NCBI GenBank assembly: GCA_963762565.1
Contig: CAVXLD010000012.1
Coordinates: 448,001-512,000 of the forward strand
DNA: 64,000 nucleotides
Origin: an uncultured Verrucomicrobiae bacterium
GTDB taxonomy: Bacteria; Verrucomicrobiota; Verrucomicrobiia; Chthoniobacterales; JAFAMB01
Reading direction: 5' to 3'
Shown here: positions 1-64,000 of the stretch, one piece after another
Layout: the number at the start of each line of letters is the position of its first letter
Position numbering within the stretch: position 1 is the first letter of the stretch
Made by a program: the position numbers and the translations under genes
The notes under the pieces: model-generated
Seen by the model: the letters and a program-made list of their open reading frames with translations, nothing else
Told to the model about the DNA's origin: nothing
The model's database searches: none

Positions 1-278
1 CGATTATCGGCGGTAGTCCCGTGTTTGAAGCGATGGTCCTAGGTTTACAGAACACGGCCGCAGTCAACTACGCAGGGAACCCTGCTTTGGCGATGCCGGT
101 TCCGATAAATGATAGGGAGGTCCCGGTAACCAGTCTGCAATTGATCGGGCCGCGCTTAAGTGAAGCTCGGCTTTTGAGCGCCGGTCACCTGGTCGAGGAG
201 GCCGTCCGTCCGGCCGTCAGAAAATCGCTGGCCAGGGAATCCGGATTGTTGAGGCACCTTTGGAGGCGCAACTTGTAG
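1..278 (+). CDS. Amidase signature family protein, C-terminal fragment (5' end outside window)
   Basis: Open from the window edge. QNTAAVNYAGNPALAMPVP...VTSLQLIGPRLSEARLL closely matches the C-terminus of the downstream amidase. Confidence 0.85.
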   Translation, partial: IIGGSPVFEAMVLGLQNTAAVNYAGNPALAMPVPINDREVPVTSLQLIGPRLSEARLLSAGHLVEEAVRPAVRKSLARESGLLRHLWRRNL

Positions 279-505
279 GCGAAACGGCGCACCGGCGAAA
301 GGGCGAAAGGGCGACAAGGCGCGACAACCGAGGGCCTATCATCGCTTCCAAGAAACTCGGCTTGCTCTCATGACTTGATTCGTCACATCGATTGATCGCG
401 CCCTTTCGCCCATTCGCCCTTTCGCCGGTGCGCCGGTGCGCCCATTCGCCGTCGCGCAAGAATATATGGCTCTCCGCTGGTGCTTCGTGCTAAGAGCTTT
501 GCCCG

Positions 506-1798
506 ATGAAACTACACCAGCGTTTGGAAGCTCCTGTGCTTGTGCTCGGCCTGTCGTTGGCCCTCTGGCTAAGCGGTTGCACCATTCCTGAGCGGCGATC
601 CGCTTCCGGTAGTCATCATCATGACTTCATCGATTATTGGCCGGTCCCAAAGAACGACCAAGAGATTGTCTTGGCCGTTAAAGACAACATCGACGTCAAA
701 GGCGTGGTTACCAGCGCCGGATCTGAATACGTTTCCAAGACGGCGTCACCTGCGACCGAGGACGCGGCTTGTTTAGCCATAGCCCGGGCGCGGGGTGTGC
801 GGATCATTGGGAAAACCAATCTCAGCGAATTCGCAGTGGCGCCTTCCGGTGTGAACGAGTATTTCGGCACTCCGAGGAATCCTTTCAGTAAGTTGCACAA
901 GATTATTCCGGGAGGTTCCTCCAGTGGTTCGGCTGCGTCAGTCGATAGTGGGCTTGCTGACATTGCGTTCGGGACCGATACCGCAGGTTCTGTTCGTGTA
1001 CCGGCCGCTTGCCAGGGGATTGTAGGATTGAAAACCACCTTCGGTTTAGTCCCCTTGCGCGGCGTATTCCCAGTCGAACCTAAACATCTGGACACGGTCG
1101 GTCCTATGGGAAAAGACATCGCCCACGTCGTGATGGGGATGGATCTTTTGGAGAAAGGCTTTGCTGACAAGTACAACACGGCTGTCGGGAAAAAGCCGTC
1201 AGGCAAACAAATCAGAATTGGCAGGCTCTATCTAAGCGGGACCGATCCGAAAATCGATAAAGCGATCGATGACGCTCTCGTCCGAGCGCAATTTCAAGTT
1301 GTACGGCTGGGTCCAGCTTTTAAGGTGAAATGGGACCAAGCTAAGAATGATGGGAACACCATGGCCGCCGCCGGCGCGTGGATTAGCGAACAACAATATG
1401 TCTTACAATGGGGAGTCCGGACTAGAACCAGGGCCATCATCCTTCTCGGCAGACTGCTTTATCCTGGCCCTTATCGACAGGCTTTGGCACGGCGAGCGGC
1501 CTGGGAGCATGTTCTGCGCGAAGAATTCAAGAAAGTGGACTTCATTGCTTTACCGACCCTACAGGTAATCCCGCCACCCATCCCCTGGCTTGGCGGGAGC
1601 GCTTTCCTGGAGGCTCAGGTTTTGAACATACAAAACACGGTAGCGGTAAACTACGCGGGTAATCCGGCACTGGCGGTACCGATTCCGGTCGGCCACGAAC
1701 ATTTTCCAGTCACAAGCCTGCAATTGGTCGGGCCCCGATTAAGCGAAGCGCAACTCTTGAACGCAGGCCGGATTGTTGAGGCTAGTTCGGAAAGATAG
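506..1798 (+). CDS. Amidase (amidase signature family), probable lipoprotein
   Basis: AVKDNID (catalytic Lys), GKTNLSEFA, GGSSSGS and GTDTAGSVR motifs; hydrophobic N-terminus ending in lipobox-like LSGC. Confidence 0.9.
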   Translation: MKLHQRLEAPVLVLGLSLALWLSGCTIPERRSASGSHHHDFIDYWPVPKNDQEIVLAVKDNIDVKGVVTSAGSEYVSKTASPATEDAACLAIARARGVRIIGKTNLSEFAVAPSGVNEYFGTPRNPFSKLHKIIPGGSSSGSAASVDSGLADIAFGTDTAGSVRVPAACQGIVGLKTTFGLVPLRGVFPVEPKHLDTVGPMGKDIAHVVMGMDLLEKGFADKYNTAVGKKPSGKQIRIGRLYLSGTDPKIDKAIDDALVRAQFQVVRLGPAFKVKWDQAKNDGNTMAAAGAWISEQQYVLQWGVRTRTRAIILLGRLLYPGPYRQALARRAAWEHVLREEFKKVDFIALPTLQVIPPPIPWLGGSAFLEAQVLNIQNTVAVNYAGNPALAVPIPVGHEHFPVTSLQLVGPRLSEAQLLNAGRIVEASSER

Positions 1799-1943
1799 AG
1801 ACCGATCGGCGGCAACCTCCCAGGCGGAGGGGGGGTGAGATTTCAAGTTGCCGATCGTTTTTCAGCTGTTAAGATACGCTGTTATCCCAGCTGGCAGCGG
1901 TCCCTTCTTGGGCTTTGTAAGCGTCACTGGATTTTTGCGAACT

Positions 1944-2708
1944 ATGAAGGCTGTGTTACTCCGCTCGATCCCTGTAATATCAGGGCTGCTCTTGACTGTA
2001 GGCTCTTTGCGAGCCGAAACGGTGGATGCTCTGATCACCGAAGGAGACTTTTATTACGCGAAGTTAGAAGCTGATCAGTCGCTCAAATACTATTTGCCGG
2101 CGGAAAAGCTCGAACCCAACAACGTGCGCTTACTAGTGCACATATCCCGCGAATATCGTCATTTAATGATCGATGCCACGAGCCAGTCGGAGAAGGTTCG
2201 TCTCGGAAGTACCGCGGTCGACTACGCCAAACGGGCAACTGCTATTGCCCCCAAAGATCCGGATGCACAACTAGCCATAGCTATTAGCTATGGAGAACTC
2301 CAGCCGTTTCAAGGCTACCATCAAAGATTTGATGCTGTCCATGTCATCAAGGATGCTGCCGACAGGGTGATTGAATTGGATCCACATAATGACCTGGGCT
2401 GGCACGTTTTAGGTCGCTGGTATCAAGGCCTGGCTGAGGTCGATCCCGTTCATCGGGTGCTGGCGCAGGCGCTCGGTGGCCTACCCCCTGCTACTTATCA
2501 AGAGGCGGCCACTTGTTTCGAAAAGGCGATAGAGCTCAATCCGAACCGCCTGATGCATTACGTCGCTCTAGGCACCGTCTATATAGAGATGGGCAAAAAA
2601 GAGGAAGGCTGCCGCCTGATCCAAAAAGGCCTTGCCATGCAGAACACCGAAAAGGACGACCCGGACGTCAAGCGCCAGGGCGAAGAGGTGTTGGCAAAGA
2701 ACCGGTAG
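1944..2708 (+). CDS. Secreted tetratricopeptide-repeat protein
   Basis: Signal-peptide-like MKAVLLRSIPVISGLLL; TPR-like helices (FEKAIELNPNRLMHYVALGTVY). ATG at 1944 preferred over the TTG at 1848. Confidence 0.8.
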   Translation: MKAVLLRSIPVISGLLLTVGSLRAETVDALITEGDFYYAKLEADQSLKYYLPAEKLEPNNVRLLVHISREYRHLMIDATSQSEKVRLGSTAVDYAKRATAIAPKDPDAQLAIAISYGELQPFQGYHQRFDAVHVIKDAADRVIELDPHNDLGWHVLGRWYQGLAEVDPVHRVLAQALGGLPPATYQEAATCFEKAIELNPNRLMHYVALGTVYIEMGKKEEGCRLIQKGLAMQNTEKDDPDVKRQGEEVLAKNR

Positions 2709-3116
2709 GGCGAGGCTCCCGAAAAGCCGATCTTTGGTGGGGCGAGGCTCCCGAACAACTGGTCGAGTTCGCAGCGTTTCCCGGCGTTTGAAACCGACGG
2801 TGATGTTGTACCCTAAAAGCGCGCCGAGCCGTGGTATATGTCGTGCCCACCTGTTTGGAGCTGCAATGTCCTGGGAGCTTGGTAGGGCGAGGCTCCCGAA
2901 CAACCGATCGAGTTAACAGCGTTATCGACGTTTAATACCCGCGATGACCGGGTGCTAAAAACGTGCCGAGCCGTGGTATATGTGTTGCCACCCGCCTGGC
3001 GCTGCAACGTCCTGAGAGCGGCTCGGCAGTTTATAAGTCTAACGATGCGATTCGGCGCGGGAAGAAGCTCAAACCTTCGCGACCAAGTTTAGGTTATACA
3101 GGAGCTTCGCCCTACC
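2704..3116. mobile_element. MITE-like double-stem element family A, full copy at 2881-3116 preceded by partial tandem copies
   Basis: Outer IR GGTAGGGCGAGGCTCC / GGAGCTTCGCCCTACC; inner IR TGCCGAGCCG (2964) / CGGCTCGGCA (3019); diverged partial duplicate at 2736-2880. Confidence 0.7.
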
Positions 3117-4188
3117 GATCTTCCATCCACGGTTGTGGTTCGGCCGTAATTTCTCGCCCGCTTTCCGCGGATTGCTCGATCAACTGCCCGAGATAACAAT
3201 CGTGACAGGCCTCTGCGAGGCTGTAAGCAGGTTCTCCGGTCGTCACGTAGCTACCCATCCGGGCAAGAGAAGTTGCGACGGCGATTTCGTCGTCGTTCCA
3301 GCGCATCGCTGGGAAAGGGTTTTCGTACAAGATTTCTCCGCCGCCTGCGATACTCCGATGCGAATAACCTTCCAAGTTGCCCGCTTGCCCGGTATCGCGC
3401 CGCACTAGTTCAAACTGAAATGGTCGATCAAAACTTCGCAGCAGCCGAACCGTAGTTTGATTGATCTCGCCCTCCTCACCTCGTACCAACAGCCGCGGAG
3501 AACGGATCCAAGAATGATATTGGTCTCCCGTGAAATCGAAAATCCCGAAGCGATCGCCGTAATCGAGTTGAGCAATAGTTCTGACCGATTCCACGGTCTT
3601 TCTCTCGGTTGGTAGCCGGTTCCGATGCGGGCCGGCTACGACTCGTGAGGCAAAACGACGAGCGTTGATCTTTGGCAGTCGAAGGCCGGTTTGGAGAAAA
3701 TGGCGAAGCAAGCTGACACCGTGGTAACCGTGCGCAATTGAGACGTCCGCTTCGTAGATGGTTCCCAAACGACCGCTCTCAATCAGCGCAAGGCGAGCCG
3801 CGTGCAGTGGCTGAAAGATATATTGTTCAGCCACTTGGATCCGTGCCCCTGCCCGTTCCAGTTGAACCACCCGGTGAAGTTCCTTTAGATCCCGGCTGAT
3901 CGGGGTCTCGGACAGAATCGGTACACCGCGCTCTGACAAGGCTTCCATCCATTCCAGGTTAGCGCTGGCCGAGACTGATGTGACCACAAAGTCTGGACGT
4001 TTCTCGGCCAGCAATTCATCCAGGGTCGAAAACGTTGGAGCCGACCAACGCCGGCTGAGCTCTGCTCGTTTGTCCGGATTACGAGCGACGACTCCTGCCA
4101 AAGGAAATTGTTCCGGCAAATCCCGAGCGATCCGCAAGAAGAACTCGGCTCGCCAACCGCTACCTATGACTCCGAAAGAAGAGGGCAT
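3112..4188 (-). CDS. Gfo/Idh/MocA family oxidoreductase
   Basis: N-terminal GVIGSGWRA Rossmann motif; SETP variant of the EKP motif; VAEQY. Confidence 0.85.
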   Translation of the reverse strand: MPSSFGVIGSGWRAEFFLRIARDLPEQFPLAGVVARNPDKRAELSRRWSAPTFSTLDELLAEKRPDFVVTSVSASANLEWMEALSERGVPILSETPISRDLKELHRVVQLERAGARIQVAEQYIFQPLHAARLALIESGRLGTIYEADVSIAHGYHGVSLLRHFLQTGLRLPKINARRFASRVVAGPHRNRLPTERKTVESVRTIAQLDYGDRFGIFDFTGDQYHSWIRSPRLLVRGEEGEINQTTVRLLRSFDRPFQFELVRRDTGQAGNLEGYSHRSIAGGGEILYENPFPAMRWNDDEIAVATSLARMGSYVTTGEPAYSLAEACHDCYLGQLIEQSAESGREITAEPQPWMEDR

Positions 4189-4288
4189 GTGGAAGGAAAC
4201 AGGGGGAATTCGCGGAGTTCAAGCAGCGTGTGGCGAAAGGCGCGAAACGGCGAATGGGCGAATGGGCGAAACGGCGATGAAATGTCCC

Positions 4289-4577
4289 GAGCCCAACGTT
4301 GGTGGGGCGAGGCTCCCGAACGGCCTAAAACGGTTCGCAGGGGTTAGTTGTATGGCGCTCTTATATTGAGTGTTGGGCCGAGACGCTGCCGAGCCGTGGC
4401 CCAGCGCGACGCATCTGAAAACGGGCTGCGGGTTGGTTAGCTAATCCGGGGCGTCCGCGAGTCAGGGGCCTCGGCTCGGCAGCGAATCAGCCCTGCGCAC
4501 TTTCTCGTCGACATCCACAGGCAACTCTGGAAGCACCACCGCCCGTTCCGGAGCCTCGCCCCACCATTCTTGGGCTC
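4289..4577. mobile_element. MITE-like double-stem element family A, copy 2
   Basis: GGTGGGGCGAGGCTCC (4301) / GGAGCCTCGCCCCACC (ends 4565); inner stem 4385-4396 / 4472-4483; embedded in inverted GGCGAATG / CATTCGCC tracts. Confidence 0.7.
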
Positions 4578-4634
4578 CGGTCGCCCATTCGCCCATTCGC
4601 CCTTTCGCCCGTCTTCGCCCTTTCGCCCTCGCGG

Positions 4635-5708
4635 CTATTCATCCTCTAGCTTCCTCCCGTCCCTCCCACCGCCGGAACCTGAATACGGCTGACCCGGTTG
4701 CCAATCCGACGGACCGGGCGGAACAAACGAGGCGAGGGGAATTCGGACCTGGCATCGGTGCTGGGACGACATGAATGCTGCTTCGCAGATCTCGAGCGCG
4801 GTTAACGAACTCTCGGGTAATCGATAATCTGGTTTCCCAGATTGGATTTGCGTCGCCAAGTTTTCGAGGTGCCGCCGATGACCGAAAACCGATAACTCTT
4901 CCGGAACAATTATCTGACCGGCCGGATGCTCAGTATTCAAGATAAAGTACCCTCTTTCCCAGGCCCAGAACTCGATCATCCCGCGCGTGCCGGCCAAACG
5001 AAACACCGTTTTCTTTCCGGGAGTATTCACGCGGATGAAATCGCCCGTCTGTAAGATCATGCGGACCCCATTGACATTCTCAACGTAGGTAACGGCCACA
5101 GTTTCGACCTGCATCCCATCGCGATAGGTCCGCGTGGATGTATCGCAAGCGGCCAGAACGGAATTGATCGAGGCTTCACCAGTCGCCGCCAGGCAAAAGT
5201 CGAGCCAATGAATTCCTGCATTTAAGAGGTCCCATTTATCGCACTGGACCTCGATCTGGCGCAGTTCGCCAATTTCACCGCGGATAACGCGAGCGATGAC
5301 TTCCAACGATGTCGCTCGGGCCCGCAACCCGTGCGGGACGACCATCGGCAGATTGCGCGACTTGATCGCGTCGACGATTCTTCGGCCGGCGGCAGCTGTA
5401 TCGGCGAGCGGTTTCTCAACCAAAATCCCTCGCAGCGACGGCAATTCTAAGGCCTCGAGAACGATCGATTCATGCGATGGAGCGTAAGTGCTCACACAGA
5501 CGACATCAGTTGGGCACTGAGCGAACATCTCTCGATGAGAACCAAAAGACTGTACGCCCGGAAAATCTTGCTCCAACGACCGTCGAACCTCCGGCCTGAG
5601 ATCCGCCGCCGCGGCCAGACGAAAGAGCGGAGAAGCTGCGAGCGCTTCCAAACTTAAGCGGCCTCCCACGCCGCAGCCGACTACAGAAGCAGTTAATGAA
5701 AGGTTCAT
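4635..5708 (-). CDS. Gfo/Idh/MocA family oxidoreductase
   Basis: VVGCGVGG; DVVCVST; LVEKPLA; GIHWLD. Confidence 0.88.
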   Translation of the reverse strand: MNLSLTASVVGCGVGGRLSLEALAASPLFRLAAAADLRPEVRRSLEQDFPGVQSFGSHREMFAQCPTDVVCVSTYAPSHESIVLEALELPSLRGILVEKPLADTAAAGRRIVDAIKSRNLPMVVPHGLRARATSLEVIARVIRGEIGELRQIEVQCDKWDLLNAGIHWLDFCLAATGEASINSVLAACDTSTRTYRDGMQVETVAVTYVENVNGVRMILQTGDFIRVNTPGKKTVFRLAGTRGMIEFWAWERGYFILNTEHPAGQIIVPEELSVFGHRRHLENLATQIQSGKPDYRLPESSLTALEICEAAFMSSQHRCQVRIPLASFVPPGPSDWQPGQPYSGSGGGRDGRKLEDE

Positions 5709-5812
5709 TGTTACGAGTTACGGGTTGCGGGTTACGAGTTGGCGACTTGCCGCCGCTGCTAAAGACTGTGTAACTCCCACCACAGAACCCGTAACCCGCA
5801 ACTCGTAACCCC

Positions 5813-7765
5813 TCAGAACCTCTGCTGCAGATCATTCCTTCGATAGACTTCGATGAGTTCTTCGAGTTGCTTGATCACTTGCACCAAATAGCGACCGCGC
5901 TGACTGTCCGCGACCCGTTTCGGCTTTGGCCATTCTCTGACCACGGTGATGCTCGGGATAATATCCGCTCCTTTACTAATAGCGGCTTCCACCGATTCAA
6001 AATGATGGTGCTTGGCTAAGAATGTCCGATGAGCCTCTAAGACCAGCGTGAATCCGTGATCGCCATAGGCTTCGGAGAACGCTCCATCGATGGTGATAGC
6101 CTTCCCGCTCTTTTTTAGAGGCGATTCGCCTTTTTCCACCTCGACCGGGACATGTCCGTTTACGATCAAGCCTTGTTCAATCGGTACCCCGAACTCAGAA
6201 AGAACTTTGTCGCAGAACCACACTTCATGGATCAGGCGGAAATACGGGTTCTTGGTTTCGACATGGGTCTTAGAATCTTTGATCAAGTCTCGCTCCAAAG
6301 TCGTGATTCGATCCTTCCCAAAAAGGGGTGACGCCGGGCCGCTCCATAGATACCAGAGCAGGTCTGGTTCTTCCTTCAGCGGTCCATCGAGCAGCCGGTA
6401 GACATAAGATTCGATGGCATCGAACAGCGCCCGTCCTGCATAGGACTTCCCATTGATCATCATCGGCAAGAAATCACCGTTTTGGTCAACCGGAACGCAG
6501 CCGTGAAAAATAAGATGTTCCTGACGCCGGACATACATCTCCCCGTGCGTGACCATCCACCGTATCTGGTCCCATAACTTTTGGCTGGTCATAAACGAGC
6601 GCCGGATTCGTTCCAGGCAAAGTGTTTCTTCGGTGGTCAGCCTGTAAGGATCAGTTGGATCGATCGTCGGAAAATGGGTGTCTAGGAGCGGGTAAGAAAC
6701 GCCGTCTACTTCAATTGTCCCGGCTTCATAATTTATCCGATGTAAAAGACGCCGATGCTCGAGCCCCCACTCCGGGTGGCGCGCGATCATTTGGCCTTCC
6801 AATTTGAAAAGCATAATTGACGCTGCTTTTTGCATGCGAGCCATCATGCTCTTCTCGCGCAGGCCGGTTCCTCTGGTTTCGAAATGTTCCGCCAGATCAT
6901 CCGCGTAAACAGTGCGGGCAAGAACCTCGAGAGGTTGCATGGGAATTCCGTATCCTTCTTCTAACTGACTGAGTCGGCGATATCGGAGCGAAATTCGTAA
7001 CACCTGACAGATGAGGGCTCGATGCCCGAGGCAAGCGCCCAGCCATTCCATATCGTGATTGCCCCAAACAAACGACACGTTTGGCTGTTGCATGAGATAG
7101 TCCATCACCCGATCCCCTCTCGGACCGCGATCCCAGGCATCGCCTCCTATGATCAATTCGTCGATGGCCAGGTTGCGGATGACGCGTCCGGTTAAGTGGA
7201 TGACATGGAGAACGCGTCCCCGGCGAGTTAATTCGTCGACGATGGCATCGGCATAAGACCGGTCGCGTTCCGACGACGGTTCATGAAGTATCTCTGCCAA
7301 TAGCTCCCGATATTCTTTCGGAAAAACCCGCATCGAATGTTTCAGACTGCGGCGGGATGCCAATACCCTGACGATATGAAAAAGAAGGTGCAACGTGCGC
7401 GTCGCGTAGTCTTTCCGATCCTGTTCCGAGGTTAGAGTTTGCTCGAGACGGCCGATAACTTCTGCTGGATAGAAAACCAGAGTAAGAATTTCCTGAAATT
7501 GTTCGGGTGGTATCCGGTCTTTTAGCAAGCGCTCGACCAAAGGCCGCAAGGTTCCCGACGCGTTATTAATGACGTGGCGGAGTTTTTTGTCTTCGCCGTG
7601 AATATCGCTGATCACATGGATCGTTCCTCGCGGCAGAGTGAGTTCCGCGGTAAAACGTGCAATCTCGGCGATCGCCCGATCGATGTTCGGTATCTCGCGA
7701 GCTAGCGATGCCAACTTAGCCAGTTCCACCTCTCGAAGCTCGGCCTGGTCTTTTTGCGGTTCCAT
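5813..7765 (-). CDS. fbp: Fructose-1,6-bisphosphatase class III (Firmicute type)
   Basis: 650 aa; metallophosphoesterase motifs SDIHGE, GDAWDRGP, WGNHD, FHGCVP, NGHVPV and IDGAFSEAY. Confidence 0.9.
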   Translation of the reverse strand: MEPQKDQAELREVELAKLASLAREIPNIDRAIAEIARFTAELTLPRGTIHVISDIHGEDKKLRHVINNASGTLRPLVERLLKDRIPPEQFQEILTLVFYPAEVIGRLEQTLTSEQDRKDYATRTLHLLFHIVRVLASRRSLKHSMRVFPKEYRELLAEILHEPSSERDRSYADAIVDELTRRGRVLHVIHLTGRVIRNLAIDELIIGGDAWDRGPRGDRVMDYLMQQPNVSFVWGNHDMEWLGACLGHRALICQVLRISLRYRRLSQLEEGYGIPMQPLEVLARTVYADDLAEHFETRGTGLREKSMMARMQKAASIMLFKLEGQMIARHPEWGLEHRRLLHRINYEAGTIEVDGVSYPLLDTHFPTIDPTDPYRLTTEETLCLERIRRSFMTSQKLWDQIRWMVTHGEMYVRRQEHLIFHGCVPVDQNGDFLPMMINGKSYAGRALFDAIESYVYRLLDGPLKEEPDLLWYLWSGPASPLFGKDRITTLERDLIKDSKTHVETKNPYFRLIHEVWFCDKVLSEFGVPIEQGLIVNGHVPVEVEKGESPLKKSGKAITIDGAFSEAYGDHGFTLVLEAHRTFLAKHHHFESVEAAISKGADIIPSITVVREWPKPKRVADSQRGRYLVQVIKQLEELIEVYRRNDLQQRF

Positions 7766-7818
7766 AACGGGGGTGCTCTCATTTTACACGCGTTTGCCCA
7801 GAGTGTGTGCGAAAAACC

Positions 7819-8028
7819 GTGGAGCGCGCCTTGCTTGCAAGGCCGAAGGGATCGCCACCCGTGGAGCGCGCCTTGCTTGCAAGGCCGAAGGGATCGCCAC
7901 CCGTGGAGCGCGCCTTGCTTGCAAGGCCGAAGGGGTCGCCACCCGTGGAGCGCGCCTTGCTTGCAAGGCCGAAGGGGTCGCCACCCGTGGAGCGCGCCTT
8001 GCTTGCAAGGCCGAAGGGGTCGCCACCC
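7819..8028 (+). repeat. Tandem array of five 42-bp units (26-bp hairpin core GTGGAGCGCGCCTTGCTTGCAAGGCC plus a near-constant 16-bp linker)
   Basis: Units start at 7819, 7861, 7903, 7945 and 7987; no unique spacers. Confidence 0.95.
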
Positions 8029-8071
8029 GACATGCCTTGACCTTTCCCCGCCATCATGGAAACAACGAAAC

Positions 8072-8968
8072 GTGTCCCAAATCACCAAGCGCCCGGAAGC
8101 AGAGGTTGCTGTCGACATCGAAACCGTCCGCGCCTTACTCAGAACTCAGCATCCTGATCTTTCTGAGTTACCCCTCGCTGAGGTCGCCGTCGGGTGGGAT
8201 AACTTTATATTTCGGTTAGGTGAAGCGATGGCGGTTCGCCTCCCGCGCCGGGCTGCCAGCGCTACCCTTTTAGAGCACGAACAACACTGGCTGCCTATCA
8301 TTGCACGCCACCTGCCGATATCCGTGCCCGCGCCTTTACGCATAGGAACACCCGGGGAACAATATCCCTGGCAATGGAGCATCGTACCTTGGCTTTCGGG
8401 ACAACCCGCTGACCTTGCACCTCTTGATGCAGATCAGGCAAAACCGTTAGCACATTTCCTCCGCGCTCTGCACATCGCCGCGCCGCCGGACGCCCCAAAA
8501 AATCCGTCCAGAGGGGTACCGCTTCAACAGAGAGCAGCTGCGGTAGAGGAACGCATGCATCGTCTCGCCCAAAAGACCTCGTTGGCGAATTCAACTATAA
8601 CCAAGGTGTGGGAATCGGCTTTGCAAGCACCACCGGCTGATCTGGTCACCTGGTTCCACGGTGACCTCCATCCGCAAAACGTCTTAGTCGAACACGGCAA
8701 ACTGGTGGCCGTAATTGACTGGGCCGATATCGCGGCAGGAGATCCCGCAACAGATCTTGGCTCCATCTGGATGTTGCTCCCGACTGTGGCGGCTCGCGAA
8801 ACTGCCATTTCCGAATACGGCAACGTTTCGTCTGCCACCTGGTCACGAGCGCTGGGCTGGGCAATCAACCTCGGCACGCTGCTCTTAGAGACAGGTCTAG
8901 TGGATAATCCACGTCATGCCAAGATCGGTGAACTTACGCTCCAGCGGATTGTCGAAGGGCCACATTAG
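8072..8968 (+). CDS. Aminoglycoside phosphotransferase (APH/choline kinase) family protein
   Basis: GWDN, HGDLHPQNVL and VIDWAD motifs. GTG start at 8072; the longer ORF is read-through of the repeat array. Confidence 0.88.
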   Translation: MSQITKRPEAEVAVDIETVRALLRTQHPDLSELPLAEVAVGWDNFIFRLGEAMAVRLPRRAASATLLEHEQHWLPIIARHLPISVPAPLRIGTPGEQYPWQWSIVPWLSGQPADLAPLDADQAKPLAHFLRALHIAAPPDAPKNPSRGVPLQQRAAAVEERMHRLAQKTSLANSTITKVWESALQAPPADLVTWFHGDLHPQNVLVEHGKLVAVIDWADIAAGDPATDLGSIWMLLPTVAARETAISEYGNVSSATWSRALGWAINLGTLLLETGLVDNPRHAKIGELTLQRIVEGPH

Positions 8969-9378
8969 AGCTCCGTAAATGGATTGAAGACTTTCAGCCC
9001 CCGATTTTGAAAATCTTGATCCTCCGACGCAATAACCAGCCCATGCTGGATTGCCGTTGCGGCGATGTAGCTATCAATGATTGGCATGACCTGGCCAGCT
9101 TTTTCCTGTTTCACATGGAGATCTGCCCACACATGGGCTGTAGTCGTCGTGAAATTGAGGACGCGTTCACCAAAGTTTGAAAGTAACCGGGTTAACCACT
9201 CTTGGAGTCGCTTCCTTTCAGCCCCGCTCTTCGTCCTGACCCAATGCGCAAGTTGGGAGATCACAATCGAAGAAGTGTAACAGTTGGTACTCTCCTGCTT
9301 AAGCCAGGTGAGCACACGTACGTTCGGCTGTCGTCTTGCTGTCTCGCTGATTACGTTTGTATCCAAAAGCCAGTTCAC
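8965..9378 (-). CDS. vapC: VapC PIN-domain toxin
   Basis: WLLDTNVISE...DSYIAATA...SEDQDF PIN motifs; translationally coupled to the upstream antitoxin. Confidence 0.9.
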   Translation of the reverse strand: MNWLLDTNVISETARRQPNVRVLTWLKQESTNCYTSSIVISQLAHWVRTKSGAERKRLQEWLTRLLSNFGERVLNFTTTTAHVWADLHVKQEKAGQVMPIIDSYIAATAIQHGLVIASEDQDFQNRGLKVFNPFTEL

Positions 9379-9611
9379 GGCACTTTCTTCTGGTAGACTT
9401 CCGATGAGCGAGGGGGCGGGAAATCGTCATCCGCCACGCCGGGGGCCGCTGCTAGAATATATTCCCAGTCGATTCCTTTCACACTCCTGCGCAAGATCAC
9501 AGCGCTCTCCTTCTCATCAAAACTCCAGATGAGTTCATCTCCAGGTCGGATTGAATCAATTTCCGCGGGAATGCGGATCCTTCGTTTTTCATCAACCAAC
9601 AGAGTCGCCAT
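9375..9611 (-). CDS. AbrB/MazE-type antitoxin (VapB-like)
   Basis: VDEKRRIRIPAE...IRPGDEL swapped-hairpin motif; overlaps the vapC start. Confidence 0.8.
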   Translation of the reverse strand: MATLLVDEKRRIRIPAEIDSIRPGDELIWSFDEKESAVILRRSVKGIDWEYILAAAPGVADDDFPPPRSSEVYQKKVP

Positions 9612-9646
9612 GTGGGAATCATTTCCCACATTCGGCGACACGTCAA
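9610..9646 (-). promoter_or_regulatory. VapBC operator palindrome and promoter
   Basis: Perfect IR ATGTGGGAA-TCAT-TTCCCACAT (9610-9631); TTGACG -35 at 9646-9641. Confidence 0.65.
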
Positions 9647-9741
9647 TCTAATGCTCCTTGGAATCCGTCTTTGCGTGAGATTTTTTCTTTTTGTGGTTGC
9701 GGCGCAGCCCGTTGGTTGTTCGTGGTAAAATTAAAGTGCGC

Positions 9742-10833
9742 TCAGGCGACCTTGGCCAACCTGGTTTGACCGGCTAGCTCTTTCCTAACCAAAGGCGCCA
9801 CTTGCGTCCCCAGGAGCTCAATGGCCCGCATGGTTTTCCGATGCCCAATCATGCCGCCGTTCAACAAAATCGTCAATCGGCCGATCCCGCCTAACACGTT
9901 GTTCTCGTAGATGATTTTCTCCGCGATCGTCTCCGGATCACCAATCAGCAGGGCGCCGGTGGGTCCTCGGCTGGCGTCAAATTGAGCCCGGCTAATCGGA
10001 GGCCAACCGCGTTCTTTACCGATCCGGTTAAACAATTCCGAGTAAGACGGGTAAAAATCTTCTGCTGCTTGCTCGGTCGTATCGGCAATAAACCCGATTG
10101 AGTGAATGCTAACGTCTAGGTCCGCGGGGCGTGAGGACGTGGGACCGTCCCCTTCAGCCGTATGACCAGCTCGTTCACCGCTTTCGCGATAAAAGTCGAT
10201 TAAAGGACGGAACCGCCGTGGTTCACCACCAATAATCGCCACGGCTAGCGGTAACCCAAGTAAACCTGCCCGCGCAAAAGATTGAGGTGTACCACCCACA
10301 CCGACTCGGATCGGTAAAAGATTTTGTACGGGGCGCGGATAAACTCCTTGCCCGGTCAAGGCGGGGCGATGTTTCCCAGACCAATGGACCTGGGTGTTTT
10401 CTCGAATCTTAAGCAGAAGCGCTAACTTCTCCGTGAAAAGCGAGTCGTAATCGTCCAGATCAAATCCAAACAGCGGATACGATTCGATGAATGAGCCCCG
10501 ACCCACAATAATTTCGGCTCGCCCCTCCGAGATAAGATCGAGTGTGGCGAACTGTTGAAAGACCCGCACCGGATCTTCGGAACTCAGAACGGTGACGGCG
10601 CTGGTTAATCGGATCTGTTTTGTACGCGCGGCTGCCGCCGCCAAAATAACGGCCGGTGCCGAAGCTACAAACTCCGCCCGATGATGTTCGCCGATCCCAA
10701 ACACATCCAGACCGACCTGATCCGCGAGTTCGATCTCTTCGAGCAAATCCTTGACCCGCTGGACCTGGGTAGACGCAGCGCCATTCCCTGTCTTCAGGCT
10801 AGTCTCAACAAAGCTATCAATACCAATCTGCAT
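9742..10833 (-). CDS. LLM-class flavin-dependent oxidoreductase (luciferase-like)
   Basis: GLDVFGIGEHH; LTSAVTVLSSEDPVRVFQQFATLD; GRGSFIESYPLFG. Confidence 0.92.
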   Translation of the reverse strand: MQIGIDSFVETSLKTGNGAASTQVQRVKDLLEEIELADQVGLDVFGIGEHHRAEFVASAPAVILAAAAARTKQIRLTSAVTVLSSEDPVRVFQQFATLDLISEGRAEIIVGRGSFIESYPLFGFDLDDYDSLFTEKLALLLKIRENTQVHWSGKHRPALTGQGVYPRPVQNLLPIRVGVGGTPQSFARAGLLGLPLAVAIIGGEPRRFRPLIDFYRESGERAGHTAEGDGPTSSRPADLDVSIHSIGFIADTTEQAAEDFYPSYSELFNRIGKERGWPPISRAQFDASRGPTGALLIGDPETIAEKIIYENNVLGGIGRLTILLNGGMIGHRKTMRAIELLGTQVAPLVRKELAGQTRLAKVA

Positions 10834-10854
10834 TGTATCAAAGTTACAGGATTA

Positions 10855-10896
10855 ATATTGATGCATATTATATCGATGTCAATATATGTGCGTCAA
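10855..10896 (-). promoter_or_regulatory. Sigma70 promoter with overlapping AT-rich palindromes
   Basis: TTGACG (10896-10891), N18, TATAAT (10872-10867); imperfect palindrome ATATCGATGTCAATAT. Confidence 0.7.
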
Positions 10897-10942
10897 GTCT
10901 CACCCAGCGCTTCGTTCTCGGATGGAAATTTAGGCCGACGGC

Positions 10943-11053
10943 CCGGGAGGGATCGCGTCCCCGCGATCCGTTGGTATCGAAGTTGGGCATGTGTTGTAGT
11001 CGCGGACGAAAATACACCATTGGCTTGTGGCACGTCCTCGCGGCGCGCGGGGA
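10943..11053. mobile_element. MITE/REPIN-like family B copy (others at 12466-12607, 18418-18600, 27074-27236)
   Basis: GGAGGG..GCG.TCCCCGCG terminal hairpins with a homologous internal segment shared among four loci. Confidence 0.65.
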
Positions 11054-11220
11054 CTACGAATCCGAGAATTGCTGCTCAAGAGGTAAAGGGTGAATTGCAC
11101 GTGAAGTTAGGGTGAAGTACGCGACCGCTGGCAATGCCTTCGGCGTCTTTTAGCCTGTGCACAGTTGCAATTTGGACTAGGCAGTACTCCAAAACCCCAG
11201 TATCCCATCGCTCCGCTCGA

Positions 11221-11357
11221 CCGGATTCGAGGACAGCCTGTCCGACGAACCCCAAGCTCTATATTGCCGACCGCTCAAGTCGGCCTCGCAAGCGAGGCAC
11301 GCTCCACAGGCCGGACGCTGGCGAAGTCGGAAGGACGAGGAGGAGAACGAGAACGAA
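11221..11357. repeat. Composite repeat family C containing the 26-bp core (others at 27670-27795, 60215-60346, partial 40068-40126)
   Basis: Shared CGAGGACAGCCTGTCCG...CTCTAT..TGCC.ACCGCTC.AGTCGGCCTCGCAAGCGAGGC..GCTCCACA...GGAAGGACGA. Confidence 0.75.
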
Positions 11358-11454
11358 GGCGCCGGGCCGCAATACGCTCCTCCTAGCTCCTAGATTCTAG
11401 CTCCTAGCTCCTTCCTTTTGTCACCTTTGTGATCTTGCTGTACGAGTATCTTGT

Positions 11455-12423
11455 ATGAACTACCGGACGCTGGGCAGGACAGGATTGCAGTTCTCGGAAA
11501 TCGGATTCGGCGCGTGGGGGATCGGAAAGGGGGCATGGATCGGCGCCGAGGACGATGAATCGAGCAAGGCCTTGAATAAGGCGATCGATCTCGGCCTTAA
11601 CTTCATCGATACGGCTCTGGTGTACGGAGATGGTCACAGTGAAAGCCTGGTGGGGAAGGTCGTGAAAGGGCGTTCTGAGACCATCTACGTTGCCAGCAAA
11701 ATCCCTCCCAAGAATTTTCAGTGGCCAGCTCAACGCGGTGTCTCCGTCAAAGAAGCGTTCCCGGCTGATCACGTTATCGCGTCAACGGAAGAGAGCTTAA
11801 AAAATCTTGGGTTAGACACCATCGACGTACAACAATTCCATGTCTGGTCGGATGAATGGGCGGATAAGGGTGATTGGCTCGATGCGATTCAGAAGCTCAA
11901 AAAAGATGGGAAGATTCGATTTTTCGGGGTCTCCATTAACGATAACCAGCCGGAGAACGCGATCCGCCTCATTGAAACCGGAGCGGTCGATACCGTTCAG
12001 GTCATCCACAATATTTTCGAGCAAGCCCCGGAAGACCACCTCTATCCAGCTTGTGAGAAGCATCAGGTCGGCGTCATTGTCCGGGTACCGTTTGACGAAG
12101 GAAGCCTGACCGGCAAAATCACGCCCGATACTAAATTTGATTCGGCCGATTTCCGGAGCCGGTATTTTCGTGGGGAACGAAAAAAAGAAGTGTACGATCG
12201 AGTACAAAAGATCGTTTCCGATCTCGGGATCACGTTGGATCAAATGCCAGAAATCGCACTACGCTATGTGTTGAGCCATCCTGCGGTCTCAACCGTAATC
12301 CCCGGAATGCGTTCGGTTCGAAACGTGGAACGAAATTGCGCGGTAGGCGACGGCAAAGGATTAACCCAAGACCAGGTTAACAAGCTCAAAGCTCACCGTT
12401 GGCCGCATACCTTTTACGGGTAG
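11455..12423 (+). CDS. Aldo/keto reductase
   Basis: [46 protein letters not shown]. Confidence 0.93.
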
Positions 12424-12694
12424 AAGAAGATGCCGGTGATCTTGCCACGAAGTGGCAGCAGAATGGGGAGGGCGCGCTGCCTGTCCGCCATAGCTTTAGC
12501 GACGGAGGATCCCCGCGCGCCGCGAGGACGTGCCAACAACCTAAAGGTGTATTTTTGTCCGCGATTACCGCACGTACCAGGCTTCGGTAACAAAGGATCG
12601 CGGGGATCCGACGTCGCCAACGATTGCAAGAAAGACCTGGAGAGAGAAGGCTATGTCGGACAGGCAGCGATCCCTCCCGGGCCATCGGCCTGCA

Positions 12695-14125
12695 TCAATC
12701 CGGCGCCGCGCGCAAAGTGAGCAACGCCTCGGCCCCCTGGTGATCTCTGCGGTTACGGACCACTACCGTCCCGTGATGCAATTGAGCGACCTCCCGAGCG
12801 AAACAAAGCCCGAGTCCCGAGCTTCTCTTGCCAGTCGACGGCCTGGCTAACGAGTAGAAACGATCAAAAATTTTAGATAGAGCGTAGTCCGGTATCCCTG
12901 GTCCTTCGTCTAAAATTCGGACCAGAACCATTTTGCTTTCTCGCTCCACTGACACCATAACCGTCCCGGCTGAGGGCGAAAATTCGTTTGCGTTCTGAAG
13001 CAAGTTAGTAACCGCGTTTTCTATCAGAAACTCGTCGCCGATCACCATCGCTTGCCGGTTCGGAGTAAAGTCAATTGTCACCGCAGTCGCGCGTTCCCGG
13101 ATCCGACGAACGACGCGTTCGACGATCCCGGATAAGTCGGCCCGCTGCGGTGCATCCAGTTTTTTGCGGTTTTCGATCACGGAAAGAGCCACCAACTCAT
13201 CGATCAACCGTTGGAGCCGGGTGGATTCCGATAAAATATTCGTCAAGAAGCGGGTTTGCTGTTCTGGAGCCATCTCTTCTTGGAGTAATTCCGAAGCACC
13301 ACTGATCGCTGCTACCGGCGCTTTCATCTCATGGCTTAAGGCTTGGACATAAGATTGGACATACTTTCGTCCTTCCAACGCGTCTCGCATCTGCTCCAGC
13401 GACTCTCCCAAAACCCGCAGATGCTGTCCGGGAAGCCGCAACGGGGCCGGCCGTTCACCTTTGGAGATAGCGATGGCATGCCGGGTGAGTTGCGCCAGCG
13501 GTGCCGTAACCCATCGGGACAAGGCGGCGCCTATCCCGGTGCATACCACCACGACACTCAATCCGACCAGCGTCAAGGTACGCTCGGTGTCCGCCAGAAA
13601 TTCTTGCACGTCGCGCTGCGGTTTGTAGACCGAGACCACCCCCCATAAATGTCCGTCGACCATGATCGGAGCTGCTACGTACAAAATCGCCCCTTTAGGA
13701 TTGGACTCCTGCACTGTCGTCCGCGCTCCATAAAGTCCTTGCAAGGTCATGGCCACATCGTGAAACGCCTTAAAATCGTGTCCCACATTTTCTGGATGCC
13801 CGGAATCGAATTGCACAATTCCATTGGCATCGGTGACGTACAGATCCATTGAGATCCGAGTCTTAAGTCGGCTATAAATTTGTGCCTGTAAATGTCTTTG
13901 GTTGGCGGCGTGGAACCCGCGTTCCCAGGCGTTGCTAAAGCTCCCGGTCGACTTAACCTCGTCAGCAATCACGCCGGCGATCACTTCGGCCGTATCAACC
14001 ATCGGTTCTTCCACCGCCTCGCGATAAGCTTGTCCGACTCGCTTGGAAACGAGACTGAGAAATAAAAGTACTCCGGCAATCGATAGGATCAGAGATCCGA
14101 GAAGGATTCGCGCGCTGATGCTCAC
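12695..14125 (-). CDS. creC: Two-component sensor histidine kinase CreC
   Basis: EEPMVDTA; LEGRKYVQSYVQALSHEMKAP (H box); FDRFYSLARP; SSGLGL. Confidence 0.88.
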   Translation of the reverse strand: MSISARILLGSLILSIAGVLLFLSLVSKRVGQAYREAVEEPMVDTAEVIAGVIADEVKSTGSFSNAWERGFHAANQRHLQAQIYSRLKTRISMDLYVTDANGIVQFDSGHPENVGHDFKAFHDVAMTLQGLYGARTTVQESNPKGAILYVAAPIMVDGHLWGVVSVYKPQRDVQEFLADTERTLTLVGLSVVVVCTGIGAALSRWVTAPLAQLTRHAIAISKGERPAPLRLPGQHLRVLGESLEQMRDALEGRKYVQSYVQALSHEMKAPVAAISGASELLQEEMAPEQQTRFLTNILSESTRLQRLIDELVALSVIENRKKLDAPQRADLSGIVERVVRRIRERATAVTIDFTPNRQAMVIGDEFLIENAVTNLLQNANEFSPSAGTVMVSVERESKMVLVRILDEGPGIPDYALSKIFDRFYSLARPSTGKRSSGLGLCFAREVAQLHHGTVVVRNRRDHQGAEALLTLRAAPD

Positions 14126-14895
14126 AATTCTTCCAGCAGCGAATAACCGAAGCCGCGCCGGGTCTGGATCGCGTCGATCTCAGGGCGAACCTGACGCATT
14201 TTCGATCTTAGGCTTTTGATGTGCGCGTCTACCGTGCGCTCCATCGAAGCCTCTGGTTCTTCCCAGGCTGCTTCCATTAGCTGAGCACGCGAATACACTC
14301 GCCCGGGTGCACTGGCTAGAATCTCGAGCAGCCGAAATTCATATCGGGATAAGATTAACGGTTCGCCAAAATAACGTACTACCTTGCGTTGCTGATCAAT
14401 CGACAGGGCCGTGGAACGCTGCCTCGCTTCCGCCGCCGCTTCGCTATGGCGCGACGAGTCCGAGGCCGACTCGGTCGGAACTGCAGGCTCCTTCCGTTCG
14501 TTGACGGCGCTGCCGGCGTTCACAACCCGCCGCAAGATGGCCCGGATCCGGGCGCTTAGTTCCCGCGGCCGGAAGGGCTTGGACACATAATCATCGCCTC
14601 CGATCTCAAGCCCTACCACCCGGTCAACCTCTTCGGATCGCGCCGTGAGAAAAAGAATGGGGACGCTCGAAGTCATCCGTATCCGCCGGCAGACCTCGAA
14701 CCCGTTCATGTCCGGCAGCCCAATGTCCAATACAACGAGATCGAACGCTTCTCTGGCTAGCAGGTTCAGAGCTTCACCGCCGGTCCCGCAGCGCTCGGTG
14801 ATGCAACCGTCGGTCTCCAACGGAAACTGAATGGTATCCGCAATCGAAGCTTCATCTTCGACGATCAAAATGCGGGGTCCGCCTGGTGCCTTCAT
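14122..14895 (-). CDS. creB: Two-component response regulator CreB (OmpR family)
   Basis: REC domain plus winged helix; RTVDAHIKSLR; ATGA overlap with the creD stop. Confidence 0.85.
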   Translation of the reverse strand: MKAPGGPRILIVEDEASIADTIQFPLETDGCITERCGTGGEALNLLAREAFDLVVLDIGLPDMNGFEVCRRIRMTSSVPILFLTARSEEVDRVVGLEIGGDDYVSKPFRPRELSARIRAILRRVVNAGSAVNERKEPAVPTESASDSSRHSEAAAEARQRSTALSIDQQRKVVRYFGEPLILSRYEFRLLEILASAPGRVYSRAQLMEAAWEEPEASMERTVDAHIKSLRSKMRQVRPEIDAIQTRRGFGYSLLEEL

Positions 14896-16109
14896 TGTGC
14901 GGAGACTGGCGGCGGCGTCACTGGTCGGCGCACGAACTTCTGCGACCAATCGACTTTTGCCGTTGTTACCATCAAGAACGCCAAAGTTAATACGGAACCG
15001 ATTGCGATGGTCAACCCGCTGTAACCGTCAATAAAAAAGCTGTAACTAAACAGCACCATATACGCAATTTGCCCGCCAACCGCCCACAATGACAGCGTCC
15101 TCCCGGCGAACCCATAAATATAACCGCACACCAGTAACAAAGAAACCCCGGCCGCAATCAGGAAACTGGCATGTAGCGGTAGCACGTCCACTAGGTAAGC
15201 GAACAGTAGATGGAACGAAAAGAATCCGGCCGAGATGAAGAAAAAATTCATCGGATGAAGCGGCGCATTGCGCGTCATGGCCAAAACCAAAAAAACGGTG
15301 GCAAAGAAAAGCAGCGAAACCGGCGCATAAAAGCTGACTCGCTCGGCTACAGGTCCTGGGTTCAGTACATCCGGCATGCTCATCCCGATGGCTTGCGCAC
15401 CGATCACATCCGGATAGCTCCATTGCAGTTGCCAACCGGTTTCTGTTTGTGTTGCCTGAGTCGGAGAACCTGTCCCTTGCGGAAAGTTAATTTCTCGAAA
15501 ATCCGTGCGCATGGTCAGAACAAAATTATGGATCCGATTTCGGTTTTGGAAGTCATACGCCCACTGATCCAGGCCACGAGTTTTGAATGCGATCTTGAGG
15601 GTTCGCGATTTACCTGCAGGTACGATTATCCCGTCCGACAAGACGCCGCTTTCTGACGGGTTCACGAGCTCAGTGCGATCTCCAAGCACGAAGGACACAT
15701 CGTAACAGCCTCCGGCATTCTGCGGTAATCGAAATGCCACGTAGATCATTTGCTCAATCGGAGTCGGATTAGCAATTTCATAAACCCCGGCGAAATCGAC
15801 GGTATAAGTTCGAAACCAGAGCAGCCCTTTCTGCTTCGGCTCAGACATTAGATGAACGGTAACCTGTGAGTTGTCCGGACTGATCGCTTTCTTGCCGTCT
15901 TTACCGGTGGGGGACTCATACCATGCGTACGGATGCATCTGTTTAAGCGGCGCACCCCATCCGGCTTGAACCGCGTTGCTCAAAGTATCTGCAGCCTGAT
16001 TTGTGCGATAGACCAGCGCTGCGCCGAGCAATGCCCAGCCGATGCTAGTGCAAACAATGATAAAACCGATCGCTAACAGTTTAGGAAAAGAATAATTGGA
16101 GTTCTTCAT
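14892..16109 (-). CDS. creD: CreD-family inner membrane protein
   Basis: N-terminal TM, periplasmic domain and multi-TM C-terminus with LHPMNF; directly upstream of creBC. Confidence 0.7.
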   Translation of the reverse strand: MKNSNYSFPKLLAIGFIIVCTSIGWALLGAALVYRTNQAADTLSNAVQAGWGAPLKQMHPYAWYESPTGKDGKKAISPDNSQVTVHLMSEPKQKGLLWFRTYTVDFAGVYEIANPTPIEQMIYVAFRLPQNAGGCYDVSFVLGDRTELVNPSESGVLSDGIIVPAGKSRTLKIAFKTRGLDQWAYDFQNRNRIHNFVLTMRTDFREINFPQGTGSPTQATQTETGWQLQWSYPDVIGAQAIGMSMPDVLNPGPVAERVSFYAPVSLLFFATVFLVLAMTRNAPLHPMNFFFISAGFFSFHLLFAYLVDVLPLHASFLIAAGVSLLLVCGYIYGFAGRTLSLWAVGGQIAYMVLFSYSFFIDGYSGLTIAIGSVLTLAFLMVTTAKVDWSQKFVRRPVTPPPVSAQ

Positions 16110-16162
16110 GAGATTTTAGATTTGGGACAAGATTGTGGGCGAGGCCGACTCGGTCGCCACCC

Positions 16163-16404
16163 GTGGAGCGTTGCCTCGCTTGCGAGGCCGGAGGGGTCGC
16201 CACCCGTGGAGCGTTGCCTCGCTTGCGAGGCCGGAGGGGTCGCCACCCGTGGAGCGTTGCCTCGCTTGCGAGGCCGGAGGGGTCGCCACCCGTGGAGCGC
16301 TGCCTCGCTTGCGAGGCCGGAGGGGTCGCCACCCGTGGAGCGCTGCCTCGCTTGCGAGGCCGGAGGGGTCGCCACCCGTGGAGCGTTTCCTCGCTTGCGA
16401 GGCC
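16163..16404 (+). repeat. Tandem array of six 43-bp units (27-bp core GTGGAGCGYTGCCTCGCTTGCGAGGCC plus a 16-bp linker)
   Basis: Units start at 16163, 16206, 16249, 16292, 16335 and 16378. Confidence 0.95.
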
Positions 16405-16656
16405 GTGGTAAACAAGGGGGCGTTGTTCTGTAAAACCCCTGCCCGTGCTGCGCTCTATCGTCTGCCGATCGCGGTTGAGACTGTCTACCTCGCAAAAATG
16501 GAACGCGACGCAGTTCCCCAATTAAGGCGATATAGAGTGTTGATAGCGTCAGGCAGTGATCAATGATGTCCCGCTGCGCGCCACGGCCTCGCAAGCGAGG
16601 CAGCGCTCCACAGTTCCGACCGATTTCGTTCCCGGCGATGACGACGATGACGACGT

Positions 16657-18363
16657 TCACGGCGTTGCCTGGGCTCCTTCCTTCCTCCGGTAGTAGACCT
16701 CAAGGTTAGGAGTTTCACCCCGCACCAGACGTTTCTTGAATACGATTGATGCCTTATCCCCTGAACTGGGCTCGACGTTTCCTTCAAATGCCGTCGCCTC
16801 GTAGGTATCAGGTAGAGAAAGGCGCCACTCCAGCTGTTCGATAAATAGCTGACTAGAAGGCAATGACAGTGCGAGTTTACCTTCCACCGGTTCGAACTTT
16901 GAACCACGCGCCGTGTAAGTAATCAGAATCTCAAGCGAGTTGGCTTTTCCCGAGTTAGCCGGAGGAGAGATAAACAGCTCCAGTTCGCCATCCGTTTTTA
17001 CGACTGGACTCGCCGGATTCGAGTTCACCTGACAATCCAGGAGAACACTTCCTGCCGGCAACCGGAAGCGCCAAGGGAACGCGCTCCGGTACTCGATCTT
17101 GAACCAGGCCTCACATTTCAACGAGCCGTCCAGAACGAGAGTAGTTTGATACCCGGCGGCTGAGATCCGGGCGTTGTCGGGTTTCAGCACGGGCAATAGC
17201 CGGGTCGACACCGCGATCGCGTTAGCGGAACGGATCGCGTAGAAATCTGGTGTTGCTAGCCTCGATTGAATCCAATACGGCAACTGCGCGACATCAGTGC
17301 CAGCTTGTCCGTTGTCGCTTTGCACGACGGTGCCGGGTAACGGCGCAATCACCGTCAGACTGGTTTGTGGATCGAGTTCTTGCCCGAAACGCGGATTCTC
17401 GATTTCCCAAGGCCGGCCGGGCTCAGGGTTGGGAAGCTCATAACGAACGCTGATGTTTCGATCGAGGACGCCGGCTGTTTCCCAGGTAAGAGCAATCTTT
17501 CTGCGACCTGATCCAGACATGCTGATCTGCGCGGGTTGAAGGTCAGGCCCTTCGATCTCCAGCTTTGAAGCGGTGACCGGTAATTCTGTCTCCGCGGCAA
17601 GACCGCTACCAGAGTGGCCGGACAGATGAATGTGACTTTCGACTTCAATAGTCTCGAAGGTCGGCTTGACGTAGGTTTGTGTAATCTGTGACCAGACGGT
17701 TGGGGACTCGGGATTCTCTGTGACGCAGACGATCTTGAGCTCGCTGCCGTTCGACGAAAGCGGCAAAAACCTGCTTGTATCGACCGGTTTGCCGTCAACC
17801 AGGATTCGTTTGCCGGGCGGTACGTTAGTAAACTCCAGTTGGCCGGAAGTAACGGGGAGCAGGCGAAGCGAGATTGGTTCTCCTTCGCAGAGTGCGCTTT
17901 GAATATCAAATTGGATCGTTACTTTGGTTAGTCCCGACCGGTTAGTTAAAAGACAAAGCTGTCCATCCCGGGGAAGTACGACCCCGTTTTCGCACGCCAC
18001 ATTTGTGATCGGCAAATCGAGACCAATGATCGGAACAAAGACCCACTTCGGCCCAAAGGTATTGATATCGAACACAGCTTCCCCGGATGGGTGTGCCGCA
18101 TCAAAAGACAATTTGATCTGAGCCCGGGTGACAGCGCCGGTGACATTCGGGGTATCCTCTTGCTTGGTAGCAGGTGTTGCCGCCTGTAGTAAGCGTTTGA
18201 ATTCCTGGTACGGAATCGTGACCTGTCCCGTGAGAATAGTACTAGAGTCGGAGCGAGGAGCTTCATCTCCAGAGGCTGACGCTACCGGAGTGAGCCAAAT
18301 AGCTGACACAAATAGAAGCAGACCCAATCGTGTGATCATCGATTCGGATTCTGAATCGTCCAT
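16657..18363 (-). CDS. Exported hypothetical protein (beta-rich), upstream of creD
   Basis: Long ORF with signal peptide MITRLGLLLFVSAIWLTPVASA; the upstream ORF extension is repeat-derived. Confidence 0.7.
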   Translation of the reverse strand: MDDSESESMITRLGLLLFVSAIWLTPVASASGDEAPRSDSSTILTGQVTIPYQEFKRLLQAATPATKQEDTPNVTGAVTRAQIKLSFDAAHPSGEAVFDINTFGPKWVFVPIIGLDLPITNVACENGVVLPRDGQLCLLTNRSGLTKVTIQFDIQSALCEGEPISLRLLPVTSGQLEFTNVPPGKRILVDGKPVDTSRFLPLSSNGSELKIVCVTENPESPTVWSQITQTYVKPTFETIEVESHIHLSGHSGSGLAAETELPVTASKLEIEGPDLQPAQISMSGSGRRKIALTWETAGVLDRNISVRYELPNPEPGRPWEIENPRFGQELDPQTSLTVIAPLPGTVVQSDNGQAGTDVAQLPYWIQSRLATPDFYAIRSANAIAVSTRLLPVLKPDNARISAAGYQTTLVLDGSLKCEAWFKIEYRSAFPWRFRLPAGSVLLDCQVNSNPASPVVKTDGELELFISPPANSGKANSLEILITYTARGSKFEPVEGKLALSLPSSQLFIEQLEWRLSLPDTYEATAFEGNVEPSSGDKASIVFKKRLVRGETPNLEVYYRRKEGAQATP

Positions 18364-18863
18364 GTGAAGCGGATGTGAACGAGGCGCGAAAAGAAGGTGA
18401 AAATTAGCGAACCGGTTCCGGGAGGGCGCGCAGCCTGTCCGCCATAGCCTGGCATCAATCACGGTTTTTGCGAACAAAACTGGCGACGGCGGATCCCCGC
18501 GCGCCGCGGAAGCGCCACAATCCAAAAGGCGCATTCCCTTCCACAACGGCCACCGTCGTCGGCTTCGGTAACAACGGCGCGCGGGACTCGCGCCCTCCCC
18601 TAACTGGCATCCGCGTAACAACCCCATAGTTCATCCGAACTACTAACAACGATTCTCTGGAGCCATCGACTGAGCGCGCGGGAGTGTTAGTCATTCTTCC
18701 TGCCAATACCACGCTTTCGACCGAGTTAGGCGATTTTGAAGGGAGGCTAAGCCACCGGCATGGATGCAACGCCATTATCGATCGAGAGCCAAAACCATAG
18801 CCACCAACAATGAGAATCAAGAGACTGTCCCTCCTTATTAGCGAGGTAGTTAGTAATACGCGC

Positions 18864-19967
18864 ATGCAGACCAAAACCTTTGGAAACTTTGCGCGCATCC
18901 TTGCCGTTGCCGCTGCTTTCACCATGCTACCGGCTCACCAAGTCCTGGCCTTTTCCGATAACCAGACCAGGGTTCTTCCGTTTCCTGCGCAAACGGTGTC
19001 AACCATTCCTTCGAATGGCGACGTCAATCCTTACGGCGTAGCCTTCGTTCCCAAAGGCTTTCCGACCGGAGGAACGTTGAATCCTGGCGATTTGCTAGTT
19101 TCGAACTTCAACGACTCCGCCAATATTCAAGGTACTGGAACCACAATCATCGACATTCCGTCCAGCGGGCAACCTTTTACATTTTTTCAAGGCGCCGCTC
19201 CTCTCGGTCTGAGTACGGGTTTGGCGGTTCTTAAGGCCGGATTTGTTTTAGTAGCGAACTGTCCTACCAATAATGCAGTGCCAGTGTCCGGCGCCCTGCC
19301 AGGTTCACTTCTGCTCCTCGACCGAAACGGAAACCTGCTGAATACCTACACCAGTAACGAGATCCAAGGTCCTTGGGACTTCTCGGTCTATGACCAAGGC
19401 GGCACCGTGTGGGTGTTTGTCTCTAATTCGATCAATGGGACGGTATCCCGTATCGAGCTAGTATTTGATGGTGGCAACTTTTCTATCAAAAGCACTGCCA
19501 CCATCGCATCCGGTTACACTCATCATGCCGATCCGGCGACATTTGAGGTTTCACCGACCGGATCTGCCTATGATCCCACGACCGGCATTCTCTATGTCGC
19601 TTCAACCGGTGATAACGCCGTTTACGCGATTGCCAACGCTCTCTTTGCTCGTGTTCCCCGGGGTATGGGCAAAGTTATCTATGCTGACCAGGTGCACCTG
19701 CATGGTGCCTTAGCCATGGTGTTCGGACCTAACGGCAATCTGCTCGTGAGTAACAGCGACGAGTTCAATGTGGATCCGAATCAGCCAAGTGAAATCGTAG
19801 AATTCACGGTGACCGGCCAATTCGTCGGCGAGATTTCTGTGGATCCGAATCTTGGCGGAGCATTCGGGCTAAAAGCGACAGGGGTGAACGATAATTCCTA
19901 CCGTTTTGCCGCTGTCGATGATAACGCGGTTAACGTAACTATCTGGACCCTGAACGCCGGCAACTAA
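18864..19967 (+). CDS. Secreted beta-propeller (NHL-like) protein
   Basis: Signal peptide; blade-like repeats NPYGVAF, GPWDFSV, SPTGSAYD, GNLLVSN. Confidence 0.75.
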   Translation: MQTKTFGNFARILAVAAAFTMLPAHQVLAFSDNQTRVLPFPAQTVSTIPSNGDVNPYGVAFVPKGFPTGGTLNPGDLLVSNFNDSANIQGTGTTIIDIPSSGQPFTFFQGAAPLGLSTGLAVLKAGFVLVANCPTNNAVPVSGALPGSLLLLDRNGNLLNTYTSNEIQGPWDFSVYDQGGTVWVFVSNSINGTVSRIELVFDGGNFSIKSTATIASGYTHHADPATFEVSPTGSAYDPTTGILYVASTGDNAVYAIANALFARVPRGMGKVIYADQVHLHGALAMVFGPNGNLLVSNSDEFNVDPNQPSEIVEFTVTGQFVGEISVDPNLGGAFGLKATGVNDNSYRFAAVDDNAVNVTIWTLNAGN

Positions 19968-20308
19968 GTTAGTCAGCCCAACTGTATTTAGACCACCGGA
20001 AGGCGTGTCCAAGAAGGAGTTCTTGGCACGCCTTTTGGCGTTCCGTATGCACCGGCCGACTCGCCCATTCGCCGTTTCGCCCATTCGCCCCTTTCGCCGA
20101 ACCGTGGAGCGCTGCCTCGCTTGCGAGGCCGTGGTAAGCAGCGGTGGTGACGTGGAAAACGCTTTGTCTGGCAACGCTCTTGTGCGGTGAGGGCGCAAAA
20201 ATCGCGACATAGAGCGCAACACAGGAAATAGCCGGACCTCGCGAGTTTCCCTTGCTACCCACGGCCTCGCAAGCGAGGCACGCTCCATCATTGGCTATCG
20301 GCTATCGG

Positions 20309-22654
20309 CTATTCGCGCAGCGGCAGCCGCACCCCAATACTCGTCCCCTGGCCAACTACCGTGACCATCTCAAACCCCGCGCCCATGTTTTCCGCCCTGG
20401 CCTGCATATTGGATAAACCAAAACCGTCCCTGTCGGCGTCCCTAGGATTTGCGATCCCGGACCCATCATCGGTGATCTTTAAAAAAAGGTTAGCGGCATC
20501 AGCGCGCAGGCTGACCATGACGACCGTCGGTTTAGCATGCCGAACCGCGTTACTGATCGCTTCTTGAGCGATTCGCAGGAGATTTTCCTGGACCGTGGGC
20601 GGCAGAGTGTCTTCTGTCACCCCTTCTACGCTTAGCTCGCAACGCAACCGGCCGGGAATATTTGAACGCTCGGCTAACTTTTCCATTGCCCGAACCAAAC
20701 CGAATTCCTCGATTACGCTGGGTTGAAAGCTGAAAGCGGAGCGACGCGCTTCCGCTAATCCGAATTGGGCCAATTCAATTGCGCGTTCAACATAGTTCAG
20801 CGTGTTATTCCCACCTCGTTCCATCACCTTTTTGGCTGCTCCTAATTGCATGGAGATGCCCGTAAACAACTGAGCCAGGGAGTCATGGATCTCTCCTACC
20901 AGCTCGTTACGTTCCGCTAGAACAGCAGATTGTCGTGCCCCCTTGGCCAATCGGGTAAGTTGTATAGCCAGGCTAGCCTGAGTCGCCAGCGCCCTGGCGA
21001 TTTCGATTTCTTCGGGGCGGAATTCACGGTCTTCAGTGAACCGAAAGGTGACGCTGCCAACCAACTGTCCACCTAGATTCAAAGGTATCACTAGCGATGT
21101 CCTCGCACCCAAACCAAGCAGGTAAGTCCTGAATCGGTCAGGAATGTGAGTATTCGGGTCCAAAAGCCGGAGCACGCTAGCCGGCGGTTTCAGTAAATTG
21201 GCTTGGCGCTCATCGAGGGGAACCGTTCGCAATTCCACCGGATATTTGGCTTCCGCCGGGGTCATCACCCGGCCCTGCTGAAATACCAGGTCTAAGGTCA
21301 AAACGTTCTGCTCAAAGTCGCGCAACCTCAAGACAGACGAAGCGGCGCCCAGTTGCCGGGTCATAGCGCCCATGACTTGGCCCAAGAATTCGTCGAGTTC
21401 CGGCACCGAGGCCAACGCATCCAGGCATCCGCGGAGCGCCTCATTCGCTTTGGTAATTTCAGCTACCCGCTCCTGAGCTGCTTTTTCCTTTTCATTGGCT
21501 AAGGCAGTCAGCTGGGCTTGTTCAGCCAGTCTAGCTAGCTCAATTGCTAACGTCGCCTGTTGGGCCAACGAATGAGCGAATTCCAGGTCATCCTGGTCAA
21601 GTTCACGATGACTCGCTATTCGCACAGAGAGCGCACCCACGAGCTGCCGGCCAAAGACCAGGGGTATCAACAAAAGAGCCTGGATCCCGGAGCTGGAAAA
21701 GCGGGCTTGCTGGGCCGGGGTATATTTGAGCCGAGGATCGTGAACCGGGTCGTGATGCAGGAATGGCCGGTTCATCTGGAGCGCAATCCACTCGGGATCG
21801 TCCTTTTCCCAGATACGGGGTTCATGCGCGTTCGGGTGGTCTGCGTGTTCGGCTACCACGACATGCCCCTCCTCACAAACGGAATGCAAATGCGCTGCGC
21901 GTCGTTCAACGTCAATCAACCAGAGAGTAGATGAGTGACCTCCGAGCTGTTCCGTCAGCACCATTAAGACGTGATCAACGAAACTCTGCAGATGCTTGTC
22001 CCGGGCTAGAGCTTCCAGGCTGCGCCTGAGCACCTCATTTGCGCGGGAAAGCTTCAGCGCATGTTCCCGTGCCTCTTCCCTGGAGCGGAGAGCCGCCACC
22101 CCGTAAGCCAGATTATTCGCCAGGTCGGTGTAGTGTTCGATCGTGCTCTCATTAAAAGCATTCGTCTCTCCGGCATAGAGACTGAGGTTACCAATTCGTT
22201 TTCCGTGCGCGATCAACGGAAGGGCAATGCATGAAGCGTATCCGTGAGCGATAGCCTCAGCTCGCCAGGGAGCGATGGTAGGGTCGGTCTGGTTATCTTT
22301 GACCCAGTAAGGTTTACCGGTCCGGAGGGCGATCCCGGTTGGTCCACGTCCTCTTTCGGTTTCGTCGCTCCAGGAAATCTTGGCTTTTTCTACGTAGTCG
22401 CGGCCTTCACCGGCCATCGCCACCGGGCGAACCGTCTTTTCCTGGTCTTCTTCACAATGGCCGACCCAAGCTAACCGAAGCCCACCCACTTCCACTAAAA
22501 TTCGGCAAACGGACTGGAAAAGTTGCAGCTCGTTGTGGGCGTGGACCAGCGCATAGTTACACTGGTAAAGAGTCTTCAGAATACGATTCAGCCGGCCGAG
22601 TTCTTCCTCGTTGCTTGGACCCTTTTGCTTGGGATCGATGTCTGGTTTCGCCAT
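20309..22654 (-). CDS. Cytoplasmic sensor histidine kinase with three GAF domains, HisKA_3 and HATPase_c
   Basis: ERNELVGEIHDSLAQ; QEAISNAVRHA; DDGSG; GFGLSNM; three GAF-like segments. Confidence 0.9.
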   Translation of the reverse strand: MAKPDIDPKQKGPSNEEELGRLNRILKTLYQCNYALVHAHNELQLFQSVCRILVEVGGLRLAWVGHCEEDQEKTVRPVAMAGEGRDYVEKAKISWSDETERGRGPTGIALRTGKPYWVKDNQTDPTIAPWRAEAIAHGYASCIALPLIAHGKRIGNLSLYAGETNAFNESTIEHYTDLANNLAYGVAALRSREEAREHALKLSRANEVLRRSLEALARDKHLQSFVDHVLMVLTEQLGGHSSTLWLIDVERRAAHLHSVCEEGHVVVAEHADHPNAHEPRIWEKDDPEWIALQMNRPFLHHDPVHDPRLKYTPAQQARFSSSGIQALLLIPLVFGRQLVGALSVRIASHRELDQDDLEFAHSLAQQATLAIELARLAEQAQLTALANEKEKAAQERVAEITKANEALRGCLDALASVPELDEFLGQVMGAMTRQLGAASSVLRLRDFEQNVLTLDLVFQQGRVMTPAEAKYPVELRTVPLDERQANLLKPPASVLRLLDPNTHIPDRFRTYLLGLGARTSLVIPLNLGGQLVGSVTFRFTEDREFRPEEIEIARALATQASLAIQLTRLAKGARQSAVLAERNELVGEIHDSLAQLFTGISMQLGAAKKVMERGGNNTLNYVERAIELAQFGLAEARRSAFSFQPSVIEEFGLVRAMEKLAERSNIPGRLRCELSVEGVTEDTLPPTVQENLLRIAQEAISNAVRHAKPTVVMVSLRADAANLFLKITDDGSGIANPRDADRDGFGLSNMQARAENMGAGFEMVTVVGQGTSIGVRLPLRE

Positions 22655-22659
22655 GCAGG

Positions 22660-23307
22660 CTAATCGATTTGAATTAACCCGCGTCCACTAGCGATAGCGA
22701 TCGCTTCGGTCCGACCGATTGCGTCCAATTTCTTTAGAATAGATCGGACATGGTTTTTCACCGTGAACTCGCTGATGTGGAGAGCCTGCCCTATCTCTTT
22801 GTTGCTTTTGCCGAGCGCCATTTGTTTAAGAATCTCAAGTTCGCGCTCGGATAGTTGAGGCTGCGCCATCGAATCGACTAACTTGGCAGCCAGATCTCGT
22901 GGGAGTGAAGACTTTCCGGAATAGACCTCCCGAATGGTGTCGCACACTTGCTCGGGTTCTGCCCCCTTGAGCAGATAGCTTTTCGCTCCCGCGGCCAGCG
23001 CCTTACGTAGGTCTTCAGCTTTGGCCGAGTGCGTCAAAATAATAATGCGGGGACGCGGCCTTTCCGACATCAGCTCAGTCACGACCTCGATCCCGTCTTT
23101 TTTCGGCATCCGCAAATCCAGGATCAGAATATCAGGAGAAAGTTGTCTATAGAGCCGGCAAGCATCATCGCCGTCGTGGGCTTGACCGACCACTTCTAGA
23201 TCTTTTTCAAGCTCAAGAATTGCAGTTAGTCCTTCTCGAACGACCGGGTGATCGTCCGCGATCAGGATCCGTATGCTGTTCTCCGAAGGGTCAGCGGAAG
23301 AGCTCAT
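22660..23307 (-). CDS. NarL/LuxR family response regulator
   Basis: IADDHPVVREG; LSERELEIL; TVKNHVRSILKKL. Confidence 0.92.
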   Translation of the reverse strand: MSSSADPSENSIRILIADDHPVVREGLTAILELEKDLEVVGQAHDGDDACRLYRQLSPDILILDLRMPKKDGIEVVTELMSERPRPRIIILTHSAKAEDLRKALAAGAKSYLLKGAEPEQVCDTIREVYSGKSSLPRDLAAKLVDSMAQPQLSERELEILKQMALGKSNKEIGQALHISEFTVKNHVRSILKKLDAIGRTEAIAIASGRGLIQID

Positions 23308-23670
23308 AAATCGACCGAAAACAGCCCCTGGCAAAGGCCTTAACCGTGCCAGTAGTTAACACCTCTGTCGAGCAATCATATCGTTCTCATCCTCGTACGC
23401 TCTCATCGTACTCGTGCTCGAAATAATCCCTCTTCCCAAGATTATGATCTAGCCCGATTCCGAATTTCTCCCATCGTGCCACGCGTTTAGTCCGAGCCTA
23501 CCCAAAAATCTCGAGCACGAGGACGTCACGAAACCCGATTGGCTATTGGCTATCGGCTATTCGGAGCGAGCCTAAGCGAGTCTCCGTCGGCTAGTTCGAA
23601 AGAACCAAGAAGAACGGTTCTCCTGAGGCATCGATTACCCTCGCCCTGGTGGTAGCGTTTCGCCCACCAA

Positions 23671-24816
23671 ATGAAAACCTTCCTTTCTCAACTTGCCTCT
23701 TTAAACTCACCGCTTTGCGGTGGGGTTGCAGTCGGAACGCTTGCCAGCGATTGGGTAAACGCGGTCAAGAAAATTGTCTTTCTCGGTAGCCTGCTGGGAG
23801 CGCTGTCACCTGGGTTGGCTCAAACCGCAAATGCGCTGCCGCAAAACTTAGTGATCACGACAGTGAACGTCGGAAGTTACCCGATTGGCCTAGTGGTCAG
23901 CCCGGATAGCAGTACCGTTTACGTCGCGAACAGTAGTTCAGGCACGATTAGCGTGATCGACGCAGCGAACAATTATGCGATCAAAGCGACGATCACGTTA
24001 CCAACGAATACCTATCCCGAGTGTCTCGCGATTACTCCGGATGGAACTAAGCTGTACGCAACCAATCATGTGGAACAGGGAACCGTCTCGGTAATTGACA
24101 CCACCCAGCCGACTTATCCGGTCGTCGCGACCTTGAATGTTGGAGCCTACCCCTACGGCTTAGCCGTGACTCCCAATGGAATGGATCTCTGGGTGGCCAA
24201 CCAGGGGAGTACATATGGACAAATTCCAGGCACGATCTCCGTATTTGCTACCGCCACCGGTACTCTCCAGACGACGCTCGAACCTGGTGGGAATCCCTGG
24301 TTGCTCGCCTTTGCAAAACAAGGAGCACAAGCCGACGTGCTCAATTATGCTTCAACCGGCTTTATCCAATCCATCAATTCCACATCATGGACCGTTGGGC
24401 GTTCCGTTGGAGCGGCGGGCCAACTCATCTATCCCGATGGAATGACGACCAATGGCGGCTCGCTCTATATTACAGACGCTGCCAACTATGTCAGCGTGTG
24501 CAATGCGGGCGATGGCGTCCAGACGGTCCAGCTCTTAGCTGTACCGAACGTCTACGATGACTATGAACTGGGCCAACCTGCGGTCACAAAAAACGGAAAA
24601 TATCTTTATGTTCCGTATTATTATAACGCTGGGGCCGAGTCTGCCGGAAACCAGGTCGCCATACTTGAGCTGGCTACCGGCCAGCTCGTAGGTACACCGA
24701 TCACCGTCGGCGATTATCCGTATTGGACCCAGATTTCACCGAACGGACAAACCCTCTACGTCGTTAACGAGATATACGGCACCGGCTCCGTGACGGTGGT
24801 CAATATCACCCCTTAA
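23671..24816 (+). CDS. YncE/YVTN-family beta-propeller protein
   Basis: Repeated VG.YP.GL.V.PDG..VYVAN..SGTISVID blades. Confidence 0.85.
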   Translation: MKTFLSQLASLNSPLCGGVAVGTLASDWVNAVKKIVFLGSLLGALSPGLAQTANALPQNLVITTVNVGSYPIGLVVSPDSSTVYVANSSSGTISVIDAANNYAIKATITLPTNTYPECLAITPDGTKLYATNHVEQGTVSVIDTTQPTYPVVATLNVGAYPYGLAVTPNGMDLWVANQGSTYGQIPGTISVFATATGTLQTTLEPGGNPWLLAFAKQGAQADVLNYASTGFIQSINSTSWTVGRSVGAAGQLIYPDGMTTNGGSLYITDAANYVSVCNAGDGVQTVQLLAVPNVYDDYELGQPAVTKNGKYLYVPYYYNAGAESAGNQVAILELATGQLVGTPITVGDYPYWTQISPNGQTLYVVNEIYGTGSVTVVNITP

Positions 24817-25826
24817 CGAACGCCGGCAACGCTCCGGCAACCGCCGGACCGACAACGCCGGGAACGACGGAGATTCCCGGCGAAGACTGAGCCGCTTCGC
24901 CCGGGTCCTCCAGTCCAGCCTTGCGAAGTGCCGGAGGGTTTCGTCCGCTCCGTCCACTAAGTCCACTCCGTCCACTCGACCCGCCGATCTCCCCGTGCGC
25001 ATTCGCTATTTGCTATTTGCAATTCGAAGCGAGTTCGGCGGCTGCCTAGGCGGCTGCCGGACGAGTCTCCGAAGATGGAGCGGGGACCGCGCCCTCCACG
25101 CGGTCCCCGCTGCCGGGATGTTTTTGTAGCCTTGGGAGTTACAAAAACAGGAAAGGATCTAATCAGTAAAATCGACTCATTCGGTAAAGAAGACGGCAGA
25201 GTGGGGGAGCCGTTGGCATTGAATGCCCAGACTGAGACGGCAGGGGATAACTGCTTGAGCTTATTTAACGATCTGCCTGCCTTGCCGCTGATTTCGCTAA
25301 AAATAGTAAAAAGTTAACTCCTATTGGTTAATAATATCAGCCTTTTCCTCAAAAACAGCGAATCAATCGCAAACGCTGAACAACTTTTTCTTATCGGTAC
25401 GCCGTCGGCCATTAACCGATATCAATCCTTGTTCCAGAACTCAGAGGTCAGCGGATGTCTGAAGAAACTAACCAGACAGGCCCCTAGCCGTTACATAGGA
25501 TCGGGAAGGACCAAAGAAGGTCTAATGACTAGACCAAAACTGTACCATTCAGAAAGCGAACGCATAAGACTTCTCCTCATCTCGCGCTCAATCCATTCCG
25601 TCCTTTTAGGAGCGGTAGCGGTTATACTCGCGATCGGAGATCAGTGTTAGTTGAAGAATGACGTAACCGTCAATCTAAATTCGTGGGGATTTAACAGAAG
25701 ATCGCAAACGCCACAAAGACAGGATTACCGGTAGGCCTCTTTGCGATCCTTGTGACCTTCGTGGATGTGGTTCTTAAGAGGTTGGCGGGTAGGGGAAACG
25801 GCGTGTCGGCGTATCGGCGTGTGGGG

Positions 25827-26120
25827 GAACGAAGTCCAGAGCTGGTGGGGCGAGGCTCCGGAACGGCCGATTGTTGTTAACAATCCCCCGGCGGATTCTG
25901 GTGACATCGTGGGCGAGGCCTATTCGCGGCCGAGCCGGGCCCAGCGCTATGCAGCGGAATCGCGTCCTGGACTAGTCGATCGTGTTTTGGGGTGGCTCAC
26001 CGTGGGATCGGCTCGGCCGCCCATCGGCCTAATCCGTGACAATCGCGGGCAACGCGAGGCGCCCTGTGAAACCTTCGAGTCCAGTCCGGAGCCTCGCCCC
26101 ACCAACGTTGGGCTTCGTTC
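25827..26120. mobile_element. MITE-like double-stem element family A, copy 3
   Basis: Outer IR 25844/26103; inner stem 25926-25937 / 26009-26020; flanked by CACACGCC and TTCGCC tracts. Confidence 0.7.
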
Positions 26121-26215
26121 GCCGTTTCGCCCAATCGCCGGTGCGCCCTTTCGCCCTTTCGCCCACACGCCCACACGCCCACACGCCCACACGCCCACAC
26201 GCCCACACGCCACCC

Positions 26216-26704
26216 CTACCGTTCCGGATATTCTTTTACAAAATCGCTGCTGCTCGACTCGTTAAATGCCACTAGAACCGGCTTGATGCCGGAATCGGAA
26301 GCTGGCTGGGTCGACCATGAACCGTTCCCAGTAAAAGCCAGGTCCCACTCGGCATAGACAGTTCCGGTCACACTACCGTCACCACTCTCATCAATTAAGG
26401 TTAGCCAGCCAACGCAATGGACATCCAAGGTGCCCTGATGCGAACGCGTCACCTTGATGTAGGTAATCACGAAATCGAGCGGATGAGTTGGCTGCGAGCG
26501 AGCTCTCTCCCACGATTTAACCGTGTTGGCTGGTACTGCTGTATAAACTGGTTCAACCCCGAAATAGCAGACGCTGAAAACGTCGTACACCAGTGGTTGT
26601 AACTGCCTTTCCAAAGGCGGTAACCGATCCAGGTTATAAGCGATATCACCCTTAGCTAATAGCGGTGCGAGGACCGCCGCAACAACGATAAACAATCTCA
26701 CCAT
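26216..26704 (-). CDS. Hypothetical secreted protein
   Basis: Signal peptide MVRLFIVVAAVLAPLLAKG; purine-rich RBS-like upstream sequence. Confidence 0.6.
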   Translation of the reverse strand: MVRLFIVVAAVLAPLLAKGDIAYNLDRLPPLERQLQPLVYDVFSVCYFGVEPVYTAVPANTVKSWERARSQPTHPLDFVITYIKVTRSHQGTLDVHCVGWLTLIDESGDGSVTGTVYAEWDLAFTGNGSWSTQPASDSGIKPVLVAFNESSSSDFVKEYPER

Positions 26705-27311
26705 ATTCCCCTTTCCCTCTTTTCATTCTCTTCTCACCAATCACCAATCACGGCGAGCGGGGGAACACGTACGCTGCTATGCAATGATGAACGGCACATC
26801 AATCCCTTCCGAATCTCCTGTCGATCTTGTGCAGCTAAGAGATGGCGCCTGACGGAGGGAGACCCCTTTTCTACACCGAGCTGCGACTCTGCGAATGCGA
26901 GCGGCGTTGCTAACTTCTTACTGCAATAAAACTTAAAATAAATTGACCCAGCTAACCCAACCCTTAACATCCCATCACTTCCCTCTCTTCCGGCAGCCAA
27001 ACTGCCCGTTTTAAAACGCGTAACCGTCTATTCCTTTTCCGCGATTGTCAAGACCCCGGGGCGAAGCCCCAATCCGGGAGGGCGCGCTGCCTGTCCGCCA
27101 TAGCTTTAGCGACGGAGGACCCCCGCGCGCCGCGAGGGCGTGCCATAACGTAAAGATGCATTCTCGTCCGCGACTACAACACATGCTCGCCTTCGTTAAC
27201 AATCCGATGGCTGCCGGACGGGGACGCGATCCCTCCGTTATTTGCAACCCCGATCGACCTCGCTTCAGTCTTTATTACGCCGTGGAATCTGTTTAATAAT
27301 TCGGCAGCGAT

Positions 27312-27662
27312 ATGGTGCAGCCGGTTACAACAGGCAACGCGATGATAAGCGGCTCTCAACGACGATGGAAACGAATTGCCTGTTATTTACCGCTGACGGC
27401 GCTCGCGTTAGAGCTCGTTTGGATCTTCCTACTTTTCATGGCCCTGATTTTCTCGGTCGGAGATACACCCTACGTAAATACCCCCGACAAATCGCGTTTC
27501 TGGGGGTTGCTTTCGGCAGGACCGGCAGCAGTCGGCGTTCTGTTGGGGTTGGTAGTACTCCTGTTGCGCTTCCCAGCTAAGACCGTGGATTGGGTCTTCC
27601 TCTTCCTCGGCATCGCAGGATGCGCCGGCCTCCTCTTCATCTGTACCAACGGAATCTGGTAG
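27312..27662 (+). CDS. Small hypothetical membrane protein (3 TM)
   Basis: Three hydrophobic segments; start uncertain (27312 or 27342). Confidence 0.55.
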   Translation: MVQPVTTGNAMISGSQRRWKRIACYLPLTALALELVWIFLLFMALIFSVGDTPYVNTPDKSRFWGLLSAGPAAVGVLLGLVVLLLRFPAKTVDWVFLFLGIAGCAGLLFICTNGIW

Positions 27663-27804
27663 AAACCAATCGTCCTCGTCCTTCCGACTTTGCCAACGTC
27701 CCGGTTGTGGAGCGCGCCTCGCTTGCGAGGCCGACTTCGAGCGGTTGGCAACATAGAGCATAGGCTTCGTCGGACAGGCTGTCCTCGATGCGGCACTCCA
27801 TCAC

Positions 27805-27970
27805 GCCGATACGCCGAACGCCAAACGCCAAACGCCGAACGCCAAACGCCGAACGCCAAACGCCGAACGCCAAACGCCGAACGCCAAACGCCGAACGCCA
27901 AACGCCAAACGCCAAACGCCAAACGCCAAACGCCAAACGCTAAACGCTAAACGCCAAACGCCAAACGCCG
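27805..27970 (+). repeat. Heptamer tandem tract (AACGCCA/AACGCCG)n, over 20 units
   Basis: Read directly; abuts the stop codon at 27971. Confidence 0.95.
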
Positions 27971-28930
27971 TCACGCGAGTACCTTGAGCCGTCGCAACAC
28001 CCGGTTCATCGCGGTGTAGCCGAAATGGCCTTGCGGAACTATTTCGACGTTCTGGAGATTCCAGGTTTCAGCCAAACGCTCTAACGTCTTCAGCGGCACG
28101 ATCCGATCAAATTCTCCTGCTAACAAATGAATACGGTTCGGATCAACGAGCGGCTTTTGGTCGAAGGGACTTGACAGATGCGCATGTTCCCTGGAAATCC
28201 CGGGCCCAATCAGATACCGGCGCAAGCGTGCCCGAATCGTCAGTGCGGCTGGGCTGTTCCAGATTGCTTCCTCGATATCGACGACCGGCTGTAAAAGAGC
28301 GGCAAACTCAAAATCTTCTTCTAGGGATAAGAGAATAGAGCCGATCCAACCACCGTAACTTGTGGCAATCAGCCCAAAACGATCTGCCCCTCGAGTCCTG
28401 CACAGCTCAAGCAACTGGCGTATTTCTATGACCGCTTGGCGAATGGTCTCTGCGTTTCGAATGAGGTCTGACGTGAGCGCTAGCGCCCCATTAACATATC
28501 CCGCCGGGACCCGAGTGTAATGATAGGGAAGCTGGACGAGGATAGCGTTCCAGCCGTTTTGATTGAAGCGGTGCGCGATACGTTGATACCCGAAGTCGCT
28601 CGCTGACATCAACGCGTGCAGAAAGAATACAGCTGGCGCGGACCATCCTTGGCTCGAAAGAAAGATTCGTGCTCTGGCGATGTCGTTTTGGGCGAACCCC
28701 GATTCGATGGGGCTAGACCAGCTTAACATGCCTCCCTTGACGTCGAGTCCTGTGATGAGTTCCCTGGCGTAATACTGTCGCCGGGAAAGGGGGCGGCAGC
28801 GCTCCAAATAATTAACTAATTCGGCTGGTAGATTGGTCCGATCAGGAAGTCGCCACTGAACAAAGTTGATCAAATGACAGCAAGCGCTATCGACGAGAGT
28901 CGCTGCCAAGAGTCGAGCTTTTCTTACCAT
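27971..28930 (-). CDS. Alpha/beta hydrolase family protein
   Basis: TSYGG nucleophile elbow; GEFDRIVP (Asp); QGH (His). Confidence 0.8.
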   Translation of the reverse strand: MVRKARLLAATLVDSACCHLINFVQWRLPDRTNLPAELVNYLERCRPLSRRQYYARELITGLDVKGGMLSWSSPIESGFAQNDIARARIFLSSQGWSAPAVFFLHALMSASDFGYQRIAHRFNQNGWNAILVQLPYHYTRVPAGYVNGALALTSDLIRNAETIRQAVIEIRQLLELCRTRGADRFGLIATSYGGWIGSILLSLEEDFEFAALLQPVVDIEEAIWNSPAALTIRARLRRYLIGPGISREHAHLSSPFDQKPLVDPNRIHLLAGEFDRIVPLKTLERLAETWNLQNVEIVPQGHFGYTAMNRVLRRLKVLA

Positions 28931-29267
28931 TTTAGTACTTGCCGGCTATCCAGAGAGCCAAAAAGCGGGCTGGACAGGTTCCTACGTATGGGGCAGCCAC
29001 TATGCCCTCAGCCCGTACTAGTAATCAGTAATCAGTAAGCGGTACGCCGGTATCCAGGCAAGAACAGTACTGATTACTGACCAACTTTCCTGACCCCATA
29101 GATCTCATGCTTCCGCGCTTGCCCGACCCCAGATCCTCCTGGCTCCTCTCCTTGAACTCCGCGAACTCCTTGAACTCCTTTTTCCTCCTGAATTCCCTCT
29201 AAATGAGGGAAAAAACGCCGATTCTCTTGAAAAAACGCGGTTCTCTTGTCATAACACACCAATAGCG

Positions 29268-29552
29268 ATGACCAAAACCGAACTCCAAAACGAACTCGCC
29301 ACGGCGACTCAAACCAACAAACGTACGGCTGCCCTGTTCCTAGATACCCTCAGCGGCCTCGCTTATAAAGCCATCAAGAAAGACGGCGAATTCACGCTGC
29401 CGGGCTTCGGGAAACTGGTAAAACAAAAGCGAAAAGCGCGTATTGGTATCAACCCGAAAACCCAGCAGAAGATCAAGATTCCTGCCAAAACCGTCGTTAA
29501 GTTCCGTGTTGCGAAAGCTGCCAAGGACGCAATCCTAGGCGCTAAGAAGTAG
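29268..29552 (+). CDS. hup: HU family DNA-binding protein
   Basis: LPGFGKL..KRKARIGINPKT..IKIPAKTVVKFR. Confidence 0.95.
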   Translation: MTKTELQNELATATQTNKRTAALFLDTLSGLAYKAIKKDGEFTLPGFGKLVKQKRKARIGINPKTQQKIKIPAKTVVKFRVAKAAKDAILGAKK

Positions 29553-29934
29553 CGCAGATCTTTTTAGAAGTGCTCTAACTTAGCGGCGCCGGACAAGCCT
29601 CGCGCAGAGGACGCAAAGGACGCAACGAAAGGCAACGGGAAGGATAAGGCCTGCGGCCAGCGCCTCTGATCATGGCGCCGCTTACCGGTCCCGGCTTCCG
29701 TCGGGACAGATAGCAAATAGCAAAAGGGGGCCGCTCTGCCGCGCCGTAGGCCTTGCGAAAGAGGGCTATTGAGGATTTTCACCAATCACGAATCACCTTC
29801 GACACGCTAAATGCTCGCTCAGGTCAGGCCTTTCACTTTTCACCTTTCACGTTCTCCCTTAGCGCCCTTTGCGTCCTCTGCGCGAGGCTAGTCTAGCGTT
29901 GTTGGCATTGACGGCGCTCCCGGCGTTGCTGGCG

Positions 29935-30369
29935 TTATTCCAGGTACCCCTTGAGCCAACCCAAAACCTGCGGCCATCCCTTGTGGACTTCGCGTGCGGC
30001 TGGCGTTAAGCCGGAGTGAGTCACCCGGACCATGGTGACACCATCGTTTTCGCTCAAATCAAACCGCACAAGAGATTCCGTGGTTTCGCCTTGCCAACTA
30101 GGGTTCCAGGTAAATTCGAGCAACCGTGGGCGGTCAATCCGGGTATACTGGCCGTGGCAGGTAAATTGGTTTCCCCTGGCGACCCCTCGCATAATCCATT
30201 TGCCGCCTACCCGCAGATCGGAATCCATCTCATTAGATTCATAGACGCCTTCGGCGCCCCACCATCGGAGCCGTTCTTCGGGATTCGCAATGGCTTCGAA
30301 AATACGGTCGGCGGATCCTTTAATCGTGATTTCTTCTACAATGGGCTCATCTGTCGTGGTTGGGTTCAT
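29935..30369 (-). CDS. SRPBCC (AHSA1-like) domain protein
   Basis: DLRVGGKW; PRLLEFTW; TMVRVTHSG; GWPQVLGWLK; coupled to the ArsR gene. Confidence 0.88.
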   Translation of the reverse strand: MNPTTTDEPIVEEITIKGSADRIFEAIANPEERLRWWGAEGVYESNEMDSDLRVGGKWIMRGVARGNQFTCHGQYTRIDRPRLLEFTWNPSWQGETTESLVRFDLSENDGVTMVRVTHSGLTPAAREVHKGWPQVLGWLKGYLE

Positions 30370-30716
30370 GGCTTTTCCTTTTTCTGATTCGCTGGTTGTT
30401 CAACGTAGCGTTTGAGGTTGCGCAGGCTCTGGCTCCACAACTGCCGATAATCCTCTAGCCAGGTGTTTACCGTTTCGAGCGGTTTCGGATTCAATTCGCA
30501 GATGCTGGCTGTGCCGGCTTTGTAACTAACGACCAAGCCCGCGGTGCGTAGCAACCGCAGATGCTTAGAGATGGCCGGCCGGCTGGTCTGAAAATTTGCC
30601 GCGATCTCACCAACGGTAAGCGGCCCCTGGCGCAGCAGTTCTAAAATCTCTCTACGCGTCGGATCAGCAATAGCCCGGAACACCGCATCATTTCTGCTAG
30701 CTCGAATCGTAACCAT
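30366..30716 (-). CDS. ArsR/SmtB family transcriptional regulator
   Basis: VFRAIADPTRREIL; SRPAISKHLRLL..AGLV. Confidence 0.92.
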   Translation of the reverse strand: MVTIRASRNDAVFRAIADPTRREILELLRQGPLTVGEIAANFQTSRPAISKHLRLLRTAGLVVSYKAGTASICELNPKPLETVNTWLEDYRQLWSQSLRNLKRYVEQPANQKKEKP

Positions 30717-30756
30717 ACGGTTACTAATACGGTAACCATTCAGTTACAGATGTCAA
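30709..30756 (-). promoter_or_regulatory. Tandem ArsR operators and promoter
   Basis: GTAACC-N4-GGTTAC (30709-30724) and GTAACC-N4-AGTTAC (30732-30747); TTGACA at 30756-30751, N16, TACCGT. Confidence 0.75.
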
Positions 30757-31059
30757 CGACCAGACTAGCCTCGCGCAGCGAACGCAAAGGGAAGAAAGTG
30801 AAAGGTGACAGGTGAAACGTGAAAAGTCCAAATACCGCGAAACAGCGCAAAGAGGGAAGCGTGATTAGTGATTAGTGATTTGTGACCGTGATCGGCCCTG
30901 CGCCGAAACAATTTGTCATCTGCCATTTGTCATGAATCCGCTGGCCGCTACCTTCCACCAATCACCAATCACCAATCACCAATCACCAATCACCAATCAC
31001 CTTTCACGTTCTTCCGTCCCCTCTGCGTCCGTTGCGTCCTCTGCGCGAGGCTCTATTTT

Positions 31060-31971
31060 TCACCCTGGGAACGGGAACGGTTCTAACACACGCTCGCTGA
31101 GAGCCTTCTTCAAAATGCGTTTCACCTGGCTGCCTTCCGCTTCGGTCAGCGCCAAGCGAGGAGGTCGAGTTAAAGCGAAGCCGGCGCCGACTTCTTCCTG
31201 AACAAACTTAATCGCTTGAACAAATTTAACGATCGTATCCAAACGCAATAACGGTAGAAACCATCGGTACAACTCCCAGATTTCCGGGCCGCTTTGAGTC
31301 GAAGCCAGGCGGAAAAGTTCTACGGATTCTCTCGGGAACGCATTAGCCAATCCTGCAATCCAGCCAATAGCTCCGGCTTGAATTCCTTCCGCGATAAGAT
31401 CATCCACTCCGACGAGCAGATGCAATCGTTCGTCTAGAAGCTCTTTGATCGCGGCGATCCGTCTGACATCGCTCGAAGATTCTTTCACTGCTGCTAACCC
31501 TGGGCAATCCTGTGCAAGTTCTGCAATCTGGGTAGGCAAAAAATCGGTCTTATAAGCGATTGGATTGTTATACAACATGCAAGGTAGAGCGGTTGACTCG
31601 ATAACCGCTCGCAGATGACTTTTCATTTCGGACCAGTCCGACGAATACGCGTAAGGAGGCAGAACCATAAGACCATGGCAACCAATCTTCTCTGCTTCCT
31701 GGGCCAATTTCACCGCCTCGCGAGTTGACAACGCGGCCACTCCGGCTACCACAAAACCCTGCGGCCCGATCGCTTCACAGCTGAGCCTCAAAACCGCCAG
31801 TTTTTCGTCGAAGCTTAGAGTGGCGCCTTCGCCCAAAGAACCCAGTGGCACCACCCCATCACAGCCCGCAGCAACTAACCATCGCAGATGTTTCTTCATC
31901 CAGGTCTGGTTAATTTCTCCATTTGGATCAAATGGAGTCGTGACAGCGGGGATCACACCTTTCCAATCCAT
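31060..31971 (-). CDS. DapA-family protein, likely 1-pyrroline-4-hydroxy-2-carboxylate deaminase
   Basis: GSLGE, YNNP and VKESS motifs; operon context with the hydroxyproline epimerase. Confidence 0.82.
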   Translation of the reverse strand: MDWKGVIPAVTTPFDPNGEINQTWMKKHLRWLVAAGCDGVVPLGSLGEGATLSFDEKLAVLRLSCEAIGPQGFVVAGVAALSTREAVKLAQEAEKIGCHGLMVLPPYAYSSDWSEMKSHLRAVIESTALPCMLYNNPIAYKTDFLPTQIAELAQDCPGLAAVKESSSDVRRIAAIKELLDERLHLLVGVDDLIAEGIQAGAIGWIAGLANAFPRESVELFRLASTQSGPEIWELYRWFLPLLRLDTIVKFVQAIKFVQEEVGAGFALTRPPRLALTEAEGSQVKRILKKALSERVLEPFPFPG

Positions 31972-31994
31972 AAGTTCTCAGATCAAAATCGGTT

Positions 31995-33092
31995 CTATGT
32001 CGCTGGGAAAGGTCGATCTGGCAAATAAGGCGCCGGATCGATCTCGCCTTTTACGCCCTGGACATGTTGGAGCACAAGCTTAGCCGTCGCGAGCGAAGCG
32101 GTGATGCCGAGCCCCTCGTGCCCTGTCGCTAGAATCAACCCGGGAACTTCGGGGTACGGCCCAATCAACGGGAGACCATCGGGTGTCGCGCCCCGGAATC
32201 CTGTCCAGATTCTGTTTACAACGCAGTCGCAGAGCGCCGGAACGAACGAAACCGCGCGTTTTAACATTCGATCCACAATGAGTGGTTCAACTTCAGGTTT
32301 TAACTCGTACTCGCGGCTCGAACCAATCAGTAACTGTCCCGTACTGCGCGGCTGCAGATTAAAAGCCACTGAGGCAGGATCTGAGCCGTGTGCGCTTTGC
32401 AGGTAGCCGGTCTCGATCAGTTGATGCCGAATCAGCGGCTCTGGTAACCTCTCGGTAATCGCAAGATGCCCTTTTCGTTTACGCAATGGCAGGCCCGGTA
32501 GCAGGTCTGTCGCGTCGGCGCCCGTGGCCAGCACGATGTGCGACGCTTCCATGATTTCTCCGCCTGCCAACTCAACCGAATGCGGTCCAATCCTTTTGAC
32601 TTCGGAACGGAAATATTTGGCTCCAGACCGAAAGGCTCGAACTAGGAGTTCGCTGGTTGCTATCGGAGCAGATAACACGGCATCCGCTGGGATTCTTAGC
32701 CCTCCGATCACACCAGGAGCCAAGGCTGGCTCGAGTTCGAACAGTTTAGCCTGGTTCACGACATCCGCTTCGACGCCGTATTTACGAAAAAAATCCCGGC
32801 GCAGTTCGATCGCTCTCATTTCGTCTTCGTTCGATGCCACCCACAATGTGCCCGTTGTCCGAAACTCGATTCGATCCGAGAGAGCCACCTGGTGCCAGAG
32901 ACGTCTGGAATAAGCAGTGAGCTTGAGTTGAGCCTCGCTGTTGTCTAGTGCCAAGATGTGTCCCATCCCGACAGCCGTCGCCCCAGAGCCGGGTTCATTA
33001 CGTTCAAGCACTCCTACCGATAGGCCCGCCGCAGCTAATTCCTGTGTGCAAGCCGCCCCAACAATCCCAGCTCCAATGACCAAAACATCCAT
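31995..33092 (-). CDS. FAD-dependent oxidoreductase (DAO family), likely D-hydroxyproline dehydrogenase subunit
   Basis: VIGAGIVGA; GATAVGMGH; WTGFR; GHEGLGIT. Confidence 0.85.
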   Translation of the reverse strand: MDVLVIGAGIVGAACTQELAAAGLSVGVLERNEPGSGATAVGMGHILALDNSEAQLKLTAYSRRLWHQVALSDRIEFRTTGTLWVASNEDEMRAIELRRDFFRKYGVEADVVNQAKLFELEPALAPGVIGGLRIPADAVLSAPIATSELLVRAFRSGAKYFRSEVKRIGPHSVELAGGEIMEASHIVLATGADATDLLPGLPLRKRKGHLAITERLPEPLIRHQLIETGYLQSAHGSDPASVAFNLQPRSTGQLLIGSSREYELKPEVEPLIVDRMLKRAVSFVPALCDCVVNRIWTGFRGATPDGLPLIGPYPEVPGLILATGHEGLGITASLATAKLVLQHVQGVKGEIDPAPYLPDRPFPAT

Positions 33093-33242
33093 CGAGGACT
33101 TATCTAAACCGCGAATGGACACGAATGAACACGAATATTTTAATCACGAATCGATCGATTACCGTCCCCGACCGCTGGCATTTGCCAAAGCCGTTAAACC
33201 TATCTGCGTAAATCTGCGTTCATCTGCGGTTAAATATTCGCG

Positions 33243-34238
33243 TCAATTCGTGTCCATTCGCGGTTCGTCTCTCATTCCTTTCTGTCTTTGGGTGAGCTCT
33301 TGTTTGTGTCCATTCGCGGTTGGGATCCCAAACTGAAATGGATCCTGCTCATCGAATACGATCTCGCCCTCAGCCGTTACAAAAGCGGATCCCGTGATCG
33401 TCGGAATCACTGCGCCTGCTTGATCAAATTGATAAACCGCGTCGAATAGGGTCAAAATGATGCTCTCTTGCCGCCAGACCTGGCCGGGGGAAAGTTTTCC
33501 TTCAGCGGAGAGGCAAGCCAGTTTAGCGCTGGTCCCGGTGCCACAGGGACTCCGGTCATAAGCGCCTCCCGGACAAAGCACGAAGTTCCGGCTATCAGCG
33601 ACCTGCGACGGCCCGAACAGCTCGATATGATCGACCTTTTGAGTTTCTGGCTCAAGCGCAAGCGCTCGCTTAACCCTGATGCAATAATCGGTTAACGTCG
33701 CGCGATTCTCTAAGTTGATTTGCAGGCCGTGATTCTCGATTAAGAAGAACCAATTCCCGCCCCAGGCGATGTCTCCTGCCACCTTACCTAAGCCGTCGAC
33801 GAATAACACATGGCCTTTTTCCGCTCGATACGAAGGAACGTTTTGCACCGAGACTCGTCCATCTATGTGAAGCGTGGCCCCAACAACGCCAGCCGGTGTA
33901 TCGATCCGGTGCGGTCCGGGTTGTAGTCTTCCGAGATAGGCTAGGGTCCGGATAAGGCCGATCGTCCCATGTCCACACATGTTGAGATAACCGACGTTAT
34001 TAAAAAAGATTACGCCGGCGGAGCAGGTAGGATCGGAAGGCGGGACCAAAAGCGCTCCGACTGTGGTATCGCCCGCTCTCGGTTCAGTACAAAAGGCGCG
34101 TCGATAGGAATCAAACTTTCTAGCCAATATCTCGCGGCGTTCGGATAAGTTGCCCGACCCCAGATCAAAAGGAGCATCCAGAATGACCCGAGTGGGCTCG
34201 CCCGCAGTATGCGAATCGACAAACCGAACCGAATGCAT
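33243..34238 (-). CDS. 4-hydroxyproline 2-epimerase (proline racemase family)
   Basis: DSHTAGEPTR; MCGH and DRSPCGTGT (Cys/Cys pair); Val in VGALL as in Hyp epimerases. Confidence 0.88.
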   Translation of the reverse strand: MHSVRFVDSHTAGEPTRVILDAPFDLGSGNLSERREILARKFDSYRRAFCTEPRAGDTTVGALLVPPSDPTCSAGVIFFNNVGYLNMCGHGTIGLIRTLAYLGRLQPGPHRIDTPAGVVGATLHIDGRVSVQNVPSYRAEKGHVLFVDGLGKVAGDIAWGGNWFFLIENHGLQINLENRATLTDYCIRVKRALALEPETQKVDHIELFGPSQVADSRNFVLCPGGAYDRSPCGTGTSAKLACLSAEGKLSPGQVWRQESIILTLFDAVYQFDQAGAVIPTITGSAFVTAEGEIVFDEQDPFQFGIPTANGHKQELTQRQKGMRDEPRMDTN

Positions 34239-34507
34239 GACGCCTAATCGACCCTATTTCACGCTTGTCAATCGCGGACGGGCGCACGAAGGGAACGAAA
34301 CAATAGCCTCGCGCAAAGGGCGCAAAGGACGCAAAGGGAAGACAGACGAACCGCAGCCCCGAAATTCTCCGGGGTCAAATTAACGCAGTCGCCTCGCCTT
34401 TCACCTTTCACCTTTCACCCTCTTCCCTTTGCGTCCGTTGCGTCCTCTGCGCGAGGTTTCTGCCTTCCGGGTTTTCGGGTCGCTGCGCGCCGCTCAGGGC
34501 GCCGATG

Positions 34508-34822
34508 CTACCTGGGCTCGAGATAGTAAACAATATGCCCGGTCGCCCAACTGTCTTGGCTATGCAACCGGATGGCCCACAAGCCGATACCTGCAACCAC
34601 GGCGACCAAGCATAACACTCGCGGAACCGCATGCGCCCGATACTCCGGCGACAGGTTGATCCAGCAGCCGATTACTCCGACGAGACAAAGCAAATCAAAA
34701 CCCATGGTCATAAGCTGCACCGTATGCATGGGATACTCGTGGCTCGGCGTAAATGCCCGCCACAGAAACGTCATGATCAAGATGAGCGAGAGAATCACAA
34801 AGAGATTTCTGGTGCTAAGCAT
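34508..34822 (-). CDS. Small hypothetical membrane protein (3 TM)
   Basis: Three hydrophobic segments; isolated between repeat blocks. Confidence 0.6.
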   Translation of the reverse strand: MLSTRNLFVILSLILIMTFLWRAFTPSHEYPMHTVQLMTMGFDLLCLVGVIGCWINLSPEYRAHAVPRVLCLVAVVAGIGLWAIRLHSQDSWATGHIVYYLEPR

Positions 34823-34950
34823 AGTTCAGTCGACACGTTAACCTCGGGACGGCAACCCGGTAAATAAGTGCAATTGCTTATAGTTCACGCGGTTTCACCT
34901 GTCTTTCCTTCGCGTCCTTTGCGCCCTTTGCGCGAGGCGTCTGCTATTTG

Positions 34951-35349
34951 CTATTTATCCTCTTCCTCCAGGATCGGTTTGATATCGATAATCGGTGTAC
35001 CGTTGATGGCTTCCAACGACTCAACCCTGATCCAGTGATCAGTTATGCTGACGATTTTGGTGCGATGAAGGCCAATCGGGTTAGGACGATCCGGAGAACG
35101 AGTTCCAAATACACCGCGCAAAGGGGTATGCGGATTATTACGAGGATGGGTTTTCAGAATGGTTCGGTCTGCTTGATGGAGCCACGTCAGAACCCAGATA
35201 TCCATTCCCGTTTTGAGACCATCAAGCGCTTCGATATAAGCCGGTCTGATTTCCAAACTAGCATGTGGTGCACCTTCATGGGCCTGACGCGGGGCCGAAG
35301 TTCGAGCCGTCAGATGCGAGTGAACACGGCCGATATGGGTGAGGTTCAT
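34951..35349 (-). CDS. tsaA: TsaA/TrmO family tRNA methyltransferase (SAM-binding YaeB-like)
   Basis: APRQ; RGVFGTRSPDRPNPIGL; GTPIIDIKP. Confidence 0.88.
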   Translation of the reverse strand: MNLTHIGRVHSHLTARTSAPRQAHEGAPHASLEIRPAYIEALDGLKTGMDIWVLTWLHQADRTILKTHPRNNPHTPLRGVFGTRSPDRPNPIGLHRTKIVSITDHWIRVESLEAINGTPIIDIKPILEEEDK

Positions 35350-35576
35350 TACGCTTCCTCCAGGAACAATGCCTACGGCGCGAGGGACAAATAGCAAATC
35401 GCAAATAGCACATAGCAATCTACCGGCAGTTGGAGTCTGCTCCCGTCCTCCCCCAACAGCCGCCACCAGCCAAGCGCCAACGGCGCACTCAGTCCACTCC
35501 GTCAACTCAGTCCACTACGTCAACTCCCACCACCAATCACCAATCACCAATCACCTTTCACCTTTCACCTTCTCCC

Positions 35577-36125
35577 TCACCGGCACCCAGCCAGCATCGC
35601 GTAAACGATGACACCGGTAACCGACACATACAGCCAGACCGGAAACGTGAACCGCGCCAACCGCCGGTGAGCCGGAAACCGCCCTGTGAGCGACAAAAAG
35701 AACGTGATGAGAATCATCGGCAGAGCCACAACGGAAAGAGCAATGTGCGAGATGAGCAACGGAAAATAAACACCACGAACGAACCCTTGACCCTGAAAAT
35801 GCATGTCGCCGTGAAGCGCATGATTCGTGATGTAGGTCACGAGGAAAACCGTAGAAAAGATAAACGCGGTGAACATGGCGCCTCGATGCTCACTGATGCG
35901 TCTTGCCCGGATAAAAAAGTAGCCGGCAACCAAAGCAATCGACGAAAGAGCATTCAACAATGCGTTTAACGCGGGCAGAAAAAGGAGCTGAGTCCCGGCC
36001 ACATCAGTCGGCGCATGATAATAAACGAGCCAGCAAAGAAACAGACTGGCGAGAGCGCTGATCCCGATAATAGCGCCGATGACGCTGATTGGTGTCCGAG
36101 TGTTGTCGCTGGTGATCGTAGTCAT
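35577..36125 (-). CDS. DUF420 family membrane protein
   Basis: LPALNALLN; HRGAM; LISHIAL; HRRLAR.TFPVWLYVSVTGVIVY. Confidence 0.88.
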   Translation of the reverse strand: MTTITSDNTRTPISVIGAIIGISALASLFLCWLVYYHAPTDVAGTQLLFLPALNALLNALSSIALVAGYFFIRARRISEHRGAMFTAFIFSTVFLVTYITNHALHGDMHFQGQGFVRGVYFPLLISHIALSVVALPMILITFFLSLTGRFPAHRRLARFTFPVWLYVSVTGVIVYAMLAGCR

Positions 36126-36508
36126 TCCCCGAAAAAGAACACGAAACCAAATCTCACGCAAAGAACGCAAAGCCGCAAAGAAAAGACAGTAATAGCCGCG
36201 AAAGAGCACAAAGAACACAAAGAAAGCCTCGCGCAGAGGACGCAAAGGGCGCAGAGGGAGCGGAAGAACGTGAAAGGTGGAAAATCTCGAAAAAACACGA
36301 ACCGCAGCCCCGAAATTCTCCGAGGTGAAATGGACGCAGATAGGGTACGGAGGGGAGGGGAACCGCGTTTACGAGCGTGGGCTTGATGCCAGCGCGACAG
36401 CTACTCCTTGAACTTCTCGAACTCCTGCAACTCCTTGAACTCCCTTTTCTCTGCGCTTTTTGTGCCTTCGCAGCTTGCCGCGCCGTAGGCTCTGCGAAGG
36501 AGGGGCTA

Positions 36509-37570
36509 TTAAATCTTCCCCAGCGTTGGGACAAAGCGCATCTTTTGGAATTGATCAAAGAGCCGGAATAACATTTCCTCGGTATCGACCCATTCCAGGA
36601 AACCGTACCGCCGGCATTTGTTGGTGTCCGTCATAATATCGTACTCGATATTGAAAATGGCTTCGCCGAAAGGCCAGGAGACAGCTTGATCGAATGAATA
36701 ATCGAGTAAGCCATGTTGTTTAACGAGCCGTTGCCAGAGCGCGCCTTTGTCCGACATGAATAGAGCCAACGGGAGATGTTGCGGTGGCGCGTACTCCATT
36801 TTGAAATAGTTGGCCAGACGCGGCCAGAGATTACTCCAACGATTGAAATCGCCGTTAGTGATATTGAAAGCTTCCCCGTCACAACGATCATTGGTACCCG
36901 CCCATACAATGGCTTTCGCTAACAGCTCAGCATCGGTCATCTCCAATACGATCTCGTATGCCTTGGCCGTGCCCGGGAACCGGAAAGGTAACCCCATTTG
37001 TTTGCAGAGCACAGCGTACACCGCCAGAACAGTGGCCATGTTCATTGGGTTACCCACCGCGAACCCGCAGATGGAAGAAGGACGTAACGCTGACCAGGAC
37101 CAGGATTTACCAGCCGATCGAGTTTTAAGGTAATCCTCCTGATCATAATAAAAATTTGGCGGCATATGCCGCAGATCATCCTCCCGGGCGGGTGTCTTGT
37201 AAGGACCGAGGTGCGCGCCGTACCATTTGGCGCCTTCAAGAAGAACCACCTTTCGGAATTGGGTCGATGAACGTTCCACGGTCTCAACCAGGTTGATGAG
37301 CATCGCTAAGTTAGGTCCTACCTCATCGAACACGCTCTTCCCCCAATAGAGCGCGGAGTAGAAGACGTGAGTGACATCTCCGATATCTCTCAGTTTAGAT
37401 TCAACCGCGGACCGGTCACAAAGATCGACTGCGATATAGTTAGCGGATGTCTGAAATTCAGGGCTTCTCCGGGATAACCCGATCACTTCCCAATCACCGA
37501 GTGAGACCAGATGGTTGACAAGGGTGCGACCGGTAACGCCGAGCGCTCCGGCTACCAAGGCCTTCTTCAT
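36509..37570 (-). CDS. SDR oxidoreductase of the PRISE (progesterone 5-beta-reductase/VEP1-like) type
   Basis: GALGVTG; GAKWYG; PNFYYDQED; WSWSALRP. Confidence 0.85.
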   Translation of the reverse strand: MKKALVAGALGVTGRTLVNHLVSLGDWEVIGLSRRSPEFQTSANYIAVDLCDRSAVESKLRDIGDVTHVFYSALYWGKSVFDEVGPNLAMLINLVETVERSSTQFRKVVLLEGAKWYGAHLGPYKTPAREDDLRHMPPNFYYDQEDYLKTRSAGKSWSWSALRPSSICGFAVGNPMNMATVLAVYAVLCKQMGLPFRFPGTAKAYEIVLEMTDAELLAKAIVWAGTNDRCDGEAFNITNGDFNRWSNLWPRLANYFKMEYAPPQHLPLALFMSDKGALWQRLVKQHGLLDYSFDQAVSWPFGEAIFNIEYDIMTDTNKCRRYGFLEWVDTEEMLFRLFDQFQKMRFVPTLGKI

Positions 37571-37933
37571 GGAGAGAGAATCTCACGCAAAACCGCAAAG
37601 AAAAGACAACAACCGCAGATGGACGCAGATTTACACAGATAGGGTATGGGGGAGGAGAACCGGGTTTACGAGCCGACAGCCACTCCTTGAACTCCTTTTT
37701 TTTGCGCTTTTTGTGCCCTTGGCCGACGAAGCTAAAGGGGGAGGTGGGGCGAAGTCGGCTTTTCGCGGCTATTAGTTTTTTCCACCAATCACAATCACCT
37801 CTCGCCAATCACCTCCCACCTTTCACCTGGGCAACGATTTACAAGATTCACAGTATGTGTGGACGGCTTACCCCATCTTGTATTTTTAGGAGCACAGACT
37901 CCCGGAAACACAAACCGCACGATTTCCCCTAAA

Positions 37934-38464
37934 ATGCTGATGAGAAAAGAGCCGGCACCCCAAGTAGATCCGAGGGTGGTATGGTATAACCTCTGGGCTG
38001 ATACAGCGAATCATCTCATCTACCAGACGCTGGCGCTAAAGGCAGACGGAGACAGAAAACGATGGGAGATAGTCATCATCACGACTGCTTTCTCCTTTTC
38101 TATAATTACATTGATATTTTCGTTCGTTGGTCAGGAATGGTCCACGATAGTTACTCGGATCTCGGCCGCGATGACCGTCCTCTTATCCGGGTTGGGAGGC
38201 GTTCTGCAACTGAAAGAGGCCGCGAAGGAGCTCAAGGCGCATCGCGACAAACTATTTTCCCTTTCCTATCACTCCGAAAGGGTTTGGAACCTCGCCCGAG
38301 ATCGCTCCCAACAGGAGAACGCTAGCGCTGAGGCGGATGCAGCTGACAAGGAACGCTTAAGCATCCGCCAAGCAACGCCCTTGTGCAAAGTACCGGACGT
38401 CTTGGCTGAGACTTGCTTTCAGCGCGCGTCCAAAATTTTAAGCGACCGATATACCCACAAATAG
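37934..38464 (+). CDS. Two-TM protein with a helical C-terminus, SLATT-like
   Basis: Two adjacent TM helices followed by AAKELKAHRDKLFSL and a helical tail; architecture match only. Confidence 0.55.
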   Translation: MLMRKEPAPQVDPRVVWYNLWADTANHLIYQTLALKADGDRKRWEIVIITTAFSFSIITLIFSFVGQEWSTIVTRISAAMTVLLSGLGGVLQLKEAAKELKAHRDKLFSLSYHSERVWNLARDRSQQENASAEADAADKERLSIRQATPLCKVPDVLAETCFQRASKILSDRYTHK

Positions 38465-38474
38465 GATACACACC

Positions 38475-38615
38475 ATGGTTGAAGACAAAAACAACCTGCC
38501 AAGCAAAGAAAAATCACACTGGGGAGGCGGAGGTGAAAAGGCATATGTCGACCCGCCAGAGTCAATCAACCCGCCCAACATGCCTGAGTCGGATCCGGAA
38601 CAGGGAGTGCAGTAA
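38475..38615 (+). CDS. 46-aa Pro/Glu-rich small ORF (not in the ORF track)
   Basis: AGGA RBS-like sequence upstream; MVEDKNNLPSKEKSHWGGGGEKAYVDPPESINPPNMPESDPEQGVQ. Confidence 0.45.
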   Translation: MVEDKNNLPSKEKSHWGGGGEKAYVDPPESINPPNMPESDPEQGVQ

Positions 38616-38818
38616 AAGGGTGGCCACCTATCGATTCGCGGTCCATCTTTTATCTGCGTAAATCTGCGTCCATCTGCGGTTAAGTTTTGTATTCGTGTTA
38701 ATTCGTGTCCATTCGCTGCTATGTCCGCGCCGTAGGCTTGGCGAAGGCGGGGTCCCTTTATGCGTTCTTTGTGCTCTTTCGCGGCTATTCCTGTCTTCGA
38801 CCAATCACCAATCACCAA

Positions 38819-39889
38819 TCACCTCTCACCTCCACCCACCCCGGGATCACTCGACTGGCGAATAACTAACTTCGTCGGCAAAATAGTCTTTAACGGCCCT
38901 TTCTCTTTCAACAACGCCGCGACAGCCATCCGTCCTTTCTCCTCAAACGACTGATGCACCGTCGTTAATCGCGGGACACTCATTTTGGCCGCGGGGATAT
39001 CATCAAAGCCGACCACGGCTAAATCTTTCGGGATCCGCAATCCGAGCTTGGACGCAACCTCCATCACCCCAAGAGCCAGCCGGTCACTCGTGGCCAGGAT
39101 CGCGGTAGGACGCGGCTTCTGGTTAAGCAAATACTCGGCTGCGGCTCTACCGTCCTCCTCACTGCTCCGCAGGCATTCCCAGATTCTCACCGAACTTTTT
39201 ACTCCGCCTGACTCAATAACCCCGAGATACCCTTGCATCCGGCGCCGGGCTACTTCGAAACGTGCCTTACGCAAACGGCTTTTATCGATGGGTCCGGTGT
39301 ATCCGTCGGCCTGCAACGGGAAGGTCACGATGCCAAATCTTCGGTGCCCCAGCTCTCTGAGGTGCTGGGCACAGGCGCGAGCCGCCGCCCGCTCTTCAAT
39401 CCCGACGAACGGGACATTGGGAAGCAAGAATTGATCGACCACGACCATCGGCAGACCCCGATCCACGACCGGTTGGATGGTCGGGCCATCGTTCGGCATG
39501 GTGTAAATAATGAGACCGTCAACCGCAGCTCTTCTGAGGATACCCTCATAGCCTTCACCGCATTGCACGAGCAATAGACCGAGATGCCGTTCGCTGCATC
39601 CTTCGGCAACTCCGCTCAAGAATGCCGAAGCGGCCGGATCCTGGAAAACGTGGTACAAAGGAGAGGCGTACACCACGGCGATGGCGCCGGCGAAACCGGT
39701 TCGCAACATCCTGGCGGCAGGATTGGGTCCTGGATAATTGAGGGAACGCGCGGTAGCCAAAATCTTCTCCCGTAATTCGGGTGAAAGCTGATCCGGCCGG
39801 CTAAAAGCGTAAGACACGGAAGCAATCGAAACTCCGACGGCTTTAGCTACGTCGGTGAGCGTACCCCGGTCTTTTAACGAAGGTCTCAT
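38819..39889 (-). CDS. LacI family transcriptional regulator
   Basis: TLTDVAKAVGVSIASVSYAF HTH; DLAVVGFDDI; LTTVHQ. Confidence 0.93.
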   Translation of the reverse strand: MRPSLKDRGTLTDVAKAVGVSIASVSYAFSRPDQLSPELREKILATARSLNYPGPNPAARMLRTGFAGAIAVVYASPLYHVFQDPAASAFLSGVAEGCSERHLGLLLVQCGEGYEGILRRAAVDGLIIYTMPNDGPTIQPVVDRGLPMVVVDQFLLPNVPFVGIEERAAARACAQHLRELGHRRFGIVTFPLQADGYTGPIDKSRLRKARFEVARRRMQGYLGVIESGGVKSSVRIWECLRSSEEDGRAAAEYLLNQKPRPTAILATSDRLALGVMEVASKLGLRIPKDLAVVGFDDIPAAKMSVPRLTTVHQSFEEKGRMAVAALLKEKGPLKTILPTKLVIRQSSDPGVGGGER

Positions 39890-39910
39890 GCGAGCGCAAT
39901 TTAGCCGGAT

Positions 39911-39983
39911 TTACTTAAAGCATTAAATTTCTTTTTTGACTTCTCCACTTTCTTTGGCTTTTATTACTTAAAGCATTAAGTAA
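39911..39983. promoter_or_regulatory. Two candidate LacI operators between lacI and the glycoside hydrolase gene
   Basis: TTACTTAAAGCATTAAATTT (39911-39930) and near-palindrome TTACTTAAAGCATTAAGTAA (39964-39983). Confidence 0.7.
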
Positions 39984-40266
39984 CTCTGCCCGCAAAGGCT
40001 GCTAATCCCCCCAAGCCATGGACTTACGGCACCTCCGATGTTCTTCAATCCTAGCGCACGGCGCGCTTCGTCCTTCCGCCTTTGCCAACGCCTGGTTGTG
40101 GAGCGTGCCTCGCTTGCGAGGCCGACTTGGGATGACGGAGGAAGTCTTGGCAAAGGCGCGGCTATTAAGGATTTCGGCGACCCCTTCGGCCTCGCAAGCG
40201 AGGCAGCGCTCCACCAATCACCAATCACCACTCACTTCTCACTAACCAACCCCAAACCCCCTCCTT

Positions 40267-42987
40267 ATGTCTAAACACCGACTAAGATTCCCTCACCTTG
40301 GCGTCTTTGCGTCTTTGCGTGAGATTTTGCTTCCGTCCGCTCTCCCGCTGATCTTTCTCAGCGGTTCCTTACAATCCGGCTATGCCGGTCCCGGTGCCAC
40401 CGTCCCTTTTGTCAGCTATTACTCCAGCGATATGACCACCAACGGAACGCGCTTAGGCCCTGGCTATCAGCCGTTCACCGTTGAAGCGGAATCCGCGCAA
40501 CGCAGCTGCATTCAGCTTTCCCAAACCGGACAGTATGTCGAATTTAAGGCTCGCGGGTCGGCCAATGCTTTGGTCGTACGCTACAGCATTCCAGACACGC
40601 CAAGCGGGGGAGGGTTCGATTCCACCATCAGCGTTTATCAAAACGGCGTATTTTTGGACAAACTTCCGGTTACCTCGAAATACTCCTGGCTCTACGGCTT
40701 CTATTCGTGGACCAACAATCCGGCCGACGGTAATCCTCGGAATTTTTATGACGAGGTACGGCTGCTGGGTGTCAATATCGCTCCAAACGACACGATAACT
40801 CTGCAGAAGGATTCCGATGACAAGTCGCCTTACTATATCGTCACCTTGGTCGATTTAGAGCAGGTCCCGCCTCCCGGGTCGATGCCGACGAAAGGGAGTT
40901 GGCTTAATGTCAAAGATCCTCCCTACAATGCCACCGGTAACGGGGTTAAGGATGATTCAGTCGCCATCGACAAATGCATTGCGGACGCCATTACTCAGCA
41001 TAAAAATGTCTGGATACCGGCAGGTAACTACCTGGTTACACACGACATCACCAGCACCATTCCAGGTGACCTCGGTTTACACGACGTCACCATTCAAGGT
41101 GCGGGTATGTGGTACACCAACTTGGTTGGAAGTCCTAAACTATATACCGATCAGACCCGCCGGGTGCGCGTGATCGGAGGCGGAAGCAATGTTCACTTGG
41201 CTGATTTTGCTATCCAAGGAAAACTCAATTACCGGAGCGACCCCGAAGAGAACGATGGCCTGTTCGGTTCCTACGGCAAGGGATCGACCATCGAACGGGT
41301 TTGGGTAGAACATACCAAGGTCGGGTGTTGGCCGAGTAATTCCAACGGATTGGTCATCCGCGATTGTCGTATGCGGGATCTGATCGCAGACGGATACAAC
41401 CTGAATGTCGGGATGCGGAATACACTGGTAGAGAATTGCACCGCCCGCGGCACCGGCGACGACAGCTTTGCCATATGGCCGACCACCCCTCAGATCACGC
41501 AGGCGATTCCGCCGGTGCAGGTTTATTCTCCCGGCTATAACACGATCGATCATTGTACGGCTAGACTCAATTTCGTAGCCAGTGGAGGCGCGATTTATGG
41601 CGCTCCCGGTAATAAGATTACCAACTGCCTGTTCGAGGACATCCCGGTTGGTTGCGGCATCCTGATCAGCGGGCTTTTTGGCGAAGGAACTAACTACTTC
41701 AGCGGGAAGACTACGGTTGCCGATTGCGATCTGATTCGCACCGGCGGCTATGATTCAAATACACCGGGATGGTGGGCCGGGCTCAGGCTCGCTATGAATT
41801 CCGCCGGAATTACCAACGCCGGACTGTCAGGACTAACCATTTCGAACATAAACATTGAAGATAGTCTTGCCTACGGAGTTGCCATCGAGGCCAGTCAACC
41901 GTTGGACGATGCGATCCTGCAGAATGTGAATATCGGGAATTTCGGGTTGGCGCAGCCTGGATTCCACGCCGTTTGGGCCAATCCGCAAGCGGTGGGAAGC
42001 ATGACCCTTGAGGGTTCAACGATCAGTGAGACACCCACAGACGAATCGAGCACGTTCGACTTCAACTTGGATAACGCCACGGTGAGCGGTTCAATACCGG
42101 TAATACCAACTAGTTTGACCGCCACTGAGATTCAGCTCCCAGGGAATGCACAGGTGACGTTGAGCTGGCTGCCATCGCAATTTGCGACTAGCTACACGGT
42201 CAAACGAGCGAGCTCCTCTCGAGGACCTTTCTTCCCGATCGGCACCACGACCAATACTAGCTTTCAAGATAACGTGCCAGGCGGGGTGACCGACTACTAT
42301 GTCGTTTCCGCGTCGAATGAAAACGGTAAGAGCGATAACTCGGTGCCGGTGACGCCGGTGTTGAGTACCGGCATCACATTAACAGCGGGAACATTTAAGG
42401 ATGATTCCGTTCTTAGCCTAGTTAGTTCGCCCGGCGGTGTCGTGAGCTCGGTAGGATTAGGCTCTAATACGCCCGCTGAGACGACGGCGAACGGCTACGC
42501 CTTCCAGGGCTACACCGATTCTCTAGGTGGCGGCGGTACTTACTCCGGCACCAACACGGATAAAACCATTGCGGTCTCAAACTATGTAGGTGACCGCAGC
42601 GGTCTCGTGGGTCAGGCAAACACCGGCGATGCCGCATTCAACGCCGTCTTGAACAACATAGCGAACGGAAATACTCAAAATATCACAGTCACACTAAGCA
42701 GCTTAACGGTTGGTACCACCTACAACATCTTATTCCTTGAGACCGATGCGGTTGATCAGGAACCTCGCGGTTTTAATGTGACCTCGGGGACGGCGCAAAG
42801 CCCTACCCTATGGTTCGCGTTCGACCCAAATCAATATTACGTGGGTTCTTACGTTCTTGGGACGTTTACTGCTACCGCCACAACCCAGACGTTCGAGGTT
42901 GGCATCAGTTATACCAATTCCACCTACGCCCTGATTCCGACCGTTACCTCGCAACTTAACGCGATCCTAGTCGGCACCGCGCAGTGA
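40267..42987 (+). CDS. Secreted GH87-like alpha-1,3-glucanase/mycodextranase (beta-helix) with Fn3 and C-terminal beta domain
   Basis: GATVPF; ANALVVRYSIPD; NFYDEVR; GAGMWYT; WVEHTKVG; TGDDSFAIW; Fn3 motif VTLSW...YTVKR...YYVVSA. Confidence 0.8.
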   Translation: MSKHRLRFPHLGVFASLREILLPSALPLIFLSGSLQSGYAGPGATVPFVSYYSSDMTTNGTRLGPGYQPFTVEAESAQRSCIQLSQTGQYVEFKARGSANALVVRYSIPDTPSGGGFDSTISVYQNGVFLDKLPVTSKYSWLYGFYSWTNNPADGNPRNFYDEVRLLGVNIAPNDTITLQKDSDDKSPYYIVTLVDLEQVPPPGSMPTKGSWLNVKDPPYNATGNGVKDDSVAIDKCIADAITQHKNVWIPAGNYLVTHDITSTIPGDLGLHDVTIQGAGMWYTNLVGSPKLYTDQTRRVRVIGGGSNVHLADFAIQGKLNYRSDPEENDGLFGSYGKGSTIERVWVEHTKVGCWPSNSNGLVIRDCRMRDLIADGYNLNVGMRNTLVENCTARGTGDDSFAIWPTTPQITQAIPPVQVYSPGYNTIDHCTARLNFVASGGAIYGAPGNKITNCLFEDIPVGCGILISGLFGEGTNYFSGKTTVADCDLIRTGGYDSNTPGWWAGLRLAMNSAGITNAGLSGLTISNINIEDSLAYGVAIEASQPLDDAILQNVNIGNFGLAQPGFHAVWANPQAVGSMTLEGSTISETPTDESSTFDFNLDNATVSGSIPVIPTSLTATEIQLPGNAQVTLSWLPSQFATSYTVKRASSSRGPFFPIGTTTNTSFQDNVPGGVTDYYVVSASNENGKSDNSVPVTPVLSTGITLTAGTFKDDSVLSLVSSPGGVVSSVGLGSNTPAETTANGYAFQGYTDSLGGGGTYSGTNTDKTIAVSNYVGDRSGLVGQANTGDAAFNAVLNNIANGNTQNITVTLSSLTVGTTYNILFLETDAVDQEPRGFNVTSGTAQSPTLWFAFDPNQYYVGSYVLGTFTATATTQTFEVGISYTNSTYALIPTVTSQLNAILVGTAQ

Positions 42988-43112
42988 AGTGATTGGTGGA
43001 GCGTTGCCTTGCTTGCAAGGCCGAAAGGGGTCGCCACCTCTGGTGGCGACTCCGACGGTCGGAACAAACCCAAATAGCCGCAAAAAGGCGCGCAAGAAAA
43101 TGTGGTAGATGG

Positions 43113-43148
43113 GAGGATGCCTCCGTGAATCCGCACGGAGGCATCCTC
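43113..43148. terminator. Perfect 15-bp hairpin downstream of the GH87 gene
   Basis: GAGGATGCCTCCGTG-AATCCG-CACGGAGGCATCCTC; weak U-tract. Confidence 0.45.
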
Positions 43149-43224
43149 TCTGACTGCTTTCAGGGCCGGCCCGTTTTTGGATCGAATACCTAAGCCACCG
43201 CTACGCGGCTATCACTCATCTCGC

Positions 43225-43260
43225 TTGACCTAATCCAGAGTGTGTAGTATTACCTACACA
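43225..43260 (+). promoter_or_regulatory. Promoter and operator of the XRE gene
   Basis: TTGACC, N17, TATTAC; IR TGTGTAG-N6-CTACACA (43241-43260) centred on the -10. Confidence 0.6.
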
Positions 43261-43640
43261 TTGTTGCACCAAACAAAGATAAACACCCGGCCTTTGCTGA
43301 TTTCTTACGCGAACGACGCACGAAACTGGCTGAGACCGATTCCCGCCGCTATTCGCTCCGCCAAGTCGCTGGACGTATCGGAGTTGAGCCTTCCTATCTT
43401 TCGAAGATTGAACGCGGCTTGGAACCGCCTCCGGGTGAAGCCACCGCTATCACACTTGCCCGCGAGCTGGAGCTCGACCCCGACCTCCTTCTTGCCATGG
43501 CCGGCAAAGTCTCGTCTGAACTTCAAACCATCATCCGTAAACGCCCAAAACTATTTGGCGACCTGATCCGCGCCCTGAAAGACCAACCCGACCATGCCGT
43601 TCTCCGGATCGTACGCGAGGTCCGCGATGGCAAATGGTAA
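43260..43640 (+). CDS. XRE/Cro-C1 family HTH regulator, apparently starting at a non-canonical ATT
   Basis: In-frame AFADFLRERR...YSLRQVAGRIGVEPSYLSKIERG lies upstream of the listed 43419 ORF; no ATG/GTG/TTG between the TAG at 43245 and the HTH. Confidence 0.75.
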   Translation: MVAPNKDKHPAFADFLRERRTKLAETDSRRYSLRQVAGRIGVEPSYLSKIERGLEPPPGEATAITLARELELDPDLLLAMAGKVSSELQTIIRKRPKLFGDLIRALKDQPDHAVLRIVREVRDGKW

Positions 43641-43666
43641 GTGAAGCGCCTCCCAGCTCCTGCCTT

Positions 43667-44671
43667 ATGATCGAACTCAACCACGACTCCCTACGTTTCT
43701 CCTTCCCGGACCTACATCCGGATGCCCATTGCTCCGTCTCATTCCAACGTACCCTTCGGATTCCCGACGACGATAAGACTTGGCCATTGCCGCCTGGACT
43801 CGGCCGGTTTCCTGTGGTGCATGTCGATGATTTTGCGGCAAATTTACCCCGGAAGTGGTACGAACACGGCGGGGTTGCCTTTCCCATGTATCAATCCGAG
43901 GCCATGTGGATTTCCTTCTCTAGCGATGGGTATCCGTTCGCCATCAAGATCGCTGCAGGCAAAATCGACGCGATAACCGGGGGAGGGTGGTCCGTGCAAT
44001 TGATAGCGAAACCTCAAAACTATCTGATCCTACCGACTCAACCGTGGTTGGACGGCTTCGCGGTCAAGAAAGGCGTGATTCGCCAGTTCGTGGCCATGCC
44101 GTTAGGAAGCGGCTATTCCGCTGAAGAACAACTCACCGGCAAAGCCGAGCACGGCGGATTACAAATCGAAGTTTACCCGATGCGCCCGGAGATCTACAAA
44201 GAAAGAGTCGAGCCAACGCTACGAGCGAGGGTGGGGAGGTTTGTCGCTGAGCCCTGTCCAGGGATCGCATTGTCTGCGCCGAGCATGGGCCTGGCGCCCG
44301 GAGGCAAAATGCGCCAAGAAATCTATGAGGATAGATACGGCATCGATGTCTGGGATCGCGAGCATACCAGCCGCTGCTTCGTCCATCTCTGTAACTCGAT
44401 GGTTTGGCAAAGCATCACCGGTAAACGACCACTGTATCCGCCACCCACAGCCAAAAGCTACAGCGCCGCCGGCTTACCCTGGTTCGACTATTACCGGGAC
44501 GACGTGGATTCGTTAACCGGCAGTCAAGAATTAGATTCCCTGAAAACGGTTTCCCAATTGTCCCAAACCAAAGGCGACAACGCGTTACCGGAAAACGAAT
44601 CAGTAAACCTGAATCCAGATCAAATCCGTCACTTAGGAAAACCAAGAAAACTAGTTCGCGAAATGAACTAG
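43667..44671 (+). CDS. Conserved hypothetical protein (SFQRTLRIPDD...PLPPGLG family)
   Basis: Long ORF with motifs MYQSEAMW, QPWLDG, RQFVAMPLG, GGLQ, MGLAPGG, GLPWFDYY. Confidence 0.8.
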   Translation: MIELNHDSLRFSFPDLHPDAHCSVSFQRTLRIPDDDKTWPLPPGLGRFPVVHVDDFAANLPRKWYEHGGVAFPMYQSEAMWISFSSDGYPFAIKIAAGKIDAITGGGWSVQLIAKPQNYLILPTQPWLDGFAVKKGVIRQFVAMPLGSGYSAEEQLTGKAEHGGLQIEVYPMRPEIYKERVEPTLRARVGRFVAEPCPGIALSAPSMGLAPGGKMRQEIYEDRYGIDVWDREHTSRCFVHLCNSMVWQSITGKRPLYPPPTAKSYSAAGLPWFDYYRDDVDSLTGSQELDSLKTVSQLSQTKGDNALPENESVNLNPDQIRHLGKPRKLVREMN

Positions 44672-44773
44672 CGAAAATGGACCGCGAATGGACGCGAATC
44701 GACACGAACACAGAGAAAAGATCAACCGCAGCCCCGAAATTCTCCGGGGTGAAATTTACTCAGATACGGGGAC

Positions 44774-45016
44774 CGTGGAGCGCTGCCTCGCTGGCGAGGC
44801 CGAACGGTCGGAACAAATCTTTAATAGCCGCAAAAACCTGTCGCGCCCTAGGCTTGGCGAAGGCGGAAGGCACAAAAAGCGCAAAAAAATAAATCAGAGC
44901 GGAGCCCAGTGGAGGTGCGACCTGTCCGCCATAGCTGTGGGTCGATGTAGGCAGCGCTTTTTACCTTTCACTTTTCACCTCTCACCCGTCTTCCCTCTGC
45001 GTCCTCTGCGCGAGGC
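44774..45016 (+). repeat. Composite direct repeat of about 240 bp, second copy at 50792-51080
   Basis: Near-identical sequence, including the non-modular segment GTGCGACCTGTCCGCCATAGCTGTGGGTCGATGTAGGCAGCGC. Confidence 0.85.
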
Positions 45017-45038
45017 TTTTAAGATTCCCCACCGATCG

Positions 45039-45917
45039 TCAGAATTGAAACCTGACCGCTCCTTGGTCGGATCCGTTAGAAATAATCGCTTCGAACTGCC
45101 TCAGATCCGCACTTGGATGTACCTCAACGAGCCGGAGATGGTCGATGTTAGGCTGGGAGGTAACGCGCTGCACATCGTTCGTCTCGATGTTTTTGACCGA
45201 GACCACTTCCTTTGCCCCGTCCTGGAGCCAACCAACAATAACATACTTACCGAATGGACCGGGTCTCGGTTGCACCCGCGGCGCGGGAGTAGCTTGCGGA
45301 ACTACCGGATCACCCGGCGTTGCCGGATCTGGGGCGCTATGATCATTTGCATTCTGCGAAACCGCTCTCTGTTGACCTGCTAAACTAATCGGAACGTAGC
45401 CGTTACTGACGTACCCGCCATCCCCTTTGGGATCTACTATATCTCTGGGATCAACTATCCCTTTGGGATCTATCGGTCCTCTGGGATCTATCGATCCTCT
45501 GGGATCTGTCGATTCGCCGGAATTCGTTGGCCGCGCATTACCGTTGTTGATCACGATGATCACAGGCCTTTGTGGGGCGACATTGTTCGTTGATCTCGGC
45601 TGAACGTACCCCGACGAATTATCCCAGTACTGATAGTCCGGCGCAGAATCCGGTTCTAGATATGAATAGTCCAACGAATCGTCGTAGGGATAGCCGTAAG
45701 GATACCAATAAAGAGGCCAAGCGTACTGTTGAAAACGGATCGCCCGATTGCGAAAAGCGAAACGGTGGCCGCCCCGGTTGAAACCTCGAGGAGCAAACCC
45801 AGCATGAAAGCTGCGACCACTGAACCCACCGCGGCTAAACCCGCCGCGGGCAGGCCCAGCTTCAGAAATCACGGATAATGTTAAGAAGAGCCCCAGAAAC
45901 AACAATGGGATTTTCAC
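45039..45917 (-). CDS. Hypothetical exported protein with Gly/Arg-rich, Tyr-rich and DPxG repeat regions
   Basis: GTG start with signal peptide; five 18-bp repeats at 45423-45512. Confidence 0.7.
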   Translation of the reverse strand: MKIPLLFLGLFLTLSVISEAGPARGGFSRGGFSGRSFHAGFAPRGFNRGGHRFAFRNRAIRFQQYAWPLYWYPYGYPYDDSLDYSYLEPDSAPDYQYWDNSSGYVQPRSTNNVAPQRPVIIVINNGNARPTNSGESTDPRGSIDPRGPIDPKGIVDPRDIVDPKGDGGYVSNGYVPISLAGQQRAVSQNANDHSAPDPATPGDPVVPQATPAPRVQPRPGPFGKYVIVGWLQDGAKEVVSVKNIETNDVQRVTSQPNIDHLRLVEVHPSADLRQFEAIISNGSDQGAVRFQF

Positions 45918-46327
45918 ACGCTTAAACCCGCCTTTCTTCTGTTCAGCAAAAAACCTCCACAAACATCGTCTCGTGCCAGGGCTTGTCAATGATCCGCGGA
46001 GAGCCTCGCGCAGAGGGTGAAAGGTGAAATGGTGATTGGTGATTGGTGATTGGTGATTGAGGCAAACGGCATAAAGCGCAGAAAAGTCACAGACCCATCT
46101 GCGTAAATCCGCGTTGATTTCACCCCGGAGAACGTCCTTCGGCGCGACAGGCTCCGCCTCCGCCAAGCCTATGGCGCGACAGGTTTTGGCGGCTATTGGA
46201 AATTTGTTCCGACCGTCGGCCTCGTCCCGCCGCCGCGGGAAGGCAGCGCTCCACCAATCACCAATCACTAATCACTAATCACCAATCACCTCTCACCCTC
46301 CGCGCCCTTTGCGTCCTCTGCGCGAGG

Positions 46328-49300
46328 TTATCTCTTCCCGCCCTCCGTAAGCCGCTGCACGAACACATAACAGACCGGGACCAGAAAGATGCCGATCAAC
46401 GTTGCGCAGGTCATACCGAATACTACCGCTGTACCCATAACCCCGCGCGCGGCTGCGCCTGAGCCGCTCGAAAGCATCAACGGAACACAACCAACGATAA
46501 ACGCCAGCGACGTCATTAGAATCGGGCGTAGCCGGAGCTTGGACGCTTCCAAAGCAGCTTCTATCGTCGATTTACCTTGTTCCTGTTGTAGCTTAGCAAA
46601 CTCCACAATCAGGATCGCATTCTTAGCCGCTAGACCGATTAACATCACTAATCCGATCTGGACATAAACGTTATTATCATAGCCGCGGACCAGCACCCCA
46701 ATGAACGTCCCGAGTACCACTAACGGTGTACACAACAGCACCGCAAATGGTAACGCCCAGCTTTCATACTGTGCCGCTAGTAACAAAAACACGAAAACAA
46801 CCGCCAAACCGAAAATCAGACCGGCTTCACCCTCCGACTTCTTTTCCTGGTAGGTTAACCCCGACCATTCATACCCAAATTCACGAGGCAATCCTTTCGC
46901 TACTTCGTCAATAGCGTTGAGCGCTTGGGCGGAACTATAGCCCGGCGCCGGTACTCCGGTAATTTCTGCAGCCTGATAAAGGTTATAACGAGAAACAAAA
47001 TTCGGTCCGGAGATCTGTTGGATATCCACCAGGGTGCTAAGCGGAACCATTTTCCCGTCCCGATTGCGAACATAGAAATCGCCGATCTTACTCGGTGTAT
47101 TCGTGTATTGCGGTTCGGCTTGGAGCAGCACTTTGAACACCCGGCCGAAGCGCACGAAATCGTTTACGTACAATCCGCTAAGATAAGCCTGCATCGTCTG
47201 ATAGACGCTGTCGACGCTCACCCCGGTGGCTCGCGCTTTTTCCCGATCCAGTTCAACTTTAATCTGTGGTGTAACCGCATTCAGCGTGGTGGTGAGGCGG
47301 CCGATTTCCGGGCGTTTCGCTGCTTCCGCCATGAATCGTTTTACTTGGGCCGCAAGGTGGTCAAACGATCCACCCGAACGATCCTGCAATTGCAGGGTGA
47401 ACCCGGAAGAGTTCCCATAGCCGGGAAGGGGAGGCGGCCCAAAGGCAAATATTCGCGCCTCGGGAAGCCTGAAAAGTTGGGCGTTAAGTTTCTGCACCAA
47501 AGCCTCAGCCTGCAGCTCGGGTGCATCCCGTTTTTTCCAATCATCGAGTCCCACAAAGATCAAAGCTGCGTTCGGTGCAGTTAATCCGTTCAAGATATTG
47601 AACCCGCAGATCGCTAAGCTCGATCGCACCCCCTTAGTGCCGGAAACGATTTGCTCAACTTTTTTTAGTACGGCATCCGTACGCTGCAACGACGCGCCTT
47701 CCGGAAGCTGTAAGGCAACAAAAATATAACCCTTGTCCTCGTCCGGAATAAACCCGCCCGGCAGCTGTTTCGATAATAACCAGATCCCGCCCACGATCAC
47801 CACCAGCATCAGCATTGAGCGCGCTGCTTTGCGCACAAAAAAATTGACGATATTGCCGTAACCCTTGGTAACCCGGTCGAACGATCGGTTGAACCAACCG
47901 AAAAACCAACCGAGTGGTCCTCGGCTTGCCTGCGGTTTTCGTAACAGGATCGCGCTGAGCGCCGGGCTAAGGGTTAGGGCGTTAATGGCCGAAAAAATGA
48001 CGGAGACAGCGATGGTGATGGCAAACTGCTGATAAAGGCGCCCGGTTACCCCGCTCATGAATGCGACCGGCACAAACACGGCGCAGAGGATCAATGCAAT
48101 GGCGATGACTGGCCCGGATACTTCCTTCATCGCTTGCACGGTGGCGTCATATGGGCTGAGCCCATGTTCGATATGATGCTGCACCGCTTCCACCACCACG
48201 ATGGCGTCATCCACCACGATACCGATGGCTAACACCATACCGAAAAGAGTGAGGGTGTTAACACTGAACCCAAGCATGGGAAAAGCGATGAAAGTACCTA
48301 ACAGCGATACTGGTACGGCCAGCATCGGGATGATGGTTGCCCGCCAGCTTTGCAGAAAAATGAAAACCACCACCAGAACCAGCCCGATAGCCTCGATCAA
48401 GGTGAGCTGAATCTTGTGCAATGAAGCCACAATCGGCGCGGTCGAATCCAGCGTGATCTCATACTCCATGTCCGGCGGGAATCGCGCTTCGCTCTCCTTC
48501 AGAATCCGGGTCACCTGTTCAGCGGTCTTGAGTGCGTTTGCTCCGGGAGCCAGATAAATACCTAAAGCTGCGCCTGGTGATTTATTAAGCCGGGCGCGCA
48601 GATCGTAAGTCTGGGCTCCGAGCTCAACTCGAGCCACATCCTTAATCTTTACCTGGGAACCGTCCGGGTTAGATCGCACTACAATATCAGCAAACTCGTT
48701 CGCCTCCCGTAACAACCCAACCGTGCGCACATTATATTGAGCCTCTTGTCCGGGCGGAGCCGGCTCTGAACCAACCGTGCCGGCCGGCGCCTGCGCATTT
48801 TGTTCGCGGACGGCCGCGGCGATTTCTTCCGGCGTGATCCCGAGTGCCGCCATTTTATCCGGCTGCACCCAGATGCGCATGGAGTAATCCTGGGCGGTGA
48901 AATTCTTAACATCGCCGACGCCGGAAACCCGTTTAATGGCGTCAACCAGGTTAATATTGGCATAGTTACCCAGAAAGATTGCGTCGTAGGTTCCTTTCGG
49001 AGAGTAAAGCCCTATCGCAAACAATAGATCCGGGCTTACCCGGTTGACCGTAACTCCTTCCCGTTTCACCGCGTCCGGAAGTTGCGCCTGGGCCTGGGAG
49101 ACACGGTTTTGGGTGTTGACCTGCATGATATCAACGTCGGTCCCGACGTCGAAAGTGACGCTCAACGTCATCGTGCCGTCGTTGGCGCTGTATGACTGCA
49201 TGTAGAGCATCTTGTCTACACCGTTGACCTGTGACTCGATCGGGATCGCGACCGAATCCATCACGGCTTGAGCAGCCGCACCGCGATAGCTCGAAGCGAC

Positions 49301-49432
49301 TGTAATCAGGGTAGGGCTGATCGATGGATACTCGGCGATCGGCAATCGGGTTAGCGTGAACACCCCAACGATCACGATGATGATCGAGATCACCATGGCA
49401 ACGATGGGGCGGCGGATGAAGAATTGAGCCAT
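46328..49432 (-). CDS. RND multidrug efflux permease (HAE1/AcrB family)
   Basis: FFIRRPIVAMVI; GIVVDDAIVVVE; GLAAKNAILIVEFA; RLRPILMTS. Confidence 0.95.
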   Translation of the reverse strand: MAQFFIRRPIVAMVISIIIVIVGVFTLTRLPIAEYPSISPTLITVASSYRGAAAQAVMDSVAIPIESQVNGVDKMLYMQSYSANDGTMTLSVTFDVGTDVDIMQVNTQNRVSQAQAQLPDAVKREGVTVNRVSPDLLFAIGLYSPKGTYDAIFLGNYANINLVDAIKRVSGVGDVKNFTAQDYSMRIWVQPDKMAALGITPEEIAAAVREQNAQAPAGTVGSEPAPPGQEAQYNVRTVGLLREANEFADIVVRSNPDGSQVKIKDVARVELGAQTYDLRARLNKSPGAALGIYLAPGANALKTAEQVTRILKESEARFPPDMEYEITLDSTAPIVASLHKIQLTLIEAIGLVLVVVFIFLQSWRATIIPMLAVPVSLLGTFIAFPMLGFSVNTLTLFGMVLAIGIVVDDAIVVVEAVQHHIEHGLSPYDATVQAMKEVSGPVIAIALILCAVFVPVAFMSGVTGRLYQQFAITIAVSVIFSAINALTLSPALSAILLRKPQASRGPLGWFFGWFNRSFDRVTKGYGNIVNFFVRKAARSMLMLVVIVGGIWLLSKQLPGGFIPDEDKGYIFVALQLPEGASLQRTDAVLKKVEQIVSGTKGVRSSLAICGFNILNGLTAPNAALIFVGLDDWKKRDAPELQAEALVQKLNAQLFRLPEARIFAFGPPPLPGYGNSSGFTLQLQDRSGGSFDHLAAQVKRFMAEAAKRPEIGRLTTTLNAVTPQIKVELDREKARATGVSVDSVYQTMQAYLSGLYVNDFVRFGRVFKVLLQAEPQYTNTPSKIGDFYVRNRDGKMVPLSTLVDIQQISGPNFVSRYNLYQAAEITGVPAPGYSSAQALNAIDEVAKGLPREFGYEWSGLTYQEKKSEGEAGLIFGLAVVFVFLLLAAQYESWALPFAVLLCTPLVVLGTFIGVLVRGYDNNVYVQIGLVMLIGLAAKNAILIVEFAKLQQEQGKSTIEAALEASKLRLRPILMTSLAFIVGCVPLMLSSGSGAAARGVMGTAVVFGMTCATLIGIFLVPVCYVFVQRLTEGGKR

Positions 49433-49436
49433 CTGC

Positions 49437-50660
49437 TTACTCGGTGGCCGCCGCCGGACTAGCGTTGGCTTGCGCGGCTGTCGGTTGTACCAATCCGCCA
49501 TCGGTCAACATTTGCAGACCTTCCACCACTACGCGCTCACCTGATTTAAGGCCGGTATCAATCAACCAGTCACTGCCGATTCTCGGTCCAACGGTGACGC
49601 TGCGCATGGAAGCTTTGTTGGCATCATCGACCACCCAGACAAAGTTCTTCCCTTGCATTTCCACTACCGCTCGCTGGGCTACTAGCAAGGCGCCGGTTCG
49701 GTCTTCTACCTTTAGCCGCACCCGAGCATATTGGCCGGGACGCAAAACGTTCCCCGGATTCGGAAAGAGAGCGGTCAACCGGATGGTCCCGGTATTCGGG
49801 TCTATCGCTCGGTCCGCGGCTAGAAGACGCCCTTTGTACGGATGCACCTTGCCATCGGCCCGGATCAACTCGAAATCTTCGCTCCGTTGTTCTAGCGGTT
49901 TAGCTAACAAAGCAGACACATCTTCCGCCCAAAGCAGGTATTCTTTCTCACTGACCCCAAATCGAAGCTCGATCGGATCTACCGTCGAAACTTTCGTGAT
50001 CTCGGCTCCACCGCCGCCCGCCGCCACAAAATTACCAACCGTAAAATCCGTTCGGCCGACGATCCCTTTGATCGGCGCCTTAATAGTAGCGAATTCAAGA
50101 TTCAGCTGTGCCTGATCCACGGCCGCGTGCTTGGCATCCACGGTTGCTTTTGCCGCCAAGTTGGCTTGGACCGCGTTTCGATAATCTTGTTCGCTGGCGA
50201 TTTTCTTATTGTAAAGATCGGTCTGACGTCGCTCGTCCTGATCCGTTTTCTGTTGGTTAGCAATCGCCTGCGCTAGGTCGGATTGTGCTTGCGCCAGCCC
50301 AGCTTCGTATTCCCGTGGATCGATACGAAGGAGCAGATCCCCTTCATTTACAACGGTTCCTTCATTGAAAGCGATCTCCTGCACATAGCCTTGTACCCGG
50401 GCCCGAATATCGACATTGGCCGAACCATCGAGTCTGCCGATCCATTCCTCGAAAATCGGCACATTCCGTGGTTCGACCGTCGCAACAATCACCGCCGGCG
50501 GAGGCGGTGTCGCCGTCGCCGCTTTCTTCTCATTGCAACCGGTGAGCAACAACGCTCCAGCGGCCAGCCGAGCCGCATCTTTAGACCGAATCATAAGAGG
50601 GGCAAGAAACCAGGCCTTTCTAGAGATTACAACCGCCCCGGTCAATCGCATTCTGGCCAT
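49437..50660 (-). CDS. RND efflux periplasmic adaptor subunit (MFP)
   Basis: Lipobox LTGC; VDIRARVQG; IKAPIKG; LRPGQYARV; start uncertain. Confidence 0.92.
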   Translation of the reverse strand: MARMRLTGAVVISRKAWFLAPLMIRSKDAARLAAGALLLTGCNEKKAATATPPPPAVIVATVEPRNVPIFEEWIGRLDGSANVDIRARVQGYVQEIAFNEGTVVNEGDLLLRIDPREYEAGLAQAQSDLAQAIANQQKTDQDERRQTDLYNKKIASEQDYRNAVQANLAAKATVDAKHAAVDQAQLNLEFATIKAPIKGIVGRTDFTVGNFVAAGGGGAEITKVSTVDPIELRFGVSEKEYLLWAEDVSALLAKPLEQRSEDFELIRADGKVHPYKGRLLAADRAIDPNTGTIRLTALFPNPGNVLRPGQYARVRLKVEDRTGALLVAQRAVVEMQGKNFVWVVDDANKASMRSVTVGPRIGSDWLIDTGLKSGERVVVEGLQMLTDGGLVQPTAAQANASPAAATE

Positions 50661-51070
50661 TCGTTTATCCACCAACCGCAAATCACGGAACAAAACCTCG
50701 CGCAGCGGACGCAAAGGACGCAGAGGGAAGAGAGGTGAAAGGCCCGCCCTGAGCAAACATCAAGCGCGTCGAATGGGTGATTGTTGATTTCGTGGAGCGC
50801 TGCCTCGCTTGCGAGGCCGACGGTCGGAACAAATCTTTAATAGCCCCGCCTTCGCCAAGCCTACGGCGCGGCAAGCTGCAAAAACCTGTCGCGCCCTAGG
50901 CTTGGCGAAGGCGGAAGGCACAAAAAGCGCAAAAAAAATAAGTCAGAGCGAAGCCTTATGGAAGTGCGACCTGTCCGCCATAGCTGTGGGTCGATGTAGG
51001 CAGCGCTTTTTACCTTTCACTTTTCACTTTTCACCTCTCACCCGTCTTCCCTTTGCGTCCGTAGCGTCCT

Positions 51071-51360
51071 CTGCGCGAGGTTTTCTTTTGCGTTCTTTGT
51101 GCTCTTTTGCGGCTATTAAGGTTTTCCACCAATCACCAATCGCCAATCACTAATCACTAATCACTAATCACTAATCACCGATCACCGATCACCGATCACC
51201 GATCACCGATCACCGATCACCGCGGGCATGATAGACCGGACGACGTCCCCTGCGCGAGGTTTTCTTTTGCGTTCTTTGTGCTCTTTTGCGGCTATTAAGG
51301 TTTTCCACCAATCACCAATCACTAATCACCAATCACCGCGGGCATGATAGACCGGACGAC
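51071..51360 (+). repeat. Tandem duplication including the first 17 nt of the EamA gene
   Basis: 51071-51244 versus 51250-51360, differing mainly in heptamer tract length. Confidence 0.85.
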
Positions 51361-52282
51361 AAAAGGCGTTCTGCTGGGCTTTGCCTCCTTTGCCGTGTTC
51401 TCCTTTAGCGACGCCTGCGTCAAGCTGATCAACGGAGGTCTACCCCCTTATGAATCGGCCTTTTTCGGTGCGCTGTTTGGTCTGACCATCCTACCTTTTC
51501 TGTTACGCAAAGGGGATCATTGGATCGATATCATCAGCACAACGAACCTGCCCCTTTGGTTAATCAGATTCCTGGCCTATCCAATGGGCGTGATCGGCAG
51601 TGTTACTGCTTTCAGCCATTTATCAATGGCTGAGGCGTTCGTCCTGATCTTTCTGCAGCCCGCTTATATCACGGTGATGTCAGTCTTTTTCCTGAAGGAA
51701 CAGGTGGCTTGGCGGCGCTGGTGCGCCGTAGCAATTGGTTTCCTCGGAGTGCTGATTGTCCTTAGACCCGGCTTTCGCGCACTTTCAATCGGACATCTCG
51801 GCGCTCTGTTTGCTGGTCTTGGCGGCGCTATCTCCGTAGTGGCTTTCCGAGCGGCCAGAGGCAAAGAAAAGAATATCTCATTATTCGGCGCGGGAATCCT
51901 GGGTGGCGTCATTGTGTGCGGCCTACTGACCCTTCCGCGTTTCACGCTACCTAACGCGGACCAATGGGCGAAATTGGCTGGCTACGGATTGCTCGCCGCG
52001 TTCGCGAACGTGCTGACCATGCGAGCCGCGCGAGAGGCTCCAGCGGCCTATATCGGACCGACCCAATATAGTCAGATGCTTTGGGCGATCCTGCTCGGCT
52101 ATCTCCTGTTCGGCGACAGTGTCAACATACCCATCATGATCGGCATCGTGCTGATCGTAGCTTCAGGCCTCTTAACATTGATGCGCGAAAATGTCCGGGG
52201 AACCCCATTGCCTCCATCCGTCGGCGGGGAGCGCCACGTCGCGGCAGCCTTGGCCCCGGAGAACTCGCAGGAACAAATGTGA
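51344..52282 (+). CDS. DMT/EamA family transporter
   Basis: About 10 TM in two EamA repeats; FLKEQVAWRRW; PTQYSQMLWA. Confidence 0.9.
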   Translation: MIDRTTKGVLLGFASFAVFSFSDACVKLINGGLPPYESAFFGALFGLTILPFLLRKGDHWIDIISTTNLPLWLIRFLAYPMGVIGSVTAFSHLSMAEAFVLIFLQPAYITVMSVFFLKEQVAWRRWCAVAIGFLGVLIVLRPGFRALSIGHLGALFAGLGGAISVVAFRAARGKEKNISLFGAGILGGVIVCGLLTLPRFTLPNADQWAKLAGYGLLAAFANVLTMRAAREAPAAYIGPTQYSQMLWAILLGYLLFGDSVNIPIMIGIVLIVASGLLTLMRENVRGTPLPPSVGGERHVAAALAPENSQEQM

Positions 52283-52331
52283 TTGGTGATTAGTGACTGG
52301 TGATTGGTGGGAAACCTCGACAGCGACGAAA

Positions 52332-52460
52332 GAGCGAAGCCTAGTAGAGCCGCGTAGCGTTTACCCCGGAGCATTTCGGGGGTGAAATAATTATAGCCTA
52401 GGGTGAGTCCTCGAGCCCTAGGTAAACAGGGAAAAGAGTACCAGCGCTGTAAGCGCGGCA
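52332..52460. repeat. REP-like family D (CCTAGGG...CCCTAGG), also at 54275-54378 and 57845-57953
   Basis: Shared GAGCGRAGCCTA...AGCCTAGGGTGA...GCCCTAGG...GCGCTG.A.GCGCG. Confidence 0.7.
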
Positions 52461-52667
52461 GACTCGGTGTCGGCGTGCTGGCGGTCGATCCCGCGTGTGC
52501 GGCCTAGCCATTGTTGCAGGGGTCGCGAGCCTTGTCTGCGTAAATTTCACCCCGGAGAATTTCGGGGCTGCGGTTGATGTTTTTCCCCAACGCCAATCAC
52601 CAATCACCAATCACTAATCACTAATCACTAATCACCCGTCCCCCCTCTGCGCGAGGTTCTGTTCCGA

Positions 52668-54263
52668 TCACTTCTTTTGCAACAGGCTGAGTTCAACCTC
52701 TCTCGATGGTATCGGCGGAAAAAGAAAGGCAATTGCCGGGAACCGTCCCGTGGGAAAGACAAGGGCGGGGAGAGAGTAGTGATGACTCCTTAAAAGCTTG
52801 TAACCTCGACTTTCGATCTCGCCAGATGTCGTACCAAACCATTTCGGCCCAATTTTACTGTCCCAAAACACTATTGTCCCTGCCGGCCCTTTCTCTAAAA
52901 CCGAAAGTAGCTTCTCTCGATTCGTTGCCGGAGGACTATCTTTTAGGTTCCGGTTAAGATCGATACACATCCGGCCGTTGCTCCAGATTAGACCGGGCAG
53001 CGACGAATGCTGCGTTTGTAGCCAGTTCGCCATATCATCGATCGCAACTGCGTCACGCGCCCAAACCATCGAGTCCATGTAATGAACACTCTGCAGAATG
53101 GAAAAAATGATGACTACCCACCCGGCGACTGCCGCAAACGGGCGCAAGCTCTTCACTGAAAAAATTGTGTGCCAACCTTGCAGGGTTAACACAGCAATAG
53201 CCGCAGCAACCGAAACCATGTAACGCGGAAATCCTGCTTCCCCAAAAAGCCCGTACTTAACAAAAACCGAGTGTAACAAAAACAATACCAAGAAAACGGA
53301 CGTGATTAGTATCCAAGAGAGGGAACGGAATCCTCGTACCAAACCGACAATGAAGGGAACGATTAAAATGACACCCGCAAACTCTTGGCTACGCTGCGCG
53401 TAACTAAGAAACGTACCATGCCCATACATATCGGTGTGCCAAGTAGCGGGCCAATTATGCAAGATAAAGAGCGAATCACCGGTTAAGAGCAAAGCAGCCA
53501 ACCACCAGAGTACGACCCCGCTGGCGAGGATAACGATCGATCCCAACCGACGAAGTATCCCTTGGAGCGCTGCCTCGCTCTTGTCCTCCGACTTGTCCGA
53601 CGAAGCCTTGGCGAAGTCGGAAGCTTTAGCGAAGGAGGATGCGAGACCGTCGTGGCGTTCCCCGTCCGCCAAACACCGAACGCCGACTTGTCCTCCGAAG
53701 CCTTGGCGAAGGAGGAACTCCAACCGCCAAACGTCAAACGCCACCCATAAACCCCAAAGAAGACAGACAAATACTCCTTCCGGCCGGGCGAGAGGAAGAA
53801 GCGATGCAACTAACATCCCCGATTTTACCCGACCGCTAATATGACACCGAAGCGCGATCACTAGAAGTAGAGCAAACAACGGCTCGGTGAACAGACTCGA
53901 GTAAAGTTCGAAGAATGTCTGTTGACCAAGGAGCAGCGGTATTACCAGCCAAGCGCGCGACAAGTCTAGATCAGAAGCCAGCCGATAAGTCTGCCAGGCA
54001 ACGGCCACGCTGATAGCCAGAGCAAAGAATCGCGCTGGGACAAAACCGAGCGCGGCCACCGGTGCAAAAAGCGTGGTAAACAACGGACGCCCCCAGACAT
54101 CAACAAAATAAAAATGATCAACCCAGGCCGTACGAGCCATCAAGAAATGGTAATCGACATCTTGTTCCGGTGACCCTGGGAAAAGAAAAATCAACAGAAC
54201 ACCGATGACCGCCATGAATACCACGGCAATCAGCGCACGCCGCGAATCATCGACTTGTTGCAT
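52668..54263 (-). CDS. Polytopic membrane protein, possibly a GT-C fold glycosyltransferase, with an in-frame repeat insertion
   Basis: Many TM segments; EQD, TEPLF, ARPEG and PRY motifs; repeat-derived segment at about 53563-53743. Confidence 0.7.
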   Translation of the reverse strand: MQQVDDSRRALIAVVFMAVIGVLLIFLFPGSPEQDVDYHFLMARTAWVDHFYFVDVWGRPLFTTLFAPVAALGFVPARFFALAISVAVAWQTYRLASDLDLSRAWLVIPLLLGQQTFFELYSSLFTEPLFALLLVIALRCHISGRVKSGMLVASLLPLARPEGVFVCLLWGLWVAFDVWRLEFLLRQGFGGQVGVRCLADGERHDGLASSFAKASDFAKASSDKSEDKSEAALQGILRRLGSIVILASGVVLWWLAALLLTGDSLFILHNWPATWHTDMYGHGTFLSYAQRSQEFAGVILIVPFIVGLVRGFRSLSWILITSVFLVLFLLHSVFVKYGLFGEAGFPRYMVSVAAAIAVLTLQGWHTIFSVKSLRPFAAVAGWVVIIFSILQSVHYMDSMVWARDAVAIDDMANWLQTQHSSLPGLIWSNGRMCIDLNRNLKDSPPATNREKLLSVLEKGPAGTIVFWDSKIGPKWFGTTSGEIESRGYKLLRSHHYSLPALVFPTGRFPAIAFLFPPIPSREVELSLLQKK

Positions 54264-54567
54264 ACGGACTGGAAGAGCGGAGCCTAGTAGAGGTGCGAAG
54301 CACTGGAAAGAATTTAGCCTAGGGTGAAGCCCTAGGTATTCGATTTAAAAAACGCCCGGCGCTGAAGGCGCGCAAGAAATGTTGTCCCAAAGAACCCTTT
54401 GTGATTTCCCACGTGTTCTTGCCTAGCGACATCTTCCCACCAATCACGAATCACCAATCACCTTTCGCGCTCTTCCCGCCCCTATCTGCTTAAATTTCAC
54501 CCCGGAGAATTTCGGGGCTGCGGTTAGTCTGTCTTTCTTCGGGTGCACCATTCCCCCTGAGCGGCCA

Positions 54568-54900
54568 CTAACCAATCAACGCACGTAACTTGGCTCGGAC
54601 TTCGGCCAACTCAGCCGATGTTACCCGGCCTTTTGGCTGCGCCTTACCTTCGCGCCAATCGAGACTCTTCACCTGATCGGCTAGCACAACGCTGGAAGGC
54701 AAACCACCGATCTGGACCTCGAATGGATAACCCTTAATGTGGGTTGTTAGCGGACAACAGATTAGCAGACCAGCTTTCCGGTTGTACGCCGCCGGGCTAA
54801 GTACGAGCGCCGGACGATGCCCAGCCTGTTCGTAACCGGCCTGTGGCGTAAAATTCAGCCAGACGATCTCGCCGGCATCGGGCACGTATCCTCGCGCCAT
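54568..54900 (-). CDS. mazF: MazF/PemK endoribonuclease toxin
   Basis: YVPDAGEIVWLNFTPQAGYEQAGHRPALVLSP; DQVKSLDW. Confidence 0.95.
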   Translation of the reverse strand: MARGYVPDAGEIVWLNFTPQAGYEQAGHRPALVLSPAAYNRKAGLLICCPLTTHIKGYPFEVQIGGLPSSVVLADQVKSLDWREGKAQPKGRVTSAELAEVRAKLRALIG

Positions 54901-55142
54901 TACCAGGATTCTTCCCCTTGCGGAGACCCGGAATCGACCGCTTCATGCAAATTCTTCGGAGTTATCCGATCCACTAGCTCGTCTAGATCGTATCCCTTAG
55001 ACCGCACGGGTTTGAGAATGATCTTGCTTCCCTTTTCGGAAATATCGACGAGATCTTCGATTCGGATATCGGCAGCCTCCAAAATCGTTGCCGGAATTCG
55101 CACCGCCGCGCTATTACCCCATTTTTTTACCGTCGTTCTCAT
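54900..55142 (-). CDS. mazE: MazE antitoxin
   Basis: VKKWGNSAAVRIP; LDELVDRITPKNLH; GEESW. Confidence 0.93.
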   Translation of the reverse strand: MRTTVKKWGNSAAVRIPATILEAADIRIEDLVDISEKGSKIILKPVRSKGYDLDELVDRITPKNLHEAVDSGSPQGEESW

Positions 55143-55145
55143 AGC

Positions 55146-55168
55146 GAGTATATACATCGTATATACTC
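55146..55168. promoter_or_regulatory. mazEF operator palindrome
   Basis: Perfect IR GAGTATATAC-ATC-GTATATACTC, 3 bp upstream of the mazE ATG. Confidence 0.75.
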
Positions 55169-55431
55169 ATAAGCGACTATTAGACAACCAAAAACCAATT
55201 GGGCGCTTCCTTCCCCAAAACCCATTTCACCCCGGAGAATTTCGGGGCTGCGGTTAGATCTGTCTTTCTTCGCTTCGATTCGTCGCCCGTCGCGCCGTAG
55301 GCTTTGCGGAGGCGGATTCATTCGCGGTCCGTCTTCAATCTGTCATTTGTCATTTGTCATCTGTCATACGCGTAGCGCCCTGCGGTTCGTGTTTTATTAG
55401 GCTTTTCGATTTAAGGTTATGATTGAGCCCA

Positions 55432-56682
55432 ATGGACCCGATTGATCCAGTCTCGGCCCCGCGGGGCTGCGCTTTGAGAAGCACGGCGGTGACACCCGAA
55501 GCTTATCGGGCACTATGGGGGTCCGCCCTTGGATATGCCATGGACGGGTTCGATCTCCTGATCCTTGGCTTCATGCTACGCCAGATTGCGAGTGACCTTC
55601 ATTTGAACGCTCCGCAGGCCGGGTCTCTGGTAACGGTAACACTCATTGGTGCGGTAGCTGGCGGTCTGCTGTTCGGTCTGCTCTCGGACCGGCTTGGACG
55701 GATCCGGGTATTGACCTGGACGATCGTTGTGTTCGCGGTGTTCACCGGCCTTTGCGCGTTCGCCCAAGATTATTGGGACCTTTTGGTTTATCGCGCCTTA
55801 GCCGGATTTGGGCTCGGTGGCGAGTTCGGGATCGGGATGGCGTTAGTCGCGGAAGCATGGCCGGCAGCAAAACGTGCCCGCGCATCATCCTACGTCGGGC
55901 TCGGCTGGCAATTCGGTGTCCTGGGCGCAGCGCTGGCGACACCGGCATTACTGCCGATCATCGGCTGGCGAGGAATGTTCGTGCTCGGCCTCTTTCCGGC
56001 CGCAGTCGCGTACGTAATCCGCCGCCACCTGGACGAACCGGAAGTGTTTACGGCCCGAGCCCATCATCAGCTTCCGTTATTCACCCGTTTACGGATGCTG
56101 ATAGACGATCGGGCAACGGCCCAAGTAAGTCTGGCCATGACGATCCTCTGCTCCGTGCAAAACTTTGGCTATTACGGCGTGATGATCTGGTTACCAAATT
56201 ATCTCTGTGGACGGTTCGGTTACAGTTTAACTCAGTCTGCCATATGGACTGCCGTAACCGTGGGCGGAATGATAGCCGGCATCTGGATCTTTGGCCACGT
56301 AGCCGACCGTCTCGGCCGGCGTCCGGCATTTGTTATCTATATGCTAGGTGCGGCGGTTTTAGTTATTGCCTACTCGCGTCTCACCGATGCAATCGCCTTG
56401 CTGGTAACAGGCGCAATCATGGGGTTCTTTGTTAACGGAATGCTGGGGGGTTACGGAGCGCTGATGAGTGAGTTATATCCTACGGAGGTCCGGGCGACAG
56501 CCCAAAACGTCTTGTTCAATCTCGGCCGAGCCATTGGCGGTCTAGGACCGGTTACCGTTGGAGCCGTGACCCTATGGTGGGGATTCCCCGTTGCCATCGC
56601 ATTACTCGCGTTGCTCTACCTGCTCGATCTTATCGTACTGCTGCTGTTCATCCCGGAAAAGCGCGGCGCAGAGGTGGGTTAG
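55432..56682 (+). CDS. MFS transporter (aromatic acid/sialate-like)
   Basis: DGFD; GLLSDRLGR; GLGGEFG; SELYPTEVRA. Confidence 0.92.
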   Translation: MDPIDPVSAPRGCALRSTAVTPEAYRALWGSALGYAMDGFDLLILGFMLRQIASDLHLNAPQAGSLVTVTLIGAVAGGLLFGLLSDRLGRIRVLTWTIVVFAVFTGLCAFAQDYWDLLVYRALAGFGLGGEFGIGMALVAEAWPAAKRARASSYVGLGWQFGVLGAALATPALLPIIGWRGMFVLGLFPAAVAYVIRRHLDEPEVFTARAHHQLPLFTRLRMLIDDRATAQVSLAMTILCSVQNFGYYGVMIWLPNYLCGRFGYSLTQSAIWTAVTVGGMIAGIWIFGHVADRLGRRPAFVIYMLGAAVLVIAYSRLTDAIALLVTGAIMGFFVNGMLGGYGALMSELYPTEVRATAQNVLFNLGRAIGGLGPVTVGAVTLWWGFPVAIALLALLYLLDLIVLLLFIPEKRGAEVG

Positions 56683-56917
56683 TGAACGCAAAGAGAAGAC
56701 AACAACCGCAGACGGACCCGCCTCCGCAAGGCCTTCGTAGCTTGCCGCGCCGTAGGCCTTGCGGAGGCGGGTCCATCTGCGGTTGTTGTCTTTTCTTTGC
56801 GGCTTTGCGTCCTTGGCCGACGTAGCTAAAGGGGGAGATGGGGCGTAGTCTGCTTTGCGTGAGATTTTTCTTCGTCTTATCTTTGTGTCCTCTGTGTCTT
56901 TGTAGTGAAATTTGCGG

Positions 56918-57742
56918 CTATTCTAAAAAGAGGTCGGTGATCAATTCTTGTCGCGGATCAACCGCATAACCACTGAAATCGGTGACACCTGCTTCCCGCA
57001 AAACATCTTCGTCAATACAGAACTGCCCGGTAAAGCTTCTCGAGTCACGAGTTAGTATCACCTGCGCGGCGTCAGCCACAATTTCAGGGTTCCTACAACG
57101 GCTCTGCTCGATGCCTGGTATCAAGTTAAGCGCAGCCGTTCGAATGATGGTCTTCGGCCAGAGACAGTTAAACGCGACCCCGGCGTCCTTCCATTCGGCA
57201 GCAAGACCGAAGCTAACCATAGCCATAGCAAACTTAGAAACCGTGTAAGCGGTATGCTGCGCAAACCACCGCTGAGCCATCGAGATGGGAGGCGCTAACG
57301 TTAAAACGTGAGGATTTTCCCGGCCGATCAAATGAGGGAGACAGAGTTTCGAACAGAGGAATGTCCCGCGAACATTAACCTGCTGCATAAGATCGAATCG
57401 CTTGAGTTCAGTTACATCTGCCCGGGTCAACTGAATCGCGCTGGCATTGTTAACCAGAATATCGATTCCCCCAAAGGTCTTGACGCATTCCGCCACCGCA
57501 TACGCAACCTGTTCATCTGATCGAATGTCTACCGCCAACGGCAACGCTTTCCCGCCAGCCTGTTCGATCTGTTCCGCAGCCGTGTAAATGGTACCGGCCA
57601 ATCGGGGATGCGGCGTCACGGTTTTCGCAACCACCGCGACGTTAGCTCCGTCTCTAGCCGCCCGTAGCGCAATCGCCAGCCCAATCCCGCGACTGGCGCC
57701 GGTAATGAAGAGAGTACGACCCTTTAGGCTACGCTGTTCCAC
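56918..57742 (-). CDS. SDR oxidoreductase (HSDL2/citronellol dehydrogenase-like)
   Basis: TGASRGIG; PHPRLAGTI; NNASAI; YTVSK. Confidence 0.9.
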   Translation of the reverse strand: MEQRSLKGRTLFITGASRGIGLAIALRAARDGANVAVVAKTVTPHPRLAGTIYTAAEQIEQAGGKALPLAVDIRSDEQVAYAVAECVKTFGGIDILVNNASAIQLTRADVTELKRFDLMQQVNVRGTFLCSKLCLPHLIGRENPHVLTLAPPISMAQRWFAQHTAYTVSKFAMAMVSFGLAAEWKDAGVAFNCLWPKTIIRTAALNLIPGIEQSRCRNPEIVADAAQVILTRDSRSFTGQFCIDEDVLREAGVTDFSGYAVDPRQELITDLFLE

Positions 57743-58208
57743 AAGTCAGACCTTAATGATCTCGCGCCAACACGGCAAAGACGAACCGCAGATGGACGCA
57801 CAGGGGGAGGGTGAAAGGTGATTGGTGAAAGGTGAAAGGTAAAAAGCGGAGCCTAATAAAGCCGCGTAGCGGTGAAATATTTATAGCCTAGGGTGAGTCT
57901 GCGAGCCCTAGGAAAGCATCCAAAAGACCGCCCAGCGCTGAAAGCGCGCAAGAATCGCATCCCGAAGACCCACGACTCGCAAGCTCAATCTAGGCTCTCC
58001 TGTAACAGACCCATCTGCGTAAATCTGCATAAATTTCGCCCCGGAGAATTTCGGGGCTGCGGTTGTTGTCTTCTCTTTGCGGCTTTGCGTCTTGGCGTGA
58101 GATTTTCTCTTCGTCTTTTTTTGCGTTCTTTGTGTTCTTTTGCGGCTATTTCACCTTTCGAGATCGGAGCGCTTCGGCTATTGGTTATTAGAGATTCGCG
58201 AAGCGATT

Positions 58209-58529
58209 ATGTCTCTTTCTCGCATCATATTCCGCGATGTGCCCATAAATGCCTGGATCGATCGCTATGAAACGAGCCATCGGAACCCAGTTAACCGCGT
58301 CTTTCACACGTTTGGTATTCCCATGATCGCGGTTTCAATCCCGCTTTTCCTATTAGCTCCCCTGATTCGAGGATTTTGGAGAATCCCGCTGTCACTGTTT
58401 ACCTTGGGTTGGATCTGCCAATTTCTCGGACATATTGCCGAAGGCAAGCCACCAGAATTCCTCAAAGACTGGCGTTTTCTGTTGGTCGGACTTCGTTGGT
58501 GGCTGAGGACGATAGGTGATGCGAAATAA
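58209..58529 (+). CDS. DUF962/Mpo1-like membrane protein
   Basis: YETSHRNPVNRVFHTFGIP; GWICQFLGH..EGKPP. Confidence 0.88.
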   Translation: MSLSRIIFRDVPINAWIDRYETSHRNPVNRVFHTFGIPMIAVSIPLFLLAPLIRGFWRIPLSLFTLGWICQFLGHIAEGKPPEFLKDWRFLLVGLRWWLRTIGDAK

Positions 58530-58742
58530 CTGAGCCAGACTGCAGGTACCCCGCGATTCTTTTCCAGTTGTACCAAGTTTCCAAAGGCGGAGCGCTTACA
58601 AGTCACCTATTGGACTTCCTACGCCTCGCAAGCTCACTCCCGCGGCCGTGGAAAGGCACCGCTCCAAGGGCCCCCTATCTGCGTCCATTTCACCCCGGAG
58701 AATTTCGGGGCTGCGGTTAGTGTTTTATTTTGCGCGTCAACT

Positions 58743-59408
58743 ATGGCATTGAGGGCGATGCCACGATCAGGCTCGCAAGAAAGGGTTCAATCGGTTGGTG
58801 AAGAAATTGCCAACAGCGTCAGCTCCGGAATTTCATTGCTGGCCATCCTCTGCGGAATCCCTTTTCTCATCAGATCGGCGGCGCAACATGGAAGTAAACT
58901 GAGTCTAGCCGGTGTGATCGTCTTCGCGATCGCGATGGGGTTACTTTACCTGGCCTCCACCATCTATCATGCATGGCCGCGAACCGATCTGAAAAAACTC
59001 TTCCGCCTGTTCGACCACTCCGCGATCTTTCTTCTCATAGCCGGTACGTATACCCCATTCGCTCTCGGACCGTTGCGTGGGGTTTGGGGTTGGGTACTTC
59101 TCGGTACGGTTTGGTGTTTGGCGTTTTTGGGAATCGGGTTCAGAGCAATCGGCGGATTAAGATACCGGTGGATCTCGATTTGCTTGTATGTCGGTATGGG
59201 CTGGATGGCCGTTTTCGCGATTCGCCTGTTTTGGGTGTACGTACCGCTCGCCGGATTACTCTGGCTGGCCGCCGGCGGACTTGCTTACACCGGCGGGATC
59301 GCTTTCTACCTGGCCAAGCAGCTCCGTTATAGCCATTTCATCTGGCATCTGTTTGTCGCCACCGGAACCGCTTGCCACTTCTTCGCCGTCCTCTGGTACG
59401 CAGGCTAA
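58743..59408 (+). CDS. Hemolysin III/PAQR family membrane protein
   Basis: EEIANSVS; STIYH; DHSAIFLLIAGTYTP; HFIWHLFV. Confidence 0.92.
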   Translation: MALRAMPRSGSQERVQSVGEEIANSVSSGISLLAILCGIPFLIRSAAQHGSKLSLAGVIVFAIAMGLLYLASTIYHAWPRTDLKKLFRLFDHSAIFLLIAGTYTPFALGPLRGVWGWVLLGTVWCLAFLGIGFRAIGGLRYRWISICLYVGMGWMAVFAIRLFWVYVPLAGLLWLAAGGLAYTGGIAFYLAKQLRYSHFIWHLFVATGTACHFFAVLWYAG

Positions 59409-59837
59409 ATAGACGTCTCAACCTGGCTTCATTTGCACGTCCACGCAGAGAGCCAGCACCCAGCGCCATCGTCCTCGTTCTCGTCGTCGTCCTCGTCCTC
59501 GACATCGCGTTGCTAGGTCCCTGGCGTGTGCGCCCCAACGGCTCGAACAGGGCCCCTGATCGCCTCGGGCTTGTGGTTCCAGTTGCCGAGGGGCTGCGCG
59601 TTTACAAAAGAATGTTTTTCACGGCAAACGCCACGAAGGCCTCAAAGATGTGAGACTGGAAATCCGTCTTTGCGGCCTTTGCTCGCCCTTTGCGAGAGTT
59701 CGCGCCGCCGTTACTCGCGGCTTGCGAATATCTGCTGGACAACACAGTGACTTTCGACGTAAAGATCGCCAAGTGATCGTCCGTCGATTCTGACGGGCGC
59801 TCGAGCATTCAAGCAATCCTTAGCGCCCGATCACGCT

Positions 59838-59876
59838 GGGCAGCTGCCACCCGAAAGTGCAGCTGCCCTTTTTTTT
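59838..59876 (+). terminator. Intrinsic terminator
   Basis: GGGCAGCTGC-loop-GCAGCTGCCC followed by T8. Confidence 0.7.
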
Positions 59877-60460
59877 GCGCTTTTTGTGCCTTCCGCCTTC
59901 GCCAAGCCTGCGGCGCGACAGGTTTTTGCGGCTATTAAAGGTTTTCCACCAATCACTAATCACCACTCACCAATCACGTTCTTCCTTTGCCTACACGCGG
60001 CGCAAAAGCCTCCTAACGACCGCCTCCAAGCAACACAGTAATACCAGGAGCAGTATCAAGAATGGCGCCAGGACACATCCAGCGCACCCGCACCCGGGAC
60101 GCCGGGAGGGCGAAGAGTCGATACGAATTCGAGGAGGTCTTCGGAAGCGTAATCCCACTGCCTAAAAACATAGTCCGATTGTTCCTTGGGGTAAACCACC
60201 GTTCACAAGGCTCTTCGTTCTCGTCCTCGTCCTTCCGCCTTCGCCGGTTCATCGCTGTGGAGCGCGCCTCGCTTGCGAGGCCGACATTGAGCGGGTGGCG
60301 ACATAGAGATTGGGCTACGGCGGACAGGCCGTCCTCGAATCCGGCCACGCGGAGTGCCTTCGGCATCTCCAACCCCGCGGCCGCGCGGTGCTTTTCGGAC
60401 TTCGCGCAGCACTCCTCACTCCATCACTCCATCGCTCCGCGTGGCCGGATTCGTTGAAGG

Positions 60461-60847
60461 CTATCTCGGCCCGGCGAGCCCGATCAAATGACCCTCTGGA
60501 TCCGTGAAGTGGCCGACGACGAGATCTGCCCCCGGGTTCTTTTCTGGGCCCATTCGGCGCGTCCCGCCGAGGCTCTCGGCTTTGCGGAGTGCAGCTTCGA
60601 CGTCGGGAACGCCGACGTAAAAGATCACGTAAGGGTCGTAGTCGACGCCTCCACCAACCCCACCCGGGATTCCTGTCCCATCACTGGTGGTGTTGCGGTT
60701 TACGAACCCGTAATTCCCCGGCTGGGAGATTGCTTTCGCGACCGGAGCGCTCGTGTCGAACTCCCATCCGAACAGATCGCCATAGTAACTCCGAAGCTTC
60801 CTGGCATCCTTCCCAATGATCTCAAAGTGCACAATTGGTTGTCCCAT
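60461..60847 (-). CDS. VOC/glyoxalase family protein
   Basis: IVHFEI; YYGDLFGW; VEAALRKAESLGG; FTDPEGHLIGL. Confidence 0.9.
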   Translation of the reverse strand: MGQPIVHFEIIGKDARKLRSYYGDLFGWEFDTSAPVAKAISQPGNYGFVNRNTTSDGTGIPGGVGGGVDYDPYVIFYVGVPDVEAALRKAESLGGTRRMGPEKNPGADLVVGHFTDPEGHLIGLAGPR

Positions 60848-61243
60848 AGTGAGTATCTCCTCTGTTTACTTGTTCGTTTGACCTCAACAAATACGACGAA
60901 CGAGCTGTCGTCATTAGGACTGCGCCGGCTTCAATCGTCCTCGTCCTCGTGCTCGAAAGAGTTGTTCGCGGCGCGCCGTGTGTTCAGCGGTCGGAGTTTT
61001 TGGGCCAAATCGGTCACGAGAGTCCTTCGCGCACGGTCAGAATCGAGCACGAGGACGAGCACGAGCACGATGGGAGGCCGCGTCCCCTGAACTCCTTGTA
61101 CTCCTTGAACTCCTGAACTCCTGAACTCCTTCCCCCCTTCCCCTGTACTGGTCGGAAATCGTGCATTCTGAATCTGTGCAGACCTCGCCCCTTGACGCTA
61201 ATCTGGGCGAAAGATCGGTCTTTAGTACGACCCGCGCCAATAG

Positions 61244-63706
61244 ATGAACACTCTATTTCAGGACCTTCGTTTCGGCTGGCGTATGCTGCGCAAAAAGCCT
61301 GCCTTTACCGCGGTGACCATCCTGACGCTAGCCCTGGGTATTGGAGCCACCACCGCCATTTTCAGCATCGTCAACGCCGTGTTGTTGCGTTCTCTTCCGT
61401 ACCGTGACCCTGACGGTTTGGTGAAAATCATGTTCAGCAACCTGGGCACTGGATTGCACGATGTTCCTTTCTCAGTGCCCGAGTTCGATGATTTGAAGAA
61501 CCGGGCAGGCGTATTTGCAGAAGTCAGCGCGGTTTGGCCGACCAGCACGAATTTGACTGGAGCTAAAGAACCGCAACGCCTTGAGGCGCTCGCGGTCAGT
61601 CCTAACTACTTTTCCATGTTAGGCGCGACCCCACAGATCGGACGATTATTTGGCCCCGAGGATTTTGCGATTGGTTTCGCTCCGGCAGTCGTGATCAGCG
61701 ACAGCCTGTGGCGCCGCTCCTATGGCGCTGACCCCAACGTTCTTGGACGGACCCTGCATCTTGACAACGATCCGTATACGATCGTCGGTGTACTTCCTCC
61801 CGGATTCCGGCATCCTGGACGGACGATTTCGAGGGACGTGGAAGTATGGGTCACGGCAGGATTCAGTGCCGATCCTTTCCCTCAACCGACCCGCAGTCTC
61901 CGGCTGTTGCCTGGTGCCATCGGACGGCTAAAACCTGGCCTCAGCCAAGAGCAAGCTCAGGCCAAGCTGACTGCCATGGCGATCCAACTACGCCATGAGT
62001 TTGCCAAGGATTATCCACTGCCGGACCAATGGACCATTGAGATCCAACCCTTGCAGCAGTCTCTGGTAGGGAATGTCCGGCTGATGCTTCTGGTAGTGAT
62101 GGGTGCGGTCATCCTAGTCGTTCTGATTGTGTCGTTGAACATTGCCAATCTCCTCTTGGCGCGCGCTTCCACCAGACAAGCAGAAATGGCAGTGCGGTTG
62201 GCTCTGGGGTCAACCCGGGCCCGCCTGATTCGCCAGATGCTGACCGAATCTATGATGCTGTCGCTCTGCGGAAGTGTAATCGGTATAGCCATCGCGGGGA
62301 TCGGCTTAGGTTTTATACTTCGATTAGTGCCCGCTAACATTCCCCGACTCAACGAAGTTAGCGTCGACTGGGTCGTGCTCGCGTTTGCCTTGCTGATCTC
62401 GATTCTTGCTAGTGTGGTCTTCGGCCTTGCCCCAGCCATTCAATCGACGAAGTCCGATTTGTTCTTGGCAATTCGAGAAGGGGCCCGTGGTTCTGGTGAC
62501 AGCACCAAGACCAGCCGGTTACGTGATGGCCTAATTGTGTCTCAATTAACGTTTGCCGTGGTTATGATGGTTGGGGCCGGCCTACTGCTACGCACCTTCT
62601 GGGAACTGTTGCAGGTAAATCCAGGCTTCAATCCAGCCCGAGTGGTCGCTGCCGGCATCTGGCTCCCAGTCCCGAACGATCCCAAGGCAGATGCCTATAA
62701 CGGACTTGCCCCGCAAACGGCTTTTGCTCGGGAGCTACTACGGCGCATGAGGGCGATTCCAGGAGTTGACCTCGCTGGAATAACCTCCGCTTTGCCCGCC
62801 GCCAGCCAGACCCGTAGCGTTGCCCTGGCCATCGAGGACCACCCGACCGAATCCGCCCAAGATTTGCGGACTGAGATGATCAGGGTAAGCCCGGATTACT
62901 TCAAGGTGATGCAGGCGCCGCTCGTCCAAGGGCGCTTTTTCACCGAAAACGACGAAAGTGGCAAACAACTCGTCGCGATCGTTGATGAAACCACCGCTCA
63001 CCGTTACTGGACGGGCCGCGACCCACTCGGCCGGCGCCTCCGATTAGGAGAAGATGCCAGCCTTCCCTGGATCACCGTTGTTGGCATCGTCAAAGACATC
63101 AAGCATGACGGGATGGATATCAGTGGAGTTCCTCACATCTATGTTCCTATCTATCAAACCCAAGGCAGAGTGCTGAGTGTCGTGTTGCGGACCTCTTTAC
63201 CATCGTCTTCTTTGGAGGCCGAAATTCGACAACGTATCCAGAGCATCGATCCGGGCTTACCGGTGTTTGCTGTTTCCTCCATGATAGAGGTAATCGACAC
63301 ATCGCTCGCTCCGCATCGGTTTTCCGCAGGTCTGGTGGGCGGATTTGCGGGGCTCGCGCTTCTCTTGGCTTCCATCGGGATTTACGGCTTGCTGAATTAT
63401 ATGGTGAGCCAGCGCTCTCGCGAAATCGGTCTCCGGATGACCTTGGGGGCTCGGCCAACCGACATTATCAAACTGATCCTAAAAAAAGGCGCAGCTCTTG
63501 CCGGCTTCGGTATTGTGGCTGGTATGCTCCTGGCTGCGTCTGGCGCCCCGATGCTAGCAAGTTTGCTCTACGGCGTTCATCCCTTCGACACAGCGGTGTT
63601 TCTGATGGTGCCGCTGGTTTTACTGGCGGTAGCCCTTCTGGCTAGTTACATTCCCGCCCGGCGCGCGGCTAAAGTCGATCCAATCATTGCCCTGCGGAAA
63701 GGATAA
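61244..63706 (+). CDS. ABC transporter permease, duplicated MacB/FtsX (ADOP type)
   Basis: QDLRFGWRML; LALGIGATTAIFS; REIGLRMTLGA; PARRAAKVDP. Confidence 0.93.
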   Translation: MNTLFQDLRFGWRMLRKKPAFTAVTILTLALGIGATTAIFSIVNAVLLRSLPYRDPDGLVKIMFSNLGTGLHDVPFSVPEFDDLKNRAGVFAEVSAVWPTSTNLTGAKEPQRLEALAVSPNYFSMLGATPQIGRLFGPEDFAIGFAPAVVISDSLWRRSYGADPNVLGRTLHLDNDPYTIVGVLPPGFRHPGRTISRDVEVWVTAGFSADPFPQPTRSLRLLPGAIGRLKPGLSQEQAQAKLTAMAIQLRHEFAKDYPLPDQWTIEIQPLQQSLVGNVRLMLLVVMGAVILVVLIVSLNIANLLLARASTRQAEMAVRLALGSTRARLIRQMLTESMMLSLCGSVIGIAIAGIGLGFILRLVPANIPRLNEVSVDWVVLAFALLISILASVVFGLAPAIQSTKSDLFLAIREGARGSGDSTKTSRLRDGLIVSQLTFAVVMMVGAGLLLRTFWELLQVNPGFNPARVVAAGIWLPVPNDPKADAYNGLAPQTAFARELLRRMRAIPGVDLAGITSALPAASQTRSVALAIEDHPTESAQDLRTEMIRVSPDYFKVMQAPLVQGRFFTENDESGKQLVAIVDETTAHRYWTGRDPLGRRLRLGEDASLPWITVVGIVKDIKHDGMDISGVPHIYVPIYQTQGRVLSVVLRTSLPSSSLEAEIRQRIQSIDPGLPVFAVSSMIEVIDTSLAPHRFSAGLVGGFAGLALLLASIGIYGLLNYMVSQRSREIGLRMTLGARPTDIIKLILKKGAALAGFGIVAGMLLAASGAPMLASLLYGVHPFDTAVFLMVPLVLLAVALLASYIPARRAAKVDPIIALRKG

Positions 63707-64000
63707 ATCACCAATCACGTTTCCTCGGCCACCGCTAGGGACTATGCGTCGCACCTCCTTTAGGCTCCGCTCTACCGCCAATCCATCTGCGTAAATCTGC
63801 CTCCATTTTACCCCGGAGAATTTCGGGGCTGCGGTTGAATTGCCTTCCCTTTGCGCCTTTGCGTGAGATTTTATTCGTGTCCATTCGCGGTCCGTTTTTG
63901 CGTTTCTTCGCGGCTGTTAAGGTTTTCCACCAATCACTAATCACCACTCACCAATCACGCTCTTCCTCTCTTTGCGTGAGAATCCTTCTGGCTTCAGCGA

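Follow-up and report, generated by a model that had tools for sequence, protein, structure and literature searches.

At positions 52360 to 52381 of a 64,000-nt stretch of bacterial DNA, referred to here as the window, a 22-nt hairpin sits inside one copy of a short repeat and is missing from another copy of that repeat in the same window, and close variants of the hairpin recur in a second, unrelated repeat. The question raised by this locus is whether so short a sequence is a mobile unit in its own right and, if so, what it enters and what would move it. The window corresponds to C12:448001-512000 of a genome of 6.12 Mb and 54% G+C in 15 contigs (G000). Heptamer arrays near the site at first suggested a cyanobacterial origin, which is rejected: its genes are those of an ordinary heterotroph, the gene content is not cyanobacterial, and HIP1 occurs only 462 times in the genome. 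For one window protein, the best named relatives come from MAGs of Verrucomicrobiota and Acidobacteriota (~60% identity), and the metagenome runs that contain window DNA are from soil. Judged from its sequence and that of its many insertion sites, the 22-nt module is very probably a discrete, non-autonomous insertion unit of the SDR/REP class.

Copies, boundaries and structure of the 22-nt module

A preliminary description of the window had listed ten positions for CCCCGAAATTCTCCGGGGTGAA and its close variants. All ten were recovered with three mismatches or fewer, two of them shifted by a single base (34356 to 34357, and 54495 to 54496), while each of 100 shuffles gave 0 matches. Genome-wide, a search allowing up to four mismatches returned 81 matches, 30 of them exact, and removal of three four-mismatch matches outside either host context (C1:1451919, C1:1236892 and C10:77220) left 78 modules. 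Nearly all of these lie in one of two contexts, which we call host 1 and host 2, and a third class of target is the loop of an existing module copy. Alignment of the junctions across the genome, which had been proposed as a check, defined the target as CGCAG in host 1, CAG in host 2 and CCCCGAA in the loop (top strand), each followed directly by an exact 22-nt unit with no duplication.

The filled and empty sites reported earlier for the window also hold (^ marks the junction). Host 1 is empty as AACCGCAG^ATGGACGCAGAT at 37611 and, in reverse, at 38681, and is filled at 36300-36341; host 2 is empty as GCCGCGTAGCG^GTGAAAT at 57861 and filled at 52349-52388; and both pairs differ by exactly 22 nt. 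The shorter host-1 match that had been given at 57784 is indeed there, as a partial copy with two mismatches. Moving either boundary by one base fails to restore the empty sequence; the ends are thus defined to the base, and the target is not duplicated. Measured against MITEs of the DDE transposase type, which have terminal inverted repeats of 15-30 bp and a target-site duplication, the module has for inverted ends only the 5-bp ends of its own stem, and it lacks a duplicated target.

Modules are found mainly outside genes. Only 13 of the 78 lie within an open frame of at least 200 aa, compared with 1506 of 2000 random positions, and all ten window modules fall between Pfam-supported ORFs. 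On metagenome contigs, the exact 22-mer adjoins orthologues with 72-75% protein identity to the window protein.

Among the 78 modules, which were picked by similarity, only positions 9, 10, 13 and 20 vary appreciably; the set of host-1 inserts defined by context is a fairer sample and shows the same picture of conservation. Positions 9 and 10 form the centre of the loop. Position 13 alternates between C and T, and the base facing it is always A. On the top strand, 36 of 41 variants have an A.C mismatch at pair 6-13; on the bottom strand, all 41 are paired there, as G.T or A-T. In DNA folding, the bottom strand forms a 7-bp stem with a tetraloop (-5.2 kcal/mol) and the top strand a 5-bp stem (-4.4 kcal/mol). 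Read on the bottom strand, the module consists of a 4-nt tag (TTCA or TTTA; GTTC in the nested subfamily) and an 18-nt palindrome. Because the stems are almost invariant, there are no double compensatory changes, and only the C/T alternation at position 13 preserves the bottom-strand pair.

The surroundings of the flagged site are themselves repetitive. Mirrored heptamer arrays (GGTGATT / AATCACC) at 52283-52308, 52596-52637 and 54440-54465 bracket a composite that holds the 52360 and 52546 modules, and the entire spacer 52283-52637 is a nested palindrome. Between the modules at 54496 and 55226 there is an ORF for a PemK/MazF-family toxin (54568-54900, minus strand; Pfam 4e-26).

Table 1. Modules, host sites and related features in the window (plain coordinates) and elsewhere in the same genome (contig:position).
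Feature	Position	Strand	Context
Module, 1 mismatch, tail TCAA	34357..34378	+	Host-1 site
Module filling host 1 (AACCGCAG^ATGGACGCAGAT)	36308..36329	+	Within filled site 36300-36341
Module, exact	44732..44753	+	Host 1
Module, subfamily B (loop ATGC, tail TAAA)	52360..52381	-	Fills host 2; flagged site
Filled host-2 repeat: CCTAGG hairpin, linker, module, CGCTACGCGGC motif	52349..52422	-	
Module, exact	52546..52567	-	Host 1
Module, exact	54496..54517	-	Host 1; orthologous spacer filled in L153, empty in L156
Module, exact	55226..55247	-	Left flank host 1, right flank not array
Module, 1 mismatch	58035..58056	-	Host 1
Module, exact	58689..58710	-	Host 1
Module, TAAA tail	63807..63828	-	Host 1
Host-1 site, empty	37611..37630	+	
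Host-1 site, empty	38662..38681	-	
Host-1 site, empty, 1 mismatch	33212..33231	-	
Host-1 site, empty, truncated	57784..57803	+	2-mismatch partial copy
Host-2 repeat, empty	57861..57913	+	Paralogue of 52349-52422, 83% identity over 117 nt across junction
Host-2 repeat, empty, second, more diverged	54284..54337	+	
Second module, 30-32 nt	C13:130966, C5:119929, C12:398452, C3:800140		
Second module, 30-32 nt, reverse-oriented	C7:576773, C6:56261/56527, C4:28863, C3:135141/135455, C12:74414		
Y1 paralogues, 348-357 aa	C1:531701, C5:482843, C12:565110, C3:501577		

Tandem arrays, host 2 and module loops as targets

Host 1 forms the head of an array of tandem 10-mers (AACCGCAG-AT-NN-ACGCAGAT-NN-ACGCAGAT...). 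A scan for host-1 junctions defined by context alone, with the sequence of any insert ignored, found 137 junctions in the genome with nothing between CGCAG and AT and 44 with a 22-nt insert. The insert is the module in 41 of the 44 (22 exact), and the remaining three are artefacts caused by a match to an upstream GCAG. The same scan found three inserts of 21 or 23 nt, 0 of them the module. The boundaries are thus not ragged. In five cases, identified by eye, the module lies one array unit further in, again directly after CGCAG.

Counted as array heads, there are 209 host-1 sites, 160 empty and 49 filled. The two arms of a palindrome fill independently: among 53 convergent arm pairs, 37 are empty on both arms, 13 are filled on one and 3 on both, and independence would give 35.7, 15.6 and 1.7, respectively. 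The host variants next to filled sites are GG (22), GA (12), TA (7) and TT (6), and those of empty sites are led by GA (56), GG (37) and TA (28). GG and TT are enriched among filled sites, with GG at 22 of 49 filled against 37 of 161 empty. Filling is also uneven along the genome. In C12:480-540 kb, 11 sites are filled and 9 empty (55%), as opposed to 38 and 151 elsewhere (20%; Fisher p=0.0013), and 14 of the 70 modules with three mismatches or fewer lie within C12:482-524 kb.

The host-1 bond is also used by something else. A second discrete, hairpin-forming module of 30-32 nt (AACCTGTCGCGCC...GGCGG) is found at the same CGCAG^AT bond of host-1 arrays in both orientations, which makes these arrays landing pads for more than one module.

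Host 2 is built of a CCTAGG hairpin, a linker of ~16 nt ending in CAG, and CGCTTCGCGCC. By eye, ~14 copies are filled and ~11 empty, all at the CAG^CGC bond, and this insertion point is the foot of a GCGC-TTC-GCGC mini-hairpin. The tail of the module goes with the host, being TGAA mostly in host 1 and TAAA in host 2. A chimera at C5:58421 has a host-1 left flank, a subfamily-B module and a right flank like that of host 2, and may be a recombinant of two filled sites.

The third target is the module itself. Nests were traced from orphaned right halves of the module, the first of them at C12:~537.4 kb; the pattern of the left half was too loose. Across genomes of the genus, the nest signature CCCGAACCCCGAAA matches 4 times in G000 (2 loci), 7 times in G004, twice in G005 and 0 times in each of G002 and G003. 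Eleven nests were parsed, comprising six of the seven G004 matches, both from G005, both G000 loci and the metagenome locus L163. Their layout is the same at all 11 loci: the outer copy is interrupted after its first 7 nt, a full inner copy of 21-23 nt follows, and then come the other 14-15 nt of the outer copy. The inner copy is mostly CCCCGAAAGC.T.CGGGGGAAC. Seven nests lie in host 1 and four in host 2, and the outer and inner variants differ between nests. Both G000 nests are triple, with a third copy inverted inside a near-palindromic second and following CCCCGAA on its own strand. The two triple nests are located outside the window at C12:537420-537500 (L199:1490-1580) and C3:254640-254710 (L194), with a 19-bp hairpin of -24.8 kcal/mol (z = -4.05). 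At C3:873390, the 18-nt hairpin without its tail tips a perfect palindrome with 23-nt arms, built of its own left flank, which looks like a template-switch or snap-back product.

Spread of the module and what may move it

When the module was deleted in silico, the joined flanks of 19 of the 78 copies matched an insert-free paralogue over at least 30 nt on each side. Only one duplicated unit, of ~220 nt (C7:642.4 kb and 645.3 kb), has the module at the same junction in both of its copies, and even these two differ in their opposite arm, one being filled and the other empty (FF vs FE). Empty host-1 sites and modules are also unequally distributed within the genus, at 99/57 in G000, 56/37 in G004, 60/10 in G003, 69/4 in G002, 118/1 in G005 and 0/0 in G001. 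A search of 35 genomes from other genera of this family and order found no module. One of these 35, from another family of the same order (G029), has four exact array heads of host 1 and no module; the array word of host 1 may be older than the genus. Taken together, the independent arms, the host variants shared by filled and empty sites, the empty paralogues and the unequal counts in the genus favour a secondary invader with its own tightly constrained sequence over a passenger or a deletion variant of the hosts, and from these sequence distributions we favour a host older than the module. The concern raised with the preliminary description, that all filled sites might descend from one host repeat, does not apply: there are three unrelated targets and insertions at the second array unit, alongside the shared host variants, the independently filled arms and the 19 empty paralogues.

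The orthologous spacer upstream of a 531-aa gene has host 1 filled in G000 and in the metagenome contig L153 and empty in L156, with insecure orthology of the repeat. Genes of congeners are ~75-85% identical, and their spacers do not align. Two metagenome contigs that are 99.9-100% identical (L160 and L164) differ not by the module but by larger pieces: clean blocks of 74, 85 and 66 nt lie in repeat-rich spacers, and one of 99 nt, in frame, lies within the orthologue of the 531-aa gene. These could be strain differences or assembly effects.

The alternative that fares best needs no dedicated enzyme. The module could have entered host repeats by a few rare illegitimate events and then passed from filled to empty repeats by homologous gene conversion, with the flanking host sequence (8 + 20-30 nt) as the homology. 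This would account for the strict dependence on host flanks, the exact ends, the lack of duplication, the correlation of subfamily with host and the excess of filled sites in C12:480-540 kb (55% vs 20%, p=0.0013), and it fits the surplus of the GG variant. We nevertheless consider it unlikely. Identical modules stand beside differing host variants (ATGG, ATGA, ATTA, ATTT), so that conversion tracts must repeatedly have stopped 2-3 nt from the module, and the arms of one palindrome, the closest possible partners for conversion, fill independently of each other. In addition, three unrelated targets and the loops (7 + 15 nt of homology; 11 nests of varied variants) would need another process anyway, and G005 retains 118 empty sites with one module.

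An RNA copy of the hairpin that is reverse-transcribed or reverse-spliced into DNA is, in our assessment, improbable. Movement by an RNA route was reportedly suggested by Elhai et al. in 2008 for the SDRs of Nostoc, the closest described analogue. The genome does contain matches to reverse transcriptases, and in 36 of 41 variants the better-folding strand forms a G.U-type wobble at pair 6-13. However, DNA hairpins tolerate G.T wobbles too, and the sole intact reverse transcriptase is of the group II intron maturase type, the other matches being fragments, so the RNA route is no better supported for it. Window copies show no fixed orientation relative to neighbouring genes, and we know of no activity that places a 22-nt RNA at such sites.

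Least probable of all, to the point where we give it little weight, is that the 22-mer is an optional internal segment of its host repeats, a passenger only, with empty sites produced by precise deletion: the C7 duplicate and the preferred module variant of each host agree with this, but there is no microhomology at the junctions (AG^CC ... AA^AT) to guide repeated precise deletion, 13 arm pairs are half-filled, insertions at the second unit and in loops exist, the other arm differs even in the C7 duplicate, and genomes with hardly any module are still rich in host 1 (host 1 vs module, 118 vs 1 in G005 and 69 vs 4 in G002).

As the overall explanation, we lean slightly towards an insertion unit moved by a trans-acting HUH Y1 enzyme. 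Such an enzyme would bind the folded single strand of the module and cut exactly at both of its ends, and the excised module would be joined into single-stranded target DNA. Targets would be short sequences prone to become single-stranded, in which the whole unit is placed alone and repeatedly, with empty sites left untouched. We infer three points: insertion, not loss, as the origin of the differences; single-stranded DNA as the substrate; and the identity of the acting enzyme. For the engine itself, a RAYT/IS200-type enzyme whose gene lies elsewhere in the genome is a plausible candidate, held with somewhat less confidence than the reading as a whole.

Candidate enzymes are present in the genome, which has 12 Y1_Tnp matches. 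Five Y1 ORFs are ~150-170 aa long, the best of which scores as IS200-type. Four diverged paralogues (348-357 aa) have a weak RAYT match, a C-terminal DnaA-C-like tail and no flanking inverted repeats, and share 68-74% nucleotide identity within the Y1 domain only. Host 2 turns out to be the inverted terminal repeat of a 149-aa Y1 ORF at C9:102235-102684, with arms of 42 nt whose CCTAGG hairpins face inward and whose CGCTTCGCGGC motif faces outward; the remaining short Y1 genes are flanked by different inverted repeats of their own. Since host 2 flanks a Y1 gene, the landing sites of the module include at least one repeat of the REPIN/RAYT type. The more stable fold of the bottom strand and its intact pair 6-13 in all variants also count in favour of a Y1 enzyme.

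Within ~1.5-2.5 kb of Y1 genes, the module was found at 0 of 12 in G000 and at 0 of 31 loci in the six genus genomes (MAGs, 78-95% complete). Among the same six genomes, which are mostly incomplete MAGs, no distribution of a Y1 orthologue tracks the abundance of the module, and comparison of the Y1 paralogues singles out no enzyme. The orientation of modules shows no bias with GC skew (+/- 22/21 in G>C and 11/16 in C>G regions), a weak test because module orientation follows that of the host repeat. Of the preliminary claim, the ultra-small, non-autonomous unit inserted without duplication is supported by the exact ends and the unrelated targets. Its proposed HUH chemistry is circumstantial: the REP-like architecture, the twelve Y1 matches and the identity of host 2 as a Y1 terminal repeat speak for it, and the lack of any Y1 gene flanked by the module and of strand bias speak against it.

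Relation to SDRs, REPs and IS200/IS605 elements

SDR1-8 of Nostoc punctiforme and its relatives, as reportedly described by Elhai and colleagues in 2008, are dispersed, hairpin-forming, non-coding sequences of 21-27 nt. They are said to lie in short tandem-repeat arrays and in small transposon-like repeats and to be nested in themselves; one family is said to have a fixed short target, and hairpins with compensatory changes are reported for SDR4-6. On these properties the likeness is close. The module is 22 nt long, dispersed, hairpin-forming and non-coding, with 78 copies in G000; it occupies fixed positions in arrays (41 fills after CGCAG) and in the transposon-like host 2 (~14 fills); and its copies are nested in copies (11 nests, two of them triple). 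Unlike the SDRs of Nostoc, the module comes from a soil Verrucomicrobiota lineage, its arrays are of 10-mers where the SDR arrays are of heptamers, and one of its hosts is the terminal repeat of a Y1 transposase gene. The likeness between the two is one of behaviour.

In architecture, the module resembles REPs, which are described as a conserved tetranucleotide, usually GTAG, with a palindrome of 20-50 nt behind it (PMC8266576). According to the same source, REPs are processed as single strands, and the mechanism of their dissemination is still unresolved. A tetranucleotide tag followed by a near-perfect palindrome, 22 nt in all, is comparable to the short, perfect "group 3" REPs (PMC8266576, PMC3333891, PMC2817692), as are the tens of copies, mostly outside genes and often in inverted pairs. 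As in REP/RAYT systems, the genome has several single-copy, diverged Y1 genes, some with inverted repeats of their own. The tag of the module, however, is TTCA, TTTA or GTTC and not GTAG or CGTC. In contrast to a REPtron, no Y1 gene is flanked by the module, and it is host 2 that flanks the gene at C9:102235-102684. Clean filled, empty and nested sites of a single unit are visible for the module, and most REP families lack clean empty sites. The TnpA-REP of E. coli cuts at C^T (PMC3333891), whereas the junctions of the module are G^C, A^A and A^C.

Other related systems share some of these features. REPINs are presented as REP doublets that act as the replicating unit (Bertels and Rainey 2011, PMC3116915). 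The module is similarly non-autonomous, hairpin-based and extragenic, and host 2 with its Y1 gene resembles a REPIN/RAYT pair, but the unit is a 22-nt singlet rather than a doublet of ~70-100 nt, and the arms fill independently. Like IS200/IS605 elements and their gene-less derivatives, the module lies 3' of a short specific sequence, has a hairpin, leaves no duplication and has seamless empty sites (PMC3333891, PMC8266576). These elements are also reported to prefer the lagging-strand template (PMC3333891). The module differs from them in having no strand bias, in consisting of a single hairpin from base 1 instead of two different subterminal hairpins with 5' guide tetranucleotides, and in being smaller by an order of magnitude or more. 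Small tagged palindromes inside other short palindromic repeats have been described before, as REPs within "target" palindromes, and no REP-less targets were found there in A. variabilis or H. neapolitanus (Di Nocera et al. 2013, PMC3733652). The module, unlike those two examples, has more empty than filled targets and is documented in nests. The same account lists the verrucomicrobium Opitutus terrae as rich in GTAG REPs (PMC3733652).

The module thus has the behaviour of an SDR and the build of a minimal REP, and it falls outside the RAYT-REP system on one feature, the flanking RAYT gene. SDR-like repeats outside the Nostocaceae were not found according to PMC5861425, and our own literature term searches, which are not proof of absence, returned no description of an SDR-type element in Verrucomicrobia. 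The module would extend SDR-type elements beyond the Nostocaceae, their supposed limit as given there (PMC5861425).

How REPs and the smaller SDRs spread has been a question since their discovery. Most REP families are without clean empty sites, and the module family offers a 22-nt unit, three junctions and more than 100 empty targets, together with nests that record the order of events and about nine full-length Y1 candidates in the same genome. With a defined unit, defined junctions, empty targets and candidate enzymes, oligonucleotide cleavage and strand-transfer assays can be designed from the sequence. The module looks to be among the smallest mobile DNA units, and a clean case in which to study the spread of repeats. 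A bolder version of our reading, which we regard as doubtful at present, is that a RAYT-type Y1 enzyme moves REP units singly and has the 22-mer as its complete natural substrate, with exactly tag and hairpin excised as single-stranded DNA and joined into exposed single strands, including the loops of hairpins. If this were true, the filled, empty and nested sites would record, for the first time in nature, both junctions of REP-singlet transposition, and REPs and SDRs would form one widespread class.

Follow-up and report, generated by a model that had tools for sequence, protein, structure and literature searches.

The window analysed here, a stretch of 64,000 nucleotides from the genome that we designate G000, carries on its minus strand, at 52668-54263, a gene for a polytopic membrane protein with a GT-C glycosyltransferase-like fold. 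The ORF is open for 531 aa, its translation includes LEFLLRQGFGGQVGVRCLADGERHDGLASSFAKASDFAKASSDKSEDKSEAALQ, and the protein shows about 9-10 hydrophobic segments. The AlphaFold model of the protein (pTM 0.73) was compared with the PDB by Foldseek, and ranks 1-20 were all occupied by GT-C enzymes, the best match being ALG12 (TMq 0.55), with ALG9, STT3/PglB, EmbC and ArnT among the further matches. Judged by this modelled fold, the host gene is a GT-C glycosyltransferase, polytopic as are the ALG/STT3/ArnT/Emb enzymes. The protein gave no match in Pfam at E<=0.1 and nothing above cut-off in NCBIfam, and no sequence-family assignment such as PMT_2 or PMT came from these two collections. Atlas look-alike clusters of the protein carry PMT_2/PMT, which we note as a lead only.

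Orthologues of the host gene were detected in 10 of the 40 relatives searched (E<=2.5e-70), and the protein is collinear with them from end to end. Weaker matches among the same 40 relatives were confined to the repeat-encoded peptide (G004, G005 and G024), and that in G038 (6.9e-8) to part of the N-terminal region. Relative to the congeners, the coding flanks of the insert described below show 79-83% nucleotide identity and dS of 0.6-0.8, with dN/dS of 0.10-0.18 on its N-terminal and C-terminal sides alike. These coding-sequence comparisons show purifying selection acting on both flanks, and the protein probably still works despite the insert. An earlier sequence-only reading of this DNA had claimed that the ORF stays open through the insert, as it does for the whole 531 aa, and had allowed that the gene could be a pseudogene, which by the available tests (full-length frame, end-to-end orthologue alignment and dN/dS of 0.10-0.18) it is not. 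In the AlphaFold model, residues 188-227 have pLDDT <50 and lie between the helices 163-187 and 228-261, and the insert is thus predicted to form a disordered loop joining two helices. We infer that the insert is translated; the listed RNA runs hold just 0.04 of the sampled words.

The insert consists of a split REP-like core, a nested pair of 30-nt modules and a third module within a heptamer array, all given here as they read on the plus strand. The left arm of the core, TGGAGCGCTGCCTCGCT, occupies 53563..53579 (..SEAALQ in the minus-strand reading) and the right arm, TGCGAGACC, occupies 53640..53648, where a G-to-A change weakens the stem. Between the arms lies the outer module, of which the left part, CTTGTCCTCCGA (53580..53591), and the right part, AGCTTTAGCGAAGGAGGA (53622..53639, from the sequence and a repeat search), together form an intact 30-nt module. 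The inner module, CTTGTCCGACGAAGCCTTGGCGAAGTCGGA (53592..53621), splits the loop of the outer one at CCGA^AG. The third module, CTTGTCCTCCGAAGCCTTGGCGAAGGAGGA (53687..53716), is located 47 nt away and reads LLRQGFGGQV on the minus strand, in another frame than the nested pair. It stands amid seven decayed CGCCAAA heptamer units, the array of such CGCCAAA-like units (direct repeat D4) extending to its left at 53666..53686 and to its right at 53717..53745. All stems are perfect and 6 bp long, with TCCTCC/GGAGGA in the outer and third modules and TCCGAC/GTCGGA in the inner one. The repeat search recovers 12-nt and 18-23-nt units at the insert. The anatomy claimed from the letters alone, that is, a core split by a module that is itself split by a module, plus a third copy, was thus matched base for base; the compensatory stem of the inner module pairs over its full 6 bp, and the heptamer tract around the third copy is confirmed by its seven decayed units.

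In this composite the modules are reversed in orientation relative to the core, in G000 the sole such case against 23 filled cores of the same orientation. The right arm of the core carries a GAGACC variant, also found in a composite at G003:C750. Stop codons are absent from all six frames of the third module, the only copy tested, and four of the six frames of the composite are open. As a rough estimate by reasoning, six-frame openness is expected in about 7% of random 30-mers. In DNA folding, the 86-nt composite did not surpass its shuffles in stability (-13.7 kcal/mol, z = -0.24).

The modules belong to a repeat family spread over the 6.1-Mb genome. A 15-nt loop word, allowing <=2 mismatches, has 7 occurrences in the window where 0.21 would be expected; an nhmmer profile of the module gave 152 hits at E<1e-3, a number that rises to 170 at E<1e-2 and to 199 at E<1; and a degenerate 25-mer found 135 sites, its reversed control none. 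The repeat pattern at the locus is not due to chance. The module, 30-31 nt in length, is an imperfect palindrome of high copy number within the 20-40-nt size range of REPs. Its stem is paired in 96% of cells, compared with 30-48% for shifted partners, and among 127 unique copies two stem positions covary (TA 63 / CG 48 and CG 94 / AT 29), the TA/CG and CG/AT exchanges defining compensatory stem subfamilies. The conserved loop reads G-W-A-G-S-C-Y-T-K-G-C-G-R-A-G, in which G-(T 101/127)-A-G forms the first four positions, inside the stem, with GAAG in the ORF copies. The core has the consensus GCCTCGC-AA-GCGAGGC followed by (A)GCGCTCCA; 420 empty copies are present in the genome, and in 23 of about 445 cores a single module sits between the two loop A's. 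These REP-like cores form inverted doublets about 150 nt apart as well as tandem arrays.

Most modules lie outside long ORFs, and only 7 of 170 hits have at least 100 open codons on both sides. The module peptides differ by site (SSFAKAS.., LLRQGFGGQ and DLSSIALAKE), at least three frames or orientations being used among genes. Further in-ORF candidates were noted at C3:429916, C1:843520 and C3:521797, the last two of which look non-genic. In a survey of the phylum with the strict 25-mer, 7 of 200 other genomes contained 1-3 sites, which suggests that the module is old or exchanged between lineages, a proportion too small to say more. Rfam gave no family at gathering score across the window and none at E<=10 in 53300-54000, indicating that the element belongs to no described RNA family.

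Comparison with relatives reveals both empty and filled sites. The segment from PLARPEG to (I/L)TGD measures 107 aa in this protein; two congeners have 77 and 80 aa there, and five orthologues of greater distance have 58-62 aa, so that the excess is 27-30 aa over the congeners and 45-49 aa over the distant orthologues. A gap of roughly 60 aa had been predicted: the gap exists, at these smaller sizes. In the G002 orthologue this core stands undivided at the corresponding position, GGCCTCGCA^AGCGAGGCAGCGCTCCA, which bears out the interpretation of the two arms as one split core. As to polarity, G002 could have lost 60 nt precisely rather than G000 having gained them, and this comparison of sequences is compatible with either direction. 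The G003 orthologue contains the heptamer tract without the third module, giving an exact 30-nt empty site at GGAGT^TCGGCG. A second gene (C5 of G000, an ORF of 1976 codons) holds a module where its G001 orthologue shows an exact 30-nt gap at GGCGA^GCAT, and in a third gene (C14) a repeat block of 39-43 aa is missing from four relatives. Duplication of the flank was absent from all the empty/filled comparisons. The loop content is unlike in all three congeners, an unrelated palindrome taking its place in G003. Variants were also found in soil metagenomes, on contigs of about 97% identity: one contig covering 53645-53987 has a 30-letter gap, with 10 other letters in 313, and in contigs from two studies 44 other letters stand in place of 134 nt, which makes them shorter by a net 90 nt, or 3 x 30.

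The nesting of modules is not restricted to this locus. Modules split by modules at CCGT^AG, the same relative site, were identified at C6:47949 and C11:86856 of G000 and in G015 (L023). Nesting is not unusual in the 30-nt module family, and the earlier view of it as a rarity has to be given up. The composite of core and nested pair was likewise found at non-orthologous loci of congeners, with 97% identity over 87 nt at G003:C750, 91% at G002:C196 and 83% at G004:C442, and the nested pair alone also matches genomes of three further genera of the family; the coding flanks of the host gene, by contrast, reach no more than 79-83%. Within G000 the composite is single, with partial matches elsewhere. 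Since the composite is present at non-orthologous congener loci, assembly of the three levels within the host gene itself is not required. In both G003 and G004 it forms the C-terminal tail of a TetR-like ORF, in the same frame, and a module flanked by ACGCCAA units occurs also in another genus (L025). By motif count, the left and right halves are unequal in number in 5 of 13 arrays at 20 relatives' loci, at least one of the five being a motif artefact; slippage thus also reshapes arrays.

A search for the mobilising enzyme gave no transposase partner for the module in G000. Among 12 Y1_Tnp matches in this genome, a module lies within 1.5 kb of only one; a core array adjoins one, on the downstream side, and one other has a single core about 1 kb off. 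A RAYT partner was rejected, as the Y1_Tnp genes of G000 are not flanked by modules or cores. The GxxExxY/PDDEXK_3 genes were also rejected as partners, modules bracketing only 1 of 11; most of these genes are bracketed by inverted short tandem arrays. When inverted pairs of modules were considered as gene brackets, one enclosed that GxxExxY gene, and the other two examined enclose ORFs with no evident link to mobility. For comparison with the IS200/IS605 elements and their HUH Y1 enzymes, the left flanks of insertions are CCGA, GCGA, CCGT, CGCA and CGCT, without duplication; the motif drawn from these few sites is loose.

Taken as a whole, and leaving the enzyme aside, layered insertion of repeats into a loop of the host gene is a well-supported and highly probable account; its repeat membership, empty sites, lack of duplication and nesting site are directly observed. 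The loop between two TM helices would have been colonised in layers by a heptamer array, a REP-like core and 30-nt hairpin modules, the module, of 10 codons and with a 6-bp stem kept by compensatory change, acting as a discrete insertion unit. The module would enter just 3' of C-S-S-W without target-site duplication, at sites such as CCGA^, CCGT^ and CGCA^, and its target would often be the loop of another hairpin, either a REP-like core or a module, so that nesting follows from the targeting of hairpin loops. Local slippage, by which 12-nt and 18-nt units would have been duplicated in tandem within a low-complexity loop with no mobile unit involved, is very unlikely to be the origin of the insert. 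The left parts (12 nt) and the right parts (18 nt) are indeed direct repeats, their left:right counts are 3:2, 4:2 and 2:1 in relatives, and all unit sizes are multiples of 3. However, the same 30-nt unit has exact 30-nt empty sites in unrelated places, as seen when the third module is compared with G003 and the C5 gene with G001. Between the inner and outer copies the stem differences come in compensatory pairs, the loop letters differ as well, and separate duplication of the halves would not keep the arms matched in nested order; moreover, the 2:1 form at G002:C286 looks like an earlier nest that suffered a deletion between its two right halves. The manner in which the composite reached the core is a separate question. 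The bare core at the same place in G002, the entry of modules into core loops and module loops elsewhere, and the want of a second composite copy in G000 agree with a build in place within the G000 lineage, in which a core would have received a module in its loop and then a second module in that loop. Against this course, which we consider rather improbable, stand three derived peculiarities common to the G003 composites at other loci (97% identical), namely the module reversed relative to the core, the inner TCCGAC and outer TCCTCC with AGCTTTAGC, and the core arm in its GAGACC variant; the reversed TCCGAC-in-TCCTCC nest recurs in G002 and G004 as well. Because these peculiarities are shared, independent assembly of the same arrangement is unlikely. 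The composite was probably not built stepwise in place, as its sequence matches suggest, and would most likely have arrived ready-made at the core, whether transposed or passed from one core copy to another by gene conversion. The third module would represent a separate, recent insertion.

For the host protein, layered insertion implies a tolerant loop, in which selection would retain only frame-preserving and stop-free insertions, and under such selection the protein would gain about 30 disordered residues relative to its congeners. We see only a slim chance that the loop is instead a selected functional feature, either a variable surface loop or an mRNA structure tuning expression, rather than tolerated junk. 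Every variant seen, at differences of 30, 60 and 90 nt, preserves the frame, the TetR-like ORFs of G003 and G004 carry the same-frame composite as their tail, and the repeat is conserved more than the synonymous sites of its host; yet high conservation of the repeat is expected from its own copying constraints, the content of the loop differs among three congeners, disorder is predicted for the region, the fold energy does not stand out, and the proportion of module hits with at least 100 open codons on both sides is as low as 7 in 170. A collapse or misjoin of repeats in the metagenome-assembled genome is hardly credible: the genome is a soil assembly of 15 contigs, and short-read unitigs break within the inner module, but unitigs from a second sample reach 53621 from the left flank and run from 53594 to 54000 on the right, with 0 and 2 other letters, respectively. 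Furthermore, the join keeps the 531-aa frame collinear with the orthologues, and four runs, all from the study of the likely source sample, contain 0.73-0.97 of the sampled words. With layered insertion retained, the modules might move via single-stranded DNA with the help of an HUH/Y1-type or other structure-specific enzyme, a mechanism that we put forward tentatively. A bolder proposal, which we regard as doubtful, is that the module is among the smallest self-propagating DNA units, aimed by structure at single-stranded hairpin loops including its own, moved by an enzyme other than a neighbouring RAYT, and able through a stop-free 10-codon design to seed disordered protein loops family-wide in soil Verrucomicrobiota.

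The locus is an unusually clean record of tiny hairpin repeats entering genes: in three genes the empty and filled sites are exact to the base, the nesting site is fixed, and soil metagenomes contain strain-level variants. Movement of REP-like repeats in cells is poorly shown, and a tractable case is offered by a unit of 30 nt whose target is defined and whose presence/absence alleles occur in nature. Disordered loops are, moreover, added by repeats to membrane enzymes in repeat-rich free-living bacteria too, not in reduced endosymbionts alone. Among repeats of similar dimensions, the SDR of Nostocaceae, reportedly described by Elhai and colleagues in 2008, are mobile repeats of 21-27 nt, one of which is said to use the short palindrome HIP1 as its insertion site; nested SDR copies were reportedly described as well. 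The SDR belong to another phylum and differ in sequence from the present module, the likeness being in tiny size and palindrome target. A MITE would have terminal inverted repeats, a target-site duplication and a length of 70-300 bp, whereas the module is 30 nt long and the flank is not duplicated in three comparisons.

REPs are described as 20-40-nt palindromes of high copy number, whose subfamilies are set apart by complementary changes in the stem (Di Nocera et al. 2013, PMC3733652). According to the same description, some lie wholly within ORFs and code for 20-30 aa, or for 43-82 aa as clusters; the highest count of intragenic GTAG repeats is reported for the verrucomicrobium O. terrae; and some families, GTAG-23 of T. 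roseum among them, reside inside small target palindromes, hundreds of which also occur empty (PMC3733652). Compared by that description, module and core share with REPs their size, high copy number, complementary stem subfamilies, location in ORFs and palindrome targets (PMC3733652). In contrast, a classical REP has GTAG/CGTC at the end or foot of the hairpin, whereas G(T/A)AG is in the loop here; unlike REPs, the modules enter one another at a set position in the loop; and a RAYT (Y1) gene flanked by the repeat, by which REPs are recognised, was not found in G000. REP doublets are inverted pairs of REPs, whose association with RAYT defines the REPIN/RAYT system (Bertels and Rainey 2011, PMC3116915). 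The REP-like core resembles such doublets, being inverted at a distance of about 150 nt, but the RAYT association was found in G000 neither for the core nor for the module. The RPEs of Rickettsia are palindromic repeats read in frame in unrelated genes, which add extra segments to proteins thought to be functional (PMC10969869, PMC3733652). The present inserts are RPE-like, being in-frame and palindromic and absent from orthologues in three genes, with host-gene dN/dS of 0.10-0.18. An RPE measures about 100-150 bp and encodes a conserved family peptide, whereas the module has 30 nt and is read in several frames; Rickettsia is a reduced intracellular organism, and the bacterium here lives freely in soil and has a genome of 6 Mb. 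Translation of repeats within genes and the presence of repeats inside palindromes are already in print, and what the locus adds is detail and mechanism rather than a new principle. The closest known systems are the REPs inside ORFs, reported in Verrucomicrobia, and the RPEs of Rickettsia, and the locus is a clear new example of this known kind of selfish DNA inside genes.

The host gene (52668-54263, minus strand) lies in a genome of 6.1 Mb (15 contigs, 54% G+C) and encodes 531 amino acids. On the plus strand, the left arm of a REP-like hairpin core (53563-53579) was read from the sequence, followed by the left part of an outer hairpin module (53580-53591), an inner module (53592-53621), the right part of the outer module (53622-53639) and the right arm of the core (53640-53648), with a third module (53687-53716, plus strand) within about seven decayed CGCCAAA heptamers. 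These parts agree exactly with those listed by the sequence-only reading, and the 531-aa frame stays open across the nest as that reading had stated. The nested pair encodes the peptide SSFAKASDFAKASSDKSEDK and the third module LLRQGFGGQV, in a frame different from that of the nested pair. Immediately upstream of the host gene, two overlapping small ORFs of 110 and 85 aa (54568-55157, minus strand) were observed, which by eye we take to be of MazF/PemK-type toxin and AbrB/MazE-type antitoxin look.

Pfam and NCBIfam scans of the host protein gave no family, and about 9-10 hydrophobic segments were detected. The top PDB matches to its AlphaFold model (from 8 orthologues; pTM 0.73) were all GT-C glycosyltransferases, ALG12 (TMq 0.55), ALG9, STT3/PglB, EmbC and ArnT; Atlas look-alike clusters, a lead only, include PMT_2/PMT. 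In this model the insert (residues 184-234) falls between predicted helices 163-187 and 228-261, and residues 188-227 have pLDDT below 50.

Matches to the host protein at E of 2.5e-70 or better were found in 10 of the 40 relatives searched, each full match being split in two pieces that skip query residues about 182-235. The weaker matches in G004, G005 and G024 cover the repeat-encoded peptide only, and that in G038 (6.9e-8) is confined to a portion of the N-terminal region. An orthologue gap of about 60 aa had been expected here; it was found at that position and was not quite so large, the segment from PLARPEG to TGD measuring 107 aa in the genome under study, 77 and 80 in the congeners G002 and G003, and 58-62 in five more distant orthologues. 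At the DNA level, G002 carries the same core uninterrupted at the same site (GGCCTCGCA^AGCGAGGCAGCGCTCCA), 15-18 nt ahead of the conserved CGGTTGGGATCG, in support of the claim that the core is split by a module. The G003 sequence, GGAGT^TCGGCGTTCGG, is the heptamer tract minus exactly the 30-nt third module, and an unrelated palindrome stands where the genome under study has the core. Thus the repeat content of the loop differs in all three congeners. The G003 palindrome (L003, G003:C298; GGATCGCG-AGGA-CGCGATCC) resembles another abundant repeat of the genome under study, with ends ggagggatcgcg ... cgcgcgccctcc. The G002 orthologue (L002, G002:C177) has an in-frame repeat-like block of about 14-20 aa (..ATANGREWETRMDAN..) in its C-terminal domain and a C-terminal extension of about 60 aa with abundant RMDTNE/IDTNK-type words, both absent from the host protein. 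Against G002 or G003, dN/dS was 0.10-0.18 (dS 0.60-0.80) for the 169-170 codons that precede the insert and likewise for the 284 after it; the host gene has been under purifying selection on both sides. The empty orthologue sites and the selection on the flanks support the interpretation as an in-frame repeat insertion.

Population data, available as contigs and unitigs only, were compared with the locus. Two unitigs come from a second sample of the source study, one covering 53300-53621 with 0 other letters and the other 53594-54000 with 2; they reach the inner module from opposite sides and overlap there by 28 nt, so that both flanks support the nested arrangement. A 388-nt contig of another study over 53645-53987 shows 10 other letters and, somewhere in its span, a 30-letter gap that equals the third module in size. 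In contigs of two further studies, 44 other letters stand between 53580 and 53715, which leaves them 90 nt shorter, the length of three modules. In further contigs the composite (core plus reversed nested pair) or the nested pair stands in different surroundings.

In the window, the 15-nt loop word of the module was counted 7 times where 0.21 would be expected. A profile made from 132 seed copies gave 152 (E<1e-3), 170 (E<1e-2) or 199 (E<1) sites in the genome, and a strict degenerate 25-mer gave 135, its reversed control 0; in a Verrucomicrobiota survey, 7 of 200 other genomes, from several families, contained the strict 25-nt word, each 1-3 times. The majority form is 31 nt long and G+C-rich, CCTGYCGCGMC-GTAGGCYTKGCGRAG-KCGGR with a bulged G, and the host-gene copies are of the 30-nt form without the bulge. 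Among 127 unique copies, 96% of the cells of six stem pairs are standard, compared with 30-48% when the partner is slid; two pairs covary (TA 63 and CG 48; CG 94 and AT 29) and eight positions of the loop vary hardly or not at all. Pairing of the module is conserved, and our claim is limited to this pairing, not extended to strong structure; the 86-nt composite folded as DNA was not more stable than shuffles (z = -0.24). The core, GCCTCGC-AA-GCGAGGC then (A)GCGCTCCA, is itself a repeat, arranged as tandem arrays and inverted doublets; 420 copies are empty with a bare two-base loop, and in 23 the two loop A's are separated by one module, in constant relative orientation. The host-gene core, holding 62 nt, is the sole one in this genome with the module reversed. 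Tandem arrays of five to six empty cores at about 43-nt spacing lie at 7828-8011 and 16173-16403 of the window (C12:455828-456011 and 464173-464403).

Nesting, which had been called unusual, proved habitual in this family. At C6:47949 and C11:86856 of the same genome, 30-nt modules split 31-nt modules at CCGT^AG, with comparable splits at C7:402754 and C1:145914. The whole composite, including the reversed outer and the inner TCCGAC module, occurs at non-orthologous sites in relatives, G003:C750 (97% over 87 nt), G002:C196 (91%), G004:C442 (83%, with one additional 12-nt left unit) and G002:C229 (80%); for the nested pair alone there are matches in G005, G012, G015, G016, G021 and G024. Matches of any kind came from 15 of 41 genomes, all of one family. 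A TetR-like regulator ORF at G003:C750 and at G004:C442 (L013, L011) ends in about 35 residues that come, in the same frame, from the composite.

The nest could have been built locally or have arrived ready-made. The host-gene copy and G003:C750 agree in their reversed orientation, in the stem types of the inner and outer modules and in the core variant GAGACC, where the orthologous core of G002 reads GAGGCC; between species the composite is 97% identical compared with 79-83% for the coding flanks. Because of these shared traits and this excess likeness, we think that the nest has a single origin, at an earlier time or another place, and came to the host-gene core as one piece; it was probably not a local build. 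Transposition, or conversion between core copies, would have delivered it. The G002 core may instead have been emptied by a precise loss, with no gain in the genome under study. Beside such a ready-made arrival, the other outer stems seen in other genera, TCCACC/GGTGGA (L033) and TCCGCC (L023, in G015) among them, show that nesting also recurs independently. Unequal left:right counts in 5 of 13 arrays (20 loci, motif count; 3:2, 4:2, 2:1 and two 1:2, at least one of the latter a motif artefact) show that slippage reshapes nests after formation, and the 2:1 array looks like the product of a deletion between right halves.

Stop-to-stop frames of at least 150 codons enclose 76 of the 170 module hits, most of them no more than 60 codons past the upstream stop and hence likely 5' of the true start codons. 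For seven hits, two of them in the host gene, the frame is open for 100 codons or more to either side. Orthologues were compared for two of these loci. A 1976-codon ORF on C5 has a module where its G001 orthologue (84% aa identity) shows an exact 30-nt gap, GGCGA^GCAT; an 814-codon ORF on C14 has a core-module-core block of 39-43 aa that is absent from G001, G006, G010 and G011. At C3:521797-521927, a 33-nt module is repeated four times head-to-tail in a 257-codon open frame (..PPPQRPTARQV.. repeated), probably not a real gene. The third module, the copy tested, is open in all six frames, which by a rough estimate, not computed, is only mildly unlikely for a 30-mer (~7%); of the six frames of the composite, four are open. 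Selection would leave frame-keeping insertions in a tolerant loop.

No flank duplication was found in three base-exact empty/filled comparisons. The left flanks are CCGA (third and inner modules), GCGA (C5), CCGT (C6, C11, G015) and CGCA/CGCT (cores); one such site falls within the heptamer unit CGCCGAA, and in another genus (L025) a module is flanked by the same heptamers. Single-strand transposition is proposed for REPs and shown for IS200/IS605, as passages of PMC3333891, PMC6006769 and PMC3733652 and general knowledge have it. The lack of duplication beside a short motif and the hairpin-loop preference would fit movement of modules by an HUH/Y1-type enzyme, a possibility we raise tentatively because no gene could be tied to the modules. 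Among 12 Y1_Tnp matches in the genome, a module was nearby for one, a core array was adjacent to one and a single core lay about 1 kb from one other. Of 11 GxxExxY/PDDEXK_3 genes one was module-bracketed, and most have inverted short tandem arrays on either side. The array types around these genes (C11:64714-65516 and ten others) are CGCAGATTA, CACAGAG, ATCACAAAG and CGCAAAGAA, also seen flanking gene-less modules elsewhere in the genome, and the one module-bracketed small nuclease gene sits between two inverted module-bearing elements.

The original observation is confirmed and its interpretation upheld with two corrections: nesting is common here, and this nest probably came ready-made. Word searches of open-access text found no published account of this module family. 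In 2008 Elhai reportedly described cyanobacterial SDRs as very small mobile repeats. The classic case of in-frame insertion is that of the RPEs, according to parts of PMC10969869. Passages of Di Nocera et al. 2013 (PMC3733652) describe REPs wholly within ORFs for several species, the verrucomicrobium O. terrae contributing most, with inserts encoding 20-30 aa and clusters up to 82 aa, and REP families within small palindromes that are also found empty.
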